Shown: in pieces, positions 1-64,000 of the stretch
How positions within the stretch are numbered: the stretch's first letter is position 1
Layout: the number at the start of each line of letters is the position of its first letter
DNA from: a virus
Taxonomy: Duplodnaviria; Caudoviricetes
Length of the DNA: 64,000 nt
Virus record (IMG/VR): IMGVR_UViG_3300037400_005024
Span: 64,001 to 128,000 of that record
Reading direction: 5' to 3' (one strand)
Translations under genes and position numbers: made by a program
The notes under the pieces: generated by a model
Databases searched by the model: none
What the model was told of the DNA's origin: nothing
What the model saw: only the letters and a program-made list of their open reading frames with translations

Positions 1-346
1 AGTAAAAATCATCTTTAAAGGAGTAACCTGAGAACTGAGGTTTTGTAAGAATCTTTTTAATCATTAAAAGAATACACTTTGCAAATTCGTTATAAGTAAC
101 TTCATCTGCTTGAGTTTTTTCAGATAATTCAATGATTCTTCTTTTTAAATGTTCTTTTAATTTAGTTTTCTTTGATGTGATTTTCTGATCTTTGTAAGAT
201 TTTTTAATTAAATTCAGAAAAGTTGAAATTAGTTCATTGATTCGTTTGTTATGCTTTGAATCTCCTACATTATTCTTTTTATTGTTTACTCTAATAATAA
301 GAGACTTAAGTTTAACTTCGTTTACATATATGTTTTTATTTGCCAT
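1..346 (-). CDS. gp55: Late-transcription sigma factor, T4 gp55-like (runs off window start)
   Basis: Hand translation from ATG at 346: MANKNIYVNEVKLK...FAKCILLMIKKILTKPQFSGYSFKDDFY, matching the gp55 YVN and PxFSGY motifs; many TATAAATA late promoters in the window. Confidence 0.85.
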   Translation of the reverse strand, partial: MANKNIYVNEVKLKSLIIRVNNKKNNVGDSKHNKRINELISTFLNLIKKSYKDQKITSKKTKLKEHLKRRIIELSEKTQADEVTYNEFAKCILLMIKKILTKPQFSGYSFKDDFY

Positions 347-367
347 TTTTATTTTTTATAAAAGATT

Positions 368-375
368 TATAAATA
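368..375 (+). promoter_or_regulatory. T4-type late promoter TATAAATA upstream of baseplate genes
   Basis: Exact TATAAATA about 60 nt before gp48. Confidence 0.75.
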
Positions 376-415
376 ATATAATCTAAAATGTAAATTATAT
401 TTACAGATCCAAAAA
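375..415 (-). promoter_or_regulatory. Putative middle-type promoter (TTTGGATC-N25-TATATT) for gp55
   Basis: Member of a motif recurring about 12 times with fixed spacing (see findings). Confidence 0.55.
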
Positions 416-433
416 CTTTTTATTTTTTAGAAA

Positions 434-1360
434 ATGACAATATCATCGTTAGTATTTCCAAGTTTTTTAAGTAACCCAGCATATGAAAACAAAAAAGTAA
501 CATTTAAAGTTGTAAAACCGTCAATTGGATCGACTGATGAAATGGCTAGACTTCAAAGTGCTATTAGTTTTGTTTTTAGATCTGACGCGGTGTCAAATGC
601 AATTTCAAGTACTGCAGGTCAAATTTCAGGCGATGCTTTCGGAATTCCAGCAGGTTTTAATCTTGAATCATCTGTAACTTTACCATATCCAGTCTCTTTA
701 TCTGATAATCAAAATCATAACTGGGAAAATGCTGAAGGACTTCTAGCTCAAACTACTCACGGTGCAATGGATGCAATTGGATCACAAATTTCAAAATGGA
801 GTTCAGGCAGCAATAGTATTATGTCTAAAGCACTTTCATTATTGTCAGGTGGCTCTGGAAGTCCTGATAAATTGTATGGTGCAATAGCTAATAAAATGGG
901 TGTTAGAAAGGCAGTTATTGATCCAGGATATTTCCAGAACTACACCGGTTCAACTCCAAGAACCTTTACAATGGCGTACACTTTAGTTCCGCAATCTCAG
1001 AAAGAAGCACAGACTATTAAAGATATTATTCTTTGGTTTAAACAGTATTCATCGCCAACATTTGTTGAAAACACTCCTTTAATGGGTGCACCGTTTGTTT
1101 TTAACATATCATTCGCTGGAAATCAGTACATTTCAGATATGTTTAAAATGGATAAGTGCGTTTTAACTGGTATTTCAGTTGATTACGCTTCTGATGGATC
1201 GTTTATGTTATTTAAAGATGGTTTTCCAAAACAGATTGGTTTAGCTTTAAACTTTGCCGAAGTTGAACTCAAGTACGCACAGGAGTACGCTGGACTATCT
1301 AGAGAAGAAATTACAGATAAACGAAATAAGTTGGAAAATTCAAATGATACTAAAGCTTAA
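434..1360 (+). CDS. gp48: Baseplate tail-tube cap, gp48-like
   Basis: PRTFTMAYTLVPQSQKEAQTIKDIILWFKQYSSP and CVLTGISVDY motifs; adjacent to gp53. Confidence 0.8.
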   Translation: MTISSLVFPSFLSNPAYENKKVTFKVVKPSIGSTDEMARLQSAISFVFRSDAVSNAISSTAGQISGDAFGIPAGFNLESSVTLPYPVSLSDNQNHNWENAEGLLAQTTHGAMDAIGSQISKWSSGSNSIMSKALSLLSGGSGSPDKLYGAIANKMGVRKAVIDPGYFQNYTGSTPRTFTMAYTLVPQSQKEAQTIKDIILWFKQYSSPTFVENTPLMGAPFVFNISFAGNQYISDMFKMDKCVLTGISVDYASDGSFMLFKDGFPKQIGLALNFAEVELKYAQEYAGLSREEITDKRNKLENSNDTKA

Positions 1361-1374
1361 GAGAATTTAAAGAT

Positions 1375-1926
1375 ATGTACAAATATTTAAAAAACACATT
1401 ATTAAATTTTGATACTATAAACATTGATGATGTAACAAATGTAACCATATCAAAAACTGAAAATTCTTTAAATGTTACACCAAGTTTGAATATTCAATTT
1501 TATGATAGAAATAAAATTCAAAAGATCAAAAACGTTATAAGTACTATGAATGACGCATGGTTTTCTTATGTTTTAGTACCTCAGAATTCAACTTTAGAAA
1601 AAATATCATACGATCTGTACGAGTCAAAAGACTATTGGGATATTCTTTTGTTAGTCAATGAAAGAATGCCATTATTTGATATGTATTACGACTACGATAT
1701 TATTTCAGAAGCTGGTGAAACTGCACTTCAAGAATATGAAAATAAAGTTTATAGAAAAAAGATTTTATCAGATGTTCGTGAACGTCTGAGAGTAAAAATG
1801 CAAGAAAACTATGAAGCAGAAAATGAAAATTTAAAAATCATAAAATATATTAAGAAAAATTACCTTTATGATTTTATAAACTTTATCAATAACGATTCAG
1901 CGAGAGTAGAAATTAAAAATCAATGA
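1375..1926 (+). CDS. gp53: Baseplate wedge subunit, gp53-like
   Basis: LysM-like TLEKISYDLYESKDYWDILLLVN and YEAENE motifs. Confidence 0.8.
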   Translation: MYKYLKNTLLNFDTINIDDVTNVTISKTENSLNVTPSLNIQFYDRNKIQKIKNVISTMNDAWFSYVLVPQNSTLEKISYDLYESKDYWDILLLVNERMPLFDMYYDYDIISEAGETALQEYENKVYRKKILSDVRERLRVKMQENYEAENENLKIIKYIKKNYLYDFINFINNDSARVEIKNQ

Positions 1927-3089
1927 GTATTGATACACTTTTTACAGAAACAAGTAAATTAAAACATTTTAAACTTACTATAGATGATATTGTTATTGCA
2001 CAAGACAGTATCTTAAATGTTTCTGTGCGCAGTTCACTATTTGGGTTTGGTGAGTACGCAGTTATAATGTTCAGAGATCCATTTTCAACAGTTAACTCAA
2101 CTCTCAGATTAAACGAAGAAACAGTTATAACGTTCGAAGTAAATGATTTTCTCAGAGATTATAGAAGATATGTTTTTAAAATTGTAAAAACAGAAATTTC
2201 AAACGATGAATCCAGAGCAAATTATGTAACACTTCACTGCGTTGATCCAGTTGCATACACTTTTAAAAATTTATTTTTAGCTAAATCTTTTAATACAGAC
2301 ATTTGTAGTGCTTTCAAAGAAATTTTCAATCAGTACAAGTGCGGTACATTTCTTTCAAAGATGGGTCTTAAACTAGACTGTGTTCCATCTAAAGTTTCAA
2401 AAAGTTTTACTTTACCTTCAGATATGAACGTTTTTGATTTTTTAAAAGCGTATACAAGATTGAGTAATGTTAGAATCTGGTATGATTCTAGTTATTTACA
2501 TGTAAAGGAATTCGATTTACAATCTGAAAAGTCTAAATATCCGTTAAAACTTGATGGAAAAGATATTCAGTACACTGATACTTGTGCAAACCCTGAATAT
2601 TTATTCAGAATTCATCAGTATAAAAAAGATGGTTTAAATCATGCTGAACTTATGGAATTAGTTCCATCTCAAGAAGTTATCAGATTTAAAGGAAAGTCTG
2701 TAGACCGTGAAACAATCAATTTAACAGATTTTTACAAGTCATTAGTTTTAAATAATAATTATGACTTTTCTACATTCCAGAACACTAAAGGTAAACGTTC
2801 TAATATCGCCGTTGATACTATAGAAGCTCAGAAACATGACTTGTTTACAGCGTTCATGAATTTGAATAAATTGAACATTGTTGTTGCTGGAAGTTTGAAG
2901 TATAACGCACCTGGATTTATTGTAAATGTTAAACTTGGTGAAAAATCTGCGTACAATGTACGACAGATAATGGGCGACGTTACAACTTCAGGTAATTATC
3001 TTGTTTTAGGAACAGAAAACAGATTTATTAAAGGACAATTTCATCAGTTATTAGAACTTGGACGATTTGATGCGCCAGCGGCGAAGTAA
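1923..3089 (+). CDS. Probable baseplate hub protein (gp27-like)
   Basis: Size, position after gp53, C-terminal SGNYLVLGTENRF...LELGR hub-type motif. Confidence 0.55.
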   Translation: MSIDTLFTETSKLKHFKLTIDDIVIAQDSILNVSVRSSLFGFGEYAVIMFRDPFSTVNSTLRLNEETVITFEVNDFLRDYRRYVFKIVKTEISNDESRANYVTLHCVDPVAYTFKNLFLAKSFNTDICSAFKEIFNQYKCGTFLSKMGLKLDCVPSKVSKSFTLPSDMNVFDFLKAYTRLSNVRIWYDSSYLHVKEFDLQSEKSKYPLKLDGKDIQYTDTCANPEYLFRIHQYKKDGLNHAELMELVPSQEVIRFKGKSVDRETINLTDFYKSLVLNNNYDFSTFQNTKGKRSNIAVDTIEAQKHDLFTAFMNLNKLNIVVAGSLKYNAPGFIVNVKLGEKSAYNVRQIMGDVTTSGNYLVLGTENRFIKGQFHQLLELGRFDAPAAK

Positions 3090-3186
3090 TATAGTACATT
3101 TACTTTTTCTTTCAATTTTAAAAAGTCCTTTAAAATCAATAACTTAATTAAAGTATTATTATAACTAAGTTATTGATTTATAAGGC
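3089..3186 (-). repeat. Dispersed intergenic element copy 1: inverted pair of AATCAATAACTTA (IHF-like) plus GTAAATGTACTATA
   Basis: Similar copies at about 25306-25416 and 46918-47028; this copy is inverted relative to them. Confidence 0.85.
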
Positions 3187-3192
3187 AATTTA

Positions 3193-3762
3193 TCAAAGAT
3201 AGCCAAATTTTTCAAGAATTTGATTTTTTAGAGTTGAATCAGAAATCTCAATAGGGGTGTAATTGTTGTCACCATAATCAACACAACAATTTATTCGTTT
3301 AAAATCTGTGTTTTGAACTTCTTTATCGTGAACATGTCCGTGATAAAGCAAATTACAATTATTATCCTTAAATGCTTTTAAAAACTCAGAATCATCTGTT
3401 AAAGGATAATGACAGAACATTGTTTTTCCTACAATGAAATAATTTAGAACATGTTCAAACCCTAAACGTTTAAAATCATAATCTGTATTATCATGATTAC
3501 CTAAAACAAGTATTTTATGTCCAGGTAACTTATTGAACATTTCTTCAAACTTTTCTACATTACATTTATTTAGATAAACTAAATCACCTAAAAATATGCA
3601 AATGTCATTTTCTTTAACTGTTTTAAGATAATTATTGATTTGATATTTTAAACACTCTAAAGATCCACTTTTAGAATATTCAAATGGTCTGTTACAGTAT
3701 TTTATGATATTGTCATGGAAGAAGTGATTATCACTCCAAATGTATATCTTCGTCATTGACAT
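3193..3762 (-). CDS. Calcineurin-like metallophosphoesterase
   Basis: SDNHFFH, LGDL, LGNHD, CHYP, HGHVH motifs. Confidence 0.9.
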   Translation of the reverse strand: MSMTKIYIWSDNHFFHDNIIKYCNRPFEYSKSGSLECLKYQINNYLKTVKENDICIFLGDLVYLNKCNVEKFEEMFNKLPGHKILVLGNHDNTDYDFKRLGFEHVLNYFIVGKTMFCHYPLTDDSEFLKAFKDNNCNLLYHGHVHDKEVQNTDFKRINCCVDYGDNNYTPIEISDSTLKNQILEKFGYL

Positions 3763-4114
3763 AGAATTTAATATCTAAACTATCCTCTTTTAAAAAATTT
3801 TTACATATGCAATCTATCAATTCTTCTTTTGATAAACCTTGTGTTTTTGAAATAAATACATGTGCTCTTCTTATATATATGAGTTTTAAAACAAATTCTT
3901 TAATAAAACCTATAGTCTTTGTTATCGGTATAAGAACTAATAACATCATAACTATAGGAAAACAAATACATTCTATAATATTTTTAAATGTTATTATTTG
4001 AGAAAAATATAACTTAACGCATGTTTCAATAAAAACAAGCACAAGTACACTAGAGATATAAAAATCTAAAAGTGCAATGAATGTGCTAAATTCAGCTAAC
4101 TCAACAAATAGCAT
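3731..4114 (-). CDS. Hypothetical membrane protein
   Basis: Two hydrophobic segments; overlaps both neighbours in an operon. Confidence 0.55.
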   Translation of the reverse strand: MLFVELAEFSTFIALLDFYISSVLVLVFIETCVKLYFSQIITFKNIIECICFPIVMMLLVLIPITKTIGFIKEFVLKLIYIRRAHVFISKTQGLSKEELIDCICKNFLKEDSLDIKFYVNDEDIHLE

Positions 4115-4802
4115 TTAATTCACAAAAACATGCTAGTATATTAAGATATTTATCACGTACTCTTGTTCCCATATCTTGATACTTTGCTAGAATTACAATT
4201 GCTCTTGAAATCTGTTCTGGCTTACTGAATAACTTATCAATATTTTTATAAAGAACACTGAAAAATGCATCAGGACAAGTTAAATTCTGAACACTCTTTG
4301 AAAGATTTTCAAAACTCTTTGATTTTAAAGCATTTATAATATCACTTAATTCATCATTTGAAATACCAGAAACATTAAGTTCACCTGTACTTGAATACTT
4401 TCTGAGATCAACTATCATACCTCTAACAGAAGGATAATTTTTATCAATAATCTTTCTGATTGACGAATTATCAAACTTAATATTCTCGTTATTAAGAATG
4501 AATAAAATTCTATTAACAATCTGAGGAACCATGTCAGTTTTGTCAAAATCTACAAAATCATAGTTTTCAAGTCTATTTAAAAGAGGTTCGATGATATTTT
4601 CTTTATAATTTCCTGTAAAAACGAATCTGCAATTGTTTGAAAATTCATCAATGAATCCGCGGTATGCAGCCTGTGCGTCCGGGGTTAATCTGTCACAATT
4701 ATGTGTTACAATACCGTTTTTTGTAATGAAAGTATGATTCTTGTGAACAGTTAAATTAATAACATGACCTTCATTTATTCTTTTTATACTTTTTATCTTC
4801 AT
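4101..4802 (-). CDS. gp44: Clamp loader large subunit C-terminal half, preceded by a 35-aa split-intein IntC
   Basis: MKIKSIK...NHTFITKNGIVTHN|CDRLTPDAQAAYR...CRFVFTGN..IIEPLLNR: intein blocks F/G followed by RFC-type AAA+ motifs. Confidence 0.92.
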   Translation of the reverse strand: MKIKSIKRINEGHVINLTVHKNHTFITKNGIVTHNCDRLTPDAQAAYRGFIDEFSNNCRFVFTGNYKENIIEPLLNRLENYDFVDFDKTDMVPQIVNRILFILNNENIKFDNSSIRKIIDKNYPSVRGMIVDLRKYSSTGELNVSGISNDELSDIINALKSKSFENLSKSVQNLTCPDAFFSVLYKNIDKLFSKPEQISRAIVILAKYQDMGTRVRDKYLNILACFCELNAIC

Positions 4803-6253
4803 TCAAAACATCTCCAAAGCTTTCTACAATAATCCTTCAAATCATCAGGAATATATGAAAACACATTATTATTATAATTTAATTTAAAGTAATTTTCATC
4901 GATTACCCTAAAACTCTTATTATTTTCTTTGCAATATTTTATTGCAGCATTAAATTTTAAAATATTTGTCTCATTTGTTTTACATGAGTTTGGCTTTATT
5001 TCAAATAATGTATTTTTATCAGAGAAGTCTACAATATAATTTCGTTTGTTTCCATCAATAATATATGGTATTCTAACTTTCTCATAATCTAATTTGTTTT
5101 TCTTAATTTTACACTCAATTATATAAAATAAAAATTCCCAGGATGATCTAAATTTAATATTATCAATTTTAAACTTTTTAGAATGTGTCCACGAATTTGT
5201 AATATTTGGTGTAAATCTACCTTCAGCAATTGCATTTTTTAATTTGTTAGATAAATTTTTACGATATTCATCACTTCGTTCATACAATGAAAAACATTTA
5301 TTATAACACTTTCGTGAGCATGAAAATGTTGCTCCTATTTGAATCAACTGAAGTTTTCCGTCTTTTAAGATTTTATCATATTTAACATATTTTTTCCCGC
5401 AACACGCACATGTATTAAGCATATCAGGTTCATAAATTTTATTAAAAACAAATGAAAATGATGAATTAACTTGGGGACGTTGCAAAAAATAATTGTTAAA
5501 AATAATTGCGCGATCATATAATAAATTTTTAATTTGTTTAAAAGTATATTTGCGTGATAATTCTAATAATTTTGAATTTGAAAATTTTTTCAATTTTAAA
5601 TTAAGCAAATATAGTTTAAAATCAATTTCTGAAAATTTCTTGTAATCATCATAATATTTCATTAGGTGTCCTTTGTTACATCCATGACAAATACAAGGAT
5701 TTTTAGAAAATAAATTTATTATAATCTTATGTTTACAAAATATACATTTAGACTCTCGATCAAATAGTTTTAAAAATATTCTCTTTTTAAACGATGCTGG
5801 ACTTTTAATAACTCTATTATCGTAAATATCTTTAAAAGGAAATTTAACATTTTTATAAAATTCAAGATTGTTTAGAACAAATTCGCTATATTGCTGTCTA
5901 TGCAAATTTTTTGTTTCAATATTATTTTTTAAAAATAATTTTCTCGTACATTCTTTATTGGAACATGTTTGGCCGTACCCTTTAAAAATGCTAATAAATC
6001 TCGCAGCATTTTGACAAAATAAGCATTTGCAAACATTATCATTGTTTAATTTATTAAACAATTTTTGAGGCGTTAAATTTTTGTATTTGCTAAAAAAATT
6101 AGTAGGCCTAACTTTTGAAATATGCTTTAATAAAATTTCACGTTCATTTTTTGAAAACACAATTTCGTTTTCATTTTCGTTCTTATCAAATATTTCAATC
6201 TTTTCAAGAATTCCTGAAATATCAGAAGTAGCAGACGATATCATCGTTTTCAT
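4799..6253 (-). CDS. Free-standing homing-endonuclease-like protein (CxxC repeats plus TnsA-like PD-(D/E)xK domain)
   Basis: FRSSWE...YEKVRIPY...NYIVDF...FEIKP; several CxxC pairs; lies between the two gp44 halves. Confidence 0.8.
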   Translation of the reverse strand: MKTMISSATSDISGILEKIEIFDKNENENEIVFSKNEREILLKHISKVRPTNFFSKYKNLTPQKLFNKLNNDNVCKCLFCQNAARFISIFKGYGQTCSNKECTRKLFLKNNIETKNLHRQQYSEFVLNNLEFYKNVKFPFKDIYDNRVIKSPASFKKRIFLKLFDRESKCIFCKHKIIINLFSKNPCICHGCNKGHLMKYYDDYKKFSEIDFKLYLLNLKLKKFSNSKLLELSRKYTFKQIKNLLYDRAIIFNNYFLQRPQVNSSFSFVFNKIYEPDMLNTCACCGKKYVKYDKILKDGKLQLIQIGATFSCSRKCYNKCFSLYERSDEYRKNLSNKLKNAIAEGRFTPNITNSWTHSKKFKIDNIKFRSSWEFLFYIIECKIKKNKLDYEKVRIPYIIDGNKRNYIVDFSDKNTLFEIKPNSCKTNETNILKFNAAIKYCKENNKSFRVIDENYFKLNYNNNVFSYIPDDLKDYCRKLWRCFE

Positions 6254-6857
6254 TTAAACCTTCTTTAATACTCTTCTGAATGAATTTACCATTTTCTCTA
6301 ACGATAAATGGGTGATTATCGGTTACTTTAATTGTTCTACCATCAGCAAGTTCAACTTGATAAATTGTATCATTTTTAGATGAAATAACTTCGCATGTAT
6401 CATCTTCGAATGAACCAGTATTCATGTTGAAAGACTTACATTTGTAAATTTTACCAATTTCAAGGTCTTTTAACTTCCTTGGAACTTCTTTATTGTCTTC
6501 AATTAAAATTACTTCTTCATTTTCATCTAAGCACTCATCCATAATTACAACTTTCAGTTTATTCGAAATTGAACGTCTTGATGCAAATGAATGAATTTCA
6601 TTTCTAATTAAGTCAATACCTTTATTTAAAGATGCGTTTACCCAGTATGCTTCAACGTTTTGATGATTTGCAATTGCATTTGCTAGACTTGACTTACCTA
6701 GACCTGGTAAGTATGACCAAAGTCCTAAGTTCGGTAGTGTTCCATTTTCAAGTCCAGTTTTAATAGAAGTTCTGAGTTTTTCTGGTAAAATAACATCATC
6801 AATTGTCTGTGGTTTGTATTTTTCAGACCAAATGGACTGCTTTTCATCAATTAGCAT
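6222..6857 (-). CDS. gp44: Clamp loader large subunit N-terminal half fused to a 103-aa split-intein IntN
   Basis: WSEKYKP, PGLGKSS (Walker A), NAS, VVIMDE|CLDENEEV (intein block A at 6533), VTDNHPF (block B). Confidence 0.92.
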   Translation of the reverse strand: MLIDEKQSIWSEKYKPQTIDDVILPEKLRTSIKTGLENGTLPNLGLWSYLPGLGKSSLANAIANHQNVEAYWVNASLNKGIDLIRNEIHSFASRRSISNKLKVVIMDECLDENEEVILIEDNKEVPRKLKDLEIGKIYKCKSFNMNTGSFEDDTCEVISSKNDTIYQVELADGRTIKVTDNHPFIVRENGKFIQKSIKEGLNENDDIVCYF

Positions 6858-6956
6858 GTTTAATCCTCTGTTTAAAAATTGAAGACATTTTTTTTTTTAA
6901 AGTGTCTTAAAACGTCTTCAATAATATTTTAATACTGTAACACTAAATTCAGGTTA

Positions 6957-7976
6957 TTAACCTAAAAGATTTTCAATCTTTAACTTCTTATCTTTAGGTT
7001 CTAAATCAGAATTCATAATATTTCTAATACCTTCTTTATTTGTTTCAGTAATCAGAATAGGTTTTACAAGTGATTCTAAAGGTCTATTTTCAGAAATTGC
7101 CTTTTTAGCTCTGACCCAATTTACTTTAGCGTTGAAAATACCTTTCTTAAGATCTAATCTTACTAAGTCAAAACCCCATTTAGATAAGAATTTTGAAGTG
7201 CTTTCAATACATCTTTCAGGAAGATTTGAAAATGTTGAAACACCCTGAGTAATTGCCGGAGTCTGATAACCTACAGGAAGAACTTCAGTACCATTTCCAT
7301 AAATCATTTCCTGAATCAGAATGTCAAAATCTTCCCATCCTGAGTTAACATCGTAATTAATGTTCTTTTCTTTAGCAAATTTTGAATTTATCTGAATAAC
7401 TTGAATACCCTGCGCATTATGCTTTGTAAAGTTAGGCATGTTTTCAATATCACAGAATCTGAAAGCTGTCCAATTCATAAGTCCTGAATACTTATAATCG
7501 TATTTCTTTGTTAAAAATGTCCAGAACTTAAAAAGAAAATCATACGAAATTTTAAAAGGAGCATTCACAGACTTTTCTGTTTTATATGGAAGTACAAAAT
7601 TTGTACAATCATCTTCAACTAAGAAAGCATTTTCAATATTTTTACTTTGTAATAAATCTATAACGTACTTACGCTTATTTGCTAAACCTGGAATTTCCGA
7701 ATCATCATAAAAATGACACTTAAAATCTGTGTACTTTTCTTTATTAGACTCAGATGTTACAACTAAATAATTTGAATAACCATCTAAGTTAACTAAAAAC
7801 TTTGAACGTTTTGGATTAAAATCATGTGATAATACTATAACTGGAAATGCTTCAAATTCAGGATTATTTTTTAAATAATCTCTAAATTCAATAAATTCAC
7901 TTACAAATGGTAAATCTTTAACTAAATCAATATACTTGTTTAAATCGTTTAGGTCTTTTTCTGAAAACATATTCAA
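6957..7976 (-). CDS. GT-A-fold glycosyltransferase resembling DNA-base glycosyltransferases
   Basis: GLANKRKYVIDL, FLVEDD, WEDFDILIQ motifs as in the T-even glucosyl-hmC glucosyltransferase/TAGT family. Confidence 0.6.
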   Translation of the reverse strand: MNMFSEKDLNDLNKYIDLVKDLPFVSEFIEFRDYLKNNPEFEAFPVIVLSHDFNPKRSKFLVNLDGYSNYLVVTSESNKEKYTDFKCHFYDDSEIPGLANKRKYVIDLLQSKNIENAFLVEDDCTNFVLPYKTEKSVNAPFKISYDFLFKFWTFLTKKYDYKYSGLMNWTAFRFCDIENMPNFTKHNAQGIQVIQINSKFAKEKNINYDVNSGWEDFDILIQEMIYGNGTEVLPVGYQTPAITQGVSTFSNLPERCIESTSKFLSKWGFDLVRLDLKKGIFNAKVNWVRAKKAISENRPLESLVKPILITETNKEGIRNIMNSDLEPKDKKLKIENLLG

Positions 7977-7982
7977 TTTCCT

Positions 7983-9434
7983 TTAAAAGTAAAAATAATC
8001 CAATGACTCTAGATATTCATCTGGTGTTCCAAATGAAAGGTATTCATTTACTAAAATTGTCTTATATTTCAAATACTTAAATGCAGAATCAAGGTAAAAT
8101 TCTCCATTTACTCTGTCATCTTTTTCAAACTGCTTTTCAATTGCTTCGATAAGTTTCTGATTATCTTTAACCCAGAACGAACCAATTAAAACATTTTGAT
8201 CCATTGATTTTCTTTGTTTAATAGATAATTCAGAGTCTGAACACCATGAAAATGAGTTAAGATTATGAATCTGATAATCAGTTGGCTTTGTAACAAAAAT
8301 TATAGCATCATAATCAGATTTGTACTCTTCAATATCTGGATAATTGCATAAAAGATCGCAAGGAACAATTAAAGTTTCACCTTTTAAATTCTTTAAAGAT
8401 GAATAATATGAAAATGATGCACCTATCTTGTTTGATGGAACGTAGTTTAATAAATCTGTATCAGGTGTAGTTTCCCAGAATCTTCTATGCTCCTTTGAAC
8501 AAACAATCTGATTAGCGTTTATAGAATTTTTAATGATTGAGTACAGCGGTTTGTTATCAACTGGTAAAAATGGCTTTGGTACTTTATAATTAAGTTTTAA
8601 AAATCTTTCACCTTTACCAGCAGCTAAAATGATTCTGTTTTTAGCTGTACAGTTATTATTTAAAGAGAAGTTTAAACACTTTTTAACATGTTCAAGATCT
8701 TCAGGTGTACCTAACTGATAAAATTTATCAACTGAATTAAATGCAAAACCGTCAATGTATCTGTATAATAATGAACAGTAAAATTCGCCATTTAGGCATT
8801 CATCTGAAACTTTAGAATTTAAAAGTTTTTCTGAACTCTCTAAAAGAAGGTCAACAGAACTGAAATAGTAAATACCAGGACTCCAGAGTTCTTCAAGTCT
8901 ATTCTTTGAATTGTACTTTTCAAAAACTGCTTGAATTTGATTATTTGATTTTACTTTATAAGCGGCATAAACGTTTTTTGGATTTTTTAAATTAGGATGA
9001 TTTCCTGAATAACATGGAACAACACCAAAATCTTTATTAGTTTCTTTTAATTCTGAAATAGTATCTAAAAACTTTTGATAATCCCATTTAACTCCAAAAT
9101 CGCAGTATGAAACTATCAGATCACCTTTAATAGATGAAATTTCATCTTTAACTGCGTAAATTGTGCCAACAGGACCATTTTTAACAAATTCAGAATCTTT
9201 TATAGTAAAAATCTTTGTTTTTAAATTCTTATTCTTTAAAAAATCTGTTAAATCGTTTAAAACAGATTCCCTAACAATGAAATAAAAATTGTCTGATTTA
9301 TCAAAAGAATCTAAAACAAAATCTAAAACTTTTCTGTTATTCTTTTCATCTACAGTAATAAATGGCTTGTACTCTTTATAACCAGCATTTTTGAAACGTG
9401 TTCCAAAGCCAGTCATTGGAATTAAAATATTCAT
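7983..9434 (-). CDS. Sugar-phosphate nucleotidyltransferase with two tandem domains
   Basis: IPMTGFGTRF..YKPF...LGTPEDL, then ILAAGKGERF..PKPF...FGTPDEY. Confidence 0.85.
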   Translation of the reverse strand: MNILIPMTGFGTRFKNAGYKEYKPFITVDEKNNRKVLDFVLDSFDKSDNFYFIVRESVLNDLTDFLKNKNLKTKIFTIKDSEFVKNGPVGTIYAVKDEISSIKGDLIVSYCDFGVKWDYQKFLDTISELKETNKDFGVVPCYSGNHPNLKNPKNVYAAYKVKSNNQIQAVFEKYNSKNRLEELWSPGIYYFSSVDLLLESSEKLLNSKVSDECLNGEFYCSLLYRYIDGFAFNSVDKFYQLGTPEDLEHVKKCLNFSLNNNCTAKNRIILAAGKGERFLKLNYKVPKPFLPVDNKPLYSIIKNSINANQIVCSKEHRRFWETTPDTDLLNYVPSNKIGASFSYYSSLKNLKGETLIVPCDLLCNYPDIEEYKSDYDAIIFVTKPTDYQIHNLNSFSWCSDSELSIKQRKSMDQNVLIGSFWVKDNQKLIEAIEKQFEKDDRVNGEFYLDSAFKYLKYKTILVNEYLSFGTPDEYLESLDYFYF

Positions 9435-10102
9435 TATTTAGTCCTCTTTAAATTCTGTCTGTAAACTTCATCTGGTGTTAACAGTTTATTACACTGTTCT
9501 GTACTCAAAGTATCTAATTCAAGATTAGATGATTTTATGAAAAGTGAAATATATGCATTAGCAAGAATCTGTTCAGGATTATCCTGCATTACAAAATCAT
9601 CTGGACAGTAGAAATACTTAATCTTTGGTTTATACTCTGCAAGATCATCTATTATCTCAGAGCATTCTGAAGCTGAATCACTCTGAACAATGACACCGTG
9701 ATTTCTTAGGAAAATCAACTTATTATCACCGATTGTACAGTCTGAAAGATCTGCACCAGGTGTTCTGTATTCTACAATCTTTGGATTATATTTTGAGAAT
9801 CTATCTAAAAGAGCACCTGAGATAATTGGAATAATATAAATTGGATGATAATGCAAAACAAACTTGAACTTTGAATTTTTATGCATTCCAATTTCTAAAG
9901 ATGCTTTTCTAGAATCGTTTTCATGAATAATCTGAAAAGGTTCTCTAAGCGCTGTTCCGGATGCTTTAATGTAAAGACCATCTAAAGTTTTAACAGAAAC
10001 ATTACCACCATATCCAGGAGAATCTAAAACATTTCCAATTTTAGATGTTATTTCTACTAAATCATCTAAATCGTTTTGTATTATCATACTATCTTCAAAC
10101 AT
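9434..10102 (-). CDS. Class II aldolase/adducin-family protein
   Basis: GGNVSVK, IKASG, SLEIGMH, HYHP, LRNHGV. Confidence 0.85.
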   Translation of the reverse strand: MFEDSMIIQNDLDDLVEITSKIGNVLDSPGYGGNVSVKTLDGLYIKASGTALREPFQIIHENDSRKASLEIGMHKNSKFKFVLHYHPIYIIPIISGALLDRFSKYNPKIVEYRTPGADLSDCTIGDNKLIFLRNHGVIVQSDSASECSEIIDDLAEYKPKIKYFYCPDDFVMQDNPEQILANAYISLFIKSSNLELDTLSTEQCNKLLTPDEVYRQNLKRTK

Positions 10103-11351
10103 AAAGTATTTCCTTAATTCTTTTACTTAATTCAACTGGTAATTCATTTTCAGAGCATTTAAAATTTTGAACAAAATCTAACTCGTTTTTAAATTGAACT
10201 TCACAAATTTCATTTTCTGTTTTAACTAAAATATTTGCAAAATCTTTCTGAATATTTATGTATTTCTTAAAATCTTCATCTCTTTCTTTTATAGATTGTA
10301 TCACTCTTTCAGGTGTTTTATCACGCGACCTAGAATCTCTTAAAACTTTTCTAGAATCAGCATTTTCATTATCTAAGTAAATTTTGATTTTGATGAAATC
10401 ACCGGTAACCTCAGGATATAAAGTGTGCAATCCGTCAATTATCACAAATTCAGAATTTTTAAATTTTTTGGGTTCGTCAAAATAACCAGTATCATGATTA
10501 TAAATAGGAATTAAGACGTCATTTTTCCAAAAGATATCTTGAACATCAAGTCCTAACTGGACAAGGTTATTTGCTTCTGGATTGTAATGAGTTAAACGTT
10601 TCCAAGCATCAGAATATCTGTGATATTTATGATAACCATCTGTTTCAATCTGAGAACCATTAAAAATTTTGCAAAGTTCAGAACTCAGAGTTGATTTTCC
10701 TGCACCAGATTTTCCAGTAATTGAAATAATGTTTCTATCTAAGGAAAATGGATATGAATAAATTTCGAACTCTGAAAAATTGTCATGATTTGAATCACCA
10801 ATCATAATACATTCTTCTGGCTTAGACTTTGTCAATTCAAGTGCTTTATCTATTAAACACTTTGAAGGCTTTTCTGATTCAAATTCTGAACTTGTAACGA
10901 TGAAATCAAATAAATCTGAAATTCCTGAGTTTTCAAGTCTCTTAATTTGTTCTAAAAGATAATAATCTGTAATTGCACAAATCTTTTTATCTTTGAAAAA
11001 TTTTAAAGTTTCGATCATAATTTCAGAAACTCTATCATTTTTAAGCACTTCATCTAAAAAGTAGTTGTACATTTCAGGTAATTCTGTAAAAGAACGACCA
11101 GAATTATCTAAAAGTGTTTTAAAATAAAGTTTTCTATTATGAGAAGAAGACCTCAAATTTCTGCTTTTAACAGAATCTTTTGCTTTATTAAAATCATCAT
11201 ATGAAAAACCAAATCTCTCTAATGTCTTTAATTCTGCAATTGAATTTGTTTTAGAACTATAGAAAATAGTATTATCTAAATCTATTAAAATTGTTTTGAA
11301 AATCTGATTTGATTTTTCAATATTCTGAATTGCTCTTATTAAAAAATTCAT
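10095..11351 (-). CDS. HAD phosphatase fused to a phosphoribulokinase/uridine-kinase domain
   Basis: DLDNT, EKP, MIGDS; then GKSGAGKST, DGYHKY, IDGLH. Confidence 0.85.
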   Translation of the reverse strand: MNFLIRAIQNIEKSNQIFKTILIDLDNTIFYSSKTNSIAELKTLERFGFSYDDFNKAKDSVKSRNLRSSSHNRKLYFKTLLDNSGRSFTELPEMYNYFLDEVLKNDRVSEIMIETLKFFKDKKICAITDYYLLEQIKRLENSGISDLFDFIVTSSEFESEKPSKCLIDKALELTKSKPEECIMIGDSNHDNFSEFEIYSYPFSLDRNIISITGKSGAGKSTLSSELCKIFNGSQIETDGYHKYHRYSDAWKRLTHYNPEANNLVQLGLDVQDIFWKNDVLIPIYNHDTGYFDEPKKFKNSEFVIIDGLHTLYPEVTGDFIKIKIYLDNENADSRKVLRDSRSRDKTPERVIQSIKERDEDFKKYINIQKDFANILVKTENEICEVQFKNELDFVQNFKCSENELPVELSKRIKEILYV

Positions 11352-11990
11352 TTAATCTTCTCTGAAAAACTTTGGTGATTTTGTACAAATTGAAACATCA
11401 AGATCTTTTACAAATCTTTTAAAATCTTTTAAGTCTTTATCAGTATTTAAATCAAAACCAAAAACATCAGGCGCAGTTAGAATAATATCTGGGTCATAAC
11501 CTAATGTGTAACAACAATCTTTTATCATTAGAATATGATTCAAAATTGAACATTTTGAATTACACATTTTAGTATCAATCCAAAACTTTGTTGCTTCTGA
11601 CCTTTTCACTAGTGAAACTGATAGTGGTTCAAAATCTGATACTCTTATTATAAAATGACCTTTGTATCTTTCATCGGTTTTACAGTATTTTAAAATATCT
11701 GGAATTTGAGAATCTAGAAAATAAACATTGTCTCTAAAACCGTTAAAACCATATTTAAATAACTTTTCTTCGATACCTGATTCTTTAGCATTCGCAATAA
11801 TGGTTTTATTTGTACTTAAGACATTTTTAAAAGTATCTAAAACAGGATAACTTGAATAATCATGTGAAACAATGATATTGTTTCCGCGTTCTAAATATCT
11901 AAAATCTATTTCAAAACCATCAAAGTCTTCAAAAGCTGATAAATTAGAATTTTTAAAATCTGAAACTTGAAATCTATGCAAATAAATCAC
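11352..11990 (-). CDS. GDPD/PLC-like phosphodiesterase-fold protein
   Basis: LHR, GFEIDFR, VSHD, NAKE, FLD, RVSDFE, ICT motifs. Confidence 0.65.
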   Translation of the reverse strand: MIYLHRFQVSDFKNSNLSAFEDFDGFEIDFRYLERGNNIIVSHDYSSYPVLDTFKNVLSTNKTIIANAKESGIEEKLFKYGFNGFRDNVYFLDSQIPDILKYCKTDERYKGHFIIRVSDFEPLSVSLVKRSEATKFWIDTKMCNSKCSILNHILMIKDCCYTLGYDPDIILTAPDVFGFDLNTDKDLKDFKRFVKDLDVSICTKSPKFFRED

Positions 11991-12061
11991 TTTAGTCTCC
12001 TTTTTATATTATTTTAAAACTATTTATGCAAAATACACTCATAGCCCTATAATTTTTAAAA

Positions 12062-13648
12062 TTAAATTTTTAAAACTGACTCTTTAACGCTGTATCCTTC
12101 AGGATAATATGATGTTTTCAATCTATGCTGATATTGTTTATAAAAAGTACCTGAGTATTTTCTAGTGCCTAGATTATCAACTAAATCAAATACAGTAAAT
12201 TTTGATTTTGAATCATGTTTTCTGATTCCTCTACCAATTGACTGTGTTACTGTTGTGTATGCTTTCAATGGACTTGCAAAAATCATATTATGCAAATTCT
12301 TAATGTTGACACCTGTACTTAAGATGGAATAGTTGGAAACTAAAATTGCTCCTGAATCATTTTCAAGAATCAATCTTGTCTTTTCTCTAACTTTTGCGTC
12401 ATCTTCGCCGTTTATAAAGTAAACATGATAATTTTTCTGAAAATCAAATGAGTACTTTCCAGTGATATCTTTATTTTCTACATTTACATCTGGAAAGAGT
12501 TTTTTCATTATTTCTAAGTATAAATCTTTACCATGCTGAGTATGAGAAAACAAAATCAAAGAATTTTCATTTTTCTTCATTAAAGAGACACCTAAGTTAC
12601 AGATGAAATCATTTCTTGACTCATTCTCTTTGATGAATTTCAATTGCTCTAACCATGTACGGCACTCTCTAACCTCTGTTTTGAATTCTGGCGAATAATC
12701 TATAATAATTGATTTAATTGTGATAGGAGTGCCTAAACCACGTTCTATAAGCTCACGAGAACTAATGTATTTTGTGCTTTCACCAAAAAGTCCAATTAGT
12801 CTATATAACAAAATAGGATCTTCTGGTAAAGTTCCTGTAAATCCAAATCTGTATTTAGTATCTAATAGTGATGTTGCAATTTCTGATGAAACTTCACCAG
12901 CGTTTTTGTGCACCTCATCATTGATGATGACATCGTATTTAATACTTTTATTAAGTTCATCTTTATACTGAATCATAGATTGCCAAGTTGAAATTAAAAC
13001 ACTTGATTTGAAATCTGTTTTATTTCCTGCACCTAAGATATCAGTATTTTCAGATAATTCTTTAAGATTATATGAGTCAATATCAGCTTTAAATTGAGTC
13101 AATAAGTTAATATTTGGAACTAGTAATAAAACTCTTTTTCCGTGAACTCTGAAAAAGTCTGCTAATAAAGCGATGACTGCCGATTTGCCACTGCCTGTAC
13201 ATAGAAGATTGATATGTTTTACATTAAGAATTGATTCAATAAAACATTTTAACTGATAATCATACGGTTTAAATGGCAATTTATCTAAGTTATTTTTAAG
13301 ATAATCTTTAATTTCTTCTATAGAAAAATCAGTTTTTAAATCTTCTCGTTGTCCTATAAGTTTTAAATGACCATTGTATACAATTAAAGAATCATTTACG
13401 TGTTTTGTAAAATAAACAAATGGTGATTTAAAACCTCTTTGAACTAAAGGATTGAAATAAGCACCTGGCTCTTCAACTTTTAATCTGTCGGCAATTTTAT
13501 GAAGGTCATTTTCAGGTCCTGTGATTTTTGAAAAGGACTCATTTAATTTCTGGACTTGAATCATTTTTCCTACTTTAGTTAAAAATGCCGTTATTATGTG
13601 ATAACGGCAAAGTAATTGAGTAATTAAAAGGAATTCAAAGGAATTCAA
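12062..13648 (-). CDS. uvsW: UvsW-like SF2 DNA helicase (real start probably MIQVQK near 13564)
   Basis: PYDYQ, TGSGKS, DEVH, GFTGT, QSIGRGIR, DLVD. Confidence 0.9.
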   Translation of the reverse strand: MNSFEFLLITQLLCRYHIITAFLTKVGKMIQVQKLNESFSKITGPENDLHKIADRLKVEEPGAYFNPLVQRGFKSPFVYFTKHVNDSLIVYNGHLKLIGQREDLKTDFSIEEIKDYLKNNLDKLPFKPYDYQLKCFIESILNVKHINLLCTGSGKSAVIALLADFFRVHGKRVLLLVPNINLLTQFKADIDSYNLKELSENTDILGAGNKTDFKSSVLISTWQSMIQYKDELNKSIKYDVIINDEVHKNAGEVSSEIATSLLDTKYRFGFTGTLPEDPILLYRLIGLFGESTKYISSRELIERGLGTPITIKSIIIDYSPEFKTEVRECRTWLEQLKFIKENESRNDFICNLGVSLMKKNENSLILFSHTQHGKDLYLEIMKKLFPDVNVENKDITGKYSFDFQKNYHVYFINGEDDAKVREKTRLILENDSGAILVSNYSILSTGVNIKNLHNMIFASPLKAYTTVTQSIGRGIRKHDSKSKFTVFDLVDNLGTRKYSGTFYKQYQHRLKTSYYPEGYSVKESVLKI

Positions 13649-13653
13649 CTTAA

Positions 13654-14142
13654 CTACTGAATGTCTAACTTAATTTCTTTTTCTTGATTTACATAAGTGC
13701 ATTCAATCTTTAAAACACCATTATCCATACTAATCTCTGGAATTGAAGTGTCATTTGGAAGATCGATTTTCCAAACTTTATCAATGTTCTTTAAAAAACT
13801 GAAATACTTTGAATATTCATAATTTACATTTTCGTCTAAAACAATTTTTAGATGTTTACAACCATTTTCAACATATGTGATTGAAATATCATCCCTTGAA
13901 ACGCCTGGCATTAAAACGAAAACTTTATAACTGTCTTTATCACGATTTGTATAAACTAAACCACTTGATTTATAATTCATAGGATCCTCTAATTCGCCTG
14001 AATTTGTCTTGTCTAAGTACTCGTCTGTTAAATTTCTTGAATCTAAGTCTTCAAAACGTTCAAATGCATCTTTTGCAATTTTATTCTTGAAAACATCATC
14101 TAATAACTTTGCAAGTTCTTTATCTTTAATAAATGAAAACAT
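13654..14142 (-). CDS. Small heat-shock protein (Hsp20 family)
   Basis: MPGVSRDDISI and MDNGVLKI alpha-crystallin motifs. Confidence 0.75.
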   Translation of the reverse strand: MFSFIKDKELAKLLDDVFKNKIAKDAFERFEDLDSRNLTDEYLDKTNSGELEDPMNYKSSGLVYTNRDKDSYKVFVLMPGVSRDDISITYVENGCKHLKIVLDENVNYEYSKYFSFLKNIDKVWKIDLPNDTSIPEISMDNGVLKIECTYVNQEKEIKLDIQ

Positions 14143-14143
14143 G

Positions 14144-14497
14144 TTAATCTCCTATTTTAAGTTTTGTTTCCTTTGAAACTTTCTTGAAAACAATCTGTAA
14201 AACACCATTGACGTATCTTACTTCAGATTCTTCTGAATCAGTTACGTCTAAAGGAATATCGTAAATTTTTTCAAAATCATCAAAACATTTAAACTGATTA
14301 TCCTTAGCTCGAACGATCAACTTATTTCCAGACATTGAAACAGAAACATTTTTCTTCTCAAAACCTGGAAGTGCTAAAATAATTTCATACTTTTCTGGTA
14401 AATCGTTAATGTACTCTGTATTTGCATAATAATCTGTCTTGTAAGTGAATAAACTAGGAAATCTTGAATTTATTGTAAAATCATCAAATATAGACAT
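14144..14497 (-). CDS. Small heat-shock protein (Hsp20 family)
   Basis: LPGFEKKNVSV and YVNGVLQI motifs. Confidence 0.85.
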   Translation of the reverse strand: MSIFDDFTINSRFPSLFTYKTDYYANTEYINDLPEKYEIILALPGFEKKNVSVSMSGNKLIVRAKDNQFKCFDDFEKIYDIPLDVTDSEESEVRYVNGVLQIVFKKVSKETKLKIGD

Positions 14498-14576
14498 TTT
14501 TAATAAACCTCTTTTATTATTAAATAATATAATATCTTTCCTTGACTTTTTAAATACAATCCAAAAAATTTAATTT

Positions 14577-17198
14577 TTAATCAAAGTTTAAAATTACATC
14601 ATCTGAAAATTCAACTATTTTTGGATCAACCGAATATTTTCTAGTTCCATCACCGTTTGAAAAATATTTAAAACCAATCTTTTTACAGAGATATCTGATA
14701 TTTTTGTCTTTAATTTCAGAATTCTTGTATTCAAAGCTAAAATCTTTAACGTTCTTAATTCTTGAAATAAAATCAATAATCTCTGTTTTATTTTTAAGAA
14801 TAGCACTTGAAACAATTATCTGAAGTTTCGAATCATCAATTTCTTTGTTTAAATAAGATTTTAATAAAGAATAATATTTACATTTTAAAATAAATGAACT
14901 ATCTTTTATAGCGATACTAAAAATTTCCTTTTTTCGTTCATTTGAAATCAATTTAAGATTTGAGTCAATTTCATAAATTTTTTCTGAACTTGAATTTTTA
15001 GGTAATTCATTTTTATCAATGTCATTTAATAACAAATACTGATTAAATGTTTCTTCTAAAAGTTTATCTTTATTTTCTTTGTTTTCTTTTTGATACTTGA
15101 GTAAAACATTACTTTCAAATGAATTTTCAATAACAGATGGACTATTTTTAAAGTGCATTTTCAAAAGGTATAAAAACGCGTTTTTATGATTAAATTCAAG
15201 AATGTTTTTAAAGCAATCAATTATCAGAGCTGACTTTCCTAGTTTTGAAAGTTTTGCTTCACCATAATCATTTAACTCGAATAAAAAGTTATGTTCTGCG
15301 TACTTTCCAATTTCTGAAATGTATTCATCTCTAATTTCGTTAAAAGATGTTTTAAGAAAATTTATCCTATTTTTAACATAGAAATGTATTTCTTTTGTTT
15401 TTCTTGTTCTTTTAATCATTTGCAAAGAAGAAATAACATCAGTTGTCATACTTGAATCGTAATGAAAATGAGTATCAATTTTATTCAAGTTCGAAACACC
15501 GACAGTTAGCGTTGGACTGTATAGTAAAACATCGTACTCATCTGAATTTTCATCACTAAAAATCTGATAAATTCTTTCTTTAACTGAAGGCGGAGTTTCC
15601 GCAGTTAAAACTAAAACTCTGTAATTTAACTTTCTTAGTAATAAAAATAAAGCATTTATAAAACTTAGTGAAGTACTCGAAATTGTTACTCTTCCTTCTT
15701 GAACTTTTCTAAGAATTTTTTGAATAAAATAATTAAAATTATTGTACTCATAAAGTTTAGTCTCATCTCTGTAAACGTTATTCAAGAAAAACATATTATT
15801 ATTTTTATTAAATAACTTATTTTCATATCCAGTTAAAAACGCATCTGCAATTACAACTTTCAAGTTAAATGAGGCAAAGAACTTTGCAAGATTTATCTGA
15901 GAATTATTCATTGTGTTTCTAGCATGGAATAGAAGTGAGATAAATTCATCCAGAATGACAAGATCAAAATTTTTGATATTGTATTTCCAAAGAGAATCAA
16001 ACTGACAGATTAAAGAATCTCCAATGGAATATTCATCTTTATTGTAGATCTTAATACCATATTTCTGTTTAAAATCTTCTGCAACTGAAATTCTGTTTGT
16101 AATAATCAGAATTCGCATATCGTTATTCAAGCCCTCTTGAATAATTCTTTTAATAATTGTAGACTTTCCGGTTCCCATTGGACTTTTTATAGTAAATAGA
16201 CCACCCTTGCCTTCAACAAATTCAGCAATACTCTGTTCAATTTCTGGAGTTACACTTAGAAATTTTGAGTCAACTGTTAAGACCTTATTTTTAAGATTAA
16301 ATTCTTTTAATTCTTTATCATAATTTATAGAATTAGACGCTAATTCTTTAAATTTGTTTGAGTTTTTAATAAGTTTAAAGATATTGAATGACTTAGACTT
16401 ATTAAAATGATGCATTGTATAAGGTGAATTTCTAAACCAGAAATAACCGCCTGGTGTTTTCAATTCTGACGGATGTGAAAATGAAATACTGTTATCAGAA
16501 TTTGTTGAAATTGCTTTAAACCCTAAAATATTAAAAACTTTAAGACAAAGATCGTCAACTCTAGTAACATCAGATGTATCTAGATTATCAAGATTTATTT
16601 CGTCAAATGAAAACTTGTCAGTTATAGTACCAACTTTCTTTGGTAATACAGAAATGTCAGAAAATCTAATAATGTTATTACATTCTGAATTATCAAGTAA
16701 AACATTGAATTTTCCGATAGGCGCGTTCAGTGTTCCGATTCTTGAAACTGATTGATCAAAATCTGCTAAATCAATTAAATCATAATGAATTTTCTGAATT
16801 GCATATTTTAGATGTTTTAATTCTAAATTACACCCCAGAACACCTTTAATTGAAAAATAATCAACACCGTTATACGATCTTGATTCTAAAAGTAAACATT
16901 TGTAATTTTTAAAATAATTTAAAACTTTATTCAATGTTTCTTTAGTATAGATTTTGTCAACATCAACAATAAAATAATTTATAGTATTATCAATGAATTC
17001 AACTAAATTTTCTTTTCTTCTGAATGTTCTTACAGATTTATTTAACGGAATGTTTAAAATAAAATTTTGAGATGCTTCTCTCAAAATTCCTTCTAATGTT
17101 TCAACCTGAAAAGTTTTAAAATAAAAGGTGTTATCATTATACGGTGAAAATGCTCTTTTTCCAGCAGAATTTGCCTTAAAAGATGTTACATTATACAT
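14577..17198 (-). CDS. UL9/origin-binding-protein-like SF2 helicase with a possible N-terminal primase-like domain
   Basis: KSPMGTGKST, ITNRIS, CQFDSL, ILDEF, IADA, YSPTLTVGVS, QMIKRTR; N-terminal IVDVD. Confidence 0.7.
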   Translation of the reverse strand: MYNVTSFKANSAGKRAFSPYNDNTFYFKTFQVETLEGILREASQNFILNIPLNKSVRTFRRKENLVEFIDNTINYFIVDVDKIYTKETLNKVLNYFKNYKCLLLESRSYNGVDYFSIKGVLGCNLELKHLKYAIQKIHYDLIDLADFDQSVSRIGTLNAPIGKFNVLLDNSECNNIIRFSDISVLPKKVGTITDKFSFDEINLDNLDTSDVTRVDDLCLKVFNILGFKAISTNSDNSISFSHPSELKTPGGYFWFRNSPYTMHHFNKSKSFNIFKLIKNSNKFKELASNSINYDKELKEFNLKNKVLTVDSKFLSVTPEIEQSIAEFVEGKGGLFTIKSPMGTGKSTIIKRIIQEGLNNDMRILIITNRISVAEDFKQKYGIKIYNKDEYSIGDSLICQFDSLWKYNIKNFDLVILDEFISLLFHARNTMNNSQINLAKFFASFNLKVVIADAFLTGYENKLFNKNNNMFFLNNVYRDETKLYEYNNFNYFIQKILRKVQEGRVTISSTSLSFINALFLLLRKLNYRVLVLTAETPPSVKERIYQIFSDENSDEYDVLLYSPTLTVGVSNLNKIDTHFHYDSSMTTDVISSLQMIKRTRKTKEIHFYVKNRINFLKTSFNEIRDEYISEIGKYAEHNFLFELNDYGEAKLSKLGKSALIIDCFKNILEFNHKNAFLYLLKMHFKNSPSVIENSFESNVLLKYQKENKENKDKLLEETFNQYLLLNDIDKNELPKNSSSEKIYEIDSNLKLISNERKKEIFSIAIKDSSFILKCKYYSLLKSYLNKEIDDSKLQIIVSSAILKNKTEIIDFISRIKNVKDFSFEYKNSEIKDKNIRYLCKKIGFKYFSNGDGTRKYSVDPKIVEFSDDVILNFD

Positions 17199-17209
17199 TT
17201 AAAATTCCT

Positions 17210-17905
17210 TTAGAGATCTAATTTATAATCTTTGAAATACCCTTGTACTCGTGAAACGTAATTTTCTGAAGTTCCTTTGCCTTTATAAGTATTGTAATGA
17301 GTTTTCCAAAGTTTAGCACGATGTTCCAAATAGTATGCCTTTTCTGCAATGTTTTTATCTCTTTGAAAATAATAAATCAGACAAAGTGCAATGGAATATT
17401 TTACGTTGTACATCAAGTTCCACTTTTCTGATTTATCTTTTACTCTTAAAGATAATAATAAATTATAATCATGTTCTGAAATACGTTTTATAAAAGCCTT
17501 TAAAAAATACGCAGTTTGAAGTCTAAATTGAGCGATTCCATAATTTTTGTAATTATCACGTGCATGATTATAAGGATATTGACCACCCAATGTTTCAGTG
17601 ATAAGTGTTTCATAGATCAAAACTGTATTGTTTTCATGATTTAGATTTATGTCAAAATCTTTAATAGTACTTTTAACTAATTCTAACAACAATTTTGGAT
17701 CTAGAAATTCTCCACCTTTATGTAAAAAATATCGTTTATTTTGAGAACGATCACACTGATCAGACTTTTCAGAGTCAATCATTGTGATGACAAAAACACC
17801 GTCATCTGGGTTTGAACTCTCGGAGTTTTTTGAAAGATAACACAACGATAGTATAATCAAGATTAAAATCAAAATAAATAACAAACATCTTTTACGGAAG
17901 CCCAT
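17210..17905 (-). CDS. Membrane-anchored lysozyme-fold/transglycosylase-like protein
   Basis: N-terminal TM helix; ETLGG, YGIAQF, WKTHYNT..GKG motifs. Confidence 0.5.
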   Translation of the reverse strand: MGFRKRCLLFILILILIILSLCYLSKNSESSNPDDGVFVITMIDSEKSDQCDRSQNKRYFLHKGGEFLDPKLLLELVKSTIKDFDINLNHENNTVLIYETLITETLGGQYPYNHARDNYKNYGIAQFRLQTAYFLKAFIKRISEHDYNLLLSLRVKDKSEKWNLMYNVKYSIALCLIYYFQRDKNIAEKAYYLEHRAKLWKTHYNTYKGKGTSENYVSRVQGYFKDYKLDL

Positions 17906-17949
17906 TTAGTCAATATCCCTCATAATTCAAAACACTTTAGAAGGTAGTT

Positions 17950-18255
17950 CTACCACGCATAACTTACATCTGTGTTTTTTAATGTACTGAAAAGATCTTT
18001 GTAATTTTTTCTAAGTTCATTAATCTTTTTAGAAAACTTCTGTAATTCTTTATCAGTAATATAATTTTTATTTTTCAAAGATCTTGTATTCAATTCAGCA
18101 CAGGTTAAACACGCTGAAATAAAGAACATTGTTTTATCGATTGAATAATCTGAGTCAGAAGTTTTAATCTCTAGAAGAGTCTCAATGTCTTCAAGTTTTT
18201 CAATTTCTTTAAGAGCATCTTTGGCCTTTTCAAATTTTTTTGCAATGTCTGTCAT
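17950..18255 (-). CDS. Hypothetical protein
   Basis: ORF with AGGAG RBS. Confidence 0.7.
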   Translation of the reverse strand: MTDIAKKFEKAKDALKEIEKLEDIETLLEIKTSDSDYSIDKTMFFISACLTCAELNTRSLKNKNYITDKELQKFSKKINELRKNYKDLFSTLKNTDVSYAW

Positions 18256-18266
18256 AAAAATCTCCT

Positions 18267-18659
18267 TTATGTTAAAGTTTTACGCAATTCTAAAATCTTT
18301 AAGTACGCTTCTTCGATATTCTTTGAACTTTTAACTTGTTCAAGAATTCCATCAATAAGTTCAGTTGGCTTCACATAATATTTTACAACAATCTTAAAAT
18401 CTTCATCTAAAATCGAGTTTTGTTTAAAAATTATCTCATTTATAACTGGTGAATCACCATAAACAATTTCAACTGGCGGATTTTCAAAAACCTCGTACTT
18501 TTCGCTAGTATCAATTGCATCAATGTCATAGTCAGTCAAGTCTTTAACAATAAAGAACTGACCATCTCTCTTATAAAATTCAATATCAGAAAATCGTTTG
18601 ATTAAAAACTGCTGAATTTCAGAGTGTTGTTTTTCATTGATTATTCCTACACTTTTCAT
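18267..18659 (-). CDS. Hypothetical protein
   Basis: ORF downstream of the middle-type motif at 18704-18745. Confidence 0.7.
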   Translation of the reverse strand: MKSVGIINEKQHSEIQQFLIKRFSDIEFYKRDGQFFIVKDLTDYDIDAIDTSEKYEVFENPPVEIVYGDSPVINEIIFKQNSILDEDFKIVVKYYVKPTELIDGILEQVKSSKNIEEAYLKILELRKTLT

Positions 18660-18923
18660 CTATGTATCTCTCTGCGTAATTGTAAAATATTTCTTTCAAT
18701 TATATTATAACACAAATTTTAAGAAAGTGTTATGAGATCCAAAAAATTTTTAAATGTTGTGATTAAGGTTACATTTTAAATGTAAATTTAATTGAGAAAT
18801 ATATAAAACTATGCAAAAAGTTTCAAAAAATTTACATATATTTCTAAAAAAAATGTTAAATAAATCAAATACTTAAGTAAAATTGATAACATGCAAATTA
18901 GTATACTTTTGTCAAATTCAGTA

Positions 18924-18931
18924 TATAAATA
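18924..18931 (+). promoter_or_regulatory. Late promoter TATAAATA
   Basis: Exact match upstream of 18953. Confidence 0.75.
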
Positions 18932-18952
18932 GCTTAAAGCATTTTTAAAACG

Positions 18953-19291
18953 ATGGACAACCTTTTTAGTTTTTTGTCAGATCTTATAAAGTCTGGTTCT
19001 GTTTCAGAATTTCAGACTATTTTTGTTGTGTTCATTGTTTTATTCATTTTTAGAAAAAATATTTTAAAACAAGTTTTCGATTCAGACCAGAATCAAGAAC
19101 CTAAAAAATCAGATGATACACAAAATCAAATTTTAGAAAAACTAGACAATATTCAAGAAAAAATAGAAAATATAAAAGAGCAATTAGTTTCAGACGATGC
19201 TAGAATAAATCGACTTGAAAACTCATTAAACAATATTACACTTCAGATTAAATCTGAATTACTTGATTTTAAAAAGGACTTTATAAAATGA
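18953..19291 (+). CDS. Late membrane protein, TM plus coiled coil (holin-like?)
   Basis: One TM helix, then coiled coil; late promoter. Confidence 0.45.
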   Translation: MDNLFSFLSDLIKSGSVSEFQTIFVVFIVLFIFRKNILKQVFDSDQNQEPKKSDDTQNQILEKLDNIQEKIENIKEQLVSDDARINRLENSLNNITLQIKSELLDFKKDFIK

Positions 19292-20115
19292 ACTTCTTGT
19301 ATTTTTTAACAGAATCACCAGCTGAGGTTAAAAAACTCAAAGCTGATGCGAATTCTGTAAACTCAGATAAATCTCAGAAAGAGATTTACAATGAACTTAT
19401 TTCAATGTTAACAGGTAAATCTTATTCTGATTCTGTTGAATTCATTGATGAAATTGTCAAAGATGATAAACTAAAATTCATTCTTTCTTTAGGATTTGGT
19501 GGTAAATTTTCAAATACTAAATTAAAGCTTGAAAAGAAAAACATTTCTGTAAAACGTTTAATTCCTTTACAGAATGAAATTGGTTTTGAAGAAACTTTAA
19601 AATTCATTAAAGAAGGTAAGAATGTCGAAAAGTGTTATGAAGATCCGGTGATGATTAAACACCCTATTGTTACATTCCAGGGCAATTTCATTGTAGATGG
19701 TCATCATAGATGGTCTGAAATTTATGTTACAAACAGAGAAGCATTTGTAGAATGTGTCAACATCGATGGCAATCTATCACCAATTGAAATTCTTAAAGCT
19801 GTTCAAGCAACTATAGGTTCTAACACAGGTGATTTAAAACTTAAATCAACTAAAGGTGAAAATCTTTTAAAATCATCTGAAAAGAAAATTAGAGATTATT
19901 TGTCTGATATTTCAGAGTCAGCTAAAGAGAAAATTTCAAAATATGCTAATATTAAAGAAAATGAAGTAATTGATTTTTTAGTTAAAAATGTAACTGCTTT
20001 GAAAGCAAACAATTCACCAATTTTAAATGCGCCTTCTCGAGGTGAAATGCCTCAAACTTCAAAAGATCCTGATTTGTTTTCAGATTTAAAGAAAGGTACA
20101 ACTAAAGTTGCTTAA
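19288..20115 (+). CDS. ParB/Srx-domain protein, possible internal head protein
   Basis: LIPLQNEI and IVDGHHRW motifs; N-terminal MNFLYFLTE. Confidence 0.7.
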   Translation: MNFLYFLTESPAEVKKLKADANSVNSDKSQKEIYNELISMLTGKSYSDSVEFIDEIVKDDKLKFILSLGFGGKFSNTKLKLEKKNISVKRLIPLQNEIGFEETLKFIKEGKNVEKCYEDPVMIKHPIVTFQGNFIVDGHHRWSEIYVTNREAFVECVNIDGNLSPIEILKAVQATIGSNTGDLKLKSTKGENLLKSSEKKIRDYLSDISESAKEKISKYANIKENEVIDFLVKNVTALKANNSPILNAPSRGEMPQTSKDPDLFSDLKKGTTKVA

Positions 20116-20147
20116 AAAAAAGGACAGTTTTCAGAACTGTCCTTTAA
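20116..20147. terminator. Intrinsic terminator between convergent genes
   Basis: AAAGGACAGTT-ttcag-AACTGTCCTTT hairpin with an A-run on the left. Confidence 0.7.
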
Positions 20148-20171
20148 AGTGTATTCTGATTTAACTCCATT

Positions 20172-20270
20172 TTAAAAGAACTGAATTAGCAAAATCGCAG
20201 CATATGTAGATACTGCAACAAAAACAACTGCAAAAGAAATTGCCATCAACTCATCTAAATGTTTTTTCAT
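20172..20270 (-). CDS. 32-aa single-TM peptide (not in ORF track)
   Basis: AGGA RBS; MKKHLDELMAISFAVVFVAVSTYAAILLIQFF*. Confidence 0.5.
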   Translation of the reverse strand: MKKHLDELMAISFAVVFVAVSTYAAILLIQFF

Positions 20271-20332
20271 TTTAAATCCTTTTAAATGTGTTCAAATGTT
20301 CTCAAATGTTCTCAACTATTGGTAATTTCATA

Positions 20333-20728
20333 TTACCCTCTCACTGGAACAGTGAAGAAATCCTTATTTAGATTATGGATATCACTATTTTTTACATAAA
20401 CATAATAAACTTCATTTAATTTAGCGCTTTTAAAGAATTTTTGATAGTGCTCATCAACAACAAATGGAACAGCATCATGATGCGATGCTTCATCAAAGTT
20501 AAACATTTTATCTAAAAAGAAATAGCCGTTTTTATTCCAATAATTATCTACAAAAGAAACTTTATACTTATCTTTGAATTTAGTTATTTTAATTGTTAAC
20601 CTTTGGTACATTCCTTTTGGCGCCTGAATTAAAGTTCTACCACCTACTTTAACTTCTACATCAGATGGGTTTAATTGTTTCCATTTGGATTCATTTAAAA
20701 ATTTTGTAAAGTTCATTTTAATTTCCAC
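20333..20728 (-). CDS. Late protein, possible internal head protein (start likely MNFTKFLNE)
   Basis: TATAAATA on minus strand at 20753-20760; CTS-like N-terminus. Confidence 0.6.
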   Translation of the reverse strand: MEIKMNFTKFLNESKWKQLNPSDVEVKVGGRTLIQAPKGMYQRLTIKITKFKDKYKVSFVDNYWNKNGYFFLDKMFNFDEASHHDAVPFVVDEHYQKFFKSAKLNEVYYVYVKNSDIHNLNKDFFTVPVRG

Positions 20729-20857
20729 TGTATAATGATTCTGGACATATACTATTTATATACGGTGACATTTACCCAGATATTGATTTATTTGTAGGAT
20801 CTTTTCAACCAAATCCTTTACTTTCATTTTTCAGTTCATTCTTAATACTTCACAAAC

Positions 20858-21067
20858 TTATTCTTCCAACATTGAAAGGTAATTTCTTAACATCTTTAAG
20901 AACTCTTCTTCGGAATTAAGTTGATTTTCTATAATTGCTAATTCGTCTGAGTCTGCATCGTACTCACTTTGTAGATCTTCGTAATAGTTACAATCTAAGT
21001 TGATCTTACGAATTACTTTTTGAATGTCTTGTTGGATTTGGTCTTTTAACTTCTTTGTGTCTGTCAT
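20858..21067 (-). CDS. Small early hypothetical protein
   Basis: AGGAG RBS; early promoter at 21099-21128. Confidence 0.7.
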   Translation of the reverse strand: MTDTKKLKDQIQQDIQKVIRKINLDCNYYEDLQSEYDADSDELAIIENQLNSEEEFLKMLRNYLSMLEE

Positions 21068-21098
21068 ACTTAACTCCTTTTTTTCTTTTTACATTATA

Positions 21099-21128
21099 AT
21101 TATAATACAAAATTTTTAAAAAGTAAAC
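21099..21128 (-). promoter_or_regulatory. T4-type early promoter GTTTAC-N18-TATAAT
   Basis: Same architecture at 21475, 56078 and 61379. Confidence 0.75.
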
Positions 21129-21205
21129 AAAAAATTTTTTTTTCTTAACTAATCACTTAACACGTACCGTAATTTGCATCCAATTCTTGTTTTTAACTCT
21201 TCCCT

Positions 21206-21436
21206 TTAGAAACCTCTAAATGGAACCCAATCAACTTTTAATGCTAAATTGCAACCACTGTCACACCAAGGTAAATTCATTAACTTAAAATGGAGAACTT
21301 CACGTTTTAGAACTGATTTGTCTTTTAGAACTGTTTTTAGAGGAACTTCCACATGTGTTAAACCATTATGTACAACTAATGACTTAATCTCAACGTGTGA
21401 ATTTTTTACTTTATCTAAAACTTCTTGTAATGTCAT
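21206..21436 (-). CDS. Small early hypothetical protein
   Basis: AAGGA RBS; early promoter upstream. Confidence 0.65.
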   Translation of the reverse strand: MTLQEVLDKVKNSHVEIKSLVVHNGLTHVEVPLKTVLKDKSVLKREVLHFKLMNLPWCDSGCNLALKVDWVPFRGF

Positions 21437-21474
21437 TTTCTTTATTCCTTTATTTAATTTGTTTTTACAGTATC

Positions 21475-21504
21475 ATTATAAACCAAAACTTAGAAAAAGT
21501 AAAC
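21475..21504 (-). promoter_or_regulatory. Early promoter GTTTAC-N18-TATAAT
   Basis: Promoter and leader nearly identical to 61351-61410. Confidence 0.75.
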
Positions 21505-21576
21505 TAATTTTTTAAAAAATTTGATACTCCCTTAACAAAATTTTAAAGACACCTGAAAACACCGAGGAGGTTGAGA

Positions 21577-21590
21577 CTATTTATAAATAG
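21577..21590. promoter_or_regulatory. Palindromic late promoter CTATTTATAAATAG (TATAAATA on both strands)
   Basis: Direct reading of the sequence. Confidence 0.65.
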
Positions 21591-21616
21591 TTAAAATACA
21601 CTTTGGTACATAATAA

Positions 21617-22309
21617 ATGATAGATTTAAACGCATTGACTTTATACAAAGAAAAGATAAGTTCATACGTTGATGATTCAATGCCATTGCCTAGTCCTAAA
21701 GATGTTTTAATTCTAAATGATGAATTGATTGATAACTATACGGGTAACGGAATTACTAAAAACGGAAATGTAAAAATTGATGAAAACGGTATAGCAACTA
21801 CTTTCCCAAATCGAACTGACTATGTTGTCACAAACATAGATGTAATGGATTTAAAGGTACCATTCGAAGTTCAAGTCAAATTTAAAGTTTCTGATAAAAC
21901 TGTATTTAGCAACTCAAAAGTCTATTTAGTATCAAACAAAAGATATGCATATCCATTTTTTGAACTGGTAATCGTAGAAGGTAAAATAGTATGCGAGTCG
22001 TTTCCAACTCAATCGTATCCCGCAAATATGTTATTTTATGATTCTTTTGATTTTGATGCAGATCAGTGGTATATCATAAACATAAAGCACGAAGAGAAAG
22101 GAATCTATGAGTGCTCGATATACGATGAAAAATATAACGAATTATATAATAAAACACAGAATCCAGGTCACGAGGTAATCAATCAATCTGACACACTCAT
22201 TTTAGGTAATGATATTGATTTTGCTTCTGGTGGTGCAACATTACAAATTGACCTTTCAGAAACATATTTTAAAAATGGTGATACTATAATTTCAAAGTGG
22301 AATTTGTAA
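21617..22309 (+). CDS. Late beta-rich (lectin/LamG-like) putative virion protein
   Basis: Late promoter; N-terminus resembles that of the adjacent fibre; beta-sandwich-like pattern. Confidence 0.5.
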   Translation: MIDLNALTLYKEKISSYVDDSMPLPSPKDVLILNDELIDNYTGNGITKNGNVKIDENGIATTFPNRTDYVVTNIDVMDLKVPFEVQVKFKVSDKTVFSNSKVYLVSNKRYAYPFFELVIVEGKIVCESFPTQSYPANMLFYDSFDFDADQWYIINIKHEEKGIYECSIYDEKYNELYNKTQNPGHEVINQSDTLILGNDIDFASGGATLQIDLSETYFKNGDTIISKWNL

Positions 22310-22457
22310 ACTACTGTTGACTTAAAGATCTATAAACCAAATCTTAGAAAAAGTAAACAAATTTTTTAAATTTTTTACAAGTATCAAAATTAAATTTAAT
22401 GATGAGGTTCTACCATCATCATATAAATATTATAAAACTTTTTTAGAAAAAAATTGA

Positions 22458-24722
22458 ATGAAATTAGTTTCTCTTGAAAATATAACAAAATATAACGAAC
22501 TATTAAATAAGAAAATCGTTAAATCAGTAAATTCGGTGAAACCTGATGATGATGGTAATATCCTGTTAGGTACTGAGAAGTCAACATTTAACAAAGTTGA
22601 GTATGACACAGGTTATTTCTCAGTAGGTACTTCAAAGACCTATACCTTTGACTTGACAGGCTCAAACCTTGAGAATGTGCCTAAAGATAACATAAACATA
22701 AGACTTGTTGCTAAAGTAGTAACTGCTGGTGATGGTTACAATGTAGGTGATATTATCCAGTTATCACCAGGATTGAACTATGACGATAACTATGGCGACC
22801 TTGACGTATGCTCCTATATACGCGGCAACACTCTTTATGTTTATTCAGGTAAAGTTGGAGCTCTTTCTAATGCAGCCAACAATGGCAGTCATCTACAGAA
22901 AGCCAACGTTCAAATAAAAGCAGTCTTAACTGCCTTTGTACCTGACGATGGCAGTATTCTCCTTATTGCAGAAGACCAAACCAACACCTCTAAACTAATC
23001 GGTCTGCCTGATGGTACATTGACTTGGAAAGATAAAAACCTTGTCCGTTCAGTTAATGATGTTACTGCTGATGAGAATGGTAATGTTGAAATAACTGATA
23101 GTGGTCTTGAGATTGGTGATATAGGTCTTGCTCCTCTTGGCATTGATGAAACAGATAATTGCAGACGTTATCTTAATGGTCAGGTTATTCTTCAATCTCA
23201 ATTCTCAAAGTTTACTGAGAAGTTAAAGCACGCTATTACTCTATATCCTAACCTTGCAACAACAGAACAAAATTGGCAAAGTGCAGTTACTTTAAGCCCT
23301 CTTGGTCAATGTGGTAAGTTTGTTATTGATGATGAAGCAGGTACTATTCGTTTACCTAAAGTTGTTAATGTAATGGGAGCATTGGACTTATCAAGCATTG
23401 GTGAATTACAGAGTGCTGGATTACCTAACATCACAGGTAATTTAGAAGTACAGTTTATTTCCAATGGTGCCCTTACGGAATGTGGAAATCATGCGTTATA
23501 CACTTATGGGTCTTCAGGAAGTATGACAACTGGTGGTGATGGGTATATTGGAAGAGGCATTGCGATTGACGCCTCACGTTCATCGTCAATCTATGGAAAC
23601 TCTACAACTGTCCAGCAAGAAGCAATTAAGTATCCTTATTTCATTCAGGTAGCAACTTCTAATAGTGAAGATGTACAGATTGACACTCAAGTAAGACTTA
23701 ACAATCCATTTAGTTTATTTATGCCTTATTGGTCACCAATAGAGTTAAATAACTTATCTTGGTTACGTTCTAACAAGCAATGGAATAATGGAAGTGTTTA
23801 TACTTCTGCTTATAAGTTCTTACTTGAAAAGTACAATGCAGGTACAGAGCAAACAGAAACCATTGCAGGTGTATCAGTAACTTACAAACGAGCAGACAAT
23901 GGAATGAAGATCATTACTGATAAGAGTGTTTATGATGCTCTTATTTCTGCTAGTGGTAGTGCTTTCTTCTTTGTGTTAGATACTGAAAATACACAGTTTA
24001 TCTTACCTTATACTAATGGCTTTGCTCAGTTTGGTAATGAGTTAGGTAAGTTTACTGAAGCTGGTTTGCCTAATATCACTGGTTCTCGTGTTAATTGGTA
24101 TATGGGATCTAACCAACGTGGATGGACTGATGGTGCAATTTATCCTCATCCCGAAGCAGAGAATATTCCTGTAACTGTTAATGCAGAAAATTGGTACGAA
24201 GGTACAGTAGGTATTAAGTTTGACGCTTCCCGCTCTAGCCCAGTCTATGGCAAATCAGACACCGTACAGCCTAACTCTGTAACAGGTTATCTGTATTTCT
24301 ACATTGGTGAAGTTGAACAAGATGCTAACATCATTGCAACAAGTGGACTAGCAACTGATATTGCTAATCTCAAAAGTAGTGTTGTACGTAGTGTCAACGG
24401 TGTGAATGCTGACGCAAGTGGAAATGTGACTATTAAAACAAGTATCAACCCTGATTATTCGGCTATTGTTACAAAATCAGCAAATACATTATATACAGCA
24501 GAATGTGACGGTATTGTTTTCGCTAGCTTTTATGACTCAGTTAGTAGTGGAGGCTCGGGAATTGGAGTTTCCTTAGAAATTAATGGTCAGTCTTTCGCAG
24601 TTGCGGGTTTGAACATATCAAGTGGAAGTATGCTTCATGGAAGTTCTCTGTCAATGATAGTAAGTAAAGGTGATACTTATAAAACTAATGGTGGCACTTT
24701 AAAATTCATACCATTCAAATAA
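22458..24722 (+). CDS. Tail fibre protein
   Basis: Three VxSVNxVxxDxxGN repeats and two AGLPNITG...DASRSSxxYG.S.TVQ modules; late promoter 22422-22429. Confidence 0.85.
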   Translation: MKLVSLENITKYNELLNKKIVKSVNSVKPDDDGNILLGTEKSTFNKVEYDTGYFSVGTSKTYTFDLTGSNLENVPKDNINIRLVAKVVTAGDGYNVGDIIQLSPGLNYDDNYGDLDVCSYIRGNTLYVYSGKVGALSNAANNGSHLQKANVQIKAVLTAFVPDDGSILLIAEDQTNTSKLIGLPDGTLTWKDKNLVRSVNDVTADENGNVEITDSGLEIGDIGLAPLGIDETDNCRRYLNGQVILQSQFSKFTEKLKHAITLYPNLATTEQNWQSAVTLSPLGQCGKFVIDDEAGTIRLPKVVNVMGALDLSSIGELQSAGLPNITGNLEVQFISNGALTECGNHALYTYGSSGSMTTGGDGYIGRGIAIDASRSSSIYGNSTTVQQEAIKYPYFIQVATSNSEDVQIDTQVRLNNPFSLFMPYWSPIELNNLSWLRSNKQWNNGSVYTSAYKFLLEKYNAGTEQTETIAGVSVTYKRADNGMKIITDKSVYDALISASGSAFFFVLDTENTQFILPYTNGFAQFGNELGKFTEAGLPNITGSRVNWYMGSNQRGWTDGAIYPHPEAENIPVTVNAENWYEGTVGIKFDASRSSPVYGKSDTVQPNSVTGYLYFYIGEVEQDANIIATSGLATDIANLKSSVVRSVNGVNADASGNVTIKTSINPDYSAIVTKSANTLYTAECDGIVFASFYDSVSSGGSGIGVSLEINGQSFAVAGLNISSGSMLHGSSLSMIVSKGDTYKTNGGTLKFIPFK

Positions 24723-24735
24723 AGGAGTTTAAAAA

Positions 24736-25254
24736 ATGTATTGCAAATACGATAACGAAACAAAAAAGTGTCTTGAAGTAGGCACAGGCACAAACACAGA
24801 ATTTTATAAGTCAATCGGTATGGAAGATTTAGAGGTTGAAAAAGCCTATGACGGCTCATATTATCTAAAAGGTTATGCACCAACAAAGCCTTTGGAAGAG
24901 TTTAAAAAGGAGAAATTACAAGAGCTTAGCCAAAAGAGTTCAGCATTTGAGCAAACTGAAAATAAAGAAATGTATATTATATCCTCACTTGGATATAAGG
25001 TAAATGCAGATCCTAAAGCATTAAGAAACATTAATGTGTTAATCTCTCAAAAGGTGACACAATTCAAGGTATATGACAACACCATAAAATCTGTTACTGT
25101 TGAGGATTTAAAGATTATTAAGTCAGAAATTGAGCAAAACGCATTAAACCTTTATCATCAGAAATGGACTTTTGAAGATTTAATCAATAAAGCAGAAACA
25201 AAAGAAGAGTTAGATGCTATTGAGATTAAATTTGAAATGTTAGATTTTTCGTAG
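24736..25254 (+). CDS. Tail fibre assembly-type protein (DUF4376-like)
   Basis: Follows the fibre; EKAYDGSYYLKGYAP, KWTFEDLINKAETKEELDAI. Confidence 0.75.
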   Translation: MYCKYDNETKKCLEVGTGTNTEFYKSIGMEDLEVEKAYDGSYYLKGYAPTKPLEEFKKEKLQELSQKSSAFEQTENKEMYIISSLGYKVNADPKALRNINVLISQKVTQFKVYDNTIKSVTVEDLKIIKSEIEQNALNLYHQKWTFEDLINKAETKEELDAIEIKFEMLDFS

Positions 25255-25305
25255 GTTAGAATAAATTAGATATTTCATAATTTGTTTAATTTTTGAAAAG
25301 AATTT

Positions 25306-25416
25306 AAAAAGTCTTTATATATCAATAACTTAGTTAAAACAATACTTTTATTAAGTTATTGATTTATAAAGACTTTTTTATTTTCATTAAAATGGTAAAT
25401 GTACTATATTGGAAAG
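25306..25416 (+). repeat. Dispersed intergenic element copy 2 (inverted IHF-like pair)
   Basis: ATCAATAACTTA-N19-TAAGTTATTGAT ... GTAAATGTACTATATTGGA. Confidence 0.85.
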
Positions 25417-25606
25417 ATTCTTTTATAGAAAATTTTTTCTGAGAAAAACTTTTTAAAATACGTTTTTTAATATAGAAAAGTATGAATTTTAAATTTTCTC
25501 AGAAATTTTAAACAAAGTGTCATTTCTCAGACTTTTCAAACAAAAAAATGCAGACTTTTTAAAGACTGCATTTCTAAATTTCAGCGAATTTCAGCTAATT
25601 TCAAAT

Positions 25607-25873
25607 TTATTCAAGAGTTGTTCTTTTCCAAGATACTCTATCTTTTTTGCCATATCTTAATTGAGACAGTTTATCTGTACAAGGTGTACCAGTTGTTCGG
25701 TAACAATTAAAGCCTGTGTCCCAAATTAAATTCATCCAGTTAGCATGTTTTCTTTGACATCTTGGACCGTCTAATAGACCACAGAAAGAATTTGAATAAA
25801 ACTTGTCCTTTAAAAGTTTAATACGTTTAATGAAATGATTCTTTTTAGAAATGTTTCTTTCAAGTTTATTCAT
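25607..25873 (-). CDS. Small basic hypothetical protein
   Basis: AGGAG RBS; hairpin terminator near 25545-25573. Confidence 0.6.
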   Translation of the reverse strand: MNKLERNISKKNHFIKRIKLLKDKFYSNSFCGLLDGPRCQRKHANWMNLIWDTGFNCYRTTGTPCTDKLSQLRYGKKDRVSWKRTTLE

Positions 25874-25887
25874 ATTAGAACTCCTAT

Positions 25888-26178
25888 TTAACCTACTTTA
25901 ACATCAGAAGAACCTGTGACTATAGTTCCACCGCAAGATTCTGCGTCACTAATACATGCGATATTTTTACCGTTAACTAAAACTTGTCTACTAGGAGCAA
26001 CAACTACTCCGGAATGAGATGGATGAACAACACATCCATGAGCTTCAAAAACAGAACCATCAATCGCACATGGTTTGCCATTTATCAAAACATCTGAACT
26101 AACTTTATCAACTATTGGAACACCAGGACAAGCATCATGTCCTGAACTCTTATCTCCTTTTCTAGCTACAAATGGCAT
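25888..26178 (-). CDS. PAAR-repeat spike tip, gp5.4-like
   Basis: ARKGD..GH, VLINGKP, CGGTIVTGSSDVKVG. Confidence 0.92.
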   Translation of the reverse strand: MPFVARKGDKSSGHDACPGVPIVDKVSSDVLINGKPCAIDGSVFEAHGCVVHPSHSGVVVAPSRQVLVNGKNIACISDAESCGGTIVTGSSDVKVG

Positions 26179-26187
26179 TTAAAACTC

Positions 26188-26931
26188 CTAATTTAAAGAT
26201 ATTGGTGAACCCTTCAGAGTATGTGCACCTGAAGCTGTAGAAGTTATTGTATTTGCAGTATTTGTAAAACTTCCACTTGTAGTTGTTTTTGTATCTCCAT
26301 TAACAGTTGTTTCTAAATTACCTTGAACTGTAATTGTAGAATTACCACCAATTTTAATTGTTGAATTCTTACCTATATCCCAGGTTACATTATCAGTGAT
26401 TTTAATATCAGCATCTTTTACACCTAGAACTTTAATATTACCTTCATGGTCTATCAAAATATCTGTTCCAGTTTTATGATGAATATGAATGCGTTCATCT
26501 CCAGAACTATCATCAATTTCTATAAGATGACCAGATTGTGTTTTAATTGCTTGATTATAATTGTACTTATCACCTGAAATTGGTCCAAGATCTGAACCTT
26601 CCTGTTGTGGAAATTTTCCTTCAGGATCTCCAAAACCATCTTGATCTTTTTTGGAATTGCCAAGAACTGTTCCAATAATCACAGGAATGTTTGGATCATC
26701 ATTCATGAGCATTATCCATACCCATGTTCCTTGGTGCATAATTGAAGAAACTCCAACTCCACCAATATTTCCAAATGCAGTACTACCTACAGCTTCTGCC
26801 CATGGTAAATCCGCATTGTTAGAAACACCAAATCCAGATGTGTTACCATCTACCAAGCCGAAAATTCTAACTTGATATCTTCCTAACTGATCTGGATCTT
26901 TATTGTTTGTTATGACGCCTTTATATAACAT
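26188..26931 (-). CDS. gp5: Baseplate central spike gp5 (OB-fold plus beta-helix, no lysozyme domain)
   Basis: DPDQLGRYQVRIFG, LPWA, TQSGHLIEIDDSSGDERIHIHHKTG; late promoter 26940-26947. Confidence 0.9.
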   Translation of the reverse strand: MLYKGVITNNKDPDQLGRYQVRIFGLVDGNTSGFGVSNNADLPWAEAVGSTAFGNIGGVGVSSIMHQGTWVWIMLMNDDPNIPVIIGTVLGNSKKDQDGFGDPEGKFPQQEGSDLGPISGDKYNYNQAIKTQSGHLIEIDDSSGDERIHIHHKTGTDILIDHEGNIKVLGVKDADIKITDNVTWDIGKNSTIKIGGNSTITVQGNLETTVNGDTKTTTSGSFTNTANTITSTASGAHTLKGSPISLN

Positions 26932-26948
26932 TTTTAAAATATTTATAA

Positions 26949-27158
26949 CTAAATGTTCTTAAAAGAATTCACAATAATGTCATAAACAAAATTTGAATAC
27001 TTTTCTGAAATTGTTAAAAATGAAAATAGATTTAAAACAATTAAAGCGCTTATTAAGCATATCAAAATTATTAGTAAAAATACTGCACTAAAAAATCTTT
27101 TAAATAAAATTTTAATAGAAAAGTCTTTATTGAAAATATTAGAAAATTTTAAAAACAT
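26949..27158 (-). CDS. Small membrane protein
   Basis: Hydrophobic helix, AAGGA RBS. Confidence 0.5.
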   Translation of the reverse strand: MFLKFSNIFNKDFSIKILFKRFFSAVFLLIILICLISALIVLNLFSFLTISEKYSNFVYDIIVNSFKNI

Positions 27159-27169
27159 TTTAAAATCCT

Positions 27170-27556
27170 TTAAAGTTCAACCGTTTTTGTTACCTTTTTA
27201 TCGGTTTCATCATAACCGTTGAATTCAATCTTTAAATGTGTATCAGAAATATCAATCTTGTTTGAAAGATACTGAAGCATATGCTTAACTCTGAGAACAA
27301 ATGAATCGAAATAAGTTACACTATCCTCATTATTATAATAAAAACTAATTATATAATCTCCGTGTAATTCTTCTTGAAATTCACTTGCGAGAAGAGCAGT
27401 TATTCTTTTACTGTTATTTACGAAAATTTCAATAGGCTTATCATTTGAATTTGTAAATTCTTTAAGTTCAGACATTAAAAAATAAATGTGAGAGTCCATT
27501 TGCTCTTGTGAAGCATAGTCTAGTGAAAGTAAAATATTTCCAGATAATCTTAGCAT
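27170..27556 (-). CDS. Hypothetical protein
   Basis: ORF in tight operon. Confidence 0.65.
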   Translation of the reverse strand: MLRLSGNILLSLDYASQEQMDSHIYFLMSELKEFTNSNDKPIEIFVNNSKRITALLASEFQEELHGDYIISFYYNNEDSVTYFDSFVLRVKHMLQYLSNKIDISDTHLKIEFNGYDETDKKVTKTVEL

Positions 27557-27844
27557 TTAAAATTCCTTGAATGTTTCAACTGTTTTGTCTGTGTCGATTT
27601 TGTACTTTTCAGAATTTCGTTCATTATAAAGATCTACAAACTGTTTCATTGAATCTTCATCAATAATGAAGGTTGTTGGAAACCCTAAAAAATCATGTCC
27701 TTCTACGTAAAACTCAAATTCATCGGTGTTATTCTCATCATTCCTATAACGAACAAATGAAAAAACTTCTGCGGGCTGGTAAATGAATTTACTAAATAAA
27801 AATCGAAAAAATGATTTAATCTTAAGAATTGCTGAAAATATCAT
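27557..27844 (-). CDS. Hypothetical protein
   Basis: ORF in tight operon. Confidence 0.6.
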   Translation of the reverse strand: MIFSAILKIKSFFRFLFSKFIYQPAEVFSFVRYRNDENNTDEFEFYVEGHDFLGFPTTFIIDEDSMKQFVDLYNERNSEKYKIDTDKTVETFKEF

Positions 27845-27874
27845 GATTAAAACTTCTGTAAAAAAAAAATAAAA

Positions 27875-27931
27875 TCTGAGAGTTCCTTCCCAAGAGTTTG
27901 GTAAGATTTGTTGTAAACAACAGACTCACCG
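27875..27931 (-). mobile_element. 57-bp remnant of the tnpB 3-prime end/omega-RNA 5-prime part
   Basis: Reverse complement CGGTGAGTCTGTTGTTTACAACAAATCTTACCAAACTCTTGGGAAGGAACTCTCAGA matches 60509-60565 with 3 mismatches. Confidence 0.9.
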
Positions 27932-27932
27932 T

Positions 27933-28376
27933 TTATAACAATAAGTAATTAGGTATTTGCAAATCTAATTTTAAATATTTATTATTTTTTAATTCTATTG
28001 TTTTATTTAAACAATCAAATTCTGAATTTCCTAAACCACTCTCAAAGTTATGTTTCACAATAGCAATTTGAAAATAAGTGAGTTCCATATTGTAAAAATT
28101 TTCTTTAAGATTTAAGTACTCAATTAGTAATTTCTTTTCTCTGTTATTAAAGATCCAAGGTTGTAAACCATTTTCATCTTTATGGATAACATATTTTGGT
28201 TCAGTAAACTTTATTCTTGCAACCTTAGTTGCTGTTCTTAAGGAGTTACTATCATAGAGTTTAAAGTAAGAATTTCTAATTCTTCCAATTCCAGGATTAA
28301 CTGTACATAAAACATCATCGTTTCTAAAAACCGTTGACATTTCATTTAAAAATTCACTAAATCCTTTTAACACCAT
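27933..28376 (-). CDS. Hypothetical protein with CTS-like N-terminus
   Basis: AGGAG RBS; MVLKGFSEFLNE. Confidence 0.7.
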   Translation of the reverse strand: MVLKGFSEFLNEMSTVFRNDDVLCTVNPGIGRIRNSYFKLYDSNSLRTATKVARIKFTEPKYVIHKDENGLQPWIFNNREKKLLIEYLNLKENFYNMELTYFQIAIVKHNFESGLGNSEFDCLNKTIELKNNKYLKLDLQIPNYLLL

Positions 28377-28525
28377 CTTTAACTCCTTCTAATAAGTTGT
28401 AATCCCCTAATAAGTAAATGCTTGTTCACAATACAACTATGATTAACTGGTCCGCTGCGAACTGCTTAAGCGCATAATCATTTAACTCGGATTACAATTC
28501 GGATTACCCGAAGTTCAACTTTTAT

Positions 28526-28602
28526 TGGCGTTTCCTAGAGGATTTGAACCTCTGACATATAGATTAACAGTCTATCGTTCTAACCAACTGAACTAAGGAA
28601 AC
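28526..28602 (-). tRNA. tRNA-Asn(GTT), CCA encoded
   Basis: Cloverleaf GTTTCCT/AGGAAAC, anticodon loop CTGTTAA, GTTCAAATC. Confidence 0.95.
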
Positions 28603-28651
28603 ATTACTAAAATCTAAAACCTTTTCTACAACTAGGTAGATAGGCAAAAAC

Positions 28652-28726
28652 TGGCGTTCCCAACGGGATTTGAACCCGTGTTACCACCGTGAAAGGGTGA
28701 TGTCCTTACCGCTAGACGATGGGAAC
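28652..28726 (-). tRNA. tRNA-Glu(TTC), CCA encoded
   Basis: GTTCCCA/TGGGAAC acceptor stem, loop CTTTCAC. Confidence 0.95.
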
Positions 28727-28779
28727 GTTTAAACTTTTAAAGAACTTTTATCATTGAAATAATGATATTTTAAAACTGA

Positions 28780-28852
28780 TGCTACATGTAAGATTTGAAC
28801 TCACAACCTACTGTTTACAGAACAGTTGCACTACCTATTGTGCTAATGTAGC
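28780..28852 (-). tRNA. tRNA-Thr(TGT), followed by TCA rather than CCA
   Basis: GCTACAT/ATGTAGC acceptor stem, loop TCTGTAA. Confidence 0.9.
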
Positions 28853-29021
28853 AATATTCTTCGATTGTTCTAATTTTTTATTTAAGGAAATGGAAATTAG
28901 TAAAACCTACCGAACCATCCTCGGAAGTACGTACGCATATGTTGCTTCCTAGGTTCTATGCGTACTTTATATATTTTATTTATCAAAAAACTTAATACAG
29001 ACTGTATTAAATTCTAAATAC

Positions 29022-29095
29022 TGATTCCGATAGGACTTGAACCTATATCTTGACAATTATGAGTTGTCTGTTTTAACCAATTAAACTACAGAACC
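29022..29095 (-). tRNA. tRNA with CAT anticodon (elongator Met or Ile2), no CCA
   Basis: GGTTCTG/CGGAATC acceptor stem, loop CTCATAA. Confidence 0.9.
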
Positions 29096-29212
29096 AAACA
29101 TCAAAGTTTAATTTATATTTTATATTTTAAAACAATTCAAACAAAAGGTTTAAAGGTCCAAAAAATTTTAAATTTTAAACAACCATTCACATATATCTCT
29201 TTAGGGATATAT

Positions 29213-29399
29213 CTATCTGGATGTTAGATTGTGTGACCTACATCTACCCTTCAGGGTAGATGCTTCCATTTAGAACTACAGAAGTTGTAATTCTAGTTCA
29301 GACATTTGGGACTTGTGCGTAGCATAGAAATCCAAATGTTTGAAGGTTTTATACTCCGAGAGATCCTTCAAAAGAGTTTGGTGAGATTTGTTGTAAACA
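29213..29399 (-). ncRNA. Stand-alone TnpB omega-RNA (reRNA); predicted guide ACAATCTAACATCCAGATAG
   Basis: Three hairpins with compensatory changes relative to the cis copy; downstream hairpin ATATATCCCTAAAGAGATATAT. Confidence 0.7.
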
Positions 29400-29470
29400 G
29401 TTTATATAAAATCTAAACGTCTGTATATATGAACCTTTAGGTTCATATTTTTTTTATCTGTTGGTTTTGT
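29233..29470 (-). mobile_element. Non-autonomous IS200/IS605 mini-element: left-end hairpin, full omega-RNA scaffold, right-end hairpin
   Basis: Preceded by TTTAT; hairpin ATATGAACCTAAAGGTTCATAT; 29399-29233 aligns colinearly with tnpB 60521-60675; ends in TCAC. Confidence 0.8.
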
Positions 29471-29557
29471 ATAAAGACTTAACAATTGTGATATTTCTGT
29501 CTTGGTCTTTAAATTTTAGTGTTACATTTCAAGATGAAGTGACATTTTTTAACTCTG

Positions 29558-30136
29558 TTATTTGATTGTAAATGTTGGGTGTTCACAGTTTATTATACCG
29601 ACGAAATAGCCAATTGCGTTTGCTTCTATACTAAACGGCCCTGATGCAACAGTAGAGCCGGATGCATCATGAGTTACTGTATAAGTGCCGTTCCAGTGGT
29701 AAGTGTAAGCTCCGATATAGTCAGTCCAATCTCCCATAAATACTTTCATCTGTGAACCTTCATTAGTAGAGGTAATATTTGTATGCACAGTGTAACCAGC
29801 CATATTAGTGTATACACGCTCAATCCGGCCTGTAAAATGTCCAGTCACCAAATTATCATTATTACTAAAAACTACACCGCATACCTCTACCTGTATATAC
29901 ACATGACCATTGGCTCCAAATGATAACCTACGCTTATAAGCTGCTCGTGTACTTCCTACTTTCATTGGCGACAGGGTGTAAATATACTCGCCTGATGTGA
30001 CATCAGACTCTGCACTGCCTGTAAAACATGGAACATAACTTGAGCCAACCTTTAAACTCGGTGAGGTTAATTTATTAGGCAATGCCAGCAGTGAATACTG
30101 TTTACCGTTTGACGCTGTAAAATTAAGTGTAGTCAT
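29558..30136 (-). CDS. Putative receptor-binding/adhesin protein, paralog of 32093-32812
   Basis: Shared N-terminal NKLTSPSLKVG..YVPC / NKITTPSIAVG..YIPL and PMKV; beta-rich. Confidence 0.5.
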   Translation of the reverse strand: MTTLNFTASNGKQYSLLALPNKLTSPSLKVGSSYVPCFTGSAESDVTSGEYIYTLSPMKVGSTRAAYKRRLSFGANGHVYIQVEVCGVVFSNNDNLVTGHFTGRIERVYTNMAGYTVHTNITSTNEGSQMKVFMGDWTDYIGAYTYHWNGTYTVTHDASGSTVASGPFSIEANAIGYFVGIINCEHPTFTIK

Positions 30137-30137
30137 A

Positions 30138-30413
30138 TTACTCCACCGTCACAAGTACACCATTAAGCATAATTCCATTTCTAAAATTATGTTTTGCCGA
30201 AACAGTTTGAGGAGTTGCTAATTTGACGTAAGTATTAGCAATGTTTGCACCATTTCCATCAGTCACGGCAGAATCAACTTGAGAGATATAAATTGATCCA
30301 GTGTTAGGGTCAGGAGTTAAATTGTTTACAGACTTGACATATTTTGTACCATCAAAAACCGCTGTACCATCTGCTGTTGGAAAAGCAAGTTGCTTAATTT
30401 CTTTTGTTGCCAT
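30138..30413 (-). CDS. Short fibre-like protein, paralog of 31807-32088
   Basis: VKSVNNLTPD fibre repeat; QTVSAKHNFRNG...LVTV; late promoter 30436-30443. Confidence 0.6.
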   Translation of the reverse strand: MATKEIKQLAFPTADGTAVFDGTKYVKSVNNLTPDPNTGSIYISQVDSAVTDGNGANIANTYVKLATPQTVSAKHNFRNGIMLNGVLVTVE

Positions 30414-30506
30414 AAATCTAAAAAAATTTTTAATATATTTATATGGTGAATGAGTACAAAATTAAAGCGTATTCTTAAAAATACGCTTATTTGTGAAAAT
30501 TAAAAA

Positions 30507-30806
30507 TTATTTTTTCATTTTACCAATAAGTGACTCAATTTTGAGAATGAGGAATTGGCCATCATCAAACTTAAAATCAAGACCATCAGTTGATGGAAAC
30601 ACTACAGTATCACCTTTTCGATATTCTGTACTTTCACCTATTGAAATAATAGTACCTGTTACTGGTCTTGAATCCATCATAGTTTTTGATAAACCAATAA
30701 CAATACCTAATTTTGTTTCTTCAATTGGATCGGGAATTACTGGTTTAACTAAACAGTACTTTTTGCCTGCAACGAATTTTTCTGAATTACCACTCATAAT
30801 ATGCAT
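30507..30806 (-). CDS. groES: GroES/Cpn10-like co-chaperonin
   Basis: LVKP..EETKLGIVI, GTIISIG, KGDTVVF, FLILK. Confidence 0.8.
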   Translation of the reverse strand: MHIMSGNSEKFVAGKKYCLVKPVIPDPIEETKLGIVIGLSKTMMDSRPVTGTIISIGESTEYRKGDTVVFPSTDGLDFKFDDGQFLILKIESLIGKMKK

Positions 30807-30830
30807 TTTACGTATCCTCTAAATTATAAA

Positions 30831-31073
30831 TTATTCTGGCTTTACTTTTCTAGGTCTACCACGACGTTTTACTGCCTTCTTTTCGGTGTTAACAGAATCT
30901 GCAGTCTTCTTAACTGTCTTTGTTAATTTTAAAGCATTAACTTCAACGTTTTGAGAAGTTTGAACTTCTTCAGACTTCTGTTCAGAAGTTTCATGAACTT
31001 CAACATGAACTGGTTTACGTACCTTAGAGATAAGTGACTTTATAAAATCAACAATTATATTTAAAATTTTCAT
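30831..31073 (-). CDS. Small basic protein with AT-hook (RRGRPRK)
   Basis: AT-hook motif; late promoter 31132-31139. Confidence 0.6.
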   Translation of the reverse strand: MKILNIIVDFIKSLISKVRKPVHVEVHETSEQKSEEVQTSQNVEVNALKLTKTVKKTADSVNTEKKAVKRRGRPRKVKPE

Positions 31074-31138
31074 TAAACACTCTCGGTTGTTAAAACATTG
31101 TTCATTTTAGAACAATAGAAATTTTCAAATATATTTAT

Positions 31139-31770
31139 ACAAAACTAACAGATAAAAATATGAACCTTTAGGTTTATATACAGCCGTTGATTTTATATAA
31201 AGTCATATAAAAATATGACTTTTAAAAACTTTTAAATTTTCTTTTTAATCTTCTTTAAAATCTTTTCTTTATTTAAAGGCTTTTCATAAATTTTAACATC
31301 TTTTAAATCATAAAAATTGTGTAATGTGTCTTCTATAACAAAGTATAAGTTTAAAACACCTCCAGAATGAACTGCTAAAAAACCACCAGTTTCTGATAAT
31401 TGATGTTTAACAGCGTGTTCTAAACAGCGCTGAGCAGTATTTTTAAGTTCTTGAATATCTGGAATGTACTCTTTAAAATCAGAAGTCCAGTACTTCCAAT
31501 TTAGTGCTTTCATTGCTTTCTCAACACGCCCAAAGTCAAATTCTTCTAAAATATTTTTAATCTGTTGTGTATAATTAAAGTTTCCTTCTAAAACAAGAAG
31601 TTTTGAAGACTCATTAGAATGGTCGTACTTAATATCAAATTTAATTTCTTTCATAGTTTTATTCCTCTTTTAAATATTATAACAACTTTTCTTTAATTGT
31701 TCTATATGTCCAAAAATTACATTTTTGAAATGTTTAGAAGCTATTGGCTTAAAGGTCAATAGTAGTTCAT
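31139..31770 (+). mobile_element. IS200/IS605-derived shell (left end 31139-31200, right end about 31730-31770) enclosing a phage gene
   Basis: TTTAT|ACAAAACTAACAGATAAAAATATGAACCTTTAGGT matches the 29470 left end; CTATTGGCTTAAAGGTCAATAGTAGTTCAT matches the tnpB right end. Confidence 0.7.
31232..31654 (-). CDS. Hypothetical phage protein
   Basis: GAGGA RBS; own middle-type motif at 31676-31715. Confidence 0.75.
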   Translation of the reverse strand: MKEIKFDIKYDHSNESSKLLVLEGNFNYTQQIKNILEEFDFGRVEKAMKALNWKYWTSDFKEYIPDIQELKNTAQRCLEHAVKHQLSETGGFLAVHSGGVLNLYFVIEDTLHNFYDLKDVKIYEKPLNKEKILKKIKKKI

Positions 31771-31806
31771 ATAAATAATTAAAATCTTCAAGAAAATTTT
31801 AATATT

Positions 31807-32088
31807 GTGGCCACTAAAAATATAAAGAAAATTCTTTTAAATAAAGACGGGAATAATTTTGTTGCTGATATCGAAGATATAGAAAACAGAATTACTCAAA
31901 ATAATTCTAATTTAGAAACAGCTAAACAAGAACTGTCTAATAAATGTAATGAAGCTTTAAGTGCAGCTAACAATGCTAATAATAATGCTAATAGTAGAGT
32001 ACATTTAACTTCGGCACAAACAATAACAGCACAGCATAATTTTAGTAATGGTGTTAATATATCAGGATATTTAGTAACAATAGGATAA
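31807..32088 (+). CDS. Short coiled-coil fibre-like protein
   Basis: Late promoter 31770-31777; QTITAQHNFSNG...LVTIG. Confidence 0.6.
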   Translation: MATKNIKKILLNKDGNNFVADIEDIENRITQNNSNLETAKQELSNKCNEALSAANNANNNANSRVHLTSAQTITAQHNFSNGVNISGYLVTIG

Positions 32089-32092
32089 GATA

Positions 32093-32812
32093 ATGGCAAC
32101 CATTAAAATTCCCTATGGTGGTACAACTTATCCACTGTTCATGAACGGTAATAAGATTACCACACCTAGTATTGCAGTAGGAGGACAGGGTTATATACCT
32201 TTATGTGAAGGAGGTAATATAGGTGACCCCGTGTTACTTTGGGGACAGCATGTCTTAAAGAAAGCTCCTATGAAAGTAGCAGGTAATGGTACTTGGTATA
32301 GACCTACTTGGTTACATGGTACATTAGGTAGTGCTACCTGTGATGTTTATTATAAGGCTTCTTATACTCTGCATGAAGGTACTCAAGTTGTTACAGTATG
32401 TACTGCATATAATCAGTATGGTCAGTGTATTTCTTGGGGTAACCAAACCCAGTATAGATACTATTGGGATACTAATAGTAATATTCACATTAATAACTTC
32501 GCTATTGCTAATGGTGATATGCGTATAGTAATGAGTAACTTTACTTGTAATGGTCATAATGTATTAAATACATGGGCTGGTTGGTATAGTACTAATAGTG
32601 GCTGGGGTGGTTGGACAACAAATCGATGGTCTAATTATCCGGGTAAGGCAGGATATACTTTAAATACATCAGCTTCCGGTTCTTATTCATTACAGATTAA
32701 TATTAATGGTACATGGGTTACTATTAAAACAGGAACAGCTTCATGTAGCTTTAGTGTTCCTATTAATAATGAGAACCAACAGATGGTAAGAGTGGCTTTG
32801 AATTTATCATGA
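32093..32812 (+). CDS. Putative adhesin/receptor-binding protein (Gly/Trp/Tyr-rich)
   Basis: Composition like gp38-type adhesins; paralog of 29558-30136. Confidence 0.5.
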   Translation: MATIKIPYGGTTYPLFMNGNKITTPSIAVGGQGYIPLCEGGNIGDPVLLWGQHVLKKAPMKVAGNGTWYRPTWLHGTLGSATCDVYYKASYTLHEGTQVVTVCTAYNQYGQCISWGNQTQYRYYWDTNSNIHINNFAIANGDMRIVMSNFTCNGHNVLNTWAGWYSTNSGWGGWTTNRWSNYPGKAGYTLNTSASGSYSLQININGTWVTIKTGTASCSFSVPINNENQQMVRVALNLS

Positions 32813-34299
32813 TGAAAGTATACATTAATATTACAGAAGCAGCTTCAGAAGATACTTTAAAAGCCTTTAAAGCTGCTTTCTTTTATTTAAATAAAAAGCA
32901 TCAGTATTCTTTTACTAAAGAAGAAAATACTGATATTACTATTAACTTAACTACACAATTCTTTCCTTTAAAGAGTTTAGATAATTATCTAGATTCTTAT
33001 AAAGATAAAGAACTGACTTTAACAGAAGATTCTCCTTTAGTCTTTAAGGGATCTGTATACATAGAGAAACCTCAAGATAAGCATTTTATTTGGTTCCCTA
33101 AACCTATAGATAATTTATTAGATATAGTAGAGATCAATAAAGATAATGCTAGTTATTTATCTAACTTAGCTTATGTCTATATGTTTGGTTCCATAGCAAA
33201 TAGTAACCAAAAATACTTAAATAAGTGTGAAGGAATATTAAAGCTTATTTATCCAAATATCTTTTCTAACTATAAGTTATCCCTTTCAGGTATAGAATTA
33301 GTTACAGCTAAAGCATATGGAATACAGCTTATATATGATAAGTTAGGTGTACTAGCTAAGCCATCTAATAGAAGCCTAATCAATAAGAATATCTGCTTTG
33401 CGTGCGTTACTTCAATAGAATACACAGAACCCACTTATGTATTCTTACATAGTATGTTTGCTTTTAATGATATTAAGATCTTTAAAGTTTACTATGTTAA
33501 TGGAACCGAGAAAGCAGTAAAAGAGTTGCAAGAAAGATACAGTAAGATCTCTCCTAATATAGAGGTAATTCAGTACTCTTATCATACTAAAGCTAAAACA
33601 AAGTTACATTTTAATAGAGATTATGTAGATAGTAAGATGAGCATCTTAGATGAGCTTACTCCTAATTATGATCTAACAGTTATGTGTGACTGTGATATGC
33701 TATGCCAAGGTAACCTCAAGAGTACTCTATTAACAGCTAGTATTTCACAAGGTAATATCTTTGGTAGCAGGGATATCTTAGCAATACACGGAGCTACCTT
33801 AATTAATTGTTTTAAGTATATTAATGGTGGCTTTATTATTTATAAGAAAGGTAATTATCATTTTAAAGATCTGTACTATAAATGGAAGATTACACCTCAT
33901 AAGGGTGATGTAGGATTCTATAACGAACAGGACTTTATTAACTATACTTTCTATAAACAGATTACATACCTCTTAGATATAAATAACTTTACTGCTCATC
34001 ATAGATCTGTAACCAGTAAAGCTTCTCCTATTATCTATCACTATTGTGGTCCTACTAAACCATACCAAAATGTAAGGAATGAGCACTGCAATACTGTTCA
34101 TAAAGTAATTCAAGGATACATTACTGCAAGTATACCTGAGACTATGTTTTTTACTTTGTATTATAATTATGTAGATACAATTAAAGAAAACTTAGACCCT
34201 ATATTTTTAAAAATTATTGATTATTTAAAACACAGTAGTGAATTAAATAGATATAATAATTTAGTTCTTAAATATAACTTAATTAAACTAGGAATTTAA
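32809..34299 (+). CDS. GT8-like glycosyltransferase with N-terminal extension
   Basis: DCD, INGGF, EQDFIN, HYCGPTKPY. Confidence 0.85.
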   Translation: MMKVYINITEAASEDTLKAFKAAFFYLNKKHQYSFTKEENTDITINLTTQFFPLKSLDNYLDSYKDKELTLTEDSPLVFKGSVYIEKPQDKHFIWFPKPIDNLLDIVEINKDNASYLSNLAYVYMFGSIANSNQKYLNKCEGILKLIYPNIFSNYKLSLSGIELVTAKAYGIQLIYDKLGVLAKPSNRSLINKNICFACVTSIEYTEPTYVFLHSMFAFNDIKIFKVYYVNGTEKAVKELQERYSKISPNIEVIQYSYHTKAKTKLHFNRDYVDSKMSILDELTPNYDLTVMCDCDMLCQGNLKSTLLTASISQGNIFGSRDILAIHGATLINCFKYINGGFIIYKKGNYHFKDLYYKWKITPHKGDVGFYNEQDFINYTFYKQITYLLDINNFTAHHRSVTSKASPIIYHYCGPTKPYQNVRNEHCNTVHKVIQGYITASIPETMFFTLYYNYVDTIKENLDPIFLKIIDYLKHSSELNRYNNLVLKYNLIKLGI

Positions 34300-34300
34300 T

Positions 34301-35272
34301 ATGGATATGAATATTTCATACTTATCTGCTAAATGGTGTTCTAACGAAAAACAAGCCATCCTCTTTGAAGGTTTGATTGTTGAAGGCGAGGACTTTGGCA
34401 ACTTTATTGCAGATACTACTACTGATATTGGTAAAGCTTTATTACAATATGTTAAAGCTCATGGTTGTAGTATTACTGAAGTACAACAAGTAGATATTGC
34501 TCCAAGTATCAATATCTCTCAGAACCAAGCAATTAAGAATATTACTTCTTGGTTCTATAACTATGTAGATACTCAAGCACAGACCAAAACATATGCTAAT
34601 GCAGATAACTGTATTTCTTATTTATTCTCTACTAATGAGACATATAAAAAAGAAGCCAATGTGTTTTTAAAGTGGCGTGATAACGCTACAGCTATTCTTA
34701 ATCAATTTATTGAAGACTTTAAGCTTGGTAAGATTTCTATTTTAGATTTTAATACCGAAAATTTATTAAAGAAACTTCCTCCATTTAATTGGGTAGCTAG
34801 TGATAGTTTATATGCTGATTTAGAGTCTTTCCTGCAGGATACAGCAGTACAAGAAGATACTTTCTTAGATAAGAAAGCTGCTAAATACAATGATATTAAA
34901 AAAGAATATTTACGTCTTAAAGGGTTAAATTGTACTGATACTTATTTTAATTCTAGTGTGCAGAATCTATATATTAATGGTGATCTGCAGGCTAAAGTAA
35001 ATATTGAGGCTCTTCTAGCTACAGCAGATAACACTGAGAAGATTCATTTTAGAGCCTATAGTAATTTCTGGGTAGATCTAACTAAGAGTGAGCTACAGAC
35101 TATTTATAAAGAGTTACTACAGAATCAGATATACCTAACTAATCAATATTGGGAAAAGTCTCAGCGAGTTATGGAAAGTGAATCCGAAGGTGAACTAGCC
35201 AAGATAGATACATCTTTTGAGATGGCATATTTCGGATCAAGGGCTAAAGAAAGCGATTTAAGATCGGAGTAG
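34301..35272 (+). CDS. Tail-fibre assembly-type protein (C-terminal domain paralogous to 24736-25254)
   Basis: INGD..A..NI, FRAYSN, ELxxIxxFEMxxF shared with the 172-aa protein. Confidence 0.7.
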   Translation: MDMNISYLSAKWCSNEKQAILFEGLIVEGEDFGNFIADTTTDIGKALLQYVKAHGCSITEVQQVDIAPSINISQNQAIKNITSWFYNYVDTQAQTKTYANADNCISYLFSTNETYKKEANVFLKWRDNATAILNQFIEDFKLGKISILDFNTENLLKKLPPFNWVASDSLYADLESFLQDTAVQEDTFLDKKAAKYNDIKKEYLRLKGLNCTDTYFNSSVQNLYINGDLQAKVNIEALLATADNTEKIHFRAYSNFWVDLTKSELQTIYKELLQNQIYLTNQYWEKSQRVMESESEGELAKIDTSFEMAYFGSRAKESDLRSE

Positions 35273-35275
35273 TAA

Positions 35276-36118
35276 ATGTCTTGTGAAGTAAAACAATTAG
35301 TATTAAGTCCTGTCTTAACTACAAGATGTAATTTAAGATGTAACTATTGTGGTTATGGCTGTTCTTCTAAGAATAGTAACTTTGATGCAGACCCAGAGAA
35401 AGTAGTTAAAGGATTTGCTCATTTACATTCTCTTAGGGAAAAATATAAGGGAGACTATAAGGTAGTATTAGGCTTACTGGGAGGTGAGCCTTTACTATAT
35501 CCTCATCTTATAGAAATAATGACTTATGTACATGACCATTTACCACTATTTAATAGAGATATAGTTACTAATGGTCTTATGGCTCCTAAGATGTCTAATA
35601 AGCTTATAGACGCTATTCTAGCTAATGATTATCAGTTAGATATTAGTAGATATAATTTACCTAATTATGACTATGATAAGTTAACTAGATACCTAACTTC
35701 ATTAGGAATTAAATGGAGCTATAATCATTCTCCTATGCAGGAGTTAGATGTAAAACAAATACCTGGAGTTCATTCATGGTTCCACCATCATTACTATATA
35801 TTAAATGGTCAGGTTCGTCCTGAAGGTTGGACTGCTGCCGACTGCAGAGTTTTTCTTAAAGGTATGACTTGTGTGCCTTTATGGGAAGATAAGTTATATA
35901 CTTGTAGTAATGTATTTGAAGTACAGAATATGCAATGGTCAGATAAAACTCATATGGATATACCTATTGTAAAAGGTAGTGAGTTGTTTAATATATCTGA
36001 CTTTAAATCTATAGAAGATATACTAGCTGTATTAAATACTAAGTATGCTTTCTGCGACCATTGTGTTGAGGGAGATTTAGTTCCATGGTCAACTAATATT
36101 AAAGTTAAGAGTATCTAA
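35276..36118 (+). CDS. Radical SAM protein
   Basis: CNLRCNYC, GGEPLL, TNG, C-terminal Cys residues (CDHC). Confidence 0.92.
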   Translation: MSCEVKQLVLSPVLTTRCNLRCNYCGYGCSSKNSNFDADPEKVVKGFAHLHSLREKYKGDYKVVLGLLGGEPLLYPHLIEIMTYVHDHLPLFNRDIVTNGLMAPKMSNKLIDAILANDYQLDISRYNLPNYDYDKLTRYLTSLGIKWSYNHSPMQELDVKQIPGVHSWFHHHYYILNGQVRPEGWTAADCRVFLKGMTCVPLWEDKLYTCSNVFEVQNMQWSDKTHMDIPIVKGSELFNISDFKSIEDILAVLNTKYAFCDHCVEGDLVPWSTNIKVKSI

Positions 36119-37098
36119 TGAAAGTATTATATTCAAGTATTGCTGTAGGTAAGATGTATGGGTGGTTTGCTTATAATTGCCTATCATCTTTTAAAGAGTT
36201 AAATACTGAACCAGTAGACTGGGAAATACAGACTGATTCTAATGAATCTATAGAATATTTTAAAAAACTACTATCTCCTTTAGAAGATAAGAATCTTCAT
36301 TTTATATATTCTTTAATGCCTCAGGCTTATAAAGAAGTGGATGTTAATAAATACGTTACTTTAGGTTGGGCTTCCTATAAATCTGCTTGTTTTTTTATAG
36401 ATAGAATTAAACATATAGAAGATTTAAAGAATCAAGGTAAATATAACATATTAGTTACAGTGGATTTTGATTCAATATTTAGAAGAGACCCTTCAGAATT
36501 AGTTAAGGCTTTTATAGAGAGTAATAAAACTTATGGAGGAGCCAGAGAACCATATGATATTGTTACTAGCTATAAAATGTTTAATAATGGTCAATATTTA
36601 AAAACAGATAAAACTTTTAAGTATGAGTCTTATTTTAATTTAGGTATGGGTTTTTTAAACTTAAGAAAATTACCTGATAATATTTGGAATACTTTTAAAG
36701 AAATGTCTAAAGATTGTGAGGAATTATTTAATGTACAAGACCAATCATTTTTTTGCTATTTAATACCTGAAGAAGAAAAATGCATTTTAGATGACGCCCA
36801 ATTAGTAGTACATTTACTATGGAAAAAAGAATATAGAATTAAGCGTAACCCTTATTTAATACATTTTTCCCCTGATGTTCATCTAATGTTTGAAAGATTT
36901 AATATTAATAACATTAATCCGCGGCATATACTTAAAATAAAGTATTACTATTTATTTGCTAAGTATGCTCTACAAAATAAGCACTTATTACCAGATAAAG
37001 TAATTGATAATATTAAATATAATTTATGTTTTATTAAATTTATATACAAAAATAAAGCATATGCTATAAAGATTCTAGAAGACCTCTATAAGATATAA
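36118..37098 (+). CDS. GT8-like glycosyltransferase
   Basis: DFD, YFNLGM..LNL, QDQSFF, IHF. Confidence 0.8.
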   Translation: MKVLYSSIAVGKMYGWFAYNCLSSFKELNTEPVDWEIQTDSNESIEYFKKLLSPLEDKNLHFIYSLMPQAYKEVDVNKYVTLGWASYKSACFFIDRIKHIEDLKNQGKYNILVTVDFDSIFRRDPSELVKAFIESNKTYGGAREPYDIVTSYKMFNNGQYLKTDKTFKYESYFNLGMGFLNLRKLPDNIWNTFKEMSKDCEELFNVQDQSFFCYLIPEEEKCILDDAQLVVHLLWKKEYRIKRNPYLIHFSPDVHLMFERFNINNINPRHILKIKYYYLFAKYALQNKHLLPDKVIDNIKYNLCFIKFIYKNKAYAIKILEDLYKI

Positions 37099-37224
37099 TC
37101 TTCCTTTCTAATACGCTTAATTGTATGTGGTATCCATTTATATTGTTTGGTTACATCTATTAGTTAAGATGACATCCAGTTTAAGTTTGCCTTGTTTATA
37201 GTATTCTAAATTGAATTTATCCAT
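37086..37224 (-). pseudogene. Internally deleted radical SAM gene remnant
   Basis: MDKFNLEYYKQGKLKLDVILTNRCNQ breaks after the first cluster Cys; a shifted frame gives QYKWIPHTIKRIRKEDYIL*. Confidence 0.5.
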
Positions 37225-37907
37225 TGAATTTCCCTTAATATAATATCTTTATCTAATAGAGGAACACCAAAACCTTTAAAGTTATAACATACATCACTCT
37301 GATAGTTATCCTTAACATTCCATAGAGCTTTAATCTCTGATGTCTTAATAGGTACTGAAGCCAACATAGCTTTATGAATACCATTATCAATACAATGCTG
37401 TATATCCTGCTCTAAATGACTGACAGGATAAAGCTGATAGGTACCACCATTATAGAAATTAAAGTTACCATGTATAAAATCATATACCATTCCTTTTCTA
37501 GCTTTAGAACCAAAGGTCATACCTAAATACATAATATATAAATCAGTATTTAGTTTCTCACATACCTTTTCCATTAAGGTATTAAAGTACAATCTATTCT
37601 GACCATAGTCGGTAGTAGGATTAAGAGTATCATTAGAAGAAATAATTACCATTGTCTTAATACTCTTAAAGTATTTAATAATATTTCTAGCTAATGATAA
37701 ACAATTATCTAGATCTGTAAGAGGGTCTTTATTAGCTAAGTATTTAACTCCAGAAGGTGCAGCTATAACTAATTTTTCTACATCTATTGGTTCTAAAATA
37801 CTATTCCAATTCTTACTATTTAGTTTTAAATTAAATTGGTCTTGGTTCAGAGAAGAACCTATGAAACCTGTATAACCAATCAATACATTCATTCTAAATT
37901 TCCTCAA
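37206..37907 (-). CDS. NAD-dependent epimerase/dehydratase-like protein
   Basis: IGYTGFIGS, AAPSGVKYLAN, YGQNR. Confidence 0.8.
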   Translation of the reverse strand: MRKFRMNVLIGYTGFIGSSLNQDQFNLKLNSKNWNSILEPIDVEKLVIAAPSGVKYLANKDPLTDLDNCLSLARNIIKYFKSIKTMVIISSNDTLNPTTDYGQNRLYFNTLMEKVCEKLNTDLYIMYLGMTFGSKARKGMVYDFIHGNFNFYNGGTYQLYPVSHLEQDIQHCIDNGIHKAMLASVPIKTSEIKALWNVKDNYQSDVCYNFKGFGVPLLDKDIILREIQWINSI

Positions 37908-38856
37908 TTTGGTTTAAAATGTCAAATATATTAGTTAGTTTACCTGAAAATACAGACCAAATATTGTTATACTTAGTTATGCTAGCTTCTCTAGAATTAG
38001 TTAAAACGTATTTTTCTACGGTATCTATCTGGATAAGTTCAGCTTCTAATTCTGGAATATAAACTTTCATTAAGTCTAAACTTTTATTCCAAACGTTTTC
38101 TGTTTCAAGATTAAATTTATTAGTCAACAACTTATAATCTTTTAAAGAGATAGAACTCCAGAAATCACCATCTACTACAGCATGACAGTCTTTAGGAAGA
38201 TTATCTCTGAACTTAATTACAGGAATCTTGTAATTATTGAAACTAGGAACTTGATATCCTAGGTCTTTTAAGAATTTGAAGTTATTTCCATACGATGCAA
38301 GAATAAGTTTATCTACTGTAATAGGATTATTAAAAGTTAAATCAATTTTAATTTCAGAACCATTTTCTGTTATTCTTGAAACATAATCTTTAATAAAAGT
38401 AATATTGGAGTGATTTTTACATTGCAAAATTAAATTAGAAAGTAACTCAGAAGTGTTGATGCTGAATTCATTAGTCTTCAGAATACCTTGAACTGAGTTA
38501 GAGTTTATATAATCTAACTTTACTTCTTTTGTTTTTAAACCATTATCTTTGCAAATTTTCTTATAAGAATCAAAGTCTACTTTAGAGTTTTTATCTATCA
38601 GATAATAAGAATTAAATTCTGAATAAATATAAGGTTTAAAAATCTTAAAGAATTTAGTGAAATTTCTAGTGCATGATAAAAGGTCTTTAATAGATCTTAC
38701 ATAGAACATTCCACTATGTAGTCTAGCTTGACAATGCAACGTTGCTGAACTTTTATCTTCTGGATCTATCAATGTTACTTTATGGCCTTTATTAGCTAAT
38801 TTTAAAGCTATATATGATCCATAAAATCCAGCTCCTACAACAACGATATTTGACAT
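37894..38856 (-). CDS. FAD-dependent oxidoreductase
   Basis: VVGAGFYG, QARLHSGMFY, SGKL. Confidence 0.85.
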   Translation of the reverse strand: MSNIVVVGAGFYGSYIALKLANKGHKVTLIDPEDKSSATLHCQARLHSGMFYVRSIKDLLSCTRNFTKFFKIFKPYIYSEFNSYYLIDKNSKVDFDSYKKICKDNGLKTKEVKLDYINSNSVQGILKTNEFSINTSELLSNLILQCKNHSNITFIKDYVSRITENGSEIKIDLTFNNPITVDKLILASYGNNFKFLKDLGYQVPSFNNYKIPVIKFRDNLPKDCHAVVDGDFWSSISLKDYKLLTNKFNLETENVWNKSLDLMKVYIPELEAELIQIDTVEKYVLTNSREASITKYNNIWSVFSGKLTNIFDILNQIEEI

Positions 38857-39476
38857 TAAATCTCCAAAGTAAATCTAGTTAAATTTTCAAGCTCTTTATA
38901 ATATTTTAAGTACAATTCAAATGAAATATGACAATTCTTAACTCTGTCGATATATTTACAGAAATCATCATGATTTATTTCAGTGTTTTTTAAACAAAGA
39001 TGTAAATCTTTTTCACCGTACTGTTCCTGCAATTTTACAACTTCTTCGAGTGTTCCTGGAAATGTACCTTTTAATGGCTCTAATAAAAGATGTCTGTTGT
39101 ACTTTTTAGCTAATTCAAAAAACTTTGAATAATCTATTTTATTCTTAATTCTTACCTGGTAACCGCCAAACATTAAGTATTTTATATTAAGATCTTTTGC
39201 TAAAATACAAGAGTCTTCAAATTGTTGATAAATATCTCCTTCAGGATCTCTAATTAGAGAACCAAGAGTATAACATGGATAATCTTTAATGAGCTTACTC
39301 ATTATTTCTCTATCGTTTATTCCTTCGATAAAATCAAACTTTGTCAAAGAACTTAGTTCTTTAAGTTTATAAATTACATCATCATAACTCTTAGGTTGTA
39401 ACGACGCAATACAAATACCTAGTTCATGATTATGATGAACTGCATGAACTGTATTAAACGAATTCAATTTCAACAT
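38856..39476 (-). CDS. Xylose-isomerase-like TIM-barrel sugar epimerase/isomerase
   Basis: MFGG..R, LLEP, CHIS, TLEI; typical partner of the two neighbouring genes. Confidence 0.55.
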   Translation of the reverse strand: MLKLNSFNTVHAVHHNHELGICIASLQPKSYDDVIYKLKELSSLTKFDFIEGINDREIMSKLIKDYPCYTLGSLIRDPEGDIYQQFEDSCILAKDLNIKYLMFGGYQVRIKNKIDYSKFFELAKKYNRHLLLEPLKGTFPGTLEEVVKLQEQYGEKDLHLCLKNTEINHDDFCKYIDRVKNCHISFELYLKYYKELENLTRFTLEI

Positions 39477-39891
39477 TTGCTTCTTTTAGCATCTCCAAAC
39501 TTAATTTTGAACTTTCTTTCCAATTATCAGTTGCCTTTGAATCAGTTATAACCTTTTTAATTCCAGCCTGAATAATTGACTTTGTACATTCTGAACAAGG
39601 AGGTAATCCGTGAACAAATAAAATACAATCTTTTACTGATCTTCCATTATATAACGCATTCATAATGCAATTCATCTCGGCGTGTAAAATGAATTTATAT
39701 TTCAATTCACGGTTATTTAATCTTTCTTCAGTATCTTCAATACCTCTTGGAAATCCATTATAACCTGTTGAAATGATATTTCTATCTTCACTTATAATTA
39801 AAGCACCAACTTTAGTTGATGGGTCCTTTGACCATTCTGCAATTTCCTTAGATAACTTTAAAAATCTTTTCTTCCACTTTGTATCAAGCAT
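39454..39891 (-). CDS. cd: dCMP deaminase
   Basis: SKDPSTKVGA, GYNG, HAEMN, PCSEC. Confidence 0.95.
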   Translation of the reverse strand: MLDTKWKKRFLKLSKEIAEWSKDPSTKVGALIISEDRNIISTGYNGFPRGIEDTEERLNNRELKYKFILHAEMNCIMNALYNGRSVKDCILFVHGLPPCSECTKSIIQAGIKKVITDSKATDNWKESSKLSLEMLKEANVEIEFV

Positions 39892-40001
39892 TTAAATAAC
39901 CTTTCTAAAATCACACCAGAACACATTTAGAATGACGTTGCTAACCTTTATAATATACTCTATTACTAGATTAGCAACATCATCTATAGGTGATTAGACA
40001 A

Positions 40002-41735
40002 TTAAATATCATCTACTTTATTCATAAGAATCAAATCACCTTGATTTAACTCTGAAGAATGAACTCTAATAATGTTATTATTTCTAACAATCTGGAAATA
40101 ATCATTTTCTGTAAATGTTAGGAACTGATTTGAATCAGTTAAAGCAAAGAACTCACCATGTCTATTTTTTCCAACAAGAGTTATCTTAATTGCTTTAGTA
40201 TCTTTATTAAACTTTGATTTTAAAAGTCTGTAATAAGCAAAACCTGATTTAATTTCTTTAGCACTTAAGAACTTAAACTGATTATCGCGTGTATCATAAA
40301 CCTTTAATCTATGGTTTTCACCACATAGAACATCACCTGATTTTGTTTTAAAATGAATAACATTTTTAAGTGAAGTACTAATACCAGAAACTTTTACAGG
40401 TCTGAAATTTTCATCTAAAAGTGTTTCGTTAACTCTTAAATTTCTAATCTTTTTAGTTGTAAAATCAGACATCATAACGTCTGTATTCTGTTCTAAACAT
40501 TCACCTTCAACAATCAGAAGATATTTAGACTCACCAATAGCAGGAAGATATTTGTCATTTTTAATCTTTTTAGGAGTATTTAAAGACTTCATTTCCTGGC
40601 GTCTTTTTAACTCTTCCTTGATTTTGTAAACTTCTGTAATAGGATCAATTATGTCCTTATTTCTAAGAATCTTCTTAACAAAGTTTTCGTAATCAATTTC
40701 ACCAAAATAATCATTCATCTCAGTGTTAGAATTTGTGATTTTCTCTTTTGACTGAGAATTGAACTTAGGATTTGGAAACTCTTTTAAAAATGCTATAATA
40801 AAAAGCTTATTTTTAATATCACCTGGCTTAATTGATTTAAACTTTTTAACTAACTTATCACGAATTCTGTTAACGATATTCATTGAAATAATATCAATAT
40901 GAGTTCCACCGTCATTTATCTTAAGTCCATCAACATAAGAGAACTGTCTGAAATCATCATTTTCATTATGCAAAACAGCAAAGCTATAATTTTCTGTTTC
41001 ATAAATTTCAGGATTCTCTCCGAATAATGAAACGTACTTTTTAAAAGAATTAATGTTTATAGTTTTGCCATTAAACTTAAATGAAATTTCAGGATAGGTT
41101 AAGTTTAAATTTATAAGTCTCTGTTTAATAATTAAAATGTGATTTTCATCAATTTCTGTAAGTCCAAATCTCTTAAGATCTGGTTTAAACGATACTGTAA
41201 CACCAGTATTTCCAGTAGAATCTGAAACTGTTGTTTTACAATTCTCTGCATTATCAGAAAAATGACAAGTAACTTTCTTGTTACCATCATCTGAGATACC
41301 GTTAAATTTTACAGAGAAACAATTTGTACAGAAAGATCCTACACCATTCATACCAATCTGAGTTCTGTGAGCATCATCTTCAAAGTTTGAACCAGATCTC
41401 ATGGTACCCCATGCAACTTCTGCTGAAGTTTTACCATTGATTAGATCGTAAGGAATTCCTGTTCCATCATCTTTAACTTCTACAGTATCAGAAGTCATTT
41501 TAACAGAAATATGAGTTCCTTTTGTAAACTTTGATTTAATGCAAGCATCTACGGAGTTATCAATAATCTCATTGATAATTTTTATCAGTCCAGGAACATA
41601 TGAAATTTCTTTATTTTCAATTTTATTATTTTCAAAAATGTACTCTGAAAATGAGCTGCTATTGACAGCTCCAATGTACATTGCTGGTCTTTTTAGGACG
41701 TGATCACGATCAGTTAAAACTTGTACTTTCATCAA
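40002..41735 (-). CDS. gp39: Type II topoisomerase ATPase subunit (gp39-like) ending in a 165-aa split-intein IntN
   Basis: RPAMYIG, EIIDNS, DDGTGIP, GMNGVG, FNSQSKE, VEGE|CLEQNT (intein starts at 40499), GENHRL. Confidence 0.9.
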   Translation of the reverse strand: MMKVQVLTDRDHVLKRPAMYIGAVNSSSFSEYIFENNKIENKEISYVPGLIKIINEIIDNSVDACIKSKFTKGTHISVKMTSDTVEVKDDGTGIPYDLINGKTSAEVAWGTMRSGSNFEDDAHRTQIGMNGVGSFCTNCFSVKFNGISDDGNKKVTCHFSDNAENCKTTVSDSTGNTGVTVSFKPDLKRFGLTEIDENHILIIKQRLINLNLTYPEISFKFNGKTININSFKKYVSLFGENPEIYETENYSFAVLHNENDDFRQFSYVDGLKINDGGTHIDIISMNIVNRIRDKLVKKFKSIKPGDIKNKLFIIAFLKEFPNPKFNSQSKEKITNSNTEMNDYFGEIDYENFVKKILRNKDIIDPITEVYKIKEELKRRQEMKSLNTPKKIKNDKYLPAIGESKYLLIVEGECLEQNTDVMMSDFTTKKIRNLRVNETLLDENFRPVKVSGISTSLKNVIHFKTKSGDVLCGENHRLKVYDTRDNQFKFLSAKEIKSGFAYYRLLKSKFNKDTKAIKITLVGKNRHGEFFALTDSNQFLTFTENDYFQIVRNNNIIRVHSSELNQGDLILMNKVDDI

Positions 41736-42785
41736 TTATTCCTTATATGTATTAAAAGTATCTGAAATTCTAATAAGTTCTGCAATTACTGCATCTTTAT
41801 TTGGAACATCAACTTTATAAGTAAATGCTAAAGAATGTCCATAATTTGCATCTCCGCAAAGCTTCTTTCTGATTTTCGTTAAAGCATTTTCTGAAAAAAC
41901 ACCTTCTTTAACACGAATTTTGAAAATTCCATATTTTACACCAATTACAACATCTTGACCAGATTTCATTTCAAAATATGTAAAAAGTGGAAATAAATCC
42001 CATGAAAGAATAACTGTTGTTTTAACACCTTTATTAGAACGAATGTATCTCTTTTCTGATTTTAAATCATTTTTGAGTTTTTCAAATTCATCTCTATAGG
42101 TGAATTTAAAATCACCTAGTAAAGTGTTAACATTAAAGTTGTTTTTCTTTGCTTCTTTAGTATATAATAATATATTTTCAGATTTTTTATTTACGAATCC
42201 AAAAAACTTTTCATTTAGTATCAAACTATTCAAAAAATCTGGCTCATTTTTAAGATAAATGTCAAACAAATTTACAGTTCTGATAAAGTCAGACATAAAA
42301 TTTAAACTATTTGATGTATTAAAATAATCAAATAAAATTTTAGATGCACATCTAGATTTATCAATATGAATTTCTGCAGTTACACCATGCCAAAAGTTAT
42401 CATCATATAAATGATGGTCAAAAATCTTAAAATCAGAATTAGGAGAAATATTCTTTAAATCTCTCTGTAACTGAATTAAAGAATCTCTGCATTGAGATAA
42501 AGATACATCAGCAATAATAACATTTGAAATCCTATTTTCTTTACAGAATTCCGTTAACTCAAAAATCTTTTCATGAAGATCTGCATAGTTTGTATAAAAA
42601 TATTTAATTGGTTTTAATGTTTCTTCAAGAACTGCTACACAACCGCATGCATCTAAATCATTATGTGTTAAACAAACATATTTTAAAGGTTTTGAAAAGT
42701 TCTTTGAAATAGCTTGAGATTTGTTTTCCATTCTTCTTAAGTTACCAACATTAATTCGACCAATTCCAGTAATTGACTCTATCAT
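41736..42785 (-). CDS. DHH-family phosphoesterase
   Basis: THNDLDA, IAD, FDHH, CAS, GH. Confidence 0.85.
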   Translation of the reverse strand: MIESITGIGRINVGNLRRMENKSQAISKNFSKPLKYVCLTHNDLDACGCVAVLEETLKPIKYFYTNYADLHEKIFELTEFCKENRISNVIIADVSLSQCRDSLIQLQRDLKNISPNSDFKIFDHHLYDDNFWHGVTAEIHIDKSRCASKILFDYFNTSNSLNFMSDFIRTVNLFDIYLKNEPDFLNSLILNEKFFGFVNKKSENILLYTKEAKKNNFNVNTLLGDFKFTYRDEFEKLKNDLKSEKRYIRSNKGVKTTVILSWDLFPLFTYFEMKSGQDVVIGVKYGIFKIRVKEGVFSENALTKIRKKLCGDANYGHSLAFTYKVDVPNKDAVIAELIRISDTFNTYKE

Positions 42786-43160
42786 TTATCTTTCCTTTTT
42801 GTAAAGAAGTCTTAATCTGTTTAATTCGGCATTGTCTATCTCTTTGAGATATTCACTTGCAACTTTTTTATTTATTTTATAATGTTTCATCAACAATTCT
42901 TCATCAGCCGAAATTTTTAAATTTTCTGTTTTAATGAACTTGATAAAATTTACTCTACCATTTAATGTCTTTTGAACAAATTTATACTGAATTTCAATAG
43001 GTAATTTATAATAATAATTTAAAAAATTTGCAATTTGAATAGTTTTATAATTCGAACCTAAGTATTTGCAAAATACATAAGGTGGAATTTCTTTAATCTC
43101 TGATTCAGATGAATCTTTACCAGAAATGCAATTCTGAAATGTTTTAAAAATATTTGACAT
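42786..43160 (-). CDS. gp62: Clamp loader small subunit, gp62-like
   Basis: IANFLN, QYKF, LMKHYKINKKVASEYL pattern. Confidence 0.75.
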   Translation of the reverse strand: MSNIFKTFQNCISGKDSSESEIKEIPPYVFCKYLGSNYKTIQIANFLNYYYKLPIEIQYKFVQKTLNGRVNFIKFIKTENLKISADEELLMKHYKINKKVASEYLKEIDNAELNRLRLLYKKER

Positions 43161-43172
43161 TTTTAAATTCCT

Positions 43173-44822
43173 TTAAAAATCAAAAAGATCCATTGCCTTT
43201 TCTTTAACGGTGAAATTGATTGCATTAGTCATAAATTCTAAAGGTTTTATAAATGACTTTTCAAATTGTGTATCATAGTCAATATAATCTTTAAAATACT
43301 GAATAAAATTATCATCAGTGAATGCAATTACATCTGGATAAGAACTTTTAACTGTTCTACCAGTTGTATTTTTAATTGTTTCGCCTAAGGTGTTAGGTGT
43401 TTTAAGATAAATGTATTTAATCTTATCACCAGCTTGGATTAAATTAAATGATCCTTCTAAATTGTGCTTTTTAATAAATTCATTATATATTAAAGATGCT
43501 CTTGAATTCAATGGAATTCCAAGGTCTTTTCTTAAGTCATAATCAATGCAATTTACAGTCATGTTAGAAACAATATCAGATACTGGAGCATTGATGAATT
43601 CTGTTTTGCACCTTTCAAACCATTCTCTAAGATCTTTCTGAGTTCCATCGAAAAGAATTGGAAGTGCATCACTCATGTGTTCAATTGAAAATTTAGGTGT
43701 ACTTGATTTAATTAGTTCAACACCCATTGCTTTGATTTTAGGTGAATCAACTGGAAAAACTGTTGCTTCATTTGCTCTGAGTCTGCAGAGATACTTTTTC
43801 TTTTTAAGTAATAAAAATCTATCTGCGATAATTTCTCTTTTTCCACCACATTTAGATTTATCCATTGCGTTAAGATAATAACAAAATTCGTCAATATTTT
43901 CTTGAATTTTTGGCTGAACAACTTCTGTTTCAAACTTATCGCAGAAATCTACAATTTCACTTAAAGAAGCATCTGGCTTTTTCTTTAAAAACTCTTCTAC
44001 AAATGGTTCAATTGTATAATATGCAGAATTATGTAATAAAATGTCATTTCCGAAAAAGTTATGATTATCTTCTACTTCAATATCATAAACATCTAATTCT
44101 TGAATGCCTAAATCTTCAATTTTATAATTTTCTGTTATAACGTTATCTTTTAGGTTGTTTGAAATTAGCTCATCTGTTTTTAAAATTTCAGTAGGTTTTA
44201 CAGAAATTAAGTTATCATTTCTGTTTATCATTACTGAGTGATCTTCAGTAATAATGACAGATTTATTATTTACAGATATTTTAAACATTCTTTTGTTTAC
44301 TTCATGTTTCATCACGTAAATAATTTTTTTATCCTGAATTTCAAAATCTGAATTCATAGATTTAGCTAAAATCTTTTCATCTAATCTTTTAACAAAAGAA
44401 CCATTTTCATTTTTTACAATTTCACCAGATCTTTCAAATAAATCTTCAATTTTAATTTTGCCTAGCGATGTTGAAATTAAAGTATCTCCAACACAAGAAT
44501 CCGTATCACTATAAATGTAATATGGTTTATTCCAGTTCTTTAAACTCTGAAGATGATTTTCAATTCTTCTTCCAAAAGATTTAATGAAATATCTACCATT
44601 TCCTGTAATAGCCTGTGCTATCTTTTCGTTAATTAAAATAAATGCTTTGTTACCTAAAGCACCATATAAAGAATTGATTAAAGTTTTTAAAGAAATCTGA
44701 AGAATATGAAATTCATTACTCTTATCTTGAGTAAATTTTAACAGAGATTCAAGTTCTGAATCAGATAGCTTTTCAAGATCTTCTCTTGAACAATTTAAAA
44801 CATCGAAATTTGTAGAATTCAT
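43173..44822 (-). CDS. gp43: Family B DNA polymerase C-terminal subunit (split gp43) with a 157-aa mini-intein
   Basis: KTLINSLYG, YSDTD|S, KKKY, GVELIKSSTP; no exonuclease domain or motif A. Confidence 0.92.
   Translation of the reverse strand: MNSTNFDVLNCSREDLEKLSDSELESLLKFTQDKSNEFHILQISLKTLINSLYGALGNKAFILINEKIAQAITGNGRYFIKSFGRRIENHLQSLKNWNKPYYIYSDTDSCVGDTLISTSLGKIKIEDLFERSGEIVKNENGSFVKRLDEKILAKSMNSDFEIQDKKIIYVMKHEVNKRMFKISVNNKSVIITEDHSVMINRNDNLISVKPTEILKTDELISNNLKDNVITENYKIEDLGIQELDVYDIEVEDNHNFFGNDILLHNSAYYTIEPFVEEFLKKKPDASLSEIVDFCDKFETEVVQPKIQENIDEFCYYLNAMDKSKCGGKREIIADRFLLLKKKKYLCRLRANEATVFPVDSPKIKAMGVELIKSSTPKFSIEHMSDALPILFDGTQKDLREWFERCKTEFINAPVSDIVSNMTVNCIDYDLRKDLGIPLNSRASLIYNEFIKKHNLEGSFNLIQAGDKIKYIYLKTPNTLGETIKNTTGRTVKSSYPDVIAFTDDNFIQYFKDYIDYDTQFEKSFIKPLEFMTNAINFTVKEKAMDLFDF
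44028..44498 (-). mobile_element. Contiguous mini-intein in polymerase motif C, no endonuclease
   Basis: DTD|SCVGDT...ITEDHS...VYDIEVEDNHNFFGNDILLHN|SAY. Confidence 0.92.
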
Positions 44823-44920
44823 TTACTTTTTCTCCTTTTTGTTCTATTATAATCTATTTTAACACAAAATAAAAAAGGTCCTAAAAACTTAGAACCTTTT
44901 TCAAAATTTAAAATTTTAAA

Positions 44921-46510
44921 TTAAACGTACATAGAAGCAATTCGTGCCCAAGATTCAACACCAGCATCTTGTAATGCCATACCTATGACTGCTGAACGGA
45001 TTGTTAAAGGCTTACGTTTACGTGCAATTTCAGGAGTCATATAAGTAACTTCTTCATCAGCATCTGGAATAGCCATACCTAAAGCTTCAAAGAACTTATC
45101 TAACTGCTCATCACTCTTATTAGGATACTTAGCCTTCATAATAGACTTTGTTCTGTTATACATATCTCTTGCACATAAGTAAACATCAATAAAGATTGAA
45201 CGTGACTTAATTGCATCTTCAATCTGAGAAGCTCTCATGTTAGAAATGAAAATCATCTCACCATCAAAATAGAACTTTGATGGAACAACCATTTCGCCAT
45301 CTTTTACTTTATTAACATTCTGTGTAAACACTAAAGAATCAGCGTCATCACATTGTGCACAGTAATCTCTAATCTCTGCTTCTGATTTACCGTTCATAGG
45401 ATAAGTACCAGTTATGTATTCCATAGCTGGCTTACCTGAAGTATCTAAAGCAGGCTTTAGCATCATGATTGTATCAGGTTGTGATAAAATGTCATCTGCT
45501 TCATCCCAAACCTGTAAAACATCACGCTCTCTAAATACTGTAGAATAGAATGAACGAGGAGCTATTTTTGCACCTGAATGATATGTGTACTTATCACCTG
45601 CTTCACCTAGAACTCTCTTAAGTGTTGAAGTAACCTCGTAAGTTTTACCAGTACCACCCTCACCACAGATGATAAGTGACTTAGAACCACCCTTAGCAAC
45701 GAACTCAGTTACTGTCTTAATATCTTCAAAAACATATTTTGGATCTGCGTAAACATTATCATCAAACTGCTTCTGAGTACTTATTACATTATTCTGAACT
45801 GAGTTAGTTTCTTTCTTACCCTTTTCTAAAGTAGCATAGAACTCATTCCACTCGTCTTCTAAACCCTCTTGCTCAACGTAATCTGCAAATTTACCAGGTA
45901 AAGCTGCACTAACCTTCTTATTACGATCTCTTAAGAAATTCTGACGTTGGACAATTGTTGATCTTCCTAAATCAACTGCTTCAGTGATAAAATCATCAAG
46001 CTTGAAAGTACCAACTTTCTTCTTTCTTAATAATTCACATAACTTCTCATAAATCTGAACAACATTGCAAGATGATGAGAAATTACATGTGATTGTTGGA
46101 CGATCTAACTCGTGGTTATCCTTATCCCAGTAATCTAAAGAATCAACAATAAAGGTATCACGCTTAGGTGTCTCTTTAAAAGCAGTAATATTACCCTTTA
46201 AGAAACCAAAACGTAACTGATAACCATGCTTGTTAAATAAACGATAACCGAAACCCTTAGTACCATCTTGACGTTGGAACTCTTCAGTAAATGTAACCTT
46301 GAACTCACCGCCAAACTTCTTACCAAACAACTTGCCGTATAACTTAGTTACCTTATCTAACTTATCACTGGTAAACTGTGCCTCTGTTAAAGGCATTCCG
46401 ACATCAACTGAATCAGGATCTAAAGATCTTTGTGGATTATATAAAATATTTGACTCAGTTGTCAAATGAGGTGCGTTAATTTTCTCGAGAAAATCAATGA
46501 ACGTTAACAT
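44921..46510 (-). CDS. Late AAA+ ATPase with large N-terminal domain
   Basis: GEGGTGKT, WDEAD, IFISN, AIKSRS; late promoter 46578-46585; MLTFIDFLE start. Confidence 0.75.
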   Translation of the reverse strand: MLTFIDFLEKINAPHLTTESNILYNPQRSLDPDSVDVGMPLTEAQFTSDKLDKVTKLYGKLFGKKFGGEFKVTFTEEFQRQDGTKGFGYRLFNKHGYQLRFGFLKGNITAFKETPKRDTFIVDSLDYWDKDNHELDRPTITCNFSSSCNVVQIYEKLCELLRKKKVGTFKLDDFITEAVDLGRSTIVQRQNFLRDRNKKVSAALPGKFADYVEQEGLEDEWNEFYATLEKGKKETNSVQNNVISTQKQFDDNVYADPKYVFEDIKTVTEFVAKGGSKSLIICGEGGTGKTYEVTSTLKRVLGEAGDKYTYHSGAKIAPRSFYSTVFRERDVLQVWDEADDILSQPDTIMMLKPALDTSGKPAMEYITGTYPMNGKSEAEIRDYCAQCDDADSLVFTQNVNKVKDGEMVVPSKFYFDGEMIFISNMRASQIEDAIKSRSIFIDVYLCARDMYNRTKSIMKAKYPNKSDEQLDKFFEALGMAIPDADEEVTYMTPEIARKRKPLTIRSAVIGMALQDAGVESWARIASMYV

Positions 46511-46580
46511 TGTTTTAAAAACTCCTAAATTTAAAAGTTAGATTCAAAAATTTTTGAATCTAAAAGAATGTTTAATCTAT

Positions 46581-46796
46581 TTATAATCTTTGAAAAATAA
46601 ACGAATCAATTTTGAAGAATATTAAAGCACCAATGATTTGTCCTAAAATCAAATTAAGTGCAATTGAAATTCCAAGTTGTTCGAATAGGATCATGAAAGG
46701 CATCATTACAAATGCTGAAATAAGCCATCTAAATAGATAAACTGCAAATTTCTTTGTTAAAAATGATTTGAAGAATTTTTTAAAAGTGAGTTTCAT
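46581..46796 (-). CDS. Small two-TM membrane protein
   Basis: Two hydrophobic helices. Confidence 0.6.
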   Translation of the reverse strand: MKLTFKKFFKSFLTKKFAVYLFRWLISAFVMMPFMILFEQLGISIALNLILGQIIGALIFFKIDSFIFQRL

Positions 46797-46917
46797 ATTT
46801 TAAATGCTAAAAAATTTGTTTTAATTAAAACATATTTGAGTGAAAATTTTCAAATGACCAACAAATTTTAAAGGAATTAAATTTCAGTTAAAGTGTTTCT
46901 GAATCATGAAATTTTAG

Positions 46918-47028
46918 AAAGTCCTTTAAAATCAATAACTTAGTTAGAATAATACTTTAATTAAGTTATTGATTTATAAGGAGATTTCAAAAATATGAAT
47001 AATAGTAAATGTACTATATTGGAGAAAG
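46918..47028 (+). repeat. Dispersed intergenic element copy 3 (inverted IHF-like pair)
   Basis: As copies 1 and 2. Confidence 0.85.
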
Positions 47029-47105
47029 TTTTGAAAAGTTGTGTTTTAAAATGAGTTAAAAAGTTTTTAAAATATGCTTTTTATATAAAGAGATGAATAA
47101 AAGTT

Positions 47106-47507
47106 TTATGAATTTTCAACGTTTTTATTTTCTTTTTCTTTAGTCTCTTTATTCTTTTTTCTTGTTCTAATGTACGCATTTGCTCCGAAAAATACCATGA
47201 TAATTGCAGAAACAGATGCGAAATAAACTGCACTCATTCCAGAAATCAGATCAGAAGCGTGCGGAATTCCAAAATAATCTCCTAACAAAACTAAAAATGG
47301 GTACATCAACATTCCAAGTAATGCTATCCAAGTCATTCTTCTTTGAGCATCATCTTTCTTATCGTTGTTATCAATATCAACTAAATCTTTAATGTAACTT
47401 AAATCGGCTTGACAATCTTCTTTTTTAGAAATTCCGTATCGTTTTTCGATCTTTGAAATGATAGAATCTATATTCATCTTAAAATACCTGTGGTAACACT
47501 GGATCAC
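47106..47507 (-). CDS. Two-TM membrane protein (holin-like?)
   Basis: QRRMTWIALLGML TM1, YFASVSAIIMVFFG TM2, basic tail. Confidence 0.55.
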   Translation of the reverse strand: MIQCYHRYFKMNIDSIISKIEKRYGISKKEDCQADLSYIKDLVDIDNNDKKDDAQRRMTWIALLGMLMYPFLVLLGDYFGIPHASDLISGMSAVYFASVSAIIMVFFGANAYIRTRKKNKETKEKENKNVENS

Positions 47508-48201
47508 TCCACTTATCCAGCAATTCTTGGTCTAATTTTTCAATTTCAGACTGTGCTTCAGATTTAATATCACCATAATTTATCTGAGCACCACCTACTA
47601 GAGATTGTGAGTATTTTCCAAGAATTGAACCCCAGATCTCCTTTGTTTTAGCTATACAATATGCTTTTATCCATTCATGATTATAAATTAAATCATTTTC
47701 TTCATTTGCAATGTACTCATACTGATAATGAAGCACTGCAGGACCTTCATACGGATCAAAAACTTGAAGAATCTTTCTATGTTGATTGAAGTTATAATAA
47801 ATATCTGTTCCAAAATACTTATCTAAAACTGATGTTGTTGCAGAAATCATCATGATATTCGGAATAATATCACCAGTTAAAGAATTTGAGAAATACATAT
47901 CAGACCAGAGATTTGGAATGTAATCACCAAAATTCGAAGCAAAGTCTGTTAAATTACCAGAAAGACCTGTTTTTAAAGAAATAATATTAGTGATTTTATC
48001 TGGAAGTGGATATTCTTTAGCACCATGCAGCTGAATAATAACTGATTGTTCTAAAGTGTAACCACAATATTCTGTGAATTTTTGAACGGCAGCATCAATC
48101 ATTTCGCTCATTTGAAAGTCTGTAACTTCGACTTTAATGATTGGCTCACCAAGCTGCGAACGAATATAAGAAATTAAATCTTTTTTGGAGCGAATACGCA
48201 T
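47479..48201 (-). CDS. gp13: Neck protein gp13
   Basis: YIRSQLGEPIIKVEVT, WIKAY, WGSILGKY..L.GG..IN; late promoter 48229-48236. Confidence 0.9.
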   Translation of the reverse strand: MRIRSKKDLISYIRSQLGEPIIKVEVTDFQMSEMIDAAVQKFTEYCGYTLEQSVIIQLHGAKEYPLPDKITNIISLKTGLSGNLTDFASNFGDYIPNLWSDMYFSNSLTGDIIPNIMMISATTSVLDKYFGTDIYYNFNQHRKILQVFDPYEGPAVLHYQYEYIANEENDLIYNHEWIKAYCIAKTKEIWGSILGKYSQSLVGGAQINYGDIKSEAQSEIEKLDQELLDKWSDPVLPQVF

Positions 48202-48314
48202 TTGTAAATAGCTTAAAACATTTTAAACTATTTATACTTTTAAATGAATTCCGAGATGTCTTGAACAATTTAGCCTGCATTTTTGAACAAGACATCTAAA
48301 AGTTTAACTTCTAG

Positions 48315-49475
48315 TTAGGTAAAACCTGTGATGTTTTCTGATAGATTTGATGAAATACCTTGTACATAGTTAAAAGAATTTGTTTCTGAGTTATTTAAAC
48401 TCTTTTCTGAGTTATTTGAATTTATTTCAGAGTTATTTAAAATATTTTCAGAGTTCTGCAAACTTGTTTCAGAGTTGTTTGATAAGTTCTCTGAAACTTT
48501 TTCAACTTTTTCTGAGTTGTTTAAAATATTTTCTGTTTTTACAGAAACCCTTTCAACTATATTTGCAATTGCCTGAGTGTTATCATCTAATTCTGTTTTA
48601 TCACAGAACTTATGAAGTGCTTCAGAACGTGAATTTTTACTTATTATCTTTTTACAAGCACTCATTAAAGACTTAACTGTTCGAATCAACTTTCTGACAT
48701 AAGAATAATTTTCAGGAGACATTTTTCCGAGTAAATTAGTATTATTGAAAATATACTTCTTAAACTTTTCAAAATGTTTCTCGATATTCGCAGAATCAGA
48801 AATGCATTCTGAACCTAACTCTTCAATCTTTTCAAGACATTCTGTAATCTTCTCTTCTTCCGACTTTTCATTAAAAACCAGATTGTACAACTTTTTAGAA
48901 ATTTCTTCATCAGAAGCGTTGTCATCAATCTGTCTAGCTAAATTCAAGACATCAAGATCTTCGGAGTCCTCAGGAACTTCTTCGTTATCACTTGATCCTT
49001 GTGCTATAAACTCGATTGCTTTCATTAGTTCAGGATTGTTCAGAATAATCTGTTCATATTCCTTAACTAACTTTTCTTCTTCATCTGGAGACATTTTAGA
49101 AGTTTTTCTTGGTGTATTTTTTAAACGTTTGAAATACTGTACTTTAACTCCCTTTTCTCTTTTTGGAAAAAGTGTTATAGAATCATCTGTCTCAGAAATA
49201 ATCTTAAGATTTGTTTCAGAATCTTTAAACTTTTCAGTTTTACCTGTTAAAGTTGTTGTTAAGATATATGAAATTGTAACTGGACTTGATACACTTTCAA
49301 GTTCAATATCTTTCATAAATCTCTGACCATTGTAACCAGTGCATTTAAAAGGAATAATTTTTGACTTTCCATCAATAGTTAGTTCAATAACTGCTTGATA
49401 TACTGTTTTCTCAGGCAGAAAATCAAACATTAAAACGGTATTTCCAGTTTTTCTACTTTTTCTTGATGTAATCAT
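48315..49475 (-). CDS. Hypothetical protein with C-terminal 7-aa NNSE repeats
   Basis: AAGGA RBS; imperfect 21-bp tandem repeats at about 48375-48540. Confidence 0.7.
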   Translation of the reverse strand: MITSRKSRKTGNTVLMFDFLPEKTVYQAVIELTIDGKSKIIPFKCTGYNGQRFMKDIELESVSSPVTISYILTTTLTGKTEKFKDSETNLKIISETDDSITLFPKREKGVKVQYFKRLKNTPRKTSKMSPDEEEKLVKEYEQIILNNPELMKAIEFIAQGSSDNEEVPEDSEDLDVLNLARQIDDNASDEEISKKLYNLVFNEKSEEEKITECLEKIEELGSECISDSANIEKHFEKFKKYIFNNTNLLGKMSPENYSYVRKLIRTVKSLMSACKKIISKNSRSEALHKFCDKTELDDNTQAIANIVERVSVKTENILNNSEKVEKVSENLSNNSETSLQNSENILNNSEINSNNSEKSLNNSETNSFNYVQGISSNLSENITGFT

Positions 49476-49589
49476 AAATAATTCCTTTTTTGTTATGTGT
49501 AAATTATAAAATATATTTTAAAATACTTTTAAATGACCAAAAAAAAAAAGCATCTATAAAAGATGCTTTTTTCTAAAATAATTTAAAAA

Positions 49590-49892
49590 TTAGTTATAAA
49601 TTCTAGGGTCAAAAATCTTAATATCGTATTCTTCACAAACATTATGAATAATTCTACACTTTGGGTTGTTTTCCCAGTCATCAATGAAAAATACCGCATC
49701 AACGTCACCCATATGTAAAAGTGCAGAACCTAGTGATGAAATAATTGCATCTCTTGGTGCACCGCTTTCATCACGAACATAATCATCAACAACTGTATGT
49801 CCTAATTCTTGAACTCGTTTGATAGCATATGCTCTGCTTTCTTCTAATTCCTTATATGGCTTATCTAATGGCTGACAAATGTAAACTTGCAT
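49590..49892 (-). CDS. DUF4406/nucleoside-deoxyribosyltransferase-like protein
   Basis: VYICQP, DAVFFIDDWEN..CRI. Confidence 0.6.
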   Translation of the reverse strand: MQVYICQPLDKPYKELEESRAYAIKRVQELGHTVVDDYVRDESGAPRDAIISSLGSALLHMGDVDAVFFIDDWENNPKCRIIHNVCEEYDIKIFDPRIYN

Positions 49893-49925
49893 ATTTTTAT
49901 ATCCTCTTATTTCTGAAGTTCAAAA

Positions 49926-50837
49926 TTACTTAGTGAACTTAAACTTATACAACATTGGATTATTTTCACAATGGTTAGGATTCATTGTGAGACCGAAACG
50001 GTTATAAATTACAATTACATCATTTGCAGTTTCAGGATCTTTTATGGTCTGTAACTGAGAACCATAATCACCAAAAAATGCACTTGAACAGAATGGATCT
50101 TCTGGACTCCTTAAACCAACATATGCGGTTTCTGAATCATAATCAGGGTTTACATAATACTTCATTAAAGCAAAGTCTGCAACTAAAAGATTATCTGTAT
50201 TAGTTGTATTCTTACCAGTATTATAAGCAAATGATGTCATAATTGCTGCAACATACCTATATGGAATAACAGCATATGAACATAATGTTCTCTTTGTCTT
50301 TGAGTTCATCTTTAATGCTAATTCCTGAACTCTCTGAGTAATTTCGAACATCATTGTTTCTGCATTTGATGAATCAGAAATTGAAATTGATGGAGTTTCA
50401 ATAGCATTATTTTCTAAGAATTCTAATGTTTTCTCATTTTCATAGTTATTGCAAAGACCACGTAACATTTTAGCAACGTAAGTTCTTGCTTTATCTGGTC
50501 CATACATTGCTTCTAAATCATGAATTGCTTCAACAGTTAATTCTGTCATAATTGGCTTTGAAGGAAATGCTGTTAAATTACTTCTCTTCAAAATCAATCT
50601 TGGCTTATCAGGATTATAATTTCCTGAATTATCTGTTGTATGATGTGAATCAGTTAGTGTAAAAATACCAGCTAATGGTCCATTTGGCTTCACATTTGCA
50701 AAAATTGATCGACCTAAAGATGGTAAATCAGTCTGCTGAAAAACATCGTTTAACGGAAACTTCGAATCAGTTGTTGCAATGTTTGGTGCATTTGAAGTGT
50801 TTAGACCAATTGGTGCTCTTTCTTCATTTAAATTCAT
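49926..50837 (-). CDS. Short gp23/gp24-like capsid paralog
   Basis: TELTVEAIHDLEAMYG, DPET, RFGLTMNP echo gp23 motifs. Confidence 0.7.
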   Translation of the reverse strand: MNLNEERAPIGLNTSNAPNIATTDSKFPLNDVFQQTDLPSLGRSIFANVKPNGPLAGIFTLTDSHHTTDNSGNYNPDKPRLILKRSNLTAFPSKPIMTELTVEAIHDLEAMYGPDKARTYVAKMLRGLCNNYENEKTLEFLENNAIETPSISISDSSNAETMMFEITQRVQELALKMNSKTKRTLCSYAVIPYRYVAAIMTSFAYNTGKNTTNTDNLLVADFALMKYYVNPDYDSETAYVGLRSPEDPFCSSAFFGDYGSQLQTIKDPETANDVIVIYNRFGLTMNPNHCENNPMLYKFKFTK

Positions 50838-50858
50838 CTTTAATTCTCTTTGAAAAAG

Positions 50859-51041
50859 TTAATCAACGGAACGTTGCTCATTAATTAAAATTTTAGTTAA
50901 ATTATCAATCTCTTTTTGAACTTCTTCATCTAATTGTTTTAAATGTTCTTCTAAAACGTGTTGATGATTTAGAGCTTGAAGATATTTAACCATTTTTGAA
51001 ATTTTATTTAAGTTTAAAATGGAATCTTGAAGTGATAACAT
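50859..51041 (-). CDS. Small late protein
   Basis: Late promoter 51053-51060. Confidence 0.5.
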   Translation of the reverse strand: MLSLQDSILNLNKISKMVKYLQALNHQHVLEEHLKQLDEEVQKEIDNLTKILINEQRSVD

Positions 51042-51107
51042 TTTTTTTTAACTATTTATAATAATTTTAACACAAATTAGAATACCTTCTTAAAGGTCCA
51101 AAAACTT

Positions 51108-51782
51108 TTAAAAAACTGATCGTAATTCAGTTAACAACATTTCATCGCATTTCTCGCTAAATTGACACCAAGAGCAATGTTTTCCACAATTTCTTTTAAA
51201 AACTTTATCTTGTAAAATAATATCAGATGTTTTTATAATAAAGTTTTGAGCATTTTCAATATCTTCCTTTGTTACAATTTTTGAATTTATCTTGTTATGT
51301 TCAACATAAAGATAATTGATTTTGATTTTATTGTACTTTTTAAAAAATATTGAATAAGTTAAAAGTTGTGAAAAATCTTGATTTTCCTTGAACTTACCAG
51401 TTTTGTAATCACAAAGATTTAATTCGTCATTTTCAAAAAAGATAAGATCTATAATACCATGGAAAAAGGAATCTTCAAATGTATCATTTTCAAAATTCTT
51501 TGTTAAACCAAATTTAAACTCGCGAGCAGTTTTCTTATTAAGAAGAACATCTTTAAAATAATTTCCTATTTCTGAATTTAAAAAGTTTGAAACAATTGAA
51601 TTTTCATGAAACTTAAATTCTTTACTTGCAATAAAATCAGGAAACTTTTCAAGAATTGAATGAACATTTGAACCCTTAACAAGAGCAGTACTTCGAACAG
51701 GTTTGATTTTATCGATATAAGAAAGCTTATATGCGAACGGACAAGTATTGTATAAACTCAATGATGAAAATGAAAATGACAT
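51108..51782 (-). CDS. Cas4/RecB-like PD-(D/E)xK exonuclease
   Basis: TCP, G..VH, GIID, DYKTG, QL..Y, CSWCQFSEKC. Confidence 0.88.
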   Translation of the reverse strand: MSFSFSSLSLYNTCPFAYKLSYIDKIKPVRSTALVKGSNVHSILEKFPDFIASKEFKFHENSIVSNFLNSEIGNYFKDVLLNKKTAREFKFGLTKNFENDTFEDSFFHGIIDLIFFENDELNLCDYKTGKFKENQDFSQLLTYSIFFKKYNKIKINYLYVEHNKINSKIVTKEDIENAQNFIIKTSDIILQDKVFKRNCGKHCSWCQFSEKCDEMLLTELRSVF

Positions 51783-51804
51783 TGTATTCCTTTGTTAAAT
51801 TAGT

Positions 51805-52077
51805 TTAAAAATTAAACTGATAATTAAAGATGTTTTCTATAGAAATTTCGCAGTGCTTTAAAACTGGATCTAAAACAATTTTAAATTCATTTAAAAAATC
51901 AGAGCTCTGATTATCAACATTTTTAACTGATTTAATCGTTGCAAACGACGTATAAACACAATTTTCAAAAATTACATGTTTTGAAAGGTATCTCAATAAA
52001 TCACCCTTTGATAATGGAAAATTAGAACAAATAGGTGTTTCATCAATGTTGTTTAAATCGATATTTAGCAATTCCAA
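51805..52077 (-). CDS. Hypothetical protein
   Basis: ORF track; GAAGGG RBS. Confidence 0.5.
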   Translation of the reverse strand: MELLNIDLNNIDETPICSNFPLSKGDLLRYLSKHVIFENCVYTSFATIKSVKNVDNQSSDFLNEFKIVLDPVLKHCEISIENIFNYQFNF

Positions 52078-52148
52078 ATGCCCTTCTAAATAATTTAAAA
52101 TTGAGTAAAAAATGGAATATCTAAAAAATTAGATATTCCTTTTAAAAA

Positions 52149-52526
52149 TTATTCTTCTTTAGACATAAGATCAGCAATAGCTGTCATACAATCAGCATCG
52201 TTTTCAATGATATTCTGGACAAAGTCAATTTCCTCTAACTCTGAAGCACTTGACTTCTTTGAACGTTTAATATTGTTGTACGCCTTCAGGGCAATCTTAG
52301 TACTTAGTCCAGTAAGTTCAAACTCATGTTTGAGTTCCTTAATATCTGCCTTAATTGTCTTAATCTGCTTTTCAAGATTAGCATATCGCTTTACAAAACT
52401 TGTAATGTTAAGAACATTATCTTCAGTTGCAACTGGCTTAATCGGTGTTTCTTCAATCTTTCCAAAATTTTCAATGTCTTCAATCTTTAAAGTTTCATTT
52501 GTATCTGACATGTTTTTATTCCTCAT
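52149..52526 (-). CDS. DsbA/GapR-like dsDNA-binding protein
   Basis: FVKRYANLEKQIKTIKADIKELKHEFELTGL pattern. Confidence 0.65.
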   Translation of the reverse strand: MRNKNMSDTNETLKIEDIENFGKIEETPIKPVATEDNVLNITSFVKRYANLEKQIKTIKADIKELKHEFELTGLSTKIALKAYNNIKRSKKSSASELEEIDFVQNIIENDADCMTAIADLMSKEE

Positions 52527-52543
52527 CTAATTAAATTATTTAT

Positions 52544-53110
52544 TTAAGAAAAAAAGCCCTTTTTAATCTTACTGTTCCTTTCATTAAGTAACATACAATT
52601 ATCGATGTTCTCAATATTTGAACGAACAATTTCTAATTCAGGTTCTGGAATATCAATGTAAATCCATGCACCAGTTATCTGATCTTCTGAAACTGACTTA
52701 TCTGTAAATGTGATTGCATTATCAAAATTTAAAATAAGTCTTGGCTTCTGCATAGTTGGATCATCTTTAATCTTTATAAAAGTTAAATGATCTAAATTTA
52801 CAAAATAAAATCTTGTTCTTTCATCATCTGCTAAATTCTTAACTTCTCTGAAATTCAATAAACCATTTGAGGTCATCTTTTCAATTTTATCTTTTAAACT
52901 GTTAAAAAATTCAGAGTACTCTTCATAAGAATCGAAGTCCTTATACTTATAATCTGAAATTGTCTTAAGTGCACCAGATGGTGTTTTAACACGATTTAAT
53001 TTTACTGAATAATCATATAAAAAGATCATTCTTAAGTTAACTGGATCACACTCAATATTTGAAACAGTCTTTAAATTGATAAAATAGTTATTGTTTAATT
53101 TAATTAGCAT
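52544..53110 (-). CDS. Hypothetical protein with internally repeated FINL/FVNL unit
   Basis: ORF track. Confidence 0.65.
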   Translation of the reverse strand: MLIKLNNNYFINLKTVSNIECDPVNLRMIFLYDYSVKLNRVKTPSGALKTISDYKYKDFDSYEEYSEFFNSLKDKIEKMTSNGLLNFREVKNLADDERTRFYFVNLDHLTFIKIKDDPTMQKPRLILNFDNAITFTDKSVSEDQITGAWIYIDIPEPELEIVRSNIENIDNCMLLNERNSKIKKGFFS

Positions 53111-53112
53111 AT

Positions 53113-53382
53113 TTAATCCTTTTTTAATTTTTCAATTTCGTCTTTAAGAGATTTATTTTCATCAATAAGCATTTCAATGAGTTTCATAAACAAATAGTTT
53201 TCGCCAGTTTTAGGTTTGAAATATTTAAGTGAAAACATAGGAACATCATTCAATGTTCTAATTTCAGAATCAATTAAAAATTTCTTTGCTTCAAAATCAT
53301 TAAAACACATATTGATTTTTTCCTTATCAAATTCATCATTTGATATATTTATATTGTAATTTGATTTTAGAAAAAATTTCAC
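53113..53382 (-). CDS. Hypothetical protein
   Basis: ORF in operon. Confidence 0.55.
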   Translation of the reverse strand: MKFFLKSNYNINISNDEFDKEKINMCFNDFEAKKFLIDSEIRTLNDVPMFSLKYFKPKTGENYLFMKLIEMLIDENKSLKDEIEKLKKD

Positions 53383-53394
53383 ACAACCTTAAAA

Positions 53395-54405
53395 TTATAA
53401 AATAGTTTTAATTTTAACTTGTGCTAACACACCTTCATATAAATTGTTTAAAATAATTTCTTTAACATTCTTTCCAGCTTTTAACATTTCGTTACAGTCC
53501 TTTTCAGGTTCTGAATGAATTAAAACTTTATAACCTCGCTTTGCGTATTTTAACATATTTAGCAATCCTGTTCTATCATTATCAAGACAAAATACAGGTT
53601 CTTTAAGTTCTTTTAGTCTCTCATCAGGAAGTTGTGCACCTAAACAAGCAATGCAATTACTTAAACCAGACTGAATCGCACTTAAAGCATCAAAAATACC
53701 TTCAAAAATATAAACAGGCTTTTCTTTATCAACATTAAAGAAATTCCAAACTTTATAAGAATTATTTTCAGGATTCATGTAAGTACAGAATTTCTTTTCA
53801 GAAATATTTCTTGAATAAAAGCCATACCATTCAAAGTTTTCGTTGTACAACGGAATAATGATTGAATTTCTAAGATTGTGTTCTTTTTCACCGATTTTTA
53901 AAACTGTATTTGAATAAAACAATTTCATTGAAGTGTTGTATTTAAAACCGCGACTTTCAAAATAGTCAAGTGCTGGTTTATAAGATTCTAATGGTTTGAA
54001 ATACTCTGAAAAATCTTGGTAAATTAGTTTTACACCACTTGAAGCGCTTGAATTATTGGCAGCGCTGTCATTATTTTTACTTTCGTTACTTTCAATTTTA
54101 AAATCTTCTAATATATTAAACAAAGATTTTCTTTTATATTCAGAAATATACTTGTCATATAAACTAGGATAAAATTCTTTTAGAAAAGAAAATATGTTTT
54201 TGTTGTGAACTGGACAATCGCCATTAAAACAGTTTACAAATGAGGCATTGCATGCGCTGTATAAATGCAATCTAGCTTTGTTTTCAGATTTTCTTGAATC
54301 ACCACAAACAGGACATCTTGCAACAATTTCATTTGGTGATTCTTTTCTAATTCGTTCAGTACCAACTGCGAGTTTAAAGTACTTAACATCATTTTGATCA
54401 AGCAT
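53395..54405 (-). CDS. gp61: DNA primase
   Basis: RCPVCGDS..CFNGDC zinc finger; FEGIFDA; LDND Toprim. Confidence 0.92.
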   Translation of the reverse strand: MLDQNDVKYFKLAVGTERIRKESPNEIVARCPVCGDSRKSENKARLHLYSACNASFVNCFNGDCPVHNKNIFSFLKEFYPSLYDKYISEYKRKSLFNILEDFKIESNESKNNDSAANNSSASSGVKLIYQDFSEYFKPLESYKPALDYFESRGFKYNTSMKLFYSNTVLKIGEKEHNLRNSIIIPLYNENFEWYGFYSRNISEKKFCTYMNPENNSYKVWNFFNVDKEKPVYIFEGIFDALSAIQSGLSNCIACLGAQLPDERLKELKEPVFCLDNDRTGLLNMLKYAKRGYKVLIHSEPEKDCNEMLKAGKNVKEIILNNLYEGVLAQVKIKTIL

Positions 54406-54468
54406 TTTAAAATTTTCCTTTTAACTTAATTTCAGCACCTTTTAACAAGATGCTGAAAAAAATTTAAT

Positions 54469-55581
54469 TTATAAAAAATCTTCTAAAGTTAATTCAGCTT
54501 TAAAATTACTTGGTAAATTTTCAAGTAAATTATCAAAATTATTTTCGTAAATGTAATTTCTAAATTCTTTATTATTATACTTTGGCTTTTGATTTTCAAA
54601 GTTTTCAACAATATTTTTAAAAATATTTTCAGGAATATAATCAGCTAAAACTAACTTCTTATTGCGTTCATAATTCAATCTATATTCTTTATTTGAATTT
54701 AGCCAATTTTCTAAAGATCCATATTTTTTGATTTCTTTTCTTAAAGTTGTTTTACCAAATCTTTCTTTCTTAAAGACTGAAGGTAACATTGTTTCAGGAG
54801 CATCTTTACGTTTTGAAGAATTTTTGACTGGTAGTCCAAATTCTGAATGATAAAATTTATCAATTAGATTAGAACGTTTTTCATCTGAAAATTCATAATT
54901 AAACTGATATGTATCAATATTAGTATTTTCAGTTTCTAAGAATTTCTTGAATTCATCTGAAAATACTGTAAAATCGACAACCTTAGGAACTTCGTCACAT
55001 GCATCACCTAAGATAACATGATCTAGTAACCAATCATCAAGTGATTCTTCATGCTTTGTTTCTTCAGTTATATATTTTCTAGTAAATAAAGAATATTGTG
55101 TTACATCACCGTATTTCTTTGCTTGTAACATATCTTTATCTGAACTGATGATTAAAATTCTTTCAGATTTTGCAAATTTCTTTGCAAGACAAAGAATAAC
55201 ATCATCACCTTCAGCACCATCTGACTTTACAATTTTAAATGGAGTATATTTCTTTAAAATTTCTAAAACTGAATCAATTTCTGGAAACACCTCATTATAC
55301 TTGATTGGTGACTTTTCACGAAATGCTTTTCTTGAATTTTTATAATTGCTGTAAATATCTTTTCTCCAATTTTTCTTTGAATGGTCATCTAAACAAATTA
55401 CAATATCACCAAACATTGCAAAATCATTTTGAACATTTAAAATTTCTTCTAAAATTCTATACTTAGTATATTGAATAAATTCTTTTGTTTCGTATTGTCC
55501 GTCAACTTCCTTAGGTTTAATTGCTGAAATTGCAGAAAAAATGCATTGATGCATTACTGCAGAAAAATCTAATAAAATCAT
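54469..55581 (-). CDS. rnh: T4 RNase H-like 5-prime to 3-prime exonuclease
   Basis: WRK..Y..YK..R, EGDD, SSDKDMLQ, GD..D.VP. Confidence 0.9.
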   Translation of the reverse strand: MILLDFSAVMHQCIFSAISAIKPKEVDGQYETKEFIQYTKYRILEEILNVQNDFAMFGDIVICLDDHSKKNWRKDIYSNYKNSRKAFREKSPIKYNEVFPEIDSVLEILKKYTPFKIVKSDGAEGDDVILCLAKKFAKSERILIISSDKDMLQAKKYGDVTQYSLFTRKYITEETKHEESLDDWLLDHVILGDACDEVPKVVDFTVFSDEFKKFLETENTNIDTYQFNYEFSDEKRSNLIDKFYHSEFGLPVKNSSKRKDAPETMLPSVFKKERFGKTTLRKEIKKYGSLENWLNSNKEYRLNYERNKKLVLADYIPENIFKNIVENFENQKPKYNNKEFRNYIYENNFDNLLENLPSNFKAELTLEDFL

Positions 55582-55719
55582 TAAATATCCTTTTGATTAG
55601 GTTCATATTATTTTATATTTTTTAAATGTACTTTTTAATGTAGTCCTAAAAATAAAAAAAAAAAGATGTTCACATGGAACATCTTTAAAAATCTTAGGAG
55701 GGAGTTTAATTATTATAAT

Positions 55720-56040
55720 TTATGCTTTTTCTTCTGCAAATCTTAGGAGATCACGACCTAAATCAGTTAAGTGATACTGTCTATTTTCAGGGTAATAGTG
55801 ATAAAGATTATCATTTCGCATTCTAGTAAAAATTGTTGAACGGTAACCTGGACGATGACCTTCAATTCCGTCAACTTCAGTGTTAATCTGATCACGGGTA
55901 TATGATGGGTGCATTTCAATTGCTTTTAAAATCTTGTAATTGACATGTTCTGGCTTAATCTTTGAAAAAGCAACCTTTGCATGATAAGCGTCGTGATAAA
56001 CTGAACGAACTGACAACTCTGGTAATTTAATTTCTTTCAT
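55720..56040 (-). CDS. Early hypothetical protein (possible winged helix)
   Basis: Early promoter 56078-56107; YHLTDLG. Confidence 0.65.
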   Translation of the reverse strand: MKEIKLPELSVRSVYHDAYHAKVAFSKIKPEHVNYKILKAIEMHPSYTRDQINTEVDGIEGHRPGYRSTIFTRMRNDNLYHYYPENRQYHLTDLGRDLLRFAEEKA

Positions 56041-56359
56041 AATGTTTTCCTTTTTAAAAATTTGTTTTTACATATACATTATAACACAAAAAATTTAAAA
56101 TGTAAACAAATTTTTTAAAAAAAAATTATACGAACGTTTCAGTTTTTTAAAATTTAGGTCGTTCAATTAGAAATACAGTAATTAAAATAAAAATTACAGA
56201 AAATATAAAATATGTTGTCATGAACTGCTCCAATTCACTCTAAATCACATTCAGAACACTCGTAATATAATTACTTTTAAAATATTTAAAGTGTGATTAA
56301 AGTCATTTCTCTATTATTTAAACCTATTGCAAAAAGAATGCAATAGGTTAAAATATATC

Positions 56360-57292
56360 TTAAACTGCCATTTCAAACTTTAAAGGTTCGTCATGAACAT
56401 AATTCTCTAAGACAAAATCCGATGTCTTAACTGACTTTAAAATATCATCTAAACTCATATTCTGATAATCCAAATCTGGCATTTTCAGTTGAGGCAATTG
56501 ATGAGGAATCCTCTTCAACTGAACTTTAGCAGAGTCAATGTGATTTTTATAAATGTGAGTATCACCAAAATTGCCAATGAGTTCTAATGGAATTTTACCT
56601 GTCATCTTTGCAATGATGTTTAATAAAAGTGCATAACTTGCAATGTTAAAAGGTAATCCTGTGCAGGAATCGATTGATCTTTGATTCCACATTAAACTCA
56701 AGTACTGATTTTCAGGTCCTGAAACATAGAACTGAAAACTGTAATGACAAGGAGGTAGTGCCATATTTTCTAGTTCAGGAACGTTCCATGCACTTACTAG
56801 TAATCTTCTAGAATGAGGATTGTTTTTAATCTCATTTATTACGTTAGTTAACTGATCAAATTCTTGAATTGCGTATGTTATTGTTTTGCCTAACTTTGAA
56901 TGACCATTTCCAGCAAGTGCTTTCCAATGTCTCCAGTTATAACCATAAATTGGACCTAACTCACCATTGCCATATCCAAGATTCTTGCCTTGATTTTGAT
57001 AATTTAAGGTCCAAATTGTTTTCTTCTCCTTTTCAGTTAACTGATCATAAGGTTTGTTATCGTTCTTAATTTCAGCTAAACGATGTTCATTAGTAGAACC
57101 TTCTAAGAACCAAAGTAATTCCGAGACAACCGAACGCCAGGCGAGCGATTTCGTTGTAACAGCTGGAAAGCCATCTTTTAAATTGAACCTAAGTGACCTT
57201 CCAAAGACTGAAATTGTACCAACTCCAGTTCTATCGTGTCTTTCTTCGCCGTTTTCTAAAATGTCTTCTAATAAATCTAAGTAATTTTTCAT
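56360..57292 (-). CDS. thyA: Thymidylate synthase
   Basis: DRTGVGT, ELLWF, SRR, LPPCH, QRSID, PFNIASY, DTHIY. Confidence 0.96.
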   Translation of the reverse strand: MKNYLDLLEDILENGEERHDRTGVGTISVFGRSLRFNLKDGFPAVTTKSLAWRSVVSELLWFLEGSTNEHRLAEIKNDNKPYDQLTEKEKKTIWTLNYQNQGKNLGYGNGELGPIYGYNWRHWKALAGNGHSKLGKTITYAIQEFDQLTNVINEIKNNPHSRRLLVSAWNVPELENMALPPCHYSFQFYVSGPENQYLSLMWNQRSIDSCTGLPFNIASYALLLNIIAKMTGKIPLELIGNFGDTHIYKNHIDSAKVQLKRIPHQLPQLKMPDLDYQNMSLDDILKSVKTSDFVLENYVHDEPLKFEMAV

Positions 57293-57316
57293 AAGAAATT
57301 CCTTTAAGAGATTAAA

Positions 57317-57658
57317 TTATTCAAAAAGTTCTGGAACCATTTCTGGATTGTCTAAAGCGTACTCTAAAAATTCACGTTCATGTAAATTTAAAAGATGATC
57401 TTTTAATTCAAATTTGTTAAAAGAAATTAAATGCCCATAGTTGTCAATTGTAAAATAGTCATCGTTCAGGTCAACATCTCCGTACACAACACTTTCAACA
57501 ATGTCATATACAGAAAATCCATGGAAAAGACTTCCATAATCACGCGAATATTCTTCATCACTAATTGCAGTTACTAGAAACAGTAAAGTATCTAAATCAG
57601 AATTTTCAAGTCTTTCCTGAACTCTTGAAATTTCATCTTCTGTCAGTTCTCTATCCAT
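57317..57658 (-). CDS. Acidic hypothetical protein
   Basis: ORF with RBS. Confidence 0.65.
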   Translation of the reverse strand: MDRELTEDEISRVQERLENSDLDTLLFLVTAISDEEYSRDYGSLFHGFSVYDIVESVVYGDVDLNDDYFTIDNYGHLISFNKFELKDHLLNLHEREFLEYALDNPEMVPELFE

Positions 57659-57677
57659 CTTCCTAAGTCTCCTTAAA

Positions 57678-58979
57678 TTATAAACGTTTAGCCATGTCTC
57701 TTAACTGAATAACTTTTTCTAAAGTATCAGTTTCGTCTTTGTCGTTTCGCATCTCGACAAAGCGTGGATGACTCAGCGCATAGTAATCATTATTTTCAGA
57801 TTTTACAATATCATTAAATTCAACTGAAATAATTTTTCCGATTAGATTATCTTTATTCTTTGTAAACTCATCTAACTCTGCGTCTGAAAAACCTGAGCAC
57901 TGACCTTTTACAGTTCCTTCATCATTACTGAACTGAATTGCTCCAATTTTACCTTCACGTTTAGTACCAACTGTACCTTCAGTGAAACCAGTAATTCTCA
58001 TTTCAGCATCGACTTTTAACTTGATTTTTAACTGAGTTCCTGAAGTTCCATTCTTAAAACAGTTTTGCTTGTCCTTCAAAACTCCACCTTCAAGTCCATG
58101 TTCCATCCATTCTGAAACATATTCAAGTGCTTCATCGATTGAATTTACTTCATAGTTAGGTACAAGTTTTACCCTGTTAGATTCATGTTTTTCTATAATA
58201 TCTGATAAAGATTCAAATCTAGAATAATAAGGAGTTTTTGTCTTTTCAAGATAATCATCATCAGTTAGGTAATCCCATACTGTAAAAGTTATCTTTTCAT
58301 AAGGTGGATTCAACGAATTGATCAATCCATTTCCAGTAAATCTTGACTCACCATCAATTGTAAGTTCGCCGGTATAATAACCATTGGGAAAATTCATCAT
58401 TTCCTTAAATAAAACTGGATTAGAGTATTCTTCGCCTGAACGCGTTTTACCTGTAACTTGACCGTCAGCTACATGAATTTCTCTGTAAGTTCCATCCATT
58501 TTTAACTGAATGAATGCAGGAAATTTGATTTTCTTCAGAGTCTTTTCAGATAAAACTGCACACCTCATGTAATTTGGCTTTGGAATTAAATTTTTAAAAA
58601 TCTTGTTTATACTTTTAATGTTTAAACCGATTTTTAAATCTCTACCTAAAACGTTTAAAAGAATTTCTTTATTTTCAGAATCAAGATTCTTTAAAAGTTC
58701 ATCAACGAACTCATGAGTTTTATTTCCTCTGATGTCACCTGAACCTAAAGTTTCAATTTCAGTTAAAACATCTTCAATGTTTTTATTGCTGTGAACATTT
58801 AAAAACTTTGAATTTTGAACAATGTAGTTTTTAGAAATATTAAAATTGTACTTATTTCTGTTGTAGGTGAGTTCTAGCAACTTTTTAAAAATGGAATCAT
58901 CTTGATATTTCTTTAAAAGATCAAGTTTGTAATTTGATGAATTTGATTCATTTAATTCATTTAGAATATCTTTCAACAT
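57678..58979 (-). CDS. gp30: ATP-dependent DNA ligase
   Basis: QLKMDG, GEL, VWD, EGGVLK, KIK, PRFVEMRNDK. Confidence 0.95.
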   Translation of the reverse strand: MLKDILNELNESNSSNYKLDLLKKYQDDSIFKKLLELTYNRNKYNFNISKNYIVQNSKFLNVHSNKNIEDVLTEIETLGSGDIRGNKTHEFVDELLKNLDSENKEILLNVLGRDLKIGLNIKSINKIFKNLIPKPNYMRCAVLSEKTLKKIKFPAFIQLKMDGTYREIHVADGQVTGKTRSGEEYSNPVLFKEMMNFPNGYYTGELTIDGESRFTGNGLINSLNPPYEKITFTVWDYLTDDDYLEKTKTPYYSRFESLSDIIEKHESNRVKLVPNYEVNSIDEALEYVSEWMEHGLEGGVLKDKQNCFKNGTSGTQLKIKLKVDAEMRITGFTEGTVGTKREGKIGAIQFSNDEGTVKGQCSGFSDAELDEFTKNKDNLIGKIISVEFNDIVKSENNDYYALSHPRFVEMRNDKDETDTLEKVIQLRDMAKRL

Positions 58980-58995
58980 TTTGAAATTCCTTTAA

Positions 58996-59157
58996 TCAAA
59001 TAGCTAAAATCATTTCACAAAACAAATACTCATCTAAATTATTATCTATGAGTTTGTTTATGTTGTCAATTAAATCAGCACAATCAAAAACTAAAAAATC
59101 ATGTGTTTCAGTTTGATTTACTAGATTCATTAAATTAAACATTTCTAATTCAAACAT
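58996..59157 (-). CDS. 53-aa hypothetical protein (not in ORF track)
   Basis: GAGG RBS; MFELEMFNLMNL...; middle-type motif at 59181-59220. Confidence 0.45.
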   Translation of the reverse strand: MFELEMFNLMNLVNQTETHDFLVFDCADLIDNINKLIDNNLDEYLFCEMILAI

Positions 59158-59313
59158 TTTGAAATACCTCTTTTGTGTTTATTTTATATTAGAAACGTTT
59201 AATTTTTTAAATGACCATAATTTTTTTAAAAATTTATTTTATAAATAAAATAAAAATCAATATTTTATTTTTTAATAATTATATTATAAACAAAACAAAA
59301 AGGACATACTACC

Positions 59314-60632
59314 TTGAAAAAGAAAATTTCTGAGAAAAATATCAAAGGATTAGTGTTAACACTAAAGCCTGATAATGCTCAGAAATTGCTTTTAGATAAA
59401 CATTTGAATGATACCAGATTCATTTATAATCAATATGTCGAAGAATATTTAAAAGCTATTAAAGAAGATAGACTTCCAGATTATAAAAATTATCAGGACC
59501 TACGTGCTGAACACGAATTTCTTAAAGGTTCTTATTCATGGACTCTTCATTGTGTTTTATATAAATTTAAACAGACTAATAAAATAAATAGATCTAAAAG
59601 ATCAAAAGGTCAAAAAGTCAAAAAGTAGGTCTAATTAAATTTAGATCTAAAAAGTCTCATTCAGATTATTTTTATACCAATAATGTAAAACTTTCATATG
59701 ATATTGCCTCTAAGTCAAATTCATATGTTTATATTCCAAAAATAGGTAATGTTAAATTCTTATGTAAAAATATTAAATCTGAATTTTTAAATGGTAAAAT
59801 TAAAACTTGTACTGTTAAAAGATCTAAGACTGGAGTTTACAAGATTTCGTTACTTGTCGAGATCGACAAAGTTTACGAAGAACGTAAAGATAATAAACAT
59901 ATTGGATTAGATTTCTCTTTAAGAGATTTCTTCGTTGACAGTTTTGGTGCGAAAGCACCAGAGTTCTCAACAAAGAGATCTAAGTTAGAATCACTTCAAA
60001 AGAAAATTGATTCTTTAAATACTCTTATTTCGAAGATGAGAAACAAGTCTGAGAAAAAGCGTAAGGTCTCTGTTAAAGCTCATCGCATAGCGATGAAACG
60101 TAACAAACTCTACGAAAGAGTTCATAATGTTCAAGTTGATTATATAAACAAGTTATCAAGAGATTTGTGTAAACACAATGAATTGATAGTACTTGAAAAT
60201 TTGAATCTTCAAGAAATGTCTGAAAGAACTTCTTATAACGATCCAGAAACTTCCACCAAAGGTGGTAATCATGGAAAATCTGTAAGTTTGTTACAATGGA
60301 GTTATTTTCTCAAAAAGTTAGAAGAGAACTCTGAAAAATTTGGAAATGTCATTGTCCTCGCGGACAAATTCTTTCCAAGTTCACAGATTTGTTCTAAGTG
60401 TAGAGAAAGACACCCAGAAATGAAAGATGTTACCAATCGTACACTAAAGTGTAAATGCGGTAATATAATAGATAGAGATTATAACTCAGCTCTTAATCTT
60501 TTAAAATTCGGTGAGTCTGTTGTTTACAACAAATCTTACCAAACTCTTGGAAAGGAACTTTCGGAGTATAAAGCTTTTAAGTGTTTAGATTTTTCAAGAT
60601 CAAAAGCACTTAAACTGGAATTAAGTATTTAA
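59314..60632 (+). pseudogene. tnpB: TnpB RNA-guided nuclease frameshifted by an 8-bp tandem duplication
   Basis: GTCAAAAA x2 at 59609-59624; removing one copy gives a 436-aa ORF with IGLDF, VLENL, CSKC/CKCG, DRDYNSALN. Confidence 0.9.
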
Positions 60633-60695
60633 TTCTAAATAGCAGTTATTGACCTAAAGGTCAATAGCAGTTCATAAATCGAACTTACCAATTCT
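60511..60695 (+). ncRNA. Cis omega-RNA overlapping the tnpB 3-prime end; right end TCAT at 60672-60675, guide AAATCGAACTTACCAATTCT
   Basis: Right-end hairpin TATTGACCTAAAGGTCAATA; structure conserved with the 29233-29399 copy. Confidence 0.75.
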
Positions 60696-61340
60696 ATCAT
60701 AATAATCAAAAATAGCCTTGTTAATTCTACGAGTTGAATCAAGTTTTTCAAGGTAATCTTCTGAAGTTCTATCAGATGGGTTGTCAAGAGGCATTGAACC
60801 GTAGGTCGAACAATAAAATTCACCTAAAACACCTTTAAAAGTCCAACCTGTTTCATCATCAGTTAAATAGATAACTACATCAGGAAGTTCTTCTAAAATA
60901 GTTTCGCCATTTAAAGAAATTTTAGTAACTAATTTTAAAAGACTGTCAGGTGTTACAATTTTCTCATAATTCTCTTGGTAATTTTTAACAATTTCCTCAA
61001 GCTCGGCCTTTAACATCTTGTTTAACTTCTTAATAGCTTCTACTTCCCAGTAAGAAATTTCTACTGGACGTCTAACTTCAGCATTGAATGTTTTTAAAAG
61101 ACCAGATTCACGAATTACGATTCTAATGAAGCACTTGTAAACTTTATCTTTTACATCCTCAGAAACATTTGAAATATCTACGGTTTCAAAAGTTTTAGAA
61201 TTTCTAAACTGATACTTTTTAAATAAATCTTCTCTTAAATCATAAAGTCTATCATATAATGCATTTGCTACTTCTGAGAATGTAATAGGGGTACTATTAC
61301 GAGCTTTGATGATAAAATCTTTTAATTCTTTGATAGTCAT
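60672..61340 (-). CDS. Early hypothetical protein
   Basis: Early promoter 61379-61408; stop codon supplied by the IS right end. Confidence 0.75.
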   Translation of the reverse strand: MTIKELKDFIIKARNSTPITFSEVANALYDRLYDLREDLFKKYQFRNSKTFETVDISNVSEDVKDKVYKCFIRIVIRESGLLKTFNAEVRRPVEISYWEVEAIKKLNKMLKAELEEIVKNYQENYEKIVTPDSLLKLVTKISLNGETILEELPDVVIYLTDDETGWTFKGVLGEFYCSTYGSMPLDNPSDRTSEDYLEKLDSTRRINKAIFDYYDRIGKFDL

Positions 61341-61516
61341 ATACTGTTTTCCTTTATTTAATTTGTTTTTACAGTATCATTATAAACCAAAAAAATTAAA
61401 ATGTAAACTATTTTTTAAAATATTTTTGATACGTCCGTTACAAAATTTTAATTTGTGAAATTTCTGAGATTTCATCAAAAATAATATAAATAGTTAAAAT
61501 TAGAATCTAAAGCCAA

Positions 61517-61876
61517 ATGAGTGCACTGTACACTGACTTAAAAACACCAACTTATCCGTCGTATAATGTTGAGGCGATAAATAATTCTATTAGAAATATT
61601 TTAACAACTCAACAAGGCTCATTGGAAGGTATGCCAGAATTCGGTTCACGTTTGAACGAATTGGTATTTTCACAAATTGACCACATTACAATTGATTTGT
61701 TAAAAAACCTTATTCAAGAAGCGTTACAAAAATGGGAAGATAGAATAATAATTTCAAATATTAACGTTTCAAGCGTCCCTGAGTACAACAGACTTCTTGC
61801 AACAATTTCATATAGATTAAAAGATGATGTTTTAAATAACAATTATAGTCTTTCAGTGGAACTCAACCAAGGATAA
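61517..61876 (+). CDS. gp25: Baseplate wedge gp25
   Basis: AINNSIRNILTT..G...PEFGS, WEDRI; late promoter 61485-61492. Confidence 0.92.
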   Translation: MSALYTDLKTPTYPSYNVEAINNSIRNILTTQQGSLEGMPEFGSRLNELVFSQIDHITIDLLKNLIQEALQKWEDRIIISNINVSSVPEYNRLLATISYRLKDDVLNNNYSLSVELNQG

Positions 61877-61878
61877 TT

Positions 61879-64000
61879 ATGACTCAAATAATAGAAACAG
61901 TACCATTTAATTACAACGAATTAAGAACAGAGATTGAAAACAAATTCAAAGAAGCAGGTTATGATACATCTCTTGGTTCGAACGTTTCACAACTTTCAAA
62001 CATTATGGCATACGTTGCTTCAATGTTGAACGTGAATACTGCTTTGAATATCAATGAAACAATTTTACCTTATGCAACAAAACGTGAAAACGTTTTAGAA
62101 GTTGCAAGAAATTTATCATACGAAGCATCCAAAAAACGTTCATTTGTTTATGATGTTCAGATAACTTTTGATTCAGGTGATAAGTACCTTCCAAAGTATA
62201 CAGAATTTACAGCAAATGGTAAAAGTTATTACATGATAACTGATGATATTTCAATAAGTGAAAAGACAAAGCAACGTACTTATAATATCATGGTTAAAGA
62301 AGGAACCAGATATACTTATGACCAAGATCCAGATTCTTTAGTTGTAACTACAACTCAGATAACTGAAAATGGTCAAACTGTAGATCAATATTACATCGAT
62401 GTTCCGTATACAAACATTGAAGAAAATGGTGTTGAAGTTTTCGTTTCGTACTATGATGAATATGGTGTTTATCACGATAAAACTCAATTCTATAAAAATG
62501 ATTCGGTTTTTATTGAAAGTACTGATACTTTAAAAAGAAAGTTTATTAGAATTGATAATACAGAATATAAAACTCCTAGAATTTATTTCAAGTACGCTGG
62601 TTCTGGAAAAGGAATTCCATTAGGTTCTGATGTTTATATCAATTTATTAGAATCTTCAGGACGAGATGGTGCATTAGACACATCTAAGCCAGAAGATTTA
62701 AAATGCAACGTTACTGGTATTACAATTGATAAAATTACTCTGAATTCTTATGGTCAAGAAGAAGAATCAATTGAGAGTATTAAGCAGAACGCTCCAAAAA
62801 TTTATAATTCTTCAAATCGACTCATTACAGCTGATGATTATCGAGGAGCATGTAATAAAGACACAAGAGTTTTAGATTCAATCATCTGGGGTGGTGAAAC
62901 AGAATTTCCAAAATCTCCAGGTCATATTTGGTTTAGTTTCTTACCAAATATTCCAAATAAAAACTATTCTCACGATGATTTAAATCTGAAATACGTTAGA
63001 GAATATTCTGATTATGTTTATGATTATCAGTTACCAACTGATGATACTTCAAATGAAGCTGAACTTCAGAAATATACTGAATTCAATTATATTCCTCAAC
63101 AGACTATCAAGTCAAATACTAAAGACAAATCTGGAAATGTTGTAAATCCAGGAATCTGGGATAATCTTGAAGGTTATAACGTTCCATCTTTGATTTATCA
63201 TCACAGAAATCCGTTATTCTGTGAATTTGATTATACTATAGATGTTTTAAAATACACTCTTTATGATAATCAACCTCAGATTCGTCAAGACATTTTTGAT
63301 ATTATAAACAATGCTTTTACAGGTACTGAAGATACAATTCAATATCAATCATTTAATACAGAATATTTCAATGCTTCTTTAATTAAGCGTATTGATTCAA
63401 GAATCACAGATATTTCTGGCTTCAAAATGAAAGCAAATACTCATATCATTTTAAATCAGAATACTGTTTTAAATGAAAATGAAGATCAAAATTGCAGAGA
63501 TATTTACATTCCGTTATCAGTACCTTATGAAAATTACTTTGACGATAATGGTAAATTGATGTACGAGCAGTTACCATCTATTGATACTAAAAACTTCATG
63601 AGATATATAGATGGAAATGCACATTACGATGCAGATATTTACACTGATTGGAGTTTTGTTGATAAAGATGATACAAAACAGAAATTAAAACCTTTAATTA
63701 TTGCACCAATTAAATCAAGACAAAAACTTGCTAAAGAATTATCTGATGTAGATGATGCTAAAGTTTTTGAATTACCTTTCAGAATTTATCCAGATGGATT
63801 CGTTGAATTGCCTGAAGATTCTGAAGAAAAGTACAAGTATTCAGATACTAAAGTTTATATTTACAATAAAGAAGATGAACTTATCAAAGAACGTTTTGAA
63901 GTTCCATACGATGAAGAAAATGGTTGGTACATGAACCCTGAATATCCAAATCGTTTAAGACTCGGTGAAAACGTTGAAATTCCTGATGGCAAGATATTAG
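61879..64000 (+). CDS. gp6: Baseplate wedge gp6 (runs off window end; not in ORF track)
   Basis: MTQIIETVPFNY...GSNVSQL..IMAY...A.KRENV..VARNLSY; later EESIESIKQNAP, RLITADDY, WGGE. Confidence 0.9.
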   Translation, partial: MTQIIETVPFNYNELRTEIENKFKEAGYDTSLGSNVSQLSNIMAYVASMLNVNTALNINETILPYATKRENVLEVARNLSYEASKKRSFVYDVQITFDSGDKYLPKYTEFTANGKSYYMITDDISISEKTKQRTYNIMVKEGTRYTYDQDPDSLVVTTTQITENGQTVDQYYIDVPYTNIEENGVEVFVSYYDEYGVYHDKTQFYKNDSVFIESTDTLKRKFIRIDNTEYKTPRIYFKYAGSGKGIPLGSDVYINLLESSGRDGALDTSKPEDLKCNVTGITIDKITLNSYGQEEESIESIKQNAPKIYNSSNRLITADDYRGACNKDTRVLDSIIWGGETEFPKSPGHIWFSFLPNIPNKNYSHDDLNLKYVREYSDYVYDYQLPTDDTSNEAELQKYTEFNYIPQQTIKSNTKDKSGNVVNPGIWDNLEGYNVPSLIYHHRNPLFCEFDYTIDVLKYTLYDNQPQIRQDIFDIINNAFTGTEDTIQYQSFNTEYFNASLIKRIDSRITDISGFKMKANTHIILNQNTVLNENEDQNCRDIYIPLSVPYENYFDDNGKLMYEQLPSIDTKNFMRYIDGNAHYDADIYTDWSFVDKDDTKQKLKPLIIAPIKSRQKLAKELSDVDDAKVFELPFRIYPDGFVELPEDSEEKYKYSDTKVYIYNKEDELIKERFEVPYDEENGWYMNPEYPNRLRLGENVEIPDGKIL

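Follow-up and report, generated by a model that had tools for sequence, protein, structure and literature searches.

In the T-even glucosyl-hydroxymethylcytosine system, which comprises gp42, gp56, gp1 and the alpha- and beta-glucosyltransferases (alpha-GT and beta-GT) of T4 as well as the TAGT enzymes (PF20691) of T2 and T6, sugar from host UDP-glucose is moved post-replicatively to 5-hydroxymethylcytosine (hmC). The best-known TAGT enzymes, those of T2 and T6, are glycosyltransferases (GTs) of the GT-A kind and put a second sugar on glucosyl-hmC, not on bare hmC. The arabinosyl-5-hydroxycytosine pathway of phages RB69, DLP3 and HY126 relies on an arabinose-5-P isomerase, the kinase/nucleotidyltransferase AfhE, the HAD phosphatase AfhF and GT-B arabinosyltransferases (PMC13326640); starting from ribulose-5-phosphate, the kinase adds a second phosphate, the phosphatase removes the 5-phosphate and, after activation by the nucleotidyltransferase (NTase), the sugar is transferred to a modified cytosine, and genes for a nucleotide kinase and a homologue of thymidylate synthase lie in the same cluster. 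In metagenomic phages, the GTs of TET/5mYOX-associated clusters, which are akin to cell-envelope enzymes, decorate 5hmC in DNA directly with a variety of glycans, the 5hmC being made on the DNA by a methyltransferase and a dioxygenase, and host hexose, HexNAc and heptose serving as donors (PMC8256090; bioRxiv 10.1101/2023.12.21.572611). Aldolase, kinase and nucleotidyltransferase are not mentioned in the preprint on these clusters (bioRxiv 10.1101/2023.12.21.572611). Finally, the 'LPS-like' cluster of cyanophages S-SM2 and Bellamy, the function of which is unknown, contains a double NTase, a class II aldolase-family gene one gene away from it and many other sugar genes.

The locus described here is found in a 64,000-nucleotide window (the whole stretch of DNA analysed) of the complete 158-kb genome of a T4-like phage of the cattle and pig gut. 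It consists of five tightly packed minus-strand ORFs amid replication genes, listed in the order of transcription together with their flanks:

13648-12062: uvsW, flank of the operon
11352..11990, minus strand: GDPD-fold phosphodiesterase, 212 aa, first gene of the operon, GTG start with a GGAG ribosome-binding site
10095..11351, minus strand: fusion of a HAD-IA phosphatase (residues 18-190) and a phosphoribulokinase (PRK)-type kinase (residues 208-378+), 418 aa
9434..10102, minus strand: class II aldolase/epimerase-family Zn enzyme, 222 aa
7983..9434, minus strand: tandem double sugar-phosphate nucleotidyltransferase, 483 aa
6957..7970, minus strand: soluble GT-A glycosyltransferase of the TAGT (DNA-base GT) kind, 339 aa if the first start at 7976 is used
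6874..6921, minus strand: possible operon-end hairpin, TTGAAGAC, a 27-nt loop and GTCTTCAA, followed by TTTTT (unverified, read from the sequence)
6857-4101: gp44 (clamp-loader gene), intein-split, the other flank of the operon

The junctions are, in the order of transcription, a gap of 0 nt, overlaps of 8 nt and 1 nt and a gap of 6 nt, and translation of the genes is coupled. The five proteins are all soluble, the genes match the genome in GC content, and the operon is retained in close relatives. The preliminary description had placed a five-gene operon with these domains between uvsW and gp44, and its ORFs, packing and domain calls all hold. An ORF does occupy the span of 6957-7976 that it had assigned to the GT; however, the most likely start is the ATG at 7970, which is predicted from its ribosome-binding site, AAAGGAAA, and matches the start of the homologues.

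The comparison of the GT with TAGT and T-even transferases, suggested earlier, gave weak matches. The Pfam TAGT profile was matched at 1.3e-4 (22.4 bits, under the cut-off of 27.5) and phrog_842 (beta-glucosyl-HMC-alpha-glucosyltransferase) at 5e-4. An AlphaFold2 model of only moderate confidence (pLDDT 67, pTM 0.68) had as best BFVD matches TAGT-domain phage proteins, from phiRSL1 and the beta-Glc-HMC GT of Klebsiella phage PKO111. In the EDD motif, Asp122 and Asp123 are invariant. This is the only DNA-type GT gene in the genome: searches for alpha-GT and beta-GT found none, the control searches being likewise empty, and GT-B Glycos_transf_1 is absent, the control being positive in 14 of 14 genomes. 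Being solitary, the TAGT-like enzyme would have to act on bare hmC.

As for the acceptor, the statement that no hydroxymethylase lies in the window is true for the gp42 type, and the suggested search of the genome located one about 2.3 kb before the first base of the window, about 9 kb from the operon. This protein, which matches the T4 dCMP hydroxymethylase (1b49) at 5.4e-73, retains the catalytic cysteine (MCT motif) and the cytosine-specifying aspartate of the (K/R)ND motif, the residue at the D169 position being Asp and not Asn, which is used as a mark of 5-hydroxycytosine synthases (PMC13326640). The adjacent gene encodes a 173-aa gp56-like dCTPase (phrog_173, NTP pyrophosphohydrolase, 3.5e-25), and the window itself holds a canonical ThyA (56363-57316).

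The identities of the four remaining proteins were observed at the level of domains and conserved catalytic residues. The 212-aa protein has no match in Pfam, PHROG or NCBIfam, and its AlphaFold2 model (pLDDT 91.4) had as best Foldseek matches in the PDB the glycerophosphodiester phosphodiesterases 1o1z, 2pz0 and 1zcc (TM 0.62-0.66). Within its family of 45 members, which conserves the HR / ExD / HD motif, His5, Lys69, Ser118, Glu121, Trp137, Asp139, Pro174 and Cys202 are invariant, and Arg6, Glu27, Asp29, Arg31 and His43 are conserved in at least 90%. The 418-aa protein matched the Pfam families PRK (5e-24) and HAD_2 (4e-15) and the NCBIfam phosphoribulokinase (1.3e-42, under the curated cut-off). 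Its kinase domain aligns with Synechococcus PRK (6hzk, 1.7e-24), sharing with cyanobacterial PRK the P-loop, DxYH..R, PIYNHxTG, GLH and K..RD..R motifs, and in its HAD domain DxDxT, Thr128, Lys161 and GDSxxD are invariant. The 222-aa protein passes the Aldolase_II cut-off (28.1 versus 22.2 bits), with GGNxS, Glu70, His74, His84-x-His86 and Asn134-His135-Gly136 invariant across phage and bacterial homologues. The double NTase matched phrog_3980 at 1.3e-46; its N-terminal half resembles the NDP-sugar pyrophosphorylase 4evw (9e-4), its C-terminal half has an NTP_transferase match, each half retains the GxGxRF...KP and CD motif, and an HSP indicating internal duplication was found.

The reading preferred here, to which a probability of roughly two in three is given, is that the operon carries out hypermodification of the phage DNA, from ribulose-5-phosphate through an activated pentulose or pentose to transfer onto hmC. 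Cytosine would be replaced by hmC via the T4 route, with the gp42-type enzyme and the gp56-like dCTPase, and ribulose-5-phosphate would be channelled by the first four genes of the operon towards a five-carbon sugar in nucleotide-activated form. The PRK domain is predicted to phosphorylate C1, giving ribulose-1,5-bisphosphate, from which the fused HAD domain would strip one phosphate, probably that at position 5; the class II aldolase-family Zn enzyme may then epimerise or rearrange the pentulose phosphate, the two NTase domains and the GDPD-fold phosphodiesterase would yield the final NDP-sugar, and the TAGT-type enzyme would, once the DNA is replicated, place the sugar on the hydroxymethyl group of its hmC. 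All substrates and products, the order of the steps and DNA as the acceptor are inferred; xylulose is a candidate sugar, its identity not having been demonstrated. The phosphate of the PRK product is on a primary, non-anomeric carbon, so the origin of a glycosyl donor is unexplained. Against this reading stands the lack of chemical evidence, the phage being uncultured and its virion DNA never analysed. If it is true, the genome would be shielded from restriction, CRISPR and glycosylase-type defences.

The phage shares with the T-even system the two hmC enzymes, a T4-like genome backbone, a GT-A enzyme of the T2/T6 kind and, as inferred, post-replicative transfer to hmC, but lacks alpha- and beta-GT and would draw its donor from its own four-gene pathway. 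The proposed steps parallel those of RB69, DLP3 and HY126, and the two kinds of neighbouring gene, for a nucleotide kinase and a homologue of thymidylate synthase, are shared as well; however, the SIS isomerase (arabinose-5-P isomerase) is absent from the 158-kb genome, the kinase is PRK-type and not APH-type, a class II aldolase-family enzyme, a GDPD phosphodiesterase and a second NTase domain are added, the GT is GT-A and not GT-B, and the base is hmC and not 5-hydroxycytosine. In contrast to the TET/5mYOX clusters, the 5hmC would come from the nucleotide pool, and the cluster has its own sugar pathway. The double NTase shares 27% identity over 98% of its length with that of S-SM2 and Bellamy, whose cluster was seen to have no PRK-HAD fusion, GDPD or TAGT.

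Linkage of the parts is conserved in a second, distant phage lineage, lineage B (IMG/VR loci L016-L019 and ENA locus L011; 30-47% identity), with the contiguous order nucleotide kinase, gp42-like hydroxymethylase, GDPD, HAD-PRK, aldolase, double NTase and TAGT; known base-hypermodification clusters, in RB69 and DLP3, have this layout. In L013, among further examples, HAD, PRK and aldolase are fused in one protein of 674 aa. Among 50,697 GenBank phages, the GT, GDPD and aldolase genes have no homologue, and a full-length HAD-PRK fusion is likewise missing. No published description of the pathway was found, and such a DNA decoration lacks any chemical description to date. The earlier proposal that a novel route of sugar activation provides the donor for a DNA glycosyltransferase is supported by all available computational tests, namely the presence of hmC genes, the sole DNA-type GT, the linkage in lineage B and the retained PRK motifs.

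In bacteria, a conserved cassette made up of the first four genes recurs in the kps capsule loci of Campylobacter jejuni, C. coli, C. lari, C. lanienae, Campylobacter sp. RM9929 and Helicobacter winghamensis; the gene order is identical, and the sequence identity is 30-43%. This cassette is uncharacterised and annotated as 'HAD / phosphoribulokinase domain protein' (PMC3928612). The bacterial copies adjoin heptose and MeOPN genes, and the transferases that come next are of the DUF8374, DUF2972 or TagF-like kind and in no case TAGT; in the phages TAGT takes their place, and the cassette is linked to dCMP hydroxymethylase. The DUF8374 and DUF2972 domains are associated with the C. jejuni O-methyl-phosphoramidate transferases. 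On gene content alone, this arrangement shows that the four genes are a unit that would supply glycan or phospho-transferases, for which the phages substitute TAGT. The sequences from phages and those from bacteria fall into distinct groups with a deep split between them, which shows that this is not a recent capture.

The capsule cassette strengthens the inference of an unusual activated sugar, yet it also supplies the main rival, namely that this sugar is put on host capsule, lipooligosaccharide or a virion protein and not on DNA, for example for superinfection block or receptor alteration. Since the cassette serves capsule synthesis in bacteria (among them H. winghamensis, RM9929, C. lanienae and C. 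jejuni) and the only isolated-phage relatives of the NTase are in the sugar clusters of S-SM2 and Bellamy, its product is not intrinsically a DNA sugar. Surface-glycan remodelling is nevertheless unlikely, because the GT is of the DNA-base kind, and a hydrophobic or membrane segment was looked for in it without success; moreover, the bacterial cassette never precedes TAGT, the lineage B cluster is contiguous with the hydroxymethylase and nucleotide kinase, and the operon lies between uvsW and the clamp loader, away from structural genes.

It is similarly doubtful that the NTases make a CDP-linked pentulose or pentitol 1-phosphate, in a teichoic-acid-like manner, in which case hmC would receive, or GDPD would trim, a sugar phosphate in phosphodiester linkage and not a glycoside. 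The primary-carbon phosphate of the PRK product would then be as in CDP-ribitol, CDP-glycerol and CDP-6-fructose (PMC10918830), the cassette does include a phosphodiesterase, and the bacterial NTase homologues carry faint IspD matches and are followed by TagF-like Glyphos_transf and DUF8374/DUF2972-domain genes; however, the activity known for TAGT-type GT-A enzymes with the DXD motif is glycosyl transfer and not phosphotransfer (PMC13216743), GlmU- and RmlA-type sugar-1-phosphate NTases are the best-scoring matches of the C-terminal NTase half, and the phage has no TagF-like gene. Very improbable is an uncoupled arrangement in which the donor for the GT is a nucleotide sugar of the host, for instance UDP-glucose, and PRK, HAD and aldolase are auxiliary metabolic genes rewiring host pentose-phosphate flux for nucleotide supply. 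Haloarchaea do combine PRK, a HAD RuBP phosphatase and a class II Ru1P aldolase in a catabolic route, but NTases serve no purpose in it, and translational coupling and the joint retention of the five genes in at least two phage lineages (without the GT in bacteria) also stand against separate functions. In favour of separate functions, one relative (L005) has GT and GDPD-like genes without those for PRK, aldolase and NTase; its contig is only 5 kb, so the sugar genes may lie elsewhere, or the host may supply the donor. Against the preferred reading, only GDPD-like genes are retained there with the GT, and the role of the GDPD enzyme is not confidently accounted for.

The putative hairpin between the GT stop and the gp44 start is absent from the terminator-scan output because the loop limit of the scan is 8 nt. 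The promoter-consensus scan gave 47 sites against 48 expected by chance, and the promoter type, taken earlier as middle and not late, is unverified. The 71-nt gap after uvsW contains CATAAATA, which agrees with the T4 late consensus TATAAATA at 7 of 8 positions, and AT-rich -10-like hexamers are also present in it.

The five-gene operon of the preliminary description was recovered intact, its open reading frames lying at exactly the coordinates assigned to it, between uvsW and an intein-split gp44. The source record is complete (IMG/VR virus record, 158,253 bp, direct terminal repeats), and the window, which covers its bases 64001-128000 and has a GC content of 28.8%, contains a T4-like gene set that includes uvsW, Hsp20 and the gp44 clamp loader. 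The features referred to below, in window coordinates, are as follows.

13648-12062, minus strand: uvsW, flanking the operon
11990-11352, minus strand: gene 1, GDPD-like protein, 212 aa
11351-10095, minus strand: gene 2, HAD-PRK fusion, 418 aa
10102-9434, minus strand: gene 3, class II aldolase family, 222 aa
9434-7983, minus strand: gene 4, double nucleotidyltransferase, 483 aa
7976-6957, minus strand: gene 5, GT-A enzyme (first-start rule; probable start ATG at 7970)
6857-4101, minus strand: gp44, intein-split, flanking the operon
56363-57316, minus strand: canonical ThyA, 318 aa (Pfam 5e-94)

Gene 1 abuts gene 2 without a gap, genes 2 and 3 overlap by 8 nt, genes 3 and 4 by 1 nt, and 6 nt separate gene 4 from gene 5; each of the five encodes a soluble product, and the GC content is like that of the genome. 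A scan for promoters and terminators gave no excess over chance. Between the stop of the glycosyltransferase gene and the start of gp44 (6874-6921, minus strand), the sequence contains an inverted repeat of 8 bp (TTGAAGAC / GTCTTCAA), its loop 27 nt long, together with a T-run; this may be the operon end. Metagenomes of bovine and pig gut, from several studies, contain this stretch or near relatives of it, and bovine-gut RNA-library contigs of roughly 90%-identical relatives span the entire operon, one 4.6-kb contig corresponding to 6535-11150. As RNA-library contigs can contain DNA, this coverage is no proof of transcription.

The enzyme types suggested in the preliminary description, namely a GDPD-like protein, a HAD-kinase fusion, a class II aldolase/epimerase, a double nucleotidyltransferase and a GT-A enzyme, were all upheld by profile, motif and model comparisons. 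The gene 1 protein has no Pfam, PHROG or NCBIfam match; an exhaustive HMMER search placed it in a family of 82 representative clusters. The AF2 model built from 45 members has a pLDDT of 91, and its best PDB neighbours in Foldseek are glycerophosphodiester phosphodiesterases (TM 0.62-0.69). The HR, ExD and HD motifs of GDPD are kept, with H5 invariant and R6, E27, D29 and H43 each found in at least 90% of members. The label is thus right because of these structural neighbours and motifs, and the combination of TIM-barrel fold and the three motifs expected of a GDPD / PLC-like phosphodiesterase is present; the family profile reached an E-value of only 0.14 with a PDB GDPD, and PF03009 was matched by one of the 45 members.

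In gene 2, a HAD-IA phosphatase half with all four HAD motifs is fused to the N-terminus of a phosphoribulokinase-type (PRK) domain. The kinase matches PRK 6hzk at 1.7e-24 and uridine kinase 3asy at 7e-7, aligns with 6hzk, 6kev and 9qko at 1e-23 to 2e-24, and scores 1.3e-42 with the NCBIfam phosphoribulokinase model versus 5e-18 with that of uridine kinase; as judged from sequence, it is therefore far closer to cyanobacterial phosphoribulokinase than to uridine kinase. The P-loop and the DxYH..R, PIYNHxTG and K..RD..R motifs of PRK are kept and are invariant among the phage homologues. It does not qualify as a full-length PRK, which in plants and cyanobacteria has about 330 aa: only profile positions 10-185 of 326 were matched, with 146 bits against an NCBIfam cut-off of 236, and the C-terminal domain is missing. 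Identity with the haloarchaeal RuBP 5-phosphatase (NF053830) was rejected, the score being 54.8 bits (E 1e-14) against an equivalog cut-off of 330, and the generic HAD-IA model outscores NF053830 on this protein. Gene 3 exceeds the Pfam cut-off for Aldolase_II (PF00596; 28.1 versus 22.2 bits), and its catalytic glutamate and three zinc-binding histidines (E70, H84, H86 and H135) are invariant; whether this class II aldolase-family member is an aldolase, an epimerase or a dehydratase cannot be distinguished from its amino-acid sequence. The nucleotidyltransferase of gene 4 is internally duplicated, with a GxGxRF signature in both halves.

Gene 5 encodes a GT-A enzyme. Comparison of 6957-7976 with TAGT (PF20691, the DNA-base glycosyltransferase kind of T2/T6) and the T-even glucosyltransferases, proposed earlier as a check, yielded matches to TAGT and to the T2/T6 beta-glucosyl-HMC glucosyltransferase PHROG, of which the TAGT match (22.4 bits, E 1.3e-4; 23.6 bits in the genome scan) remains below the Pfam gathering cut-off of 27.5 bits. 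Several homologues 80-95% identical to gene 5 have a precomputed PF20691 match. The acidic EDD motif has D122 and D123 invariant, and TAGT-domain phage proteins are the best structural neighbours: hits 1, 5, 8, 18 and 22 in BFVD have a TAGT domain, and a beta-glucosyl-HMC-alpha-GT follows as hit 39. The GT-A fold, the acidic motif and the TAGT neighbours are thus all present, in an AF2 model with a pLDDT of only 67. Gene 5 is the sole DNA-type glycosyltransferase in the genome; neither alpha-GT nor beta-GT was found there, a weak negative given that the control genomes were empty too. Solitary TAGT homologues of unknown function have been described in 288 of 753 phage genomes (PMC13216743), and the operon offers a concrete case of a solitary TAGT with its own donor pathway.

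The acceptor base, which could not be seen in the window, is suggested by genes lying outside it. The search of the genome for a dCMP hydroxymethylase, also proposed in the preliminary description, located a gp42-type gene at positions 60991-61653 of the complete record, about 2.3 kb ahead of the first base of the window. Its product matches T4 dCMP hydroxymethylase (1b49) at 5.4e-73 and keeps both the catalytic cysteine (MCT) and the cytosine-selecting aspartate ((K)ND), which are C148 and D179 in T4. It adjoins a gene for a 173-aa gp56-like NTP pyrophosphohydrolase (phrog_173 at 3.5e-25; only a weak dUTPase_2 match), so that the sequence requirements of T4-type hydroxymethylcytosine (hmC) synthesis, i.e. 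the hydroxymethylase residues and a gp56-like dCTPase, are met; together the two genes span 60450-61653 of the record. The presence of hmC in the virion DNA of this uncultured phage is inferred from these genes, without chemical evidence. An asparagine at the position of E. coli ThyA D169 marks 5-hydroxycytosine synthases (PMC13326640); an RB69-type synthase of this kind was ruled out, since the RSCD of the phage enzyme keeps the aspartate, as does the RSND of T4 gp42, and the asparagine is absent. No TET/JBP gene was found in the genome, again weakly supported with control genomes also empty. The phage encodes a canonical ThyA alongside the gp42-type enzyme.

Metagenomic relatives whose glycosyltransferases are 80-95% identical to gene 5 have the full set of five between uvsW and gp44. 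In the relative L007 the aldolase gene seems to be lost, but this is only a scaffold gap of Ns and no deletion. A more distant relative, L005 (glycosyltransferase 68% identical), has between uvsW and gp44 only the GDPD-like gene, the glycosyltransferase and an extra 180-aa gene after it (L005:2005-2547), a second GDPD-like paralogue sharing about 33% identity with the first. Because the GDPD-like gene and the glycosyltransferase occur there without them, the three central genes behave as a cassette, and the flanking of the L005 glycosyltransferase by two phosphodiesterase-like genes makes the role of the GDPD enzyme seem tied to the glycosyltransferase step. It may be inferred that the L005 phage relies on a host-made donor, although its contig is only 5 kb long. 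Among metagenomic contigs, HAD, PRK and aldolase form a single 674-aa protein in L013 (1199-3223), and such triple fusions recur with lengths of 671-695 aa (metagenomic proteins P0164, P0166, P0174, P0176, P0178, P0181 and P0183), Rosetta-stone evidence that the three act in one pathway.

The same set of genes occurs together with a hydroxymethylase gene in a second, distant phage lineage, here called lineage B (IMG/VR L016-L019 and ENA L011; GC 32-36%, 30-47% identity to the proteins of the present phage). Its contiguous gene order is nucleotide kinase, gp42-like hydroxymethylase, GDPD, HAD-PRK, aldolase, double nucleotidyltransferase, TAGT and a C5 DNA-methylase-like gene, an architecture that is the same as in the cytosine-hypermodification clusters of RB69 and DLP3. 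A thymidylate-kinase-like gene of the present genome (52801-53331 of the record) is homologous to the kinase heading this cluster. The C5 cytosine DNA-methylase-like gene (PF00145, 7.6e-16; L011:7342-8547, L016:7532-8722 and L019:12231-13481) lies directly past the TAGT gene in L011 and L016 and one small ORF further in L019; it is odd for a phage expected to have no unmodified cytosine, and the present genome has no homologue of it.

The first four operon genes have a bacterial counterpart. They are found in the same order, with 30-43% identity to the phage proteins by BLASTP, in the kps capsule loci of Helicobacter winghamensis, Campylobacter sp. RM9929 and C. lanienae (L041, L043 and L045), and, as judged from gene order and Pfam domains, in many genomes of C. 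jejuni, among them the complete genomes L047-L050 (only HAD-PRK and aldolase were aligned in sequence). The operon thus shows the gene order of the Campylobacterota capsule cassette. HAD-PRK homologues occur further in C. coli, C. lari, C. hepaticus, C. insulaenigrae and H. pullorum, and the fusion is thus not phage-specific; a 'HAD / phosphoribulokinase domain protein' is annotated next to putative capsule genes in C. coli (PMC3928612). The bacterial cassette, which was located through the protein database, adjoins heptose and O-methyl-phosphoramidate genes, and in the loci examined is followed by DUF8374, DUF2972 or TagF-like transferases and never by TAGT. DUF8374 proteins come after it in Campylobacter and Helicobacter capsule loci; one of them, in both C. 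jejuni and Campylobacter sp. RM9929, also has DUF2972 and lies beside O-methyl-phosphoramidate genes, and in H. winghamensis TagF-like genes follow the cassette. The capsule residue that the cassette produces is apparently unassigned. When the HAD-PRK alignment was used to scan contigs of bacterial genomes, only generic HAD domains came up, both patterns having been drawn from the HAD half. In the maximum-likelihood tree of HAD-PRK, the lineage of the present phage is a long separate branch, apart from the main Campylobacter/Helicobacter clade (eight of the nine bacterial rows) and from the other phage lineage. These separated lineages indicate that the sharing between phages and bacteria is old; the direction of transfer is unresolved in the tree. 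A Campylobacterota host is plausible, as inferred from the low GC, from where the cassette has its nearest cellular homologues and from the origin in animal guts.

Folds, conserved catalytic residues and gene linkage are the observations on which a pathway can be drawn, every step of which, including sugar transfer to DNA, is inferred. PRK would convert ribulose-5-P to ribulose-1,5-bisphosphate, from which the fused HAD domain would take off one phosphate; the zinc enzyme of gene 3 would epimerise or rearrange the pentulose phosphate, the nucleotidyltransferase pair and the phosphodiesterase would yield a nucleotide-activated pentulose or pentose, and the TAGT-type enzyme would attach it to hmC in DNA. 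The arabinose route of RB69/HY126 follows the same logic (ribulose-5-P, kinase, HAD phosphatase, nucleotidyltransferase) with enzymes unrelated to those of the operon. RB69-type arabinosylation itself was rejected in the absence of a SIS-type arabinose-5-P isomerase and GT-B arabinosyltransferases: Glycos_transf_1 (PF00534) and SIS (PF01380) are absent from the complete genome, with positive controls in 14 of 14 genomes.

That the operon represents a new variant of phage cytosine glycosylation is supported, without chemical evidence; the activated-sugar operon feeding a DNA glycosyltransferase, as originally proposed, has gained independent genomic support from the hmC genes and the lineage-B linkage. 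The main alternative is that the sugar is destined for a surface glycan, as the capsule contexts of the related genes and their cyanophage context would suggest; the glycosyltransferase is, however, soluble and of the DNA type, the operon is positioned among replication genes, and the lineage-B cluster is contiguous with a hydroxymethylase gene. A TagF-like gene is absent from the genome (control positive). A purely metabolic role of the operon genes would leave the nucleotidyltransferases unexplained. Within the reading of DNA as the target, a phosphodiester-linked sugar phosphate remains a real chemical alternative to a glycosidic sugar.

Under cytosine glycosylation, the sugar of the operon is probably new to DNA. 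A specific proposal, which we consider unlikely, is that in this phage group hmC in the DNA bears a ketopentofuranose (xylulose or ribulose), made by a 'phosphate walk'. PRK would add the 1-phosphate, HAD would strip the 5-phosphate and so free O5 for furanose ring closure, and the aldolase-family enzyme would epimerise C3; the first nucleotidyltransferase domain would form an NDP-1-ketose, the GDPD-fold enzyme would shift the phosphate to the anomeric O2 via a 1,2-cyclic phosphate opening to the 2-phosphate, and the second nucleotidyltransferase domain would produce the true ketosyl donor. Untested as it is, this is the most economical proposal for turning the C1 phosphate of a ketose into an anomeric leaving group, and, since each domain is used once, it would explain both the two nucleotidyltransferase domains and the phosphodiesterase. 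If true, it would give the first keto-sugar on DNA and account for acid-labile ketose branches of Campylobacter capsules, e.g. the D-xylulose of RM1221. Only three pentoses are known from the capsules of C. jejuni; D-xylulose, found in strain RM1221, is among them (PMC10919079, PMC8707391) and for that reason a candidate. The cassette has not been established in that strain.

No match to the operon DNA was found in 50,697 GenBank phages, nor did tblastn detect the glycosyltransferase, GDPD or aldolase proteins in these records; HAD-PRK gave two weak HAD-only matches, and the double nucleotidyltransferase has only remote relatives, in cyanophages. A related-locus search with a single protein query gave nothing, whereas an alignment query gave the loci. 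No paper was found on the cassette, on PRK or GDPD in DNA hypermodification, or on a ketose/pentulose on hmC, subscription journals being outside the search. In the 'LPS' cluster of Synechococcus phage S-SM2, a cyanophage (L001, 154113-157421 of its record), a double nucleotidyltransferase and a class II aldolase-family gene enclose a GT61-like gene (Glyco_transf_61, 2.8e-17); a PfkB-type kinase lies nearby, and the cluster may represent a related sugar pathway that relies on another kinase.

Sugar-coated cytosines govern which restriction, CRISPR, glycosylase and type IV systems attack a phage, and cytosine glycosylation also impedes sequencing and engineering. To our knowledge, the only pathways worked out with a dedicated or known donor are of the glucose and arabinose types; the operon suggests that there is a third donor pathway, chemically distinct from these and based on a Calvin-cycle-type kinase, and its five soluble enzymes form a concrete set amenable to reconstitution. 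It also ties directly to an unsolved Campylobacter capsule pathway, the cassette being uncharacterised in the capsule loci of C. jejuni, C. coli, C. lari and enterohepatic Helicobacter; as it is common to both, a solution in the phage would assign a missing step of capsule biosynthesis in a major food-borne pathogen. The operon would then exemplify one sugar pathway serving two different polymers in phages and hosts, and the glycosyltransferase or pathway might furnish a new enzymatic label for 5hmC.

The intein splitting the neighbouring gp44 (4101-6857) carries a gene for a 484-aa endonuclease with a TnsA-like N-terminal domain. It is polymorphic among relatives: gp44 is intact in L004 and L005 (305-306 aa), an intein-bearing single ORF of 453 aa in L009, and present as split halves without the endonuclease in L007 and L008. 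Bovine-gut contigs link 4803 to 6247, skipping the endonuclease gene.

Follow-up and report, generated by a model that had tools for sequence, protein, structure and literature searches.

A probable PATE-like mini-element with a TnpB omegaRNA scaffold beside the tRNA genes of a T4-like phage

The PATEs of Geobacillus stearothermophilus often encode omegaRNAs that need TnpB in trans (Meers et al. 2023, PMC10055086). In the model put forward for IS605 elements, the TnpB-omegaRNA complex cuts a match to the right-end (RE) flank that is accompanied by a transposon-adjacent motif (TAM), that is, the element-free site, and recombination restores or copies the element (PMC10055086). TnpB-only IS200/IS605 elements were also reported in T4-like phages in 2010, namely ISCaje1-3 in the Campylobacter phages CP220 and CPt10 (PMC2853527). 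Phage T4 carries SegB, a free-standing homing endonuclease, in its tRNA region (reviewed in PMC13565253), and the solo vrRNAs of phage VIPR systems are guide-only loci that borrow their effector in trans (bioRxiv 10.64898/2026.10.15.759431).

The locus described here lies in a 64,000-bp stretch of DNA (the window), bases 64,001-128,000 of a 158,253-bp complete IMG/VR virus record with terminal repeats and a GC content of about 28%. Coordinates below refer to the window unless they are given as genome positions. The source is probably a T4-like phage of the gut; contigs related to it carry a T4-type capsid gene. Among the phages of INPHARED, the locus found tRNA matches only, and none for tnpB. 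The initial annotation had marked a stretch next to the tRNA cluster as a stand-alone mini-element, and this reading was borne out: a left end (LE), an omegaRNA, and an RE follow one another with no ORF, and the element has a 192-aa gene on one side and the tRNA operon on the other. Downstream of the mini-element come a promoter-like repeat and then four tRNA genes. The features of the locus are as follows.

29558-30136, minus strand: 192-aa gene, the upstream neighbor on the same strand
29213-29475, minus strand: the flagged stretch, 263 bases
29471-29475, minus strand: TTTAT, target or transposon-adjacent motif, read in the sequence directly 5' of the LE
29396-29470, minus strand: LE (LE profile match, E = 1e-18)
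29427-29448, minus strand: subterminal hairpin of the LE, 9 bp
29399-29406, minus strand: late-promoter-like box, 6/8 match to TATAAATA, at the LE/omegaRNA deletion junction
29233-29379, minus strand: omegaRNA scaffold, 147 nt, colinear with the tnpB 3' end and the RE
29373-29377 with 29353-29357, minus strand: P0
29361-29365 with 29235-29239, minus strand: pseudoknot
29297-29344, minus strand: stem 1
29272-29294, minus strand: stem 2
29240-29263, minus strand: stem 3, which is the RE hairpin
29233-29236, minus strand: terminal TCAC of the RE
29213-29232, minus strand: predicted 20-nt guide, the 3' flank of the RE, placed from knowledge of the IS605/TnpB family
29180-29232, minus strand: LE', a putative decayed second left end that abuts the RE and contains the predicted guide

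The annotated minus-strand order of TTTAT, LE hairpin, a segment colinear with the tnpB 3' end, and TCAC could be read directly, the colinear segment being 147 nt. From LE to RE the mini-element measures 238 nt, with a short AT-rich junction between the LE and the scaffold. No ORF of at least 100 aa overlaps 29213-29475, and no direct repeat flanking the mini-element was found on reading the sequence. The 5' part of the colinear segment is 82% identical over 72 nt to the tnpB 3' end (BLAST E = 1e-14 against the 158-kb genome), a similarity far beyond chance. The LE of the mini-element folds as DNA with z = -2.95 and hardly differs from the LE of a complete LE-tnpB-RE element in a related phage (locus L030). 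Indeed, a distinct LE and a distinct RE, each with a subterminal hairpin, are common to the mini-element and to the full-length members of the family. All 23 distinct REs that we collected end in TCAC or TCAT except one, which ends in TCAA, and TTTAT precedes about 13 of 17 family LEs, the variants being ATTAT and TTCAT. Taken together, the locus is very probably a non-autonomous IS200/IS605 mini-element of the tnpB-only, IS1341-like group, PATE- or MITE-like in form, from which tnpB appears to have been deleted with the scaffold left complete.

A gene-less omegaRNA mini-element of this sort is a kind of element already described. Like the PATEs of Geobacillus, it has an LE and an RE, contains no protein gene, and keeps an omegaRNA for a TnpB from another element. 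Unlike them, it lies in a virulent-type T4-like phage and not in a bacterial chromosome, its sisters carry a T4-type late-promoter box, and its scaffold type is without a matching tnpB in its own genome. Geobacillus moreover has a cognate TnpA, whereas none was found in this phage genome: a search of six records, this complete genome and those of five related phages, detected no Y1 TnpA (PF01797), and a host-encoded TnpA may move the mini-element. ISCaje1-3 are similar in content and setting, being TnpB-only insertion sequences at different loci of related T4-like genomes; they differ in that they are full elements, one of them with tnpA, and gene-less omegaRNA mini-elements are not described in PMC2853527. 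What is particular to the copy studied here is its tandem arrangement with a putative decayed LE, a scaffold type that does not match the resident tnpB types, and the failure to find a natural target.

To examine the omegaRNA scaffold, we folded it and aligned it with other copies. Both the minimum-free-energy and the centroid folds contained all three stems (200 shuffles, z = -4.04). In IMG/VR, the exact pattern of the invariant 5' motif was matched at 17 loci on six phage contigs, and the family alignment comprised 20 copies, with a structure of P0, three stems, and a long-range pseudoknot. With this structure, which we specified ourselves and derived from the aligned sequences themselves, 96.3% of the alignment cells paired, as against 27-45% in slid-partner controls. 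Both sides had changed in 17 of the 38 pairs, and none of 500 shuffles reached the observed values. The annotation had stated that the three stems differ in sequence from the tnpB-linked copy and still pair, and that the pseudoknot covaries. Both statements held over the 20 copies, in which stems 1, 2, and 3 and the pseudoknot all covary and the stems are kept; at its center, the pseudoknot has a C-G pair in 12 copies, A-U in six, U-A in one, and U-G in one. The family covariance model scored the flagged copy, itself in the training set, at 150.8 bits, and it recovered one copy outside the training set (103.6 bits). The curated-model search that had been proposed as a check gave no support, as no Rfam 15 family matched either the flagged copy or the tnpB-linked copy at the gathering threshold or at E values up to 10; this indicates only that the curated models do not cover this lineage.

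The genome encodes three tnpB genes, one of which has a linked omegaRNA in the window.

59314-60632, plus strand: tnpB1, with matches to HTH_OrfB_IS605, OrfB_IS605, and Cas12f1-like_TNB (Pfam) split over two frames
60541-60675, plus strand: tnpB1-linked omegaRNA of the 'A' scaffold type (133.9 bits, covariance model), with an RE ending in TCAT
genome 6380-7669, outside the window, minus strand: tnpB2, 429 aa, intact
genome 15263-16495: tnpB3, of a different lineage and with an unrelated 3' end

The tnpB gene annotated 31 kb from the mini-element is thus present, but that copy, tnpB1, contains an exact tandem duplication of 8 nt (59609-59624) that breaks its reading frame, and the usable gene is tnpB2, outside the window. 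The two genes are 92% identical in DNA; tnpB2 has the 8-mer once and is intact. We also considered a programmed -1 frameshift for tnpB1 and rejected it, since tnpB2, in which the 8-mer occurs only once, reads through. Because of the frameshift, tnpB1 is not a candidate for the active nuclease. TnpB2 is a full-length ORF (PF07282, 56 bits) with the RuvC D-E-D triad and a zinc-finger (TNB) domain, and a TATAAATA box lies upstream of its gene. Both tnpB1 and tnpB2 are without a left end, and the upstream sequence that they have in common starts about 37 nt before the start codon. Both carry the 'A' scaffold type, unlike the flagged mini-element; none of the three tnpB genes of this genome carries the scaffold type of the mini-element, and tnpB-linked copies of that type were found only in other phages (loci L021 and L041).

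The closest structural reference for TnpB2 and its predicted RNA is the ISDra2 TnpB-omegaRNA complex (PDB 8H1J, 8EXA). TnpB2 aligns with ISDra2 TnpB end to end (residues 11-395 to 8H1J, E = 8e-31), with the RuvC residues D, E, and D conserved. As in ISDra2, the RNA shares sequence with both the tnpB 3' end and the RE, contains several stems and a long-range pseudoknot, and would take its guide from the transposon boundary. The differences are the low protein identity, visible in the E value of only 8e-31, a TAM that would here be TTTAT, and the absence of a matching Rfam model. TnpBs that are 78-80% identical to one another carry different stem types, so that the stem sequence is seemingly not the determinant of specificity. 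Use of the flagged scaffold by TnpB2 is therefore plausible on sequence grounds.

We then surveyed the other copies of the family. The genome contains four further LE copies, and related phages have many. Besides the flagged mini-element itself (B, 29213-29475, minus strand) and a solo LE (H), the following copies and fragments are discussed here.

genome 19,001-19,264: sister mini-element B2, of the same scaffold type, 92% identical
genome 131,244-132,463, outside the window, plus strand: mini-element E, of the other ('A') scaffold type
31132-31205, plus strand: LE of element F, after TTTAT (LE profile E = 1e-16)
31735-31771, plus strand: RE hairpin of element F, ending in TCAT, 86% identical to the RE hairpin of tnpB1
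27875-27931, minus strand: fragment C, an orphan 5' omegaRNA piece of 57 nt (last tnpB codons), matching the tnpB1 3' end at 92% identity over 62 nt
genome 12,449-12,616, outside the window, minus strand: mini-element I, with an LE'-type left end at 12,562-12,616
genome 133,739-133,790, outside the window, minus strand: remnant J, about 50 nt, with an LE'-type start, one hairpin, and an RE tail

These copies show various degrees of loss. Mini-element E has an LE-omegaRNA junction identical to that of the flagged copy; it stops within the third stem, and its RE tail resumes about 1 kb further on. Mini-element I continues from its left end with some 95 nt of unrelated sequence, which includes a TATAAATA box, and then with an RE hairpin of the flagged type and a TCAC end; almost the whole omegaRNA is gone. 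The ends of element F bracket a 140-aa ORF on the opposite strand (31232-31654, minus), and TATAAATA boxes abut both of its junctions (31132-31139, minus; 31770-31777, plus). This ORF was considered as a TnpA candidate and rejected, with no Pfam and no PHROG match. Fragment C directly adjoins, as a fusion, the stop codon of an ORF (27933-28376) downstream of the tRNA cluster. We also noted that fragment C and LE' (29180-29232) bracket the tRNA operon in one orientation; the two could be the remains of an element with the tRNAs as cargo, or a coincidence.

Outside this genome, full LE-tnpB-RE elements and many mini-elements were found in five related IMG/VR contigs, with one to four tnpB copies per contig and the order LE, late-promoter-like box, tnpB, omegaRNA, and RE in the full elements. 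A scan of 185,579 species genomes (GTDB) detected the motif only in a single "Bacilli" MAG ('Bacilli bacterium fecal_MAG_453', GenBank JBGVCU01, 1.7 Mb, loci L054-L061). A bacterial carrier was rejected: the bin holds a T4-type Gp23 capsid gene, and the contigs with the motif have 25-28% GC and at least 10 mini-elements of the form LE, TATAAATA, omegaRNA, which points to mis-binned phage DNA. In these searches the family was seen only in contigs read as those of T4-like phages. The mini-elements fall into several classes according to their internal deletion junction, and each class occurs at several loci. The occurrence of one junction at several loci suggests that mini-elements arise repeatedly and then spread as such, and LE and scaffold parts with different nearest relatives indicate that copies recombine with each other.

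To characterize the insertion site, we compared the surroundings of the 192-aa gene in relatives. Its homologues came from a large protein collection only; IMG/VR and the JGI metagenomes held no relatives of it, and it is absent from the five related IMG/VR records. In the closest relative (L052, 192-aa protein 92% identical), the same spacer leads to the same TTTAT, after which the sequence is unrelated. Another relative (L050, 75% identical) likewise keeps TTTAT, from which some 430 nt of different sequence lead to the tRNA promoter. Both relatives thus lack the element precisely at the 3' edge of TTTAT; the left junction is exact, the right side differs by about 430 nt, and no scarless empty site was seen. 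A third relative (L049:3600-4300) has a tnpB3-lineage remnant between the 192-aa gene and tRNA-Met, and after it, directly before the tRNA promoter, a better-preserved LE'. LE' remnants stand just before the tRNA promoter in L049 and L050 alike. In three more relatives (L048, L051, and L053), the spacer holds an inverted RE fragment, and the 192-aa ORF is followed by a gene of opposite orientation. This spacer is a hot spot in which different relatives carry different element ends.

Several side observations were made in these comparisons. In L051:3900-4250, the product of the adjacent gene matches PF11195 (Tad2-like), a family that includes anti-Thoeris proteins, and the inverted RE fragment that precedes this gene is of the tnpB2 type. 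The spacer itself (29476-29557, minus strand), some 80 nt located 3' of the stop codon of the 192-aa gene, is kept nearly base for base in relatives, although their 192-aa-type proteins are only 72-92% identical, and it may contain a functional RNA or signal. Elsewhere in the window, a repeat scan revealed a 21-nt tandem repeat array of at least seven units (48356-48575) within an ORF (48315-49475, minus strand).

In IS605 elements, the guide is the 3' flank of every right end. The annotation had called the guide of the mini-element differently programmed; a 3' flank is indeed present, but this flank is the start of LE', and the predicted guide would be the first 20 nt of that putative decayed end. 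In local alignment, LE' and the left end of mini-element I (genome 12,562-12,616) reach a score of 45, which none of 2000 shuffles equalled. That left end and the LE' at the orthologous position in L049 resemble the canonical LE, each at p = 0.001. Compared directly with the canonical LE, the flank at 29180-29232 is not significant, so that the assignment of LE' is a transitive one. On this reading of the sequence, two elements would stand in tandem behind one TTTAT, with the older, decayed left end 3' of the mini-element.

We searched for targets of this guide, as the annotation had proposed. No TTTAT-plus-guide site was found in the genome, the fetched relative loci, IMG/VR, or the JGI metagenomes. 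The sole other match in the genome is 19/20 at 133,762-133,781 (minus strand), at the start of remnant J, where it follows TAAAT and not TTTAT. The guide alone had no hits in IMG/VR; in the JGI metagenomes it matched three contigs of one bacterial locus of about 40% GC, which we take from a reading of its ORFs to be Bacteroidota-like, and there it is preceded by CAATT. This locus was rejected as a target for want of TTTAT, given also that a few chance 20-mers are expected in about 10^12 bases (estimated size). With up to three mismatches, 23 family guides gave only AT-rich chance hits in the genome and the collected loci, bar one self match. The suggestion that the guide cuts related phages without the insert is weakened, as the insert-free alleles of L052 and L050 are unrelated after TTTAT and the guide would not cut them.

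The account that we favor as a whole, and to which we give about an even chance, combines a PATE-like mini-element with transcription, trans loading by TnpB2, and homing or retention. Minus-strand transcription would yield the RNA, by read-through out of the preceding gene or, at a low level, from the damaged promoter box. TnpB2 would load this omegaRNA in trans and cut TTTAT followed by the mini-element's own 3' flank in genomes without the insert, and recombination would copy the mini-element into the cut allele, as selfish homing or retention. The proposed outcome resembles that of SegB in that the locus would be inherited preferentially in mixed infection through cutting of the element-free allele, and the mini-element also lies at a tRNA gene cluster. 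It differs from SegB in that it would be RNA-guided, with the nuclease encoded elsewhere, and homing is here a proposal. The likeness to the solo vrRNAs of VIPR systems is conceptual only, their effector, RNA, and silencing mechanism being unrelated.

Taken by itself, the use of this omegaRNA in trans by TnpB2 seems to us slightly short of an even call. The annotation's claim of a second guide usable in trans stands in so far as the scaffold appears constrained and an intact TnpB2 is encoded, and falls short in that no tnpB of the same type was found in this genome, nor any target in the searches. Against trans use there is also the state of this copy at the LE/omegaRNA junction: the box matches at 6/8, and the deletion junction has removed its last two bases together with the 5' arm of the first omegaRNA hairpin. 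Sister mini-elements (B2 and those of the MAG) have an exact TATAAATA at the equivalent place. The 5' hairpin appears dispensable, as some family mini-elements without it keep the rest of the scaffold.

The main rival to trans use is that the mini-element is an inert young relic, a hitch-hiking deletion derivative whose RNA is unused and whose intact look reflects recent origin or gene conversion. The damaged box and the missing hairpin arm would fit such a relic, as would the absence of its cognate tnpB type from the genome, the lack of a guide target, and the many decayed family fragments around it (C, I, J, H, LE', and the split E). Recombination between copies, apparent from the different nearest relatives of LE and scaffold, points the same way. 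The comparison with B2 argues against it and for constraint on the scaffold: pairing survives all 12 differences between the two copies, which include two full compensatory doubles, one of them in stem 1, and one change from wobble to Watson-Crick. That some mini-elements have lost the 5' hairpin and kept the rest of the scaffold also counts against an unused RNA. We therefore regard the relic as possible, and on balance somewhat unlikely.

Decidedly unlikely, in our view, is a dispersed, array-like OMEGA system without TnpA, in which one late TnpB would serve promoter-equipped, guide-only mini-elements that home between co-infecting phages, some of their guides being aimed at rival or older left ends. 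Another proposal is that of a domesticated weapon or regulator, in which guide-only mini-elements would let one late TnpB cut rival phages or elements and the present copy would be aimed at LE'-type ends. Each phage has several mini-elements, many of them with an exact late-promoter box, and the guide lies in LE' and has its 19/20 match at a second LE'-type start in the genome. That match, however, follows TAAAT, IMG/VR holds no match to the guide, and the LE' regions of L049 and L050 differ from it. Furthermore, the guides of all family copies are local flanks, none of which matches a TTTAT site elsewhere in the data searched, and we consider a weapon or regulator very unlikely.

A role at the DNA level only, with the hairpins serving as single-stranded signals for a transposase or for cassette-swapping recombination, would suit the double function of stem 3 as the RE hairpin, the bracketing of ordinary phage genes by LE/RE pairs as in element F, and the hot spot after the 192-aa gene, but is highly improbable, because stems 1 and 2 and the pseudoknot covary too and no TnpA was found in the six phage records. 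In known IS200/IS605 biology, stem 1, stem 2, and the pseudoknot belong to the omegaRNA and not to transposase recognition, and stem 1 has no known role at the DNA level.

For the flagged copy the result is a cautionary one, its guide being merely the neighboring decayed transposon end, with no natural target found. For the family, it adds a well-documented case of TnpB guide RNAs that persist and multiply as gene-less mini-elements in phages of virulent type, where a transposase is apparently lacking. Full-length and mini forms occur here side by side with several variants of the scaffold and with covariation, and make up a convenient natural data set on the omegaRNA features that TnpB tolerates. 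The family could serve as well for tests of RNA-guided homing from one co-infecting phage to another.

Follow-up and report, generated by a model that had tools for sequence, protein, structure and literature searches.

A putative split intein with distant halves and an additional domain in the topoisomerase large subunit of a tailed phage

Background

Is a topoisomerase gene that breaks off within its Toprim motif and runs on into half an intein a remnant, or is its product completed by splicing with the product of a second gene? The question was raised by a locus in a T4-like gut phage with a complete genome of 158,253 bp with direct terminal repeats. The locus lies in the window, which is the whole stretch of 64,000 nucleotides that was analysed; positions without prefix refer to the window, positions with the prefix G000 to the genome, and a caret marks a junction of extein and intein.

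Results

The gene and its immediate neighbour were divided into the following features:

40002..41735, minus strand: gp39-type topoisomerase II large-subunit N-part with a 165-aa N-intein (IntN), from Pfam and homologues
40500..41735, minus strand: N-extein, residues 1-412, with GHKL ATPase, transducer and the Toprim start to ...LIVEGE, from PF02518, PF00204 and colinearity with CP220
40200..40499, minus strand: N-intein core, residues 413-512 (intein residues 1-100), from PF05203 positions 1-54
40005..40199, minus strand: 65-aa C-terminal extension of the N-intein, residues 513-577, from similarity to the block-B half of inteins
39454..39891, minus strand: dCMP deaminase, the next gene downstream, context outside the intein, from PF00383 (E 2e-22)

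The open reading frame (G000:104002-105735) comprises 577 aa counted from a TTG start; the ATG at 41732, one codon later, is the probable true start and yields 576 aa, as in the homologues. Residues 4-411 were 55 % identical to the gp39 of a Campylobacter phage, HATPase_c and DNA_gyraseB (PF02518, PF00204) covered residues 49-379, and a sub-threshold match to Hom_end_hint began at residue 413. The codons GAA GGT GAA / TGT at 40508-40497 encode EGE followed by Cys. Thus the first-pass annotation had correctly read an ATPase subunit that ends at EGE^C and continues as a 165-aa IntN (40005-40499) terminating in ...NKVDDI-stop without HN. It had also named the dCMP deaminase as next gene, a neighbourhood that recurs in the lineages L005 and L025.

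Cys1 of the N-intein is located at 40497-40499 and block B (GENH) at 40311-40322. The two residues C413 and H475 were invariant across 13 homologues; the Thr of the block-B motif TxxH is replaced by Gly in the core (GENH) and by Pro in the lineage P0152. Profile matches to the Hint models considered (PF05203, PF14890 and PF07591) stayed below the curated cut-offs, with 24.8 bits instead of 32.1 for PF05203 on the core (positions 1-54, E 3e-5) and 15.6 bits instead of 35.8 for PF14890. Such whole-domain cut-offs are seldom reached by short split intein halves. An AlphaFold2 model of the full 165-aa IntN had a pLDDT of 25-45 in the core, a low value to be expected for an N-intein modelled apart from its partner on an alignment of three rows, and a Foldseek search with this model gave no match below E 0.01.

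A Toprim profile search of the 64-kb window revealed no IntC-Toprim topoisomerase gene, as previously annotated; a DnaG-type primase (53395-54405) was the only other Toprim match. From this constellation trans-splicing with a distant gene had been proposed, together with a search of the remaining genome for a reading frame with IntC...HN^SA and Toprim. Such a gene was found by a Toprim search of the whole genome:

G000:24656-25081, minus strand: IntC-Toprim partner gene of 141 aa, a 48-aa C-intein (IntC) and a 93-aa C-extein

It is situated beyond the window on the same strand as the N-half, at a distance of 79 kb, and presents the sole topoisomerase-type Toprim match in the genome, directly upstream of a gp52-like gene. 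Adjoining are the genes for a gp60-like (phrog_7229/543) and the gp52-like (phrog_551) protein, with a PF00521 match at E 3e-75. The partner reads M...GIVSHN^SALGG..., the tail of the C-intein being ...CVDISVDSDDRTFLLANGIVSHN^SALGG. PF14890 matched the C-intein weakly (model positions 121-155, E 0.19). For the IntC reading frame 243 homologues were found. H47, N48 and S49 were invariant. All splicing residues are present and conserved, namely Cys1, block-B His, block-F Asp, the terminal His-Asn and Ser+1.

Aligned to the uninterrupted gp39 of Campylobacter phage CP220, the two exteins occupied adjacent columns at EGF^SAYGG without gap or overlap. An intein-free relative with fused gp39 and gp60 (IMG/VR contig 3300015214_000024) reads TEGASATGG at this site. 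Joining of the exteins results in a protein of 505 aa colinear with intein-free gp39, and the C-extein carries a CTE tail, FYxIxIDG...NEND, aligned with CP220 gp39. The traits of a T4-type large subunit were recovered: GHKL ATPase, transducer, first Toprim half and CTE tail, besides separate gp60-like and gp52-like subunits. The four topoisomerase reading frames are all intact in the complete genome.

The separated layout is kept in three lineages, and in the relative G001 the halves are 83 kb apart. Queried with the IntC gene, IMG/VR yielded separated loci only; adjacent halves were not among them. Between the halves a free-standing endonuclease, the mark of fractured genes (Dassa et al. 2009), is absent. 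The 165-aa IntN is common to 27 protein clusters without indels, and its extension is kept indel-free in three lineages, the third being P0152. At a dS of about 1, the dN/dS ratio rose from 0.09 in the extein through 0.17 in the IntN core to 0.28 in the extension, which is under purifying selection (Fisher p 2e-4). A natural variant, P0028, represented by two independent contigs, has an IntN that stops exactly at the boundary of core and extension, so any role of the extension is dispensable or lineage-specific. A degenerate pattern of the reading frame downstream of this variant (MDNNENVKHF...) matched nothing in viral or metagenome contigs and nothing meaningful in this phage genome. A 73-aa candidate for a free-standing extension, P0149, was dismissed as an artefact, since its 593-bp contig carries a 1-nt frameshift.

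Three split inteins (topoisomerase, gp44, NrdD) and two cis-splicing inteins are encoded in the 158 kb. One of the latter became relevant for the extension:

44028..44495, minus strand: cis-splicing mini-intein of about 156 aa in the C-part of the DNA polymerase, from PF14890 on residues 122-265

The polymerases of the relatives L005 and L006 lack this mini-intein. The net charges of the topoisomerase pair are +7 for the IntN core and -8 for IntC; those of the gp44 pair are -8 and +5. Because the polarity is opposite in the two pairs, orthogonality to gp44 does not call for the extension. The NrdD IntC (-7) shares the acidic polarity of the topoisomerase IntC, and the IntN cores of these two are related (z 6.2, 30 % identity). 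The IntC sequences of the split inteins are 31-43 % identical, with a z of 9.1 between topoisomerase and gp44.

The extension is located at the canonical split and endonuclease-insertion site. It had been described as a second block-B-like unit within an apparently duplicated Hint segment. The block-B likeness was borne out in part: in the genome search PF14890 matched residues 491-576 of the N-half (model positions 11-99, E 0.0035; E 0.08 on the extension alone), and BLASTP aligned 61 of the 65 residues in block-B register with the polymerase mini-intein (E 6e-5), the closest detectable relative in this genome. A comparison with intein N-halves by hhalign gave P 0.006 in the same register, and a register was also laid out in a MAFFT alignment; the genuine core scored weaker against this profile (P 0.032). 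At 40101-40112 the extension has TEND where block B has TxxH, i.e. His is replaced by Asp. The term duplicated was too strong, since no significant match to the own core was obtained (Smith-Waterman z -0.4, BLASTP non-significant, hhalign P 0.19 over 2 columns) and the unit is closer to the polymerase intein. An IntC-like nature (block F/G) was likewise rejected, the z being -1.2 with the IntC of the topoisomerase and about 0 with that of gp44. Judged by these comparisons, the extension appears as a second Hint-like unit without recent self-duplication. The Pfam Hint models including PF14890 did not match the extensions of L005 and L025, and in the six-frame phage proteome an HMM of the extensions of three lineages detected only itself significantly (polymerase intein E 0.51).

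Modelled alone by AlphaFold2, the extension reached a pLDDT of 85.9 with six strands, and is thus predicted to be an autonomous beta domain. In a fold search inteins ranked on top (Z 6.2-5.7), headed by the Npu intein 5ol6 (Z 6.2, rmsd 2.6, 60 aligned) and the PolII mini-intein 5bkh (Z 5.7, rmsd 2.8, 53 aligned); KlbA, PI-PfuI, gp41-1 and NrdJ-1 inteins were also among the matches. Inteins accounted for 8 of the top 28 rows, each aligned on the block-B half. All Z were below 8; values up to 6.2 are not unusual among common beta arrangements. Foldseek retrieved nothing below E 0.6 for the extension model.

Discussion

The observations are best explained by a naturally split class-1-type intein in gp39 (Topo2L ORF1), inserted in the Toprim motif EG[E]^SA, with the partner 79 kb away and an extra domain on the N-intein; we assign this reading as a whole a probability of roughly 0.78. 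Trans-splicing between products of distant genes most likely joins the first two parts of gp39, judging from the gene sequences. Gene 1 (40002-41735) encodes the 412-aa N-extein with the 165-aa IntN, and gene 2 (G000:24656-25081) the 48-aa IntC with the 93-aa C-extein. At its end the IntN core is positively charged (...RLLKSKFNKD) and may there capture the acidic start of IntC (...ELVEIDSVTEE); for gp41-1 and Npu DnaE, a charge zipper that pairs the IntN end with the IntC start has been described (bioRxiv 10.1101/546465). IntN and IntC would then fold into a single Hint domain, splice and liberate full-length gp39, which would join the gp60-like and gp52-like products of the genes next to gene 2 in a non-covalent assembly.

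Dislocated split inteins are known from DnaE of cyanobacteria (Ssp/Npu) and correspond to stage IV of gene breaking as modelled by Dassa et al. 2009 (PMC2677866). The gp39 intein shares with them the extein-intein genes at separate loci without endonuclease between, the split at the canonical endonuclease-insertion point, Cys1 and terminal HN, and complementary net charges; it would represent the final, dislocated stage of that model. It differs in its host protein, a phage type II topoisomerase, in Ser as +1 residue, in the extra 65-aa folded domain of IntN and in about 11 added N-terminal residues of IntC, and, compared with Npu DnaE, in the gp41-1 polarity with an acidic IntC. Like the fractured phage genes (gp41-1, NrdJ-1 and IMPDH-1, PMC2677866, and the gp44 locus of this phage at 4101-6857), it is a short split intein in an enzyme of replication or nucleotide metabolism, with a related IntC (gp44) in the same genome. 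However, fractured genes keep their halves together at a single locus, on either side of a free-standing endonuclease gene. The N-extein is 55-60 % identical to gp39 of CP220 (Firehammervirus) and to the fused gp39+gp60 of 3300015214_000024, but these carry no intein at EG[F/A]^SA. In a full-text literature search, a split gp39 intein with distant halves was not described; in one preprint, Topo2L ORF1 of the metagenomic sequence MGS5 is stated to be split by a homing intein, with a VSR endonuclease between Hint and HintC (T4 gene 60 bypass survey, bioRxiv 10.1101/2022.08.31.505936). In the available part of that account, MGS5 resembles our phage in the enzyme affected, the large subunit of the T4-type topoisomerase in metagenomic phages of the Campylobacter-phage kind, and in the MobA-derived gp39/gp60 break with CTE/NTE tails in the background; its intein parts flank the endonuclease at a single locus, and neither distant halves nor an enlarged N-intein are described there.

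The appearance of an orphaned N-half inside the window could suggest a truncated, decaying remnant, the phage relying on the host enzyme. This is hardly credible in view of the partner gene, the intact topoisomerase reading frames of a complete genome, the dN/dS of 0.09-0.28 and the layout conserved across three lineages. Association of the halves without splicing, in which the intein fragments would be tags for non-covalent assembly comparable to the tails of other split phage enzymes, would have its parallels: the gp39/gp60 break is already bridged non-covalently by element-derived tails (bioRxiv 10.1101/2022.08.31.505936), and a fragmented phage RNR is reported to be assembled by such domains (PMC3045599). 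The variable block-B Thr is in line with it as well. A loss of splicing, however, would let the splicing residues vary, and Cys1, block-B His, block-F Asp, His-Asn and Ser+1 are invariant across lineages at a dS of about 1, which renders a mere tag very improbable.

Alternatives to the preferred reading concern mainly the extension. Its homology to inteins has moderate support, and we consider it fairly likely that it is by descent the block-B half of another intein that lost its catalytic His (TEND). An unrelated small beta-barrel of the SH3, OB or KOW kind, a passenger at the split site with a merely convergent beta-hairpin sequence, is possible though clearly less favoured: ribosomal protein S4e, the AXH domain and EF-P (Z 5.4-4.1) were interleaved with the inteins in the fold search, a representative search matched beta-propeller repeats and the lipoprotein-like P0157 (E 1e-3 to 5e-7), and the empty Foldseek result and the missing Hint matches in L005 and L025 fit it too. 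Against a passenger stand the BLASTP alignment with a bona fide intein over nearly the entire length, the hhalign score in the same register that surpassed the genuine core, and the alignment of all eight inteins on the block-B half. As to function, the extension is probably not needed for the splicing chemistry. Tentatively, it may keep an otherwise disordered IntN soluble or give the 11 additional residues at the N-terminus of IntC a surface to dock on. The more elaborate idea of a dead, self-folding half-Hint as third lobe, a chaperone or clamp that holds IntN soluble until the partner arrives, docks the IntC N-terminus and so tunes rate or partner choice among the phage's three split inteins, is rather unlikely. 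Still less probable is a specificity module against cross-splicing with the gp44 and NrdD split inteins, the role surmised at first pass with regard to gp44. Three split inteins in one genome and purifying selection on the extension would suit it, and with the shared polarity and related IntN cores of topoisomerase and NrdD a discrimination beyond charge could help; yet the polarity to gp44 is inverted already, the IntC sequences have diverged to 31-43 % identity, and variant P0028 does without the extension.

In the practical use of split inteins as tools, fragment solubility, speed and cross-reactivity set the limits. Three split and two cis inteins in 158 kb present a natural test bed for orthogonality, to which the topoisomerase pair contributes a gp41-1-type charge polarity and a Ser+1 junction. 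If the extension aids solubility, an appended self-folding domain would be a natural remedy for poorly behaved isolated N-inteins. For the phage, the gene arrangement suggests an essential topoisomerase built from four genes with two repair strategies, one break being mended by protein splicing and the other bridged by element-derived tails. With gp44 fractured, the NrdD endonuclease fused to IntC and the topoisomerase dislocated, one genome displays all three layouts of intein-mediated gene breaking.

Separated halves of the topoisomerase gene

The virus record (158,253 bp, direct terminal repeats, rated complete by CheckV, 28.8% G+C), of which the window covers positions 64001-128000, carries T4-like replication genes. 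The nearest named relatives of its topoisomerase gene are Campylobacter phages of the CP220 group (55% identity); gut metagenomes supply closer ones. The features of the enzyme are:

40002-41735, minus strand: gene 1, 577 aa counted from TTG (homologues begin at ATG one codon on); N-extein and N-intein (IntN)
G000:24656-25081 (whole phage genome), minus strand: gene 2, 141 aa; 48-aa C-intein (IntC) ...FLLANGIVSHN, then SALGGLLPSLGR..., the remainder of the Toprim motif
Overlapping gene 2 by 4 nt, minus strand: gp60-like ORF, 170 aa; DQDLDG; phrog_7229, E 1e-29
After the gp60-like ORF, minus strand: gp52-like ORF, 444 aa; phrog_551, E 2e-129

Residues 1-412 of gene 1 comprise a GHKL ATPase and a GyrB transducer (Pfam PF02518, PF00204) and terminate in ...YLLIVEGE, where the Toprim EGxSA motif begins. 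The following codon is TGT (Cys413, 40497-40499), and the frame continues for 165 aa to ...NKVDDI-stop without a His-Asn end. The first-pass annotation had read this ORF in the same way, and its further statements, a dCMP deaminase as next gene and no IntC-Toprim gene in the window, were confirmed by Pfam and by a DnaG-type primase (53395-54405) as the sole other Toprim in the window. Its proposed distant partner was found in the rest of the genome: a Toprim search revealed one topoisomerase-type match (G000:24453-24674), with a gp52/GyrA-like gene (PF00521, E 3e-75) immediately downstream, in a locus of three consecutive minus-strand ORFs. Gene 2 is equipped with an AGGA ribosome-binding site of its own, together with an AT-rich ~100-nt spacer, and lies on the same strand as gene 1 at a distance of 79 kb, about half of the genome.

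N-extein and C-extein were aligned separately to the uninterrupted 503-aa CP220 gp39. The N-extein alignment ended at ...EGF, that of the C-extein picked up with the adjoining residue (SAYGG) and extended to the end of gp39, including the FYxIxIDG...NEND tail. An IMG/VR relative of 60% identity has a single fused gp39+gp60 reading TEGASATGG. Thus the intein site is EG[E]|SA, and splicing would yield a 505-aa gp39. On sequence grounds, trans-splicing of the products of the two distant genes is judged probable, at about 0.85.

Architecture and 165-aa IntN are shared without any indel by 27 clusters (90% identity), and the IntC ORF has 243 homologues. A distance of 83 kb separates the halves in the relative G001 (80% identity); a more distant third lineage (P0152, 575 aa, IntN of 164 aa) keeps the arrangement with dCMP deaminase downstream. 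Cys1, the block-B His (GENH) and IntC His47, Asn48 and Ser49 are invariant. The window compared with the relative L005 (dS ~1) gave these dN/dS values: N-extein 0.09, C-extein 0.08, IntN core 0.17 and IntN extension 0.28. Even the last is significantly lower than neutral evolution would give (Fisher p 2e-4), and the three lineages all retain the [ST]xND motif of the extension.

Nature of the N-intein extension

The core, intein residues 1-100, is a normal N-intein with block A (CLEQ...) and block B (GENH, residues 60-63), closing in the basic strand ...YYRLLKSKFNKD; it is similar to the N-intein that this genome encodes in NrdD (z 6.2). The extension (residues 101-165) had been noted as an apparent duplicated Hint segment. 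Similarity to its own core was not significant, nor was that to any C-intein, but it matches the block-B half of the phage's own DNA polymerase cis mini-intein 3 kb away (BLASTP E 6e-5, 30% identity over 61 residues; SW z 6.7, 0/300 shuffles as good). A MAFFT alignment of the N-halves of the genome placed its TEND on block B (GENH, TDNH, TDDH, TEDH, TPDH). The extension family profile, aligned to N-halves of other inteins, kept this register (hhalign P 0.006); the genuine core scored less well against the same small profile (P 0.032). PF14890 covered it with model positions 42-98 (E 0.0035 to 0.08). A three-lineage extension HMM did not recover the polymerase intein from the phage proteome (E 0.51), and Pfam Hint models did not match the extensions of two other lineages.

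In the structure prediction of the whole IntN the extension was the sole ordered part (pLDDT 66-70 vs 25-45); predicted alone it gave a confident six-strand beta domain (pLDDT 85.9, pTM 0.65). Such a domain could be an unrelated small beta-barrel, and Foldseek found nothing with this model. An all-against-representatives fold search returned inteins aligned on the block-B lobe, the Npu intein on top (Z 6.2, rmsd 2.6, 60 aligned), the PolII mini-intein (Z 5.7, rmsd 2.8, 53 aligned) and PI-PfuI, KlbA, Npu DnaE-N, gp41-1 and NrdJ-1, though with all Z-scores <8. On balance the favoured reading is a second block-B unit derived from Hint, in which Asp stands in place of the His; the unrelated barrel is less likely. 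Rather than a duplication, a second Hint-like half-domain, catalytically dead, under selection and of uncertain origin, is the more fitting description of the extension.

The polymerase mini-intein, inserted at DTDS, is missing in two relatives (window 43173-44822 vs L005:6905-8080 and L006:411-1589), whose C-parts of 391-392 aa read DTDSAYYT; it is thus sporadic in the group, while the topoisomerase extension resembling it is fixed. Directly upstream of the polymerase C-part lies a 529-aa ORF (44921-46510), in which a family-B polymerase or exonuclease signal was sought and not found; it gave P-loop matches that were weak, and otherwise matched PHROG families of unknown function. The terminal 50 residues of a small lipoprotein-like metagenomic protein (P0157, 121 aa; ...TYTTDDFFVILRDKNILRVNSLDLNNGDYLIMG) are similar to the extension (E 1e-3), a hint that such a domain may also occur in proteins other than inteins.

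A variant without the extension, P0028, was present in two independent assemblies; the rest of its protein is 96% identical. Its IntN ends at ...KSKLNKNI-stop (residue 101); At exactly this point the DNA ceases to be homologous to the window, and 10 nt further on another ORF (MDNNENVKHF...) begins. Since more distant lineages keep the extension, its loss is the parsimonious reading. Judged from these sequences, the end point in P0028 identifies the border of core and extension as one between modules and suggests that the extension may be dispensable for splicing chemistry. Both contigs (L006:4400-4561, L007:2550-2771) run for no more than 100 nt beyond, as they might at a repeated or polymorphic, possibly mobile insert.

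Orthogonality of the split inteins

Split inteins occur three times in this genome (topoisomerase, gp44, NrdD), cis inteins twice (polymerase, NrdD).

Net charges of the split intein halves
Topoisomerase pair: IntN core +7, IntC -8
gp44 pair: IntN -8, IntC +5
NrdD pair: IntN 0, IntC -7

A "charge zipper" in gp41-1 and Npu DnaE is formed by the strands of the IntN end and the IntC start (bioRxiv 10.1101/546465). The equivalent strands are RLLKSKFNKD with ELVEIDSVTEE in the topoisomerase pair and LNENDD with MKIKSIKR in the gp44 pair. With these pairs oppositely polarised, the extension need not be invoked for orthogonality; its proposed role in specificity is neither supported nor excluded. Cross-talk with the NrdD pair would be a more open question than with gp44, because topoisomerase and NrdD share polarity and have related N-cores.

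The gene for the clamp-loader gp44 is fractured (4101-6857) into an N-part with a 103-aa IntN, a 484-aa endonuclease gene (phrog_15427, E 6e-24) and a 35-aa IntC with the C-part. NrdD (G000:C1:48500-52557, outside the window) contains a cis mini-intein (HSR|C...VVHN|CG) and ends in a 112-aa N-intein following ...VMG|C; in the ORF that follows, a Zn-finger/nuclease-like region is joined to a C-intein whose end reads ...GVHSHN|CRTRV.

Relation to known gene breaks

The classic dislocated split intein is that of cyanobacterial DnaE. The layout of the topoisomerase halves corresponds to the dislocated end stage in the gene-breaking model of Dassa et al. (PMC2677866). A preprint (bioRxiv 10.1101/2022.08.31.505936) presents a metagenomic Topo2L ORF1, MGS5, "split by a homing intein" in which Hint and HintC lie on either side of a VSR endonuclease, so an intein in this enzyme is not wholly new; a literature search found no description of distant halves or an enlarged N-intein for a topoisomerase intein. 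The same preprint ascribes the gp39/gp60 break with CTE/NTE tails in T4-like phages to MobA insertion, and reports the break in Firehammervirus without endonuclease or bypass.

The gp60-like gene of G001 (IMGVR_UViG_3300045988_180922) is broken by 33 nt (L024:2098-2150; likewise L027:4315-4584): GAC | TAG CCC TTG CGG GCT ATA TAG AGG TGA TTT GAT | TTA. An Asp codon stands at each end, a stop follows right after the first, and a hairpin (TAGCCC-TTGC-GGGCTA, -12.5 kcal/mol) is present. Such a layout is that of the translational bypass in T4 gene 60, and it fits the metagenomic Asp-take-off clades of that preprint. The window's own genome reads uninterrupted GAT CAG GAT TTA GAC at the corresponding site.

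In this genome the large subunit has a second break, one that involves no intein (G000:C1:24147-25081 = L003:2954-3888, outside the window). The 4-nt overlap of the 141-aa and 170-aa ORFs is ATGA, and both carry CTE/NTE tails that are absent from the fused 594-aa relative (L008). With this second break, the topoisomerase enzyme needs four genes.
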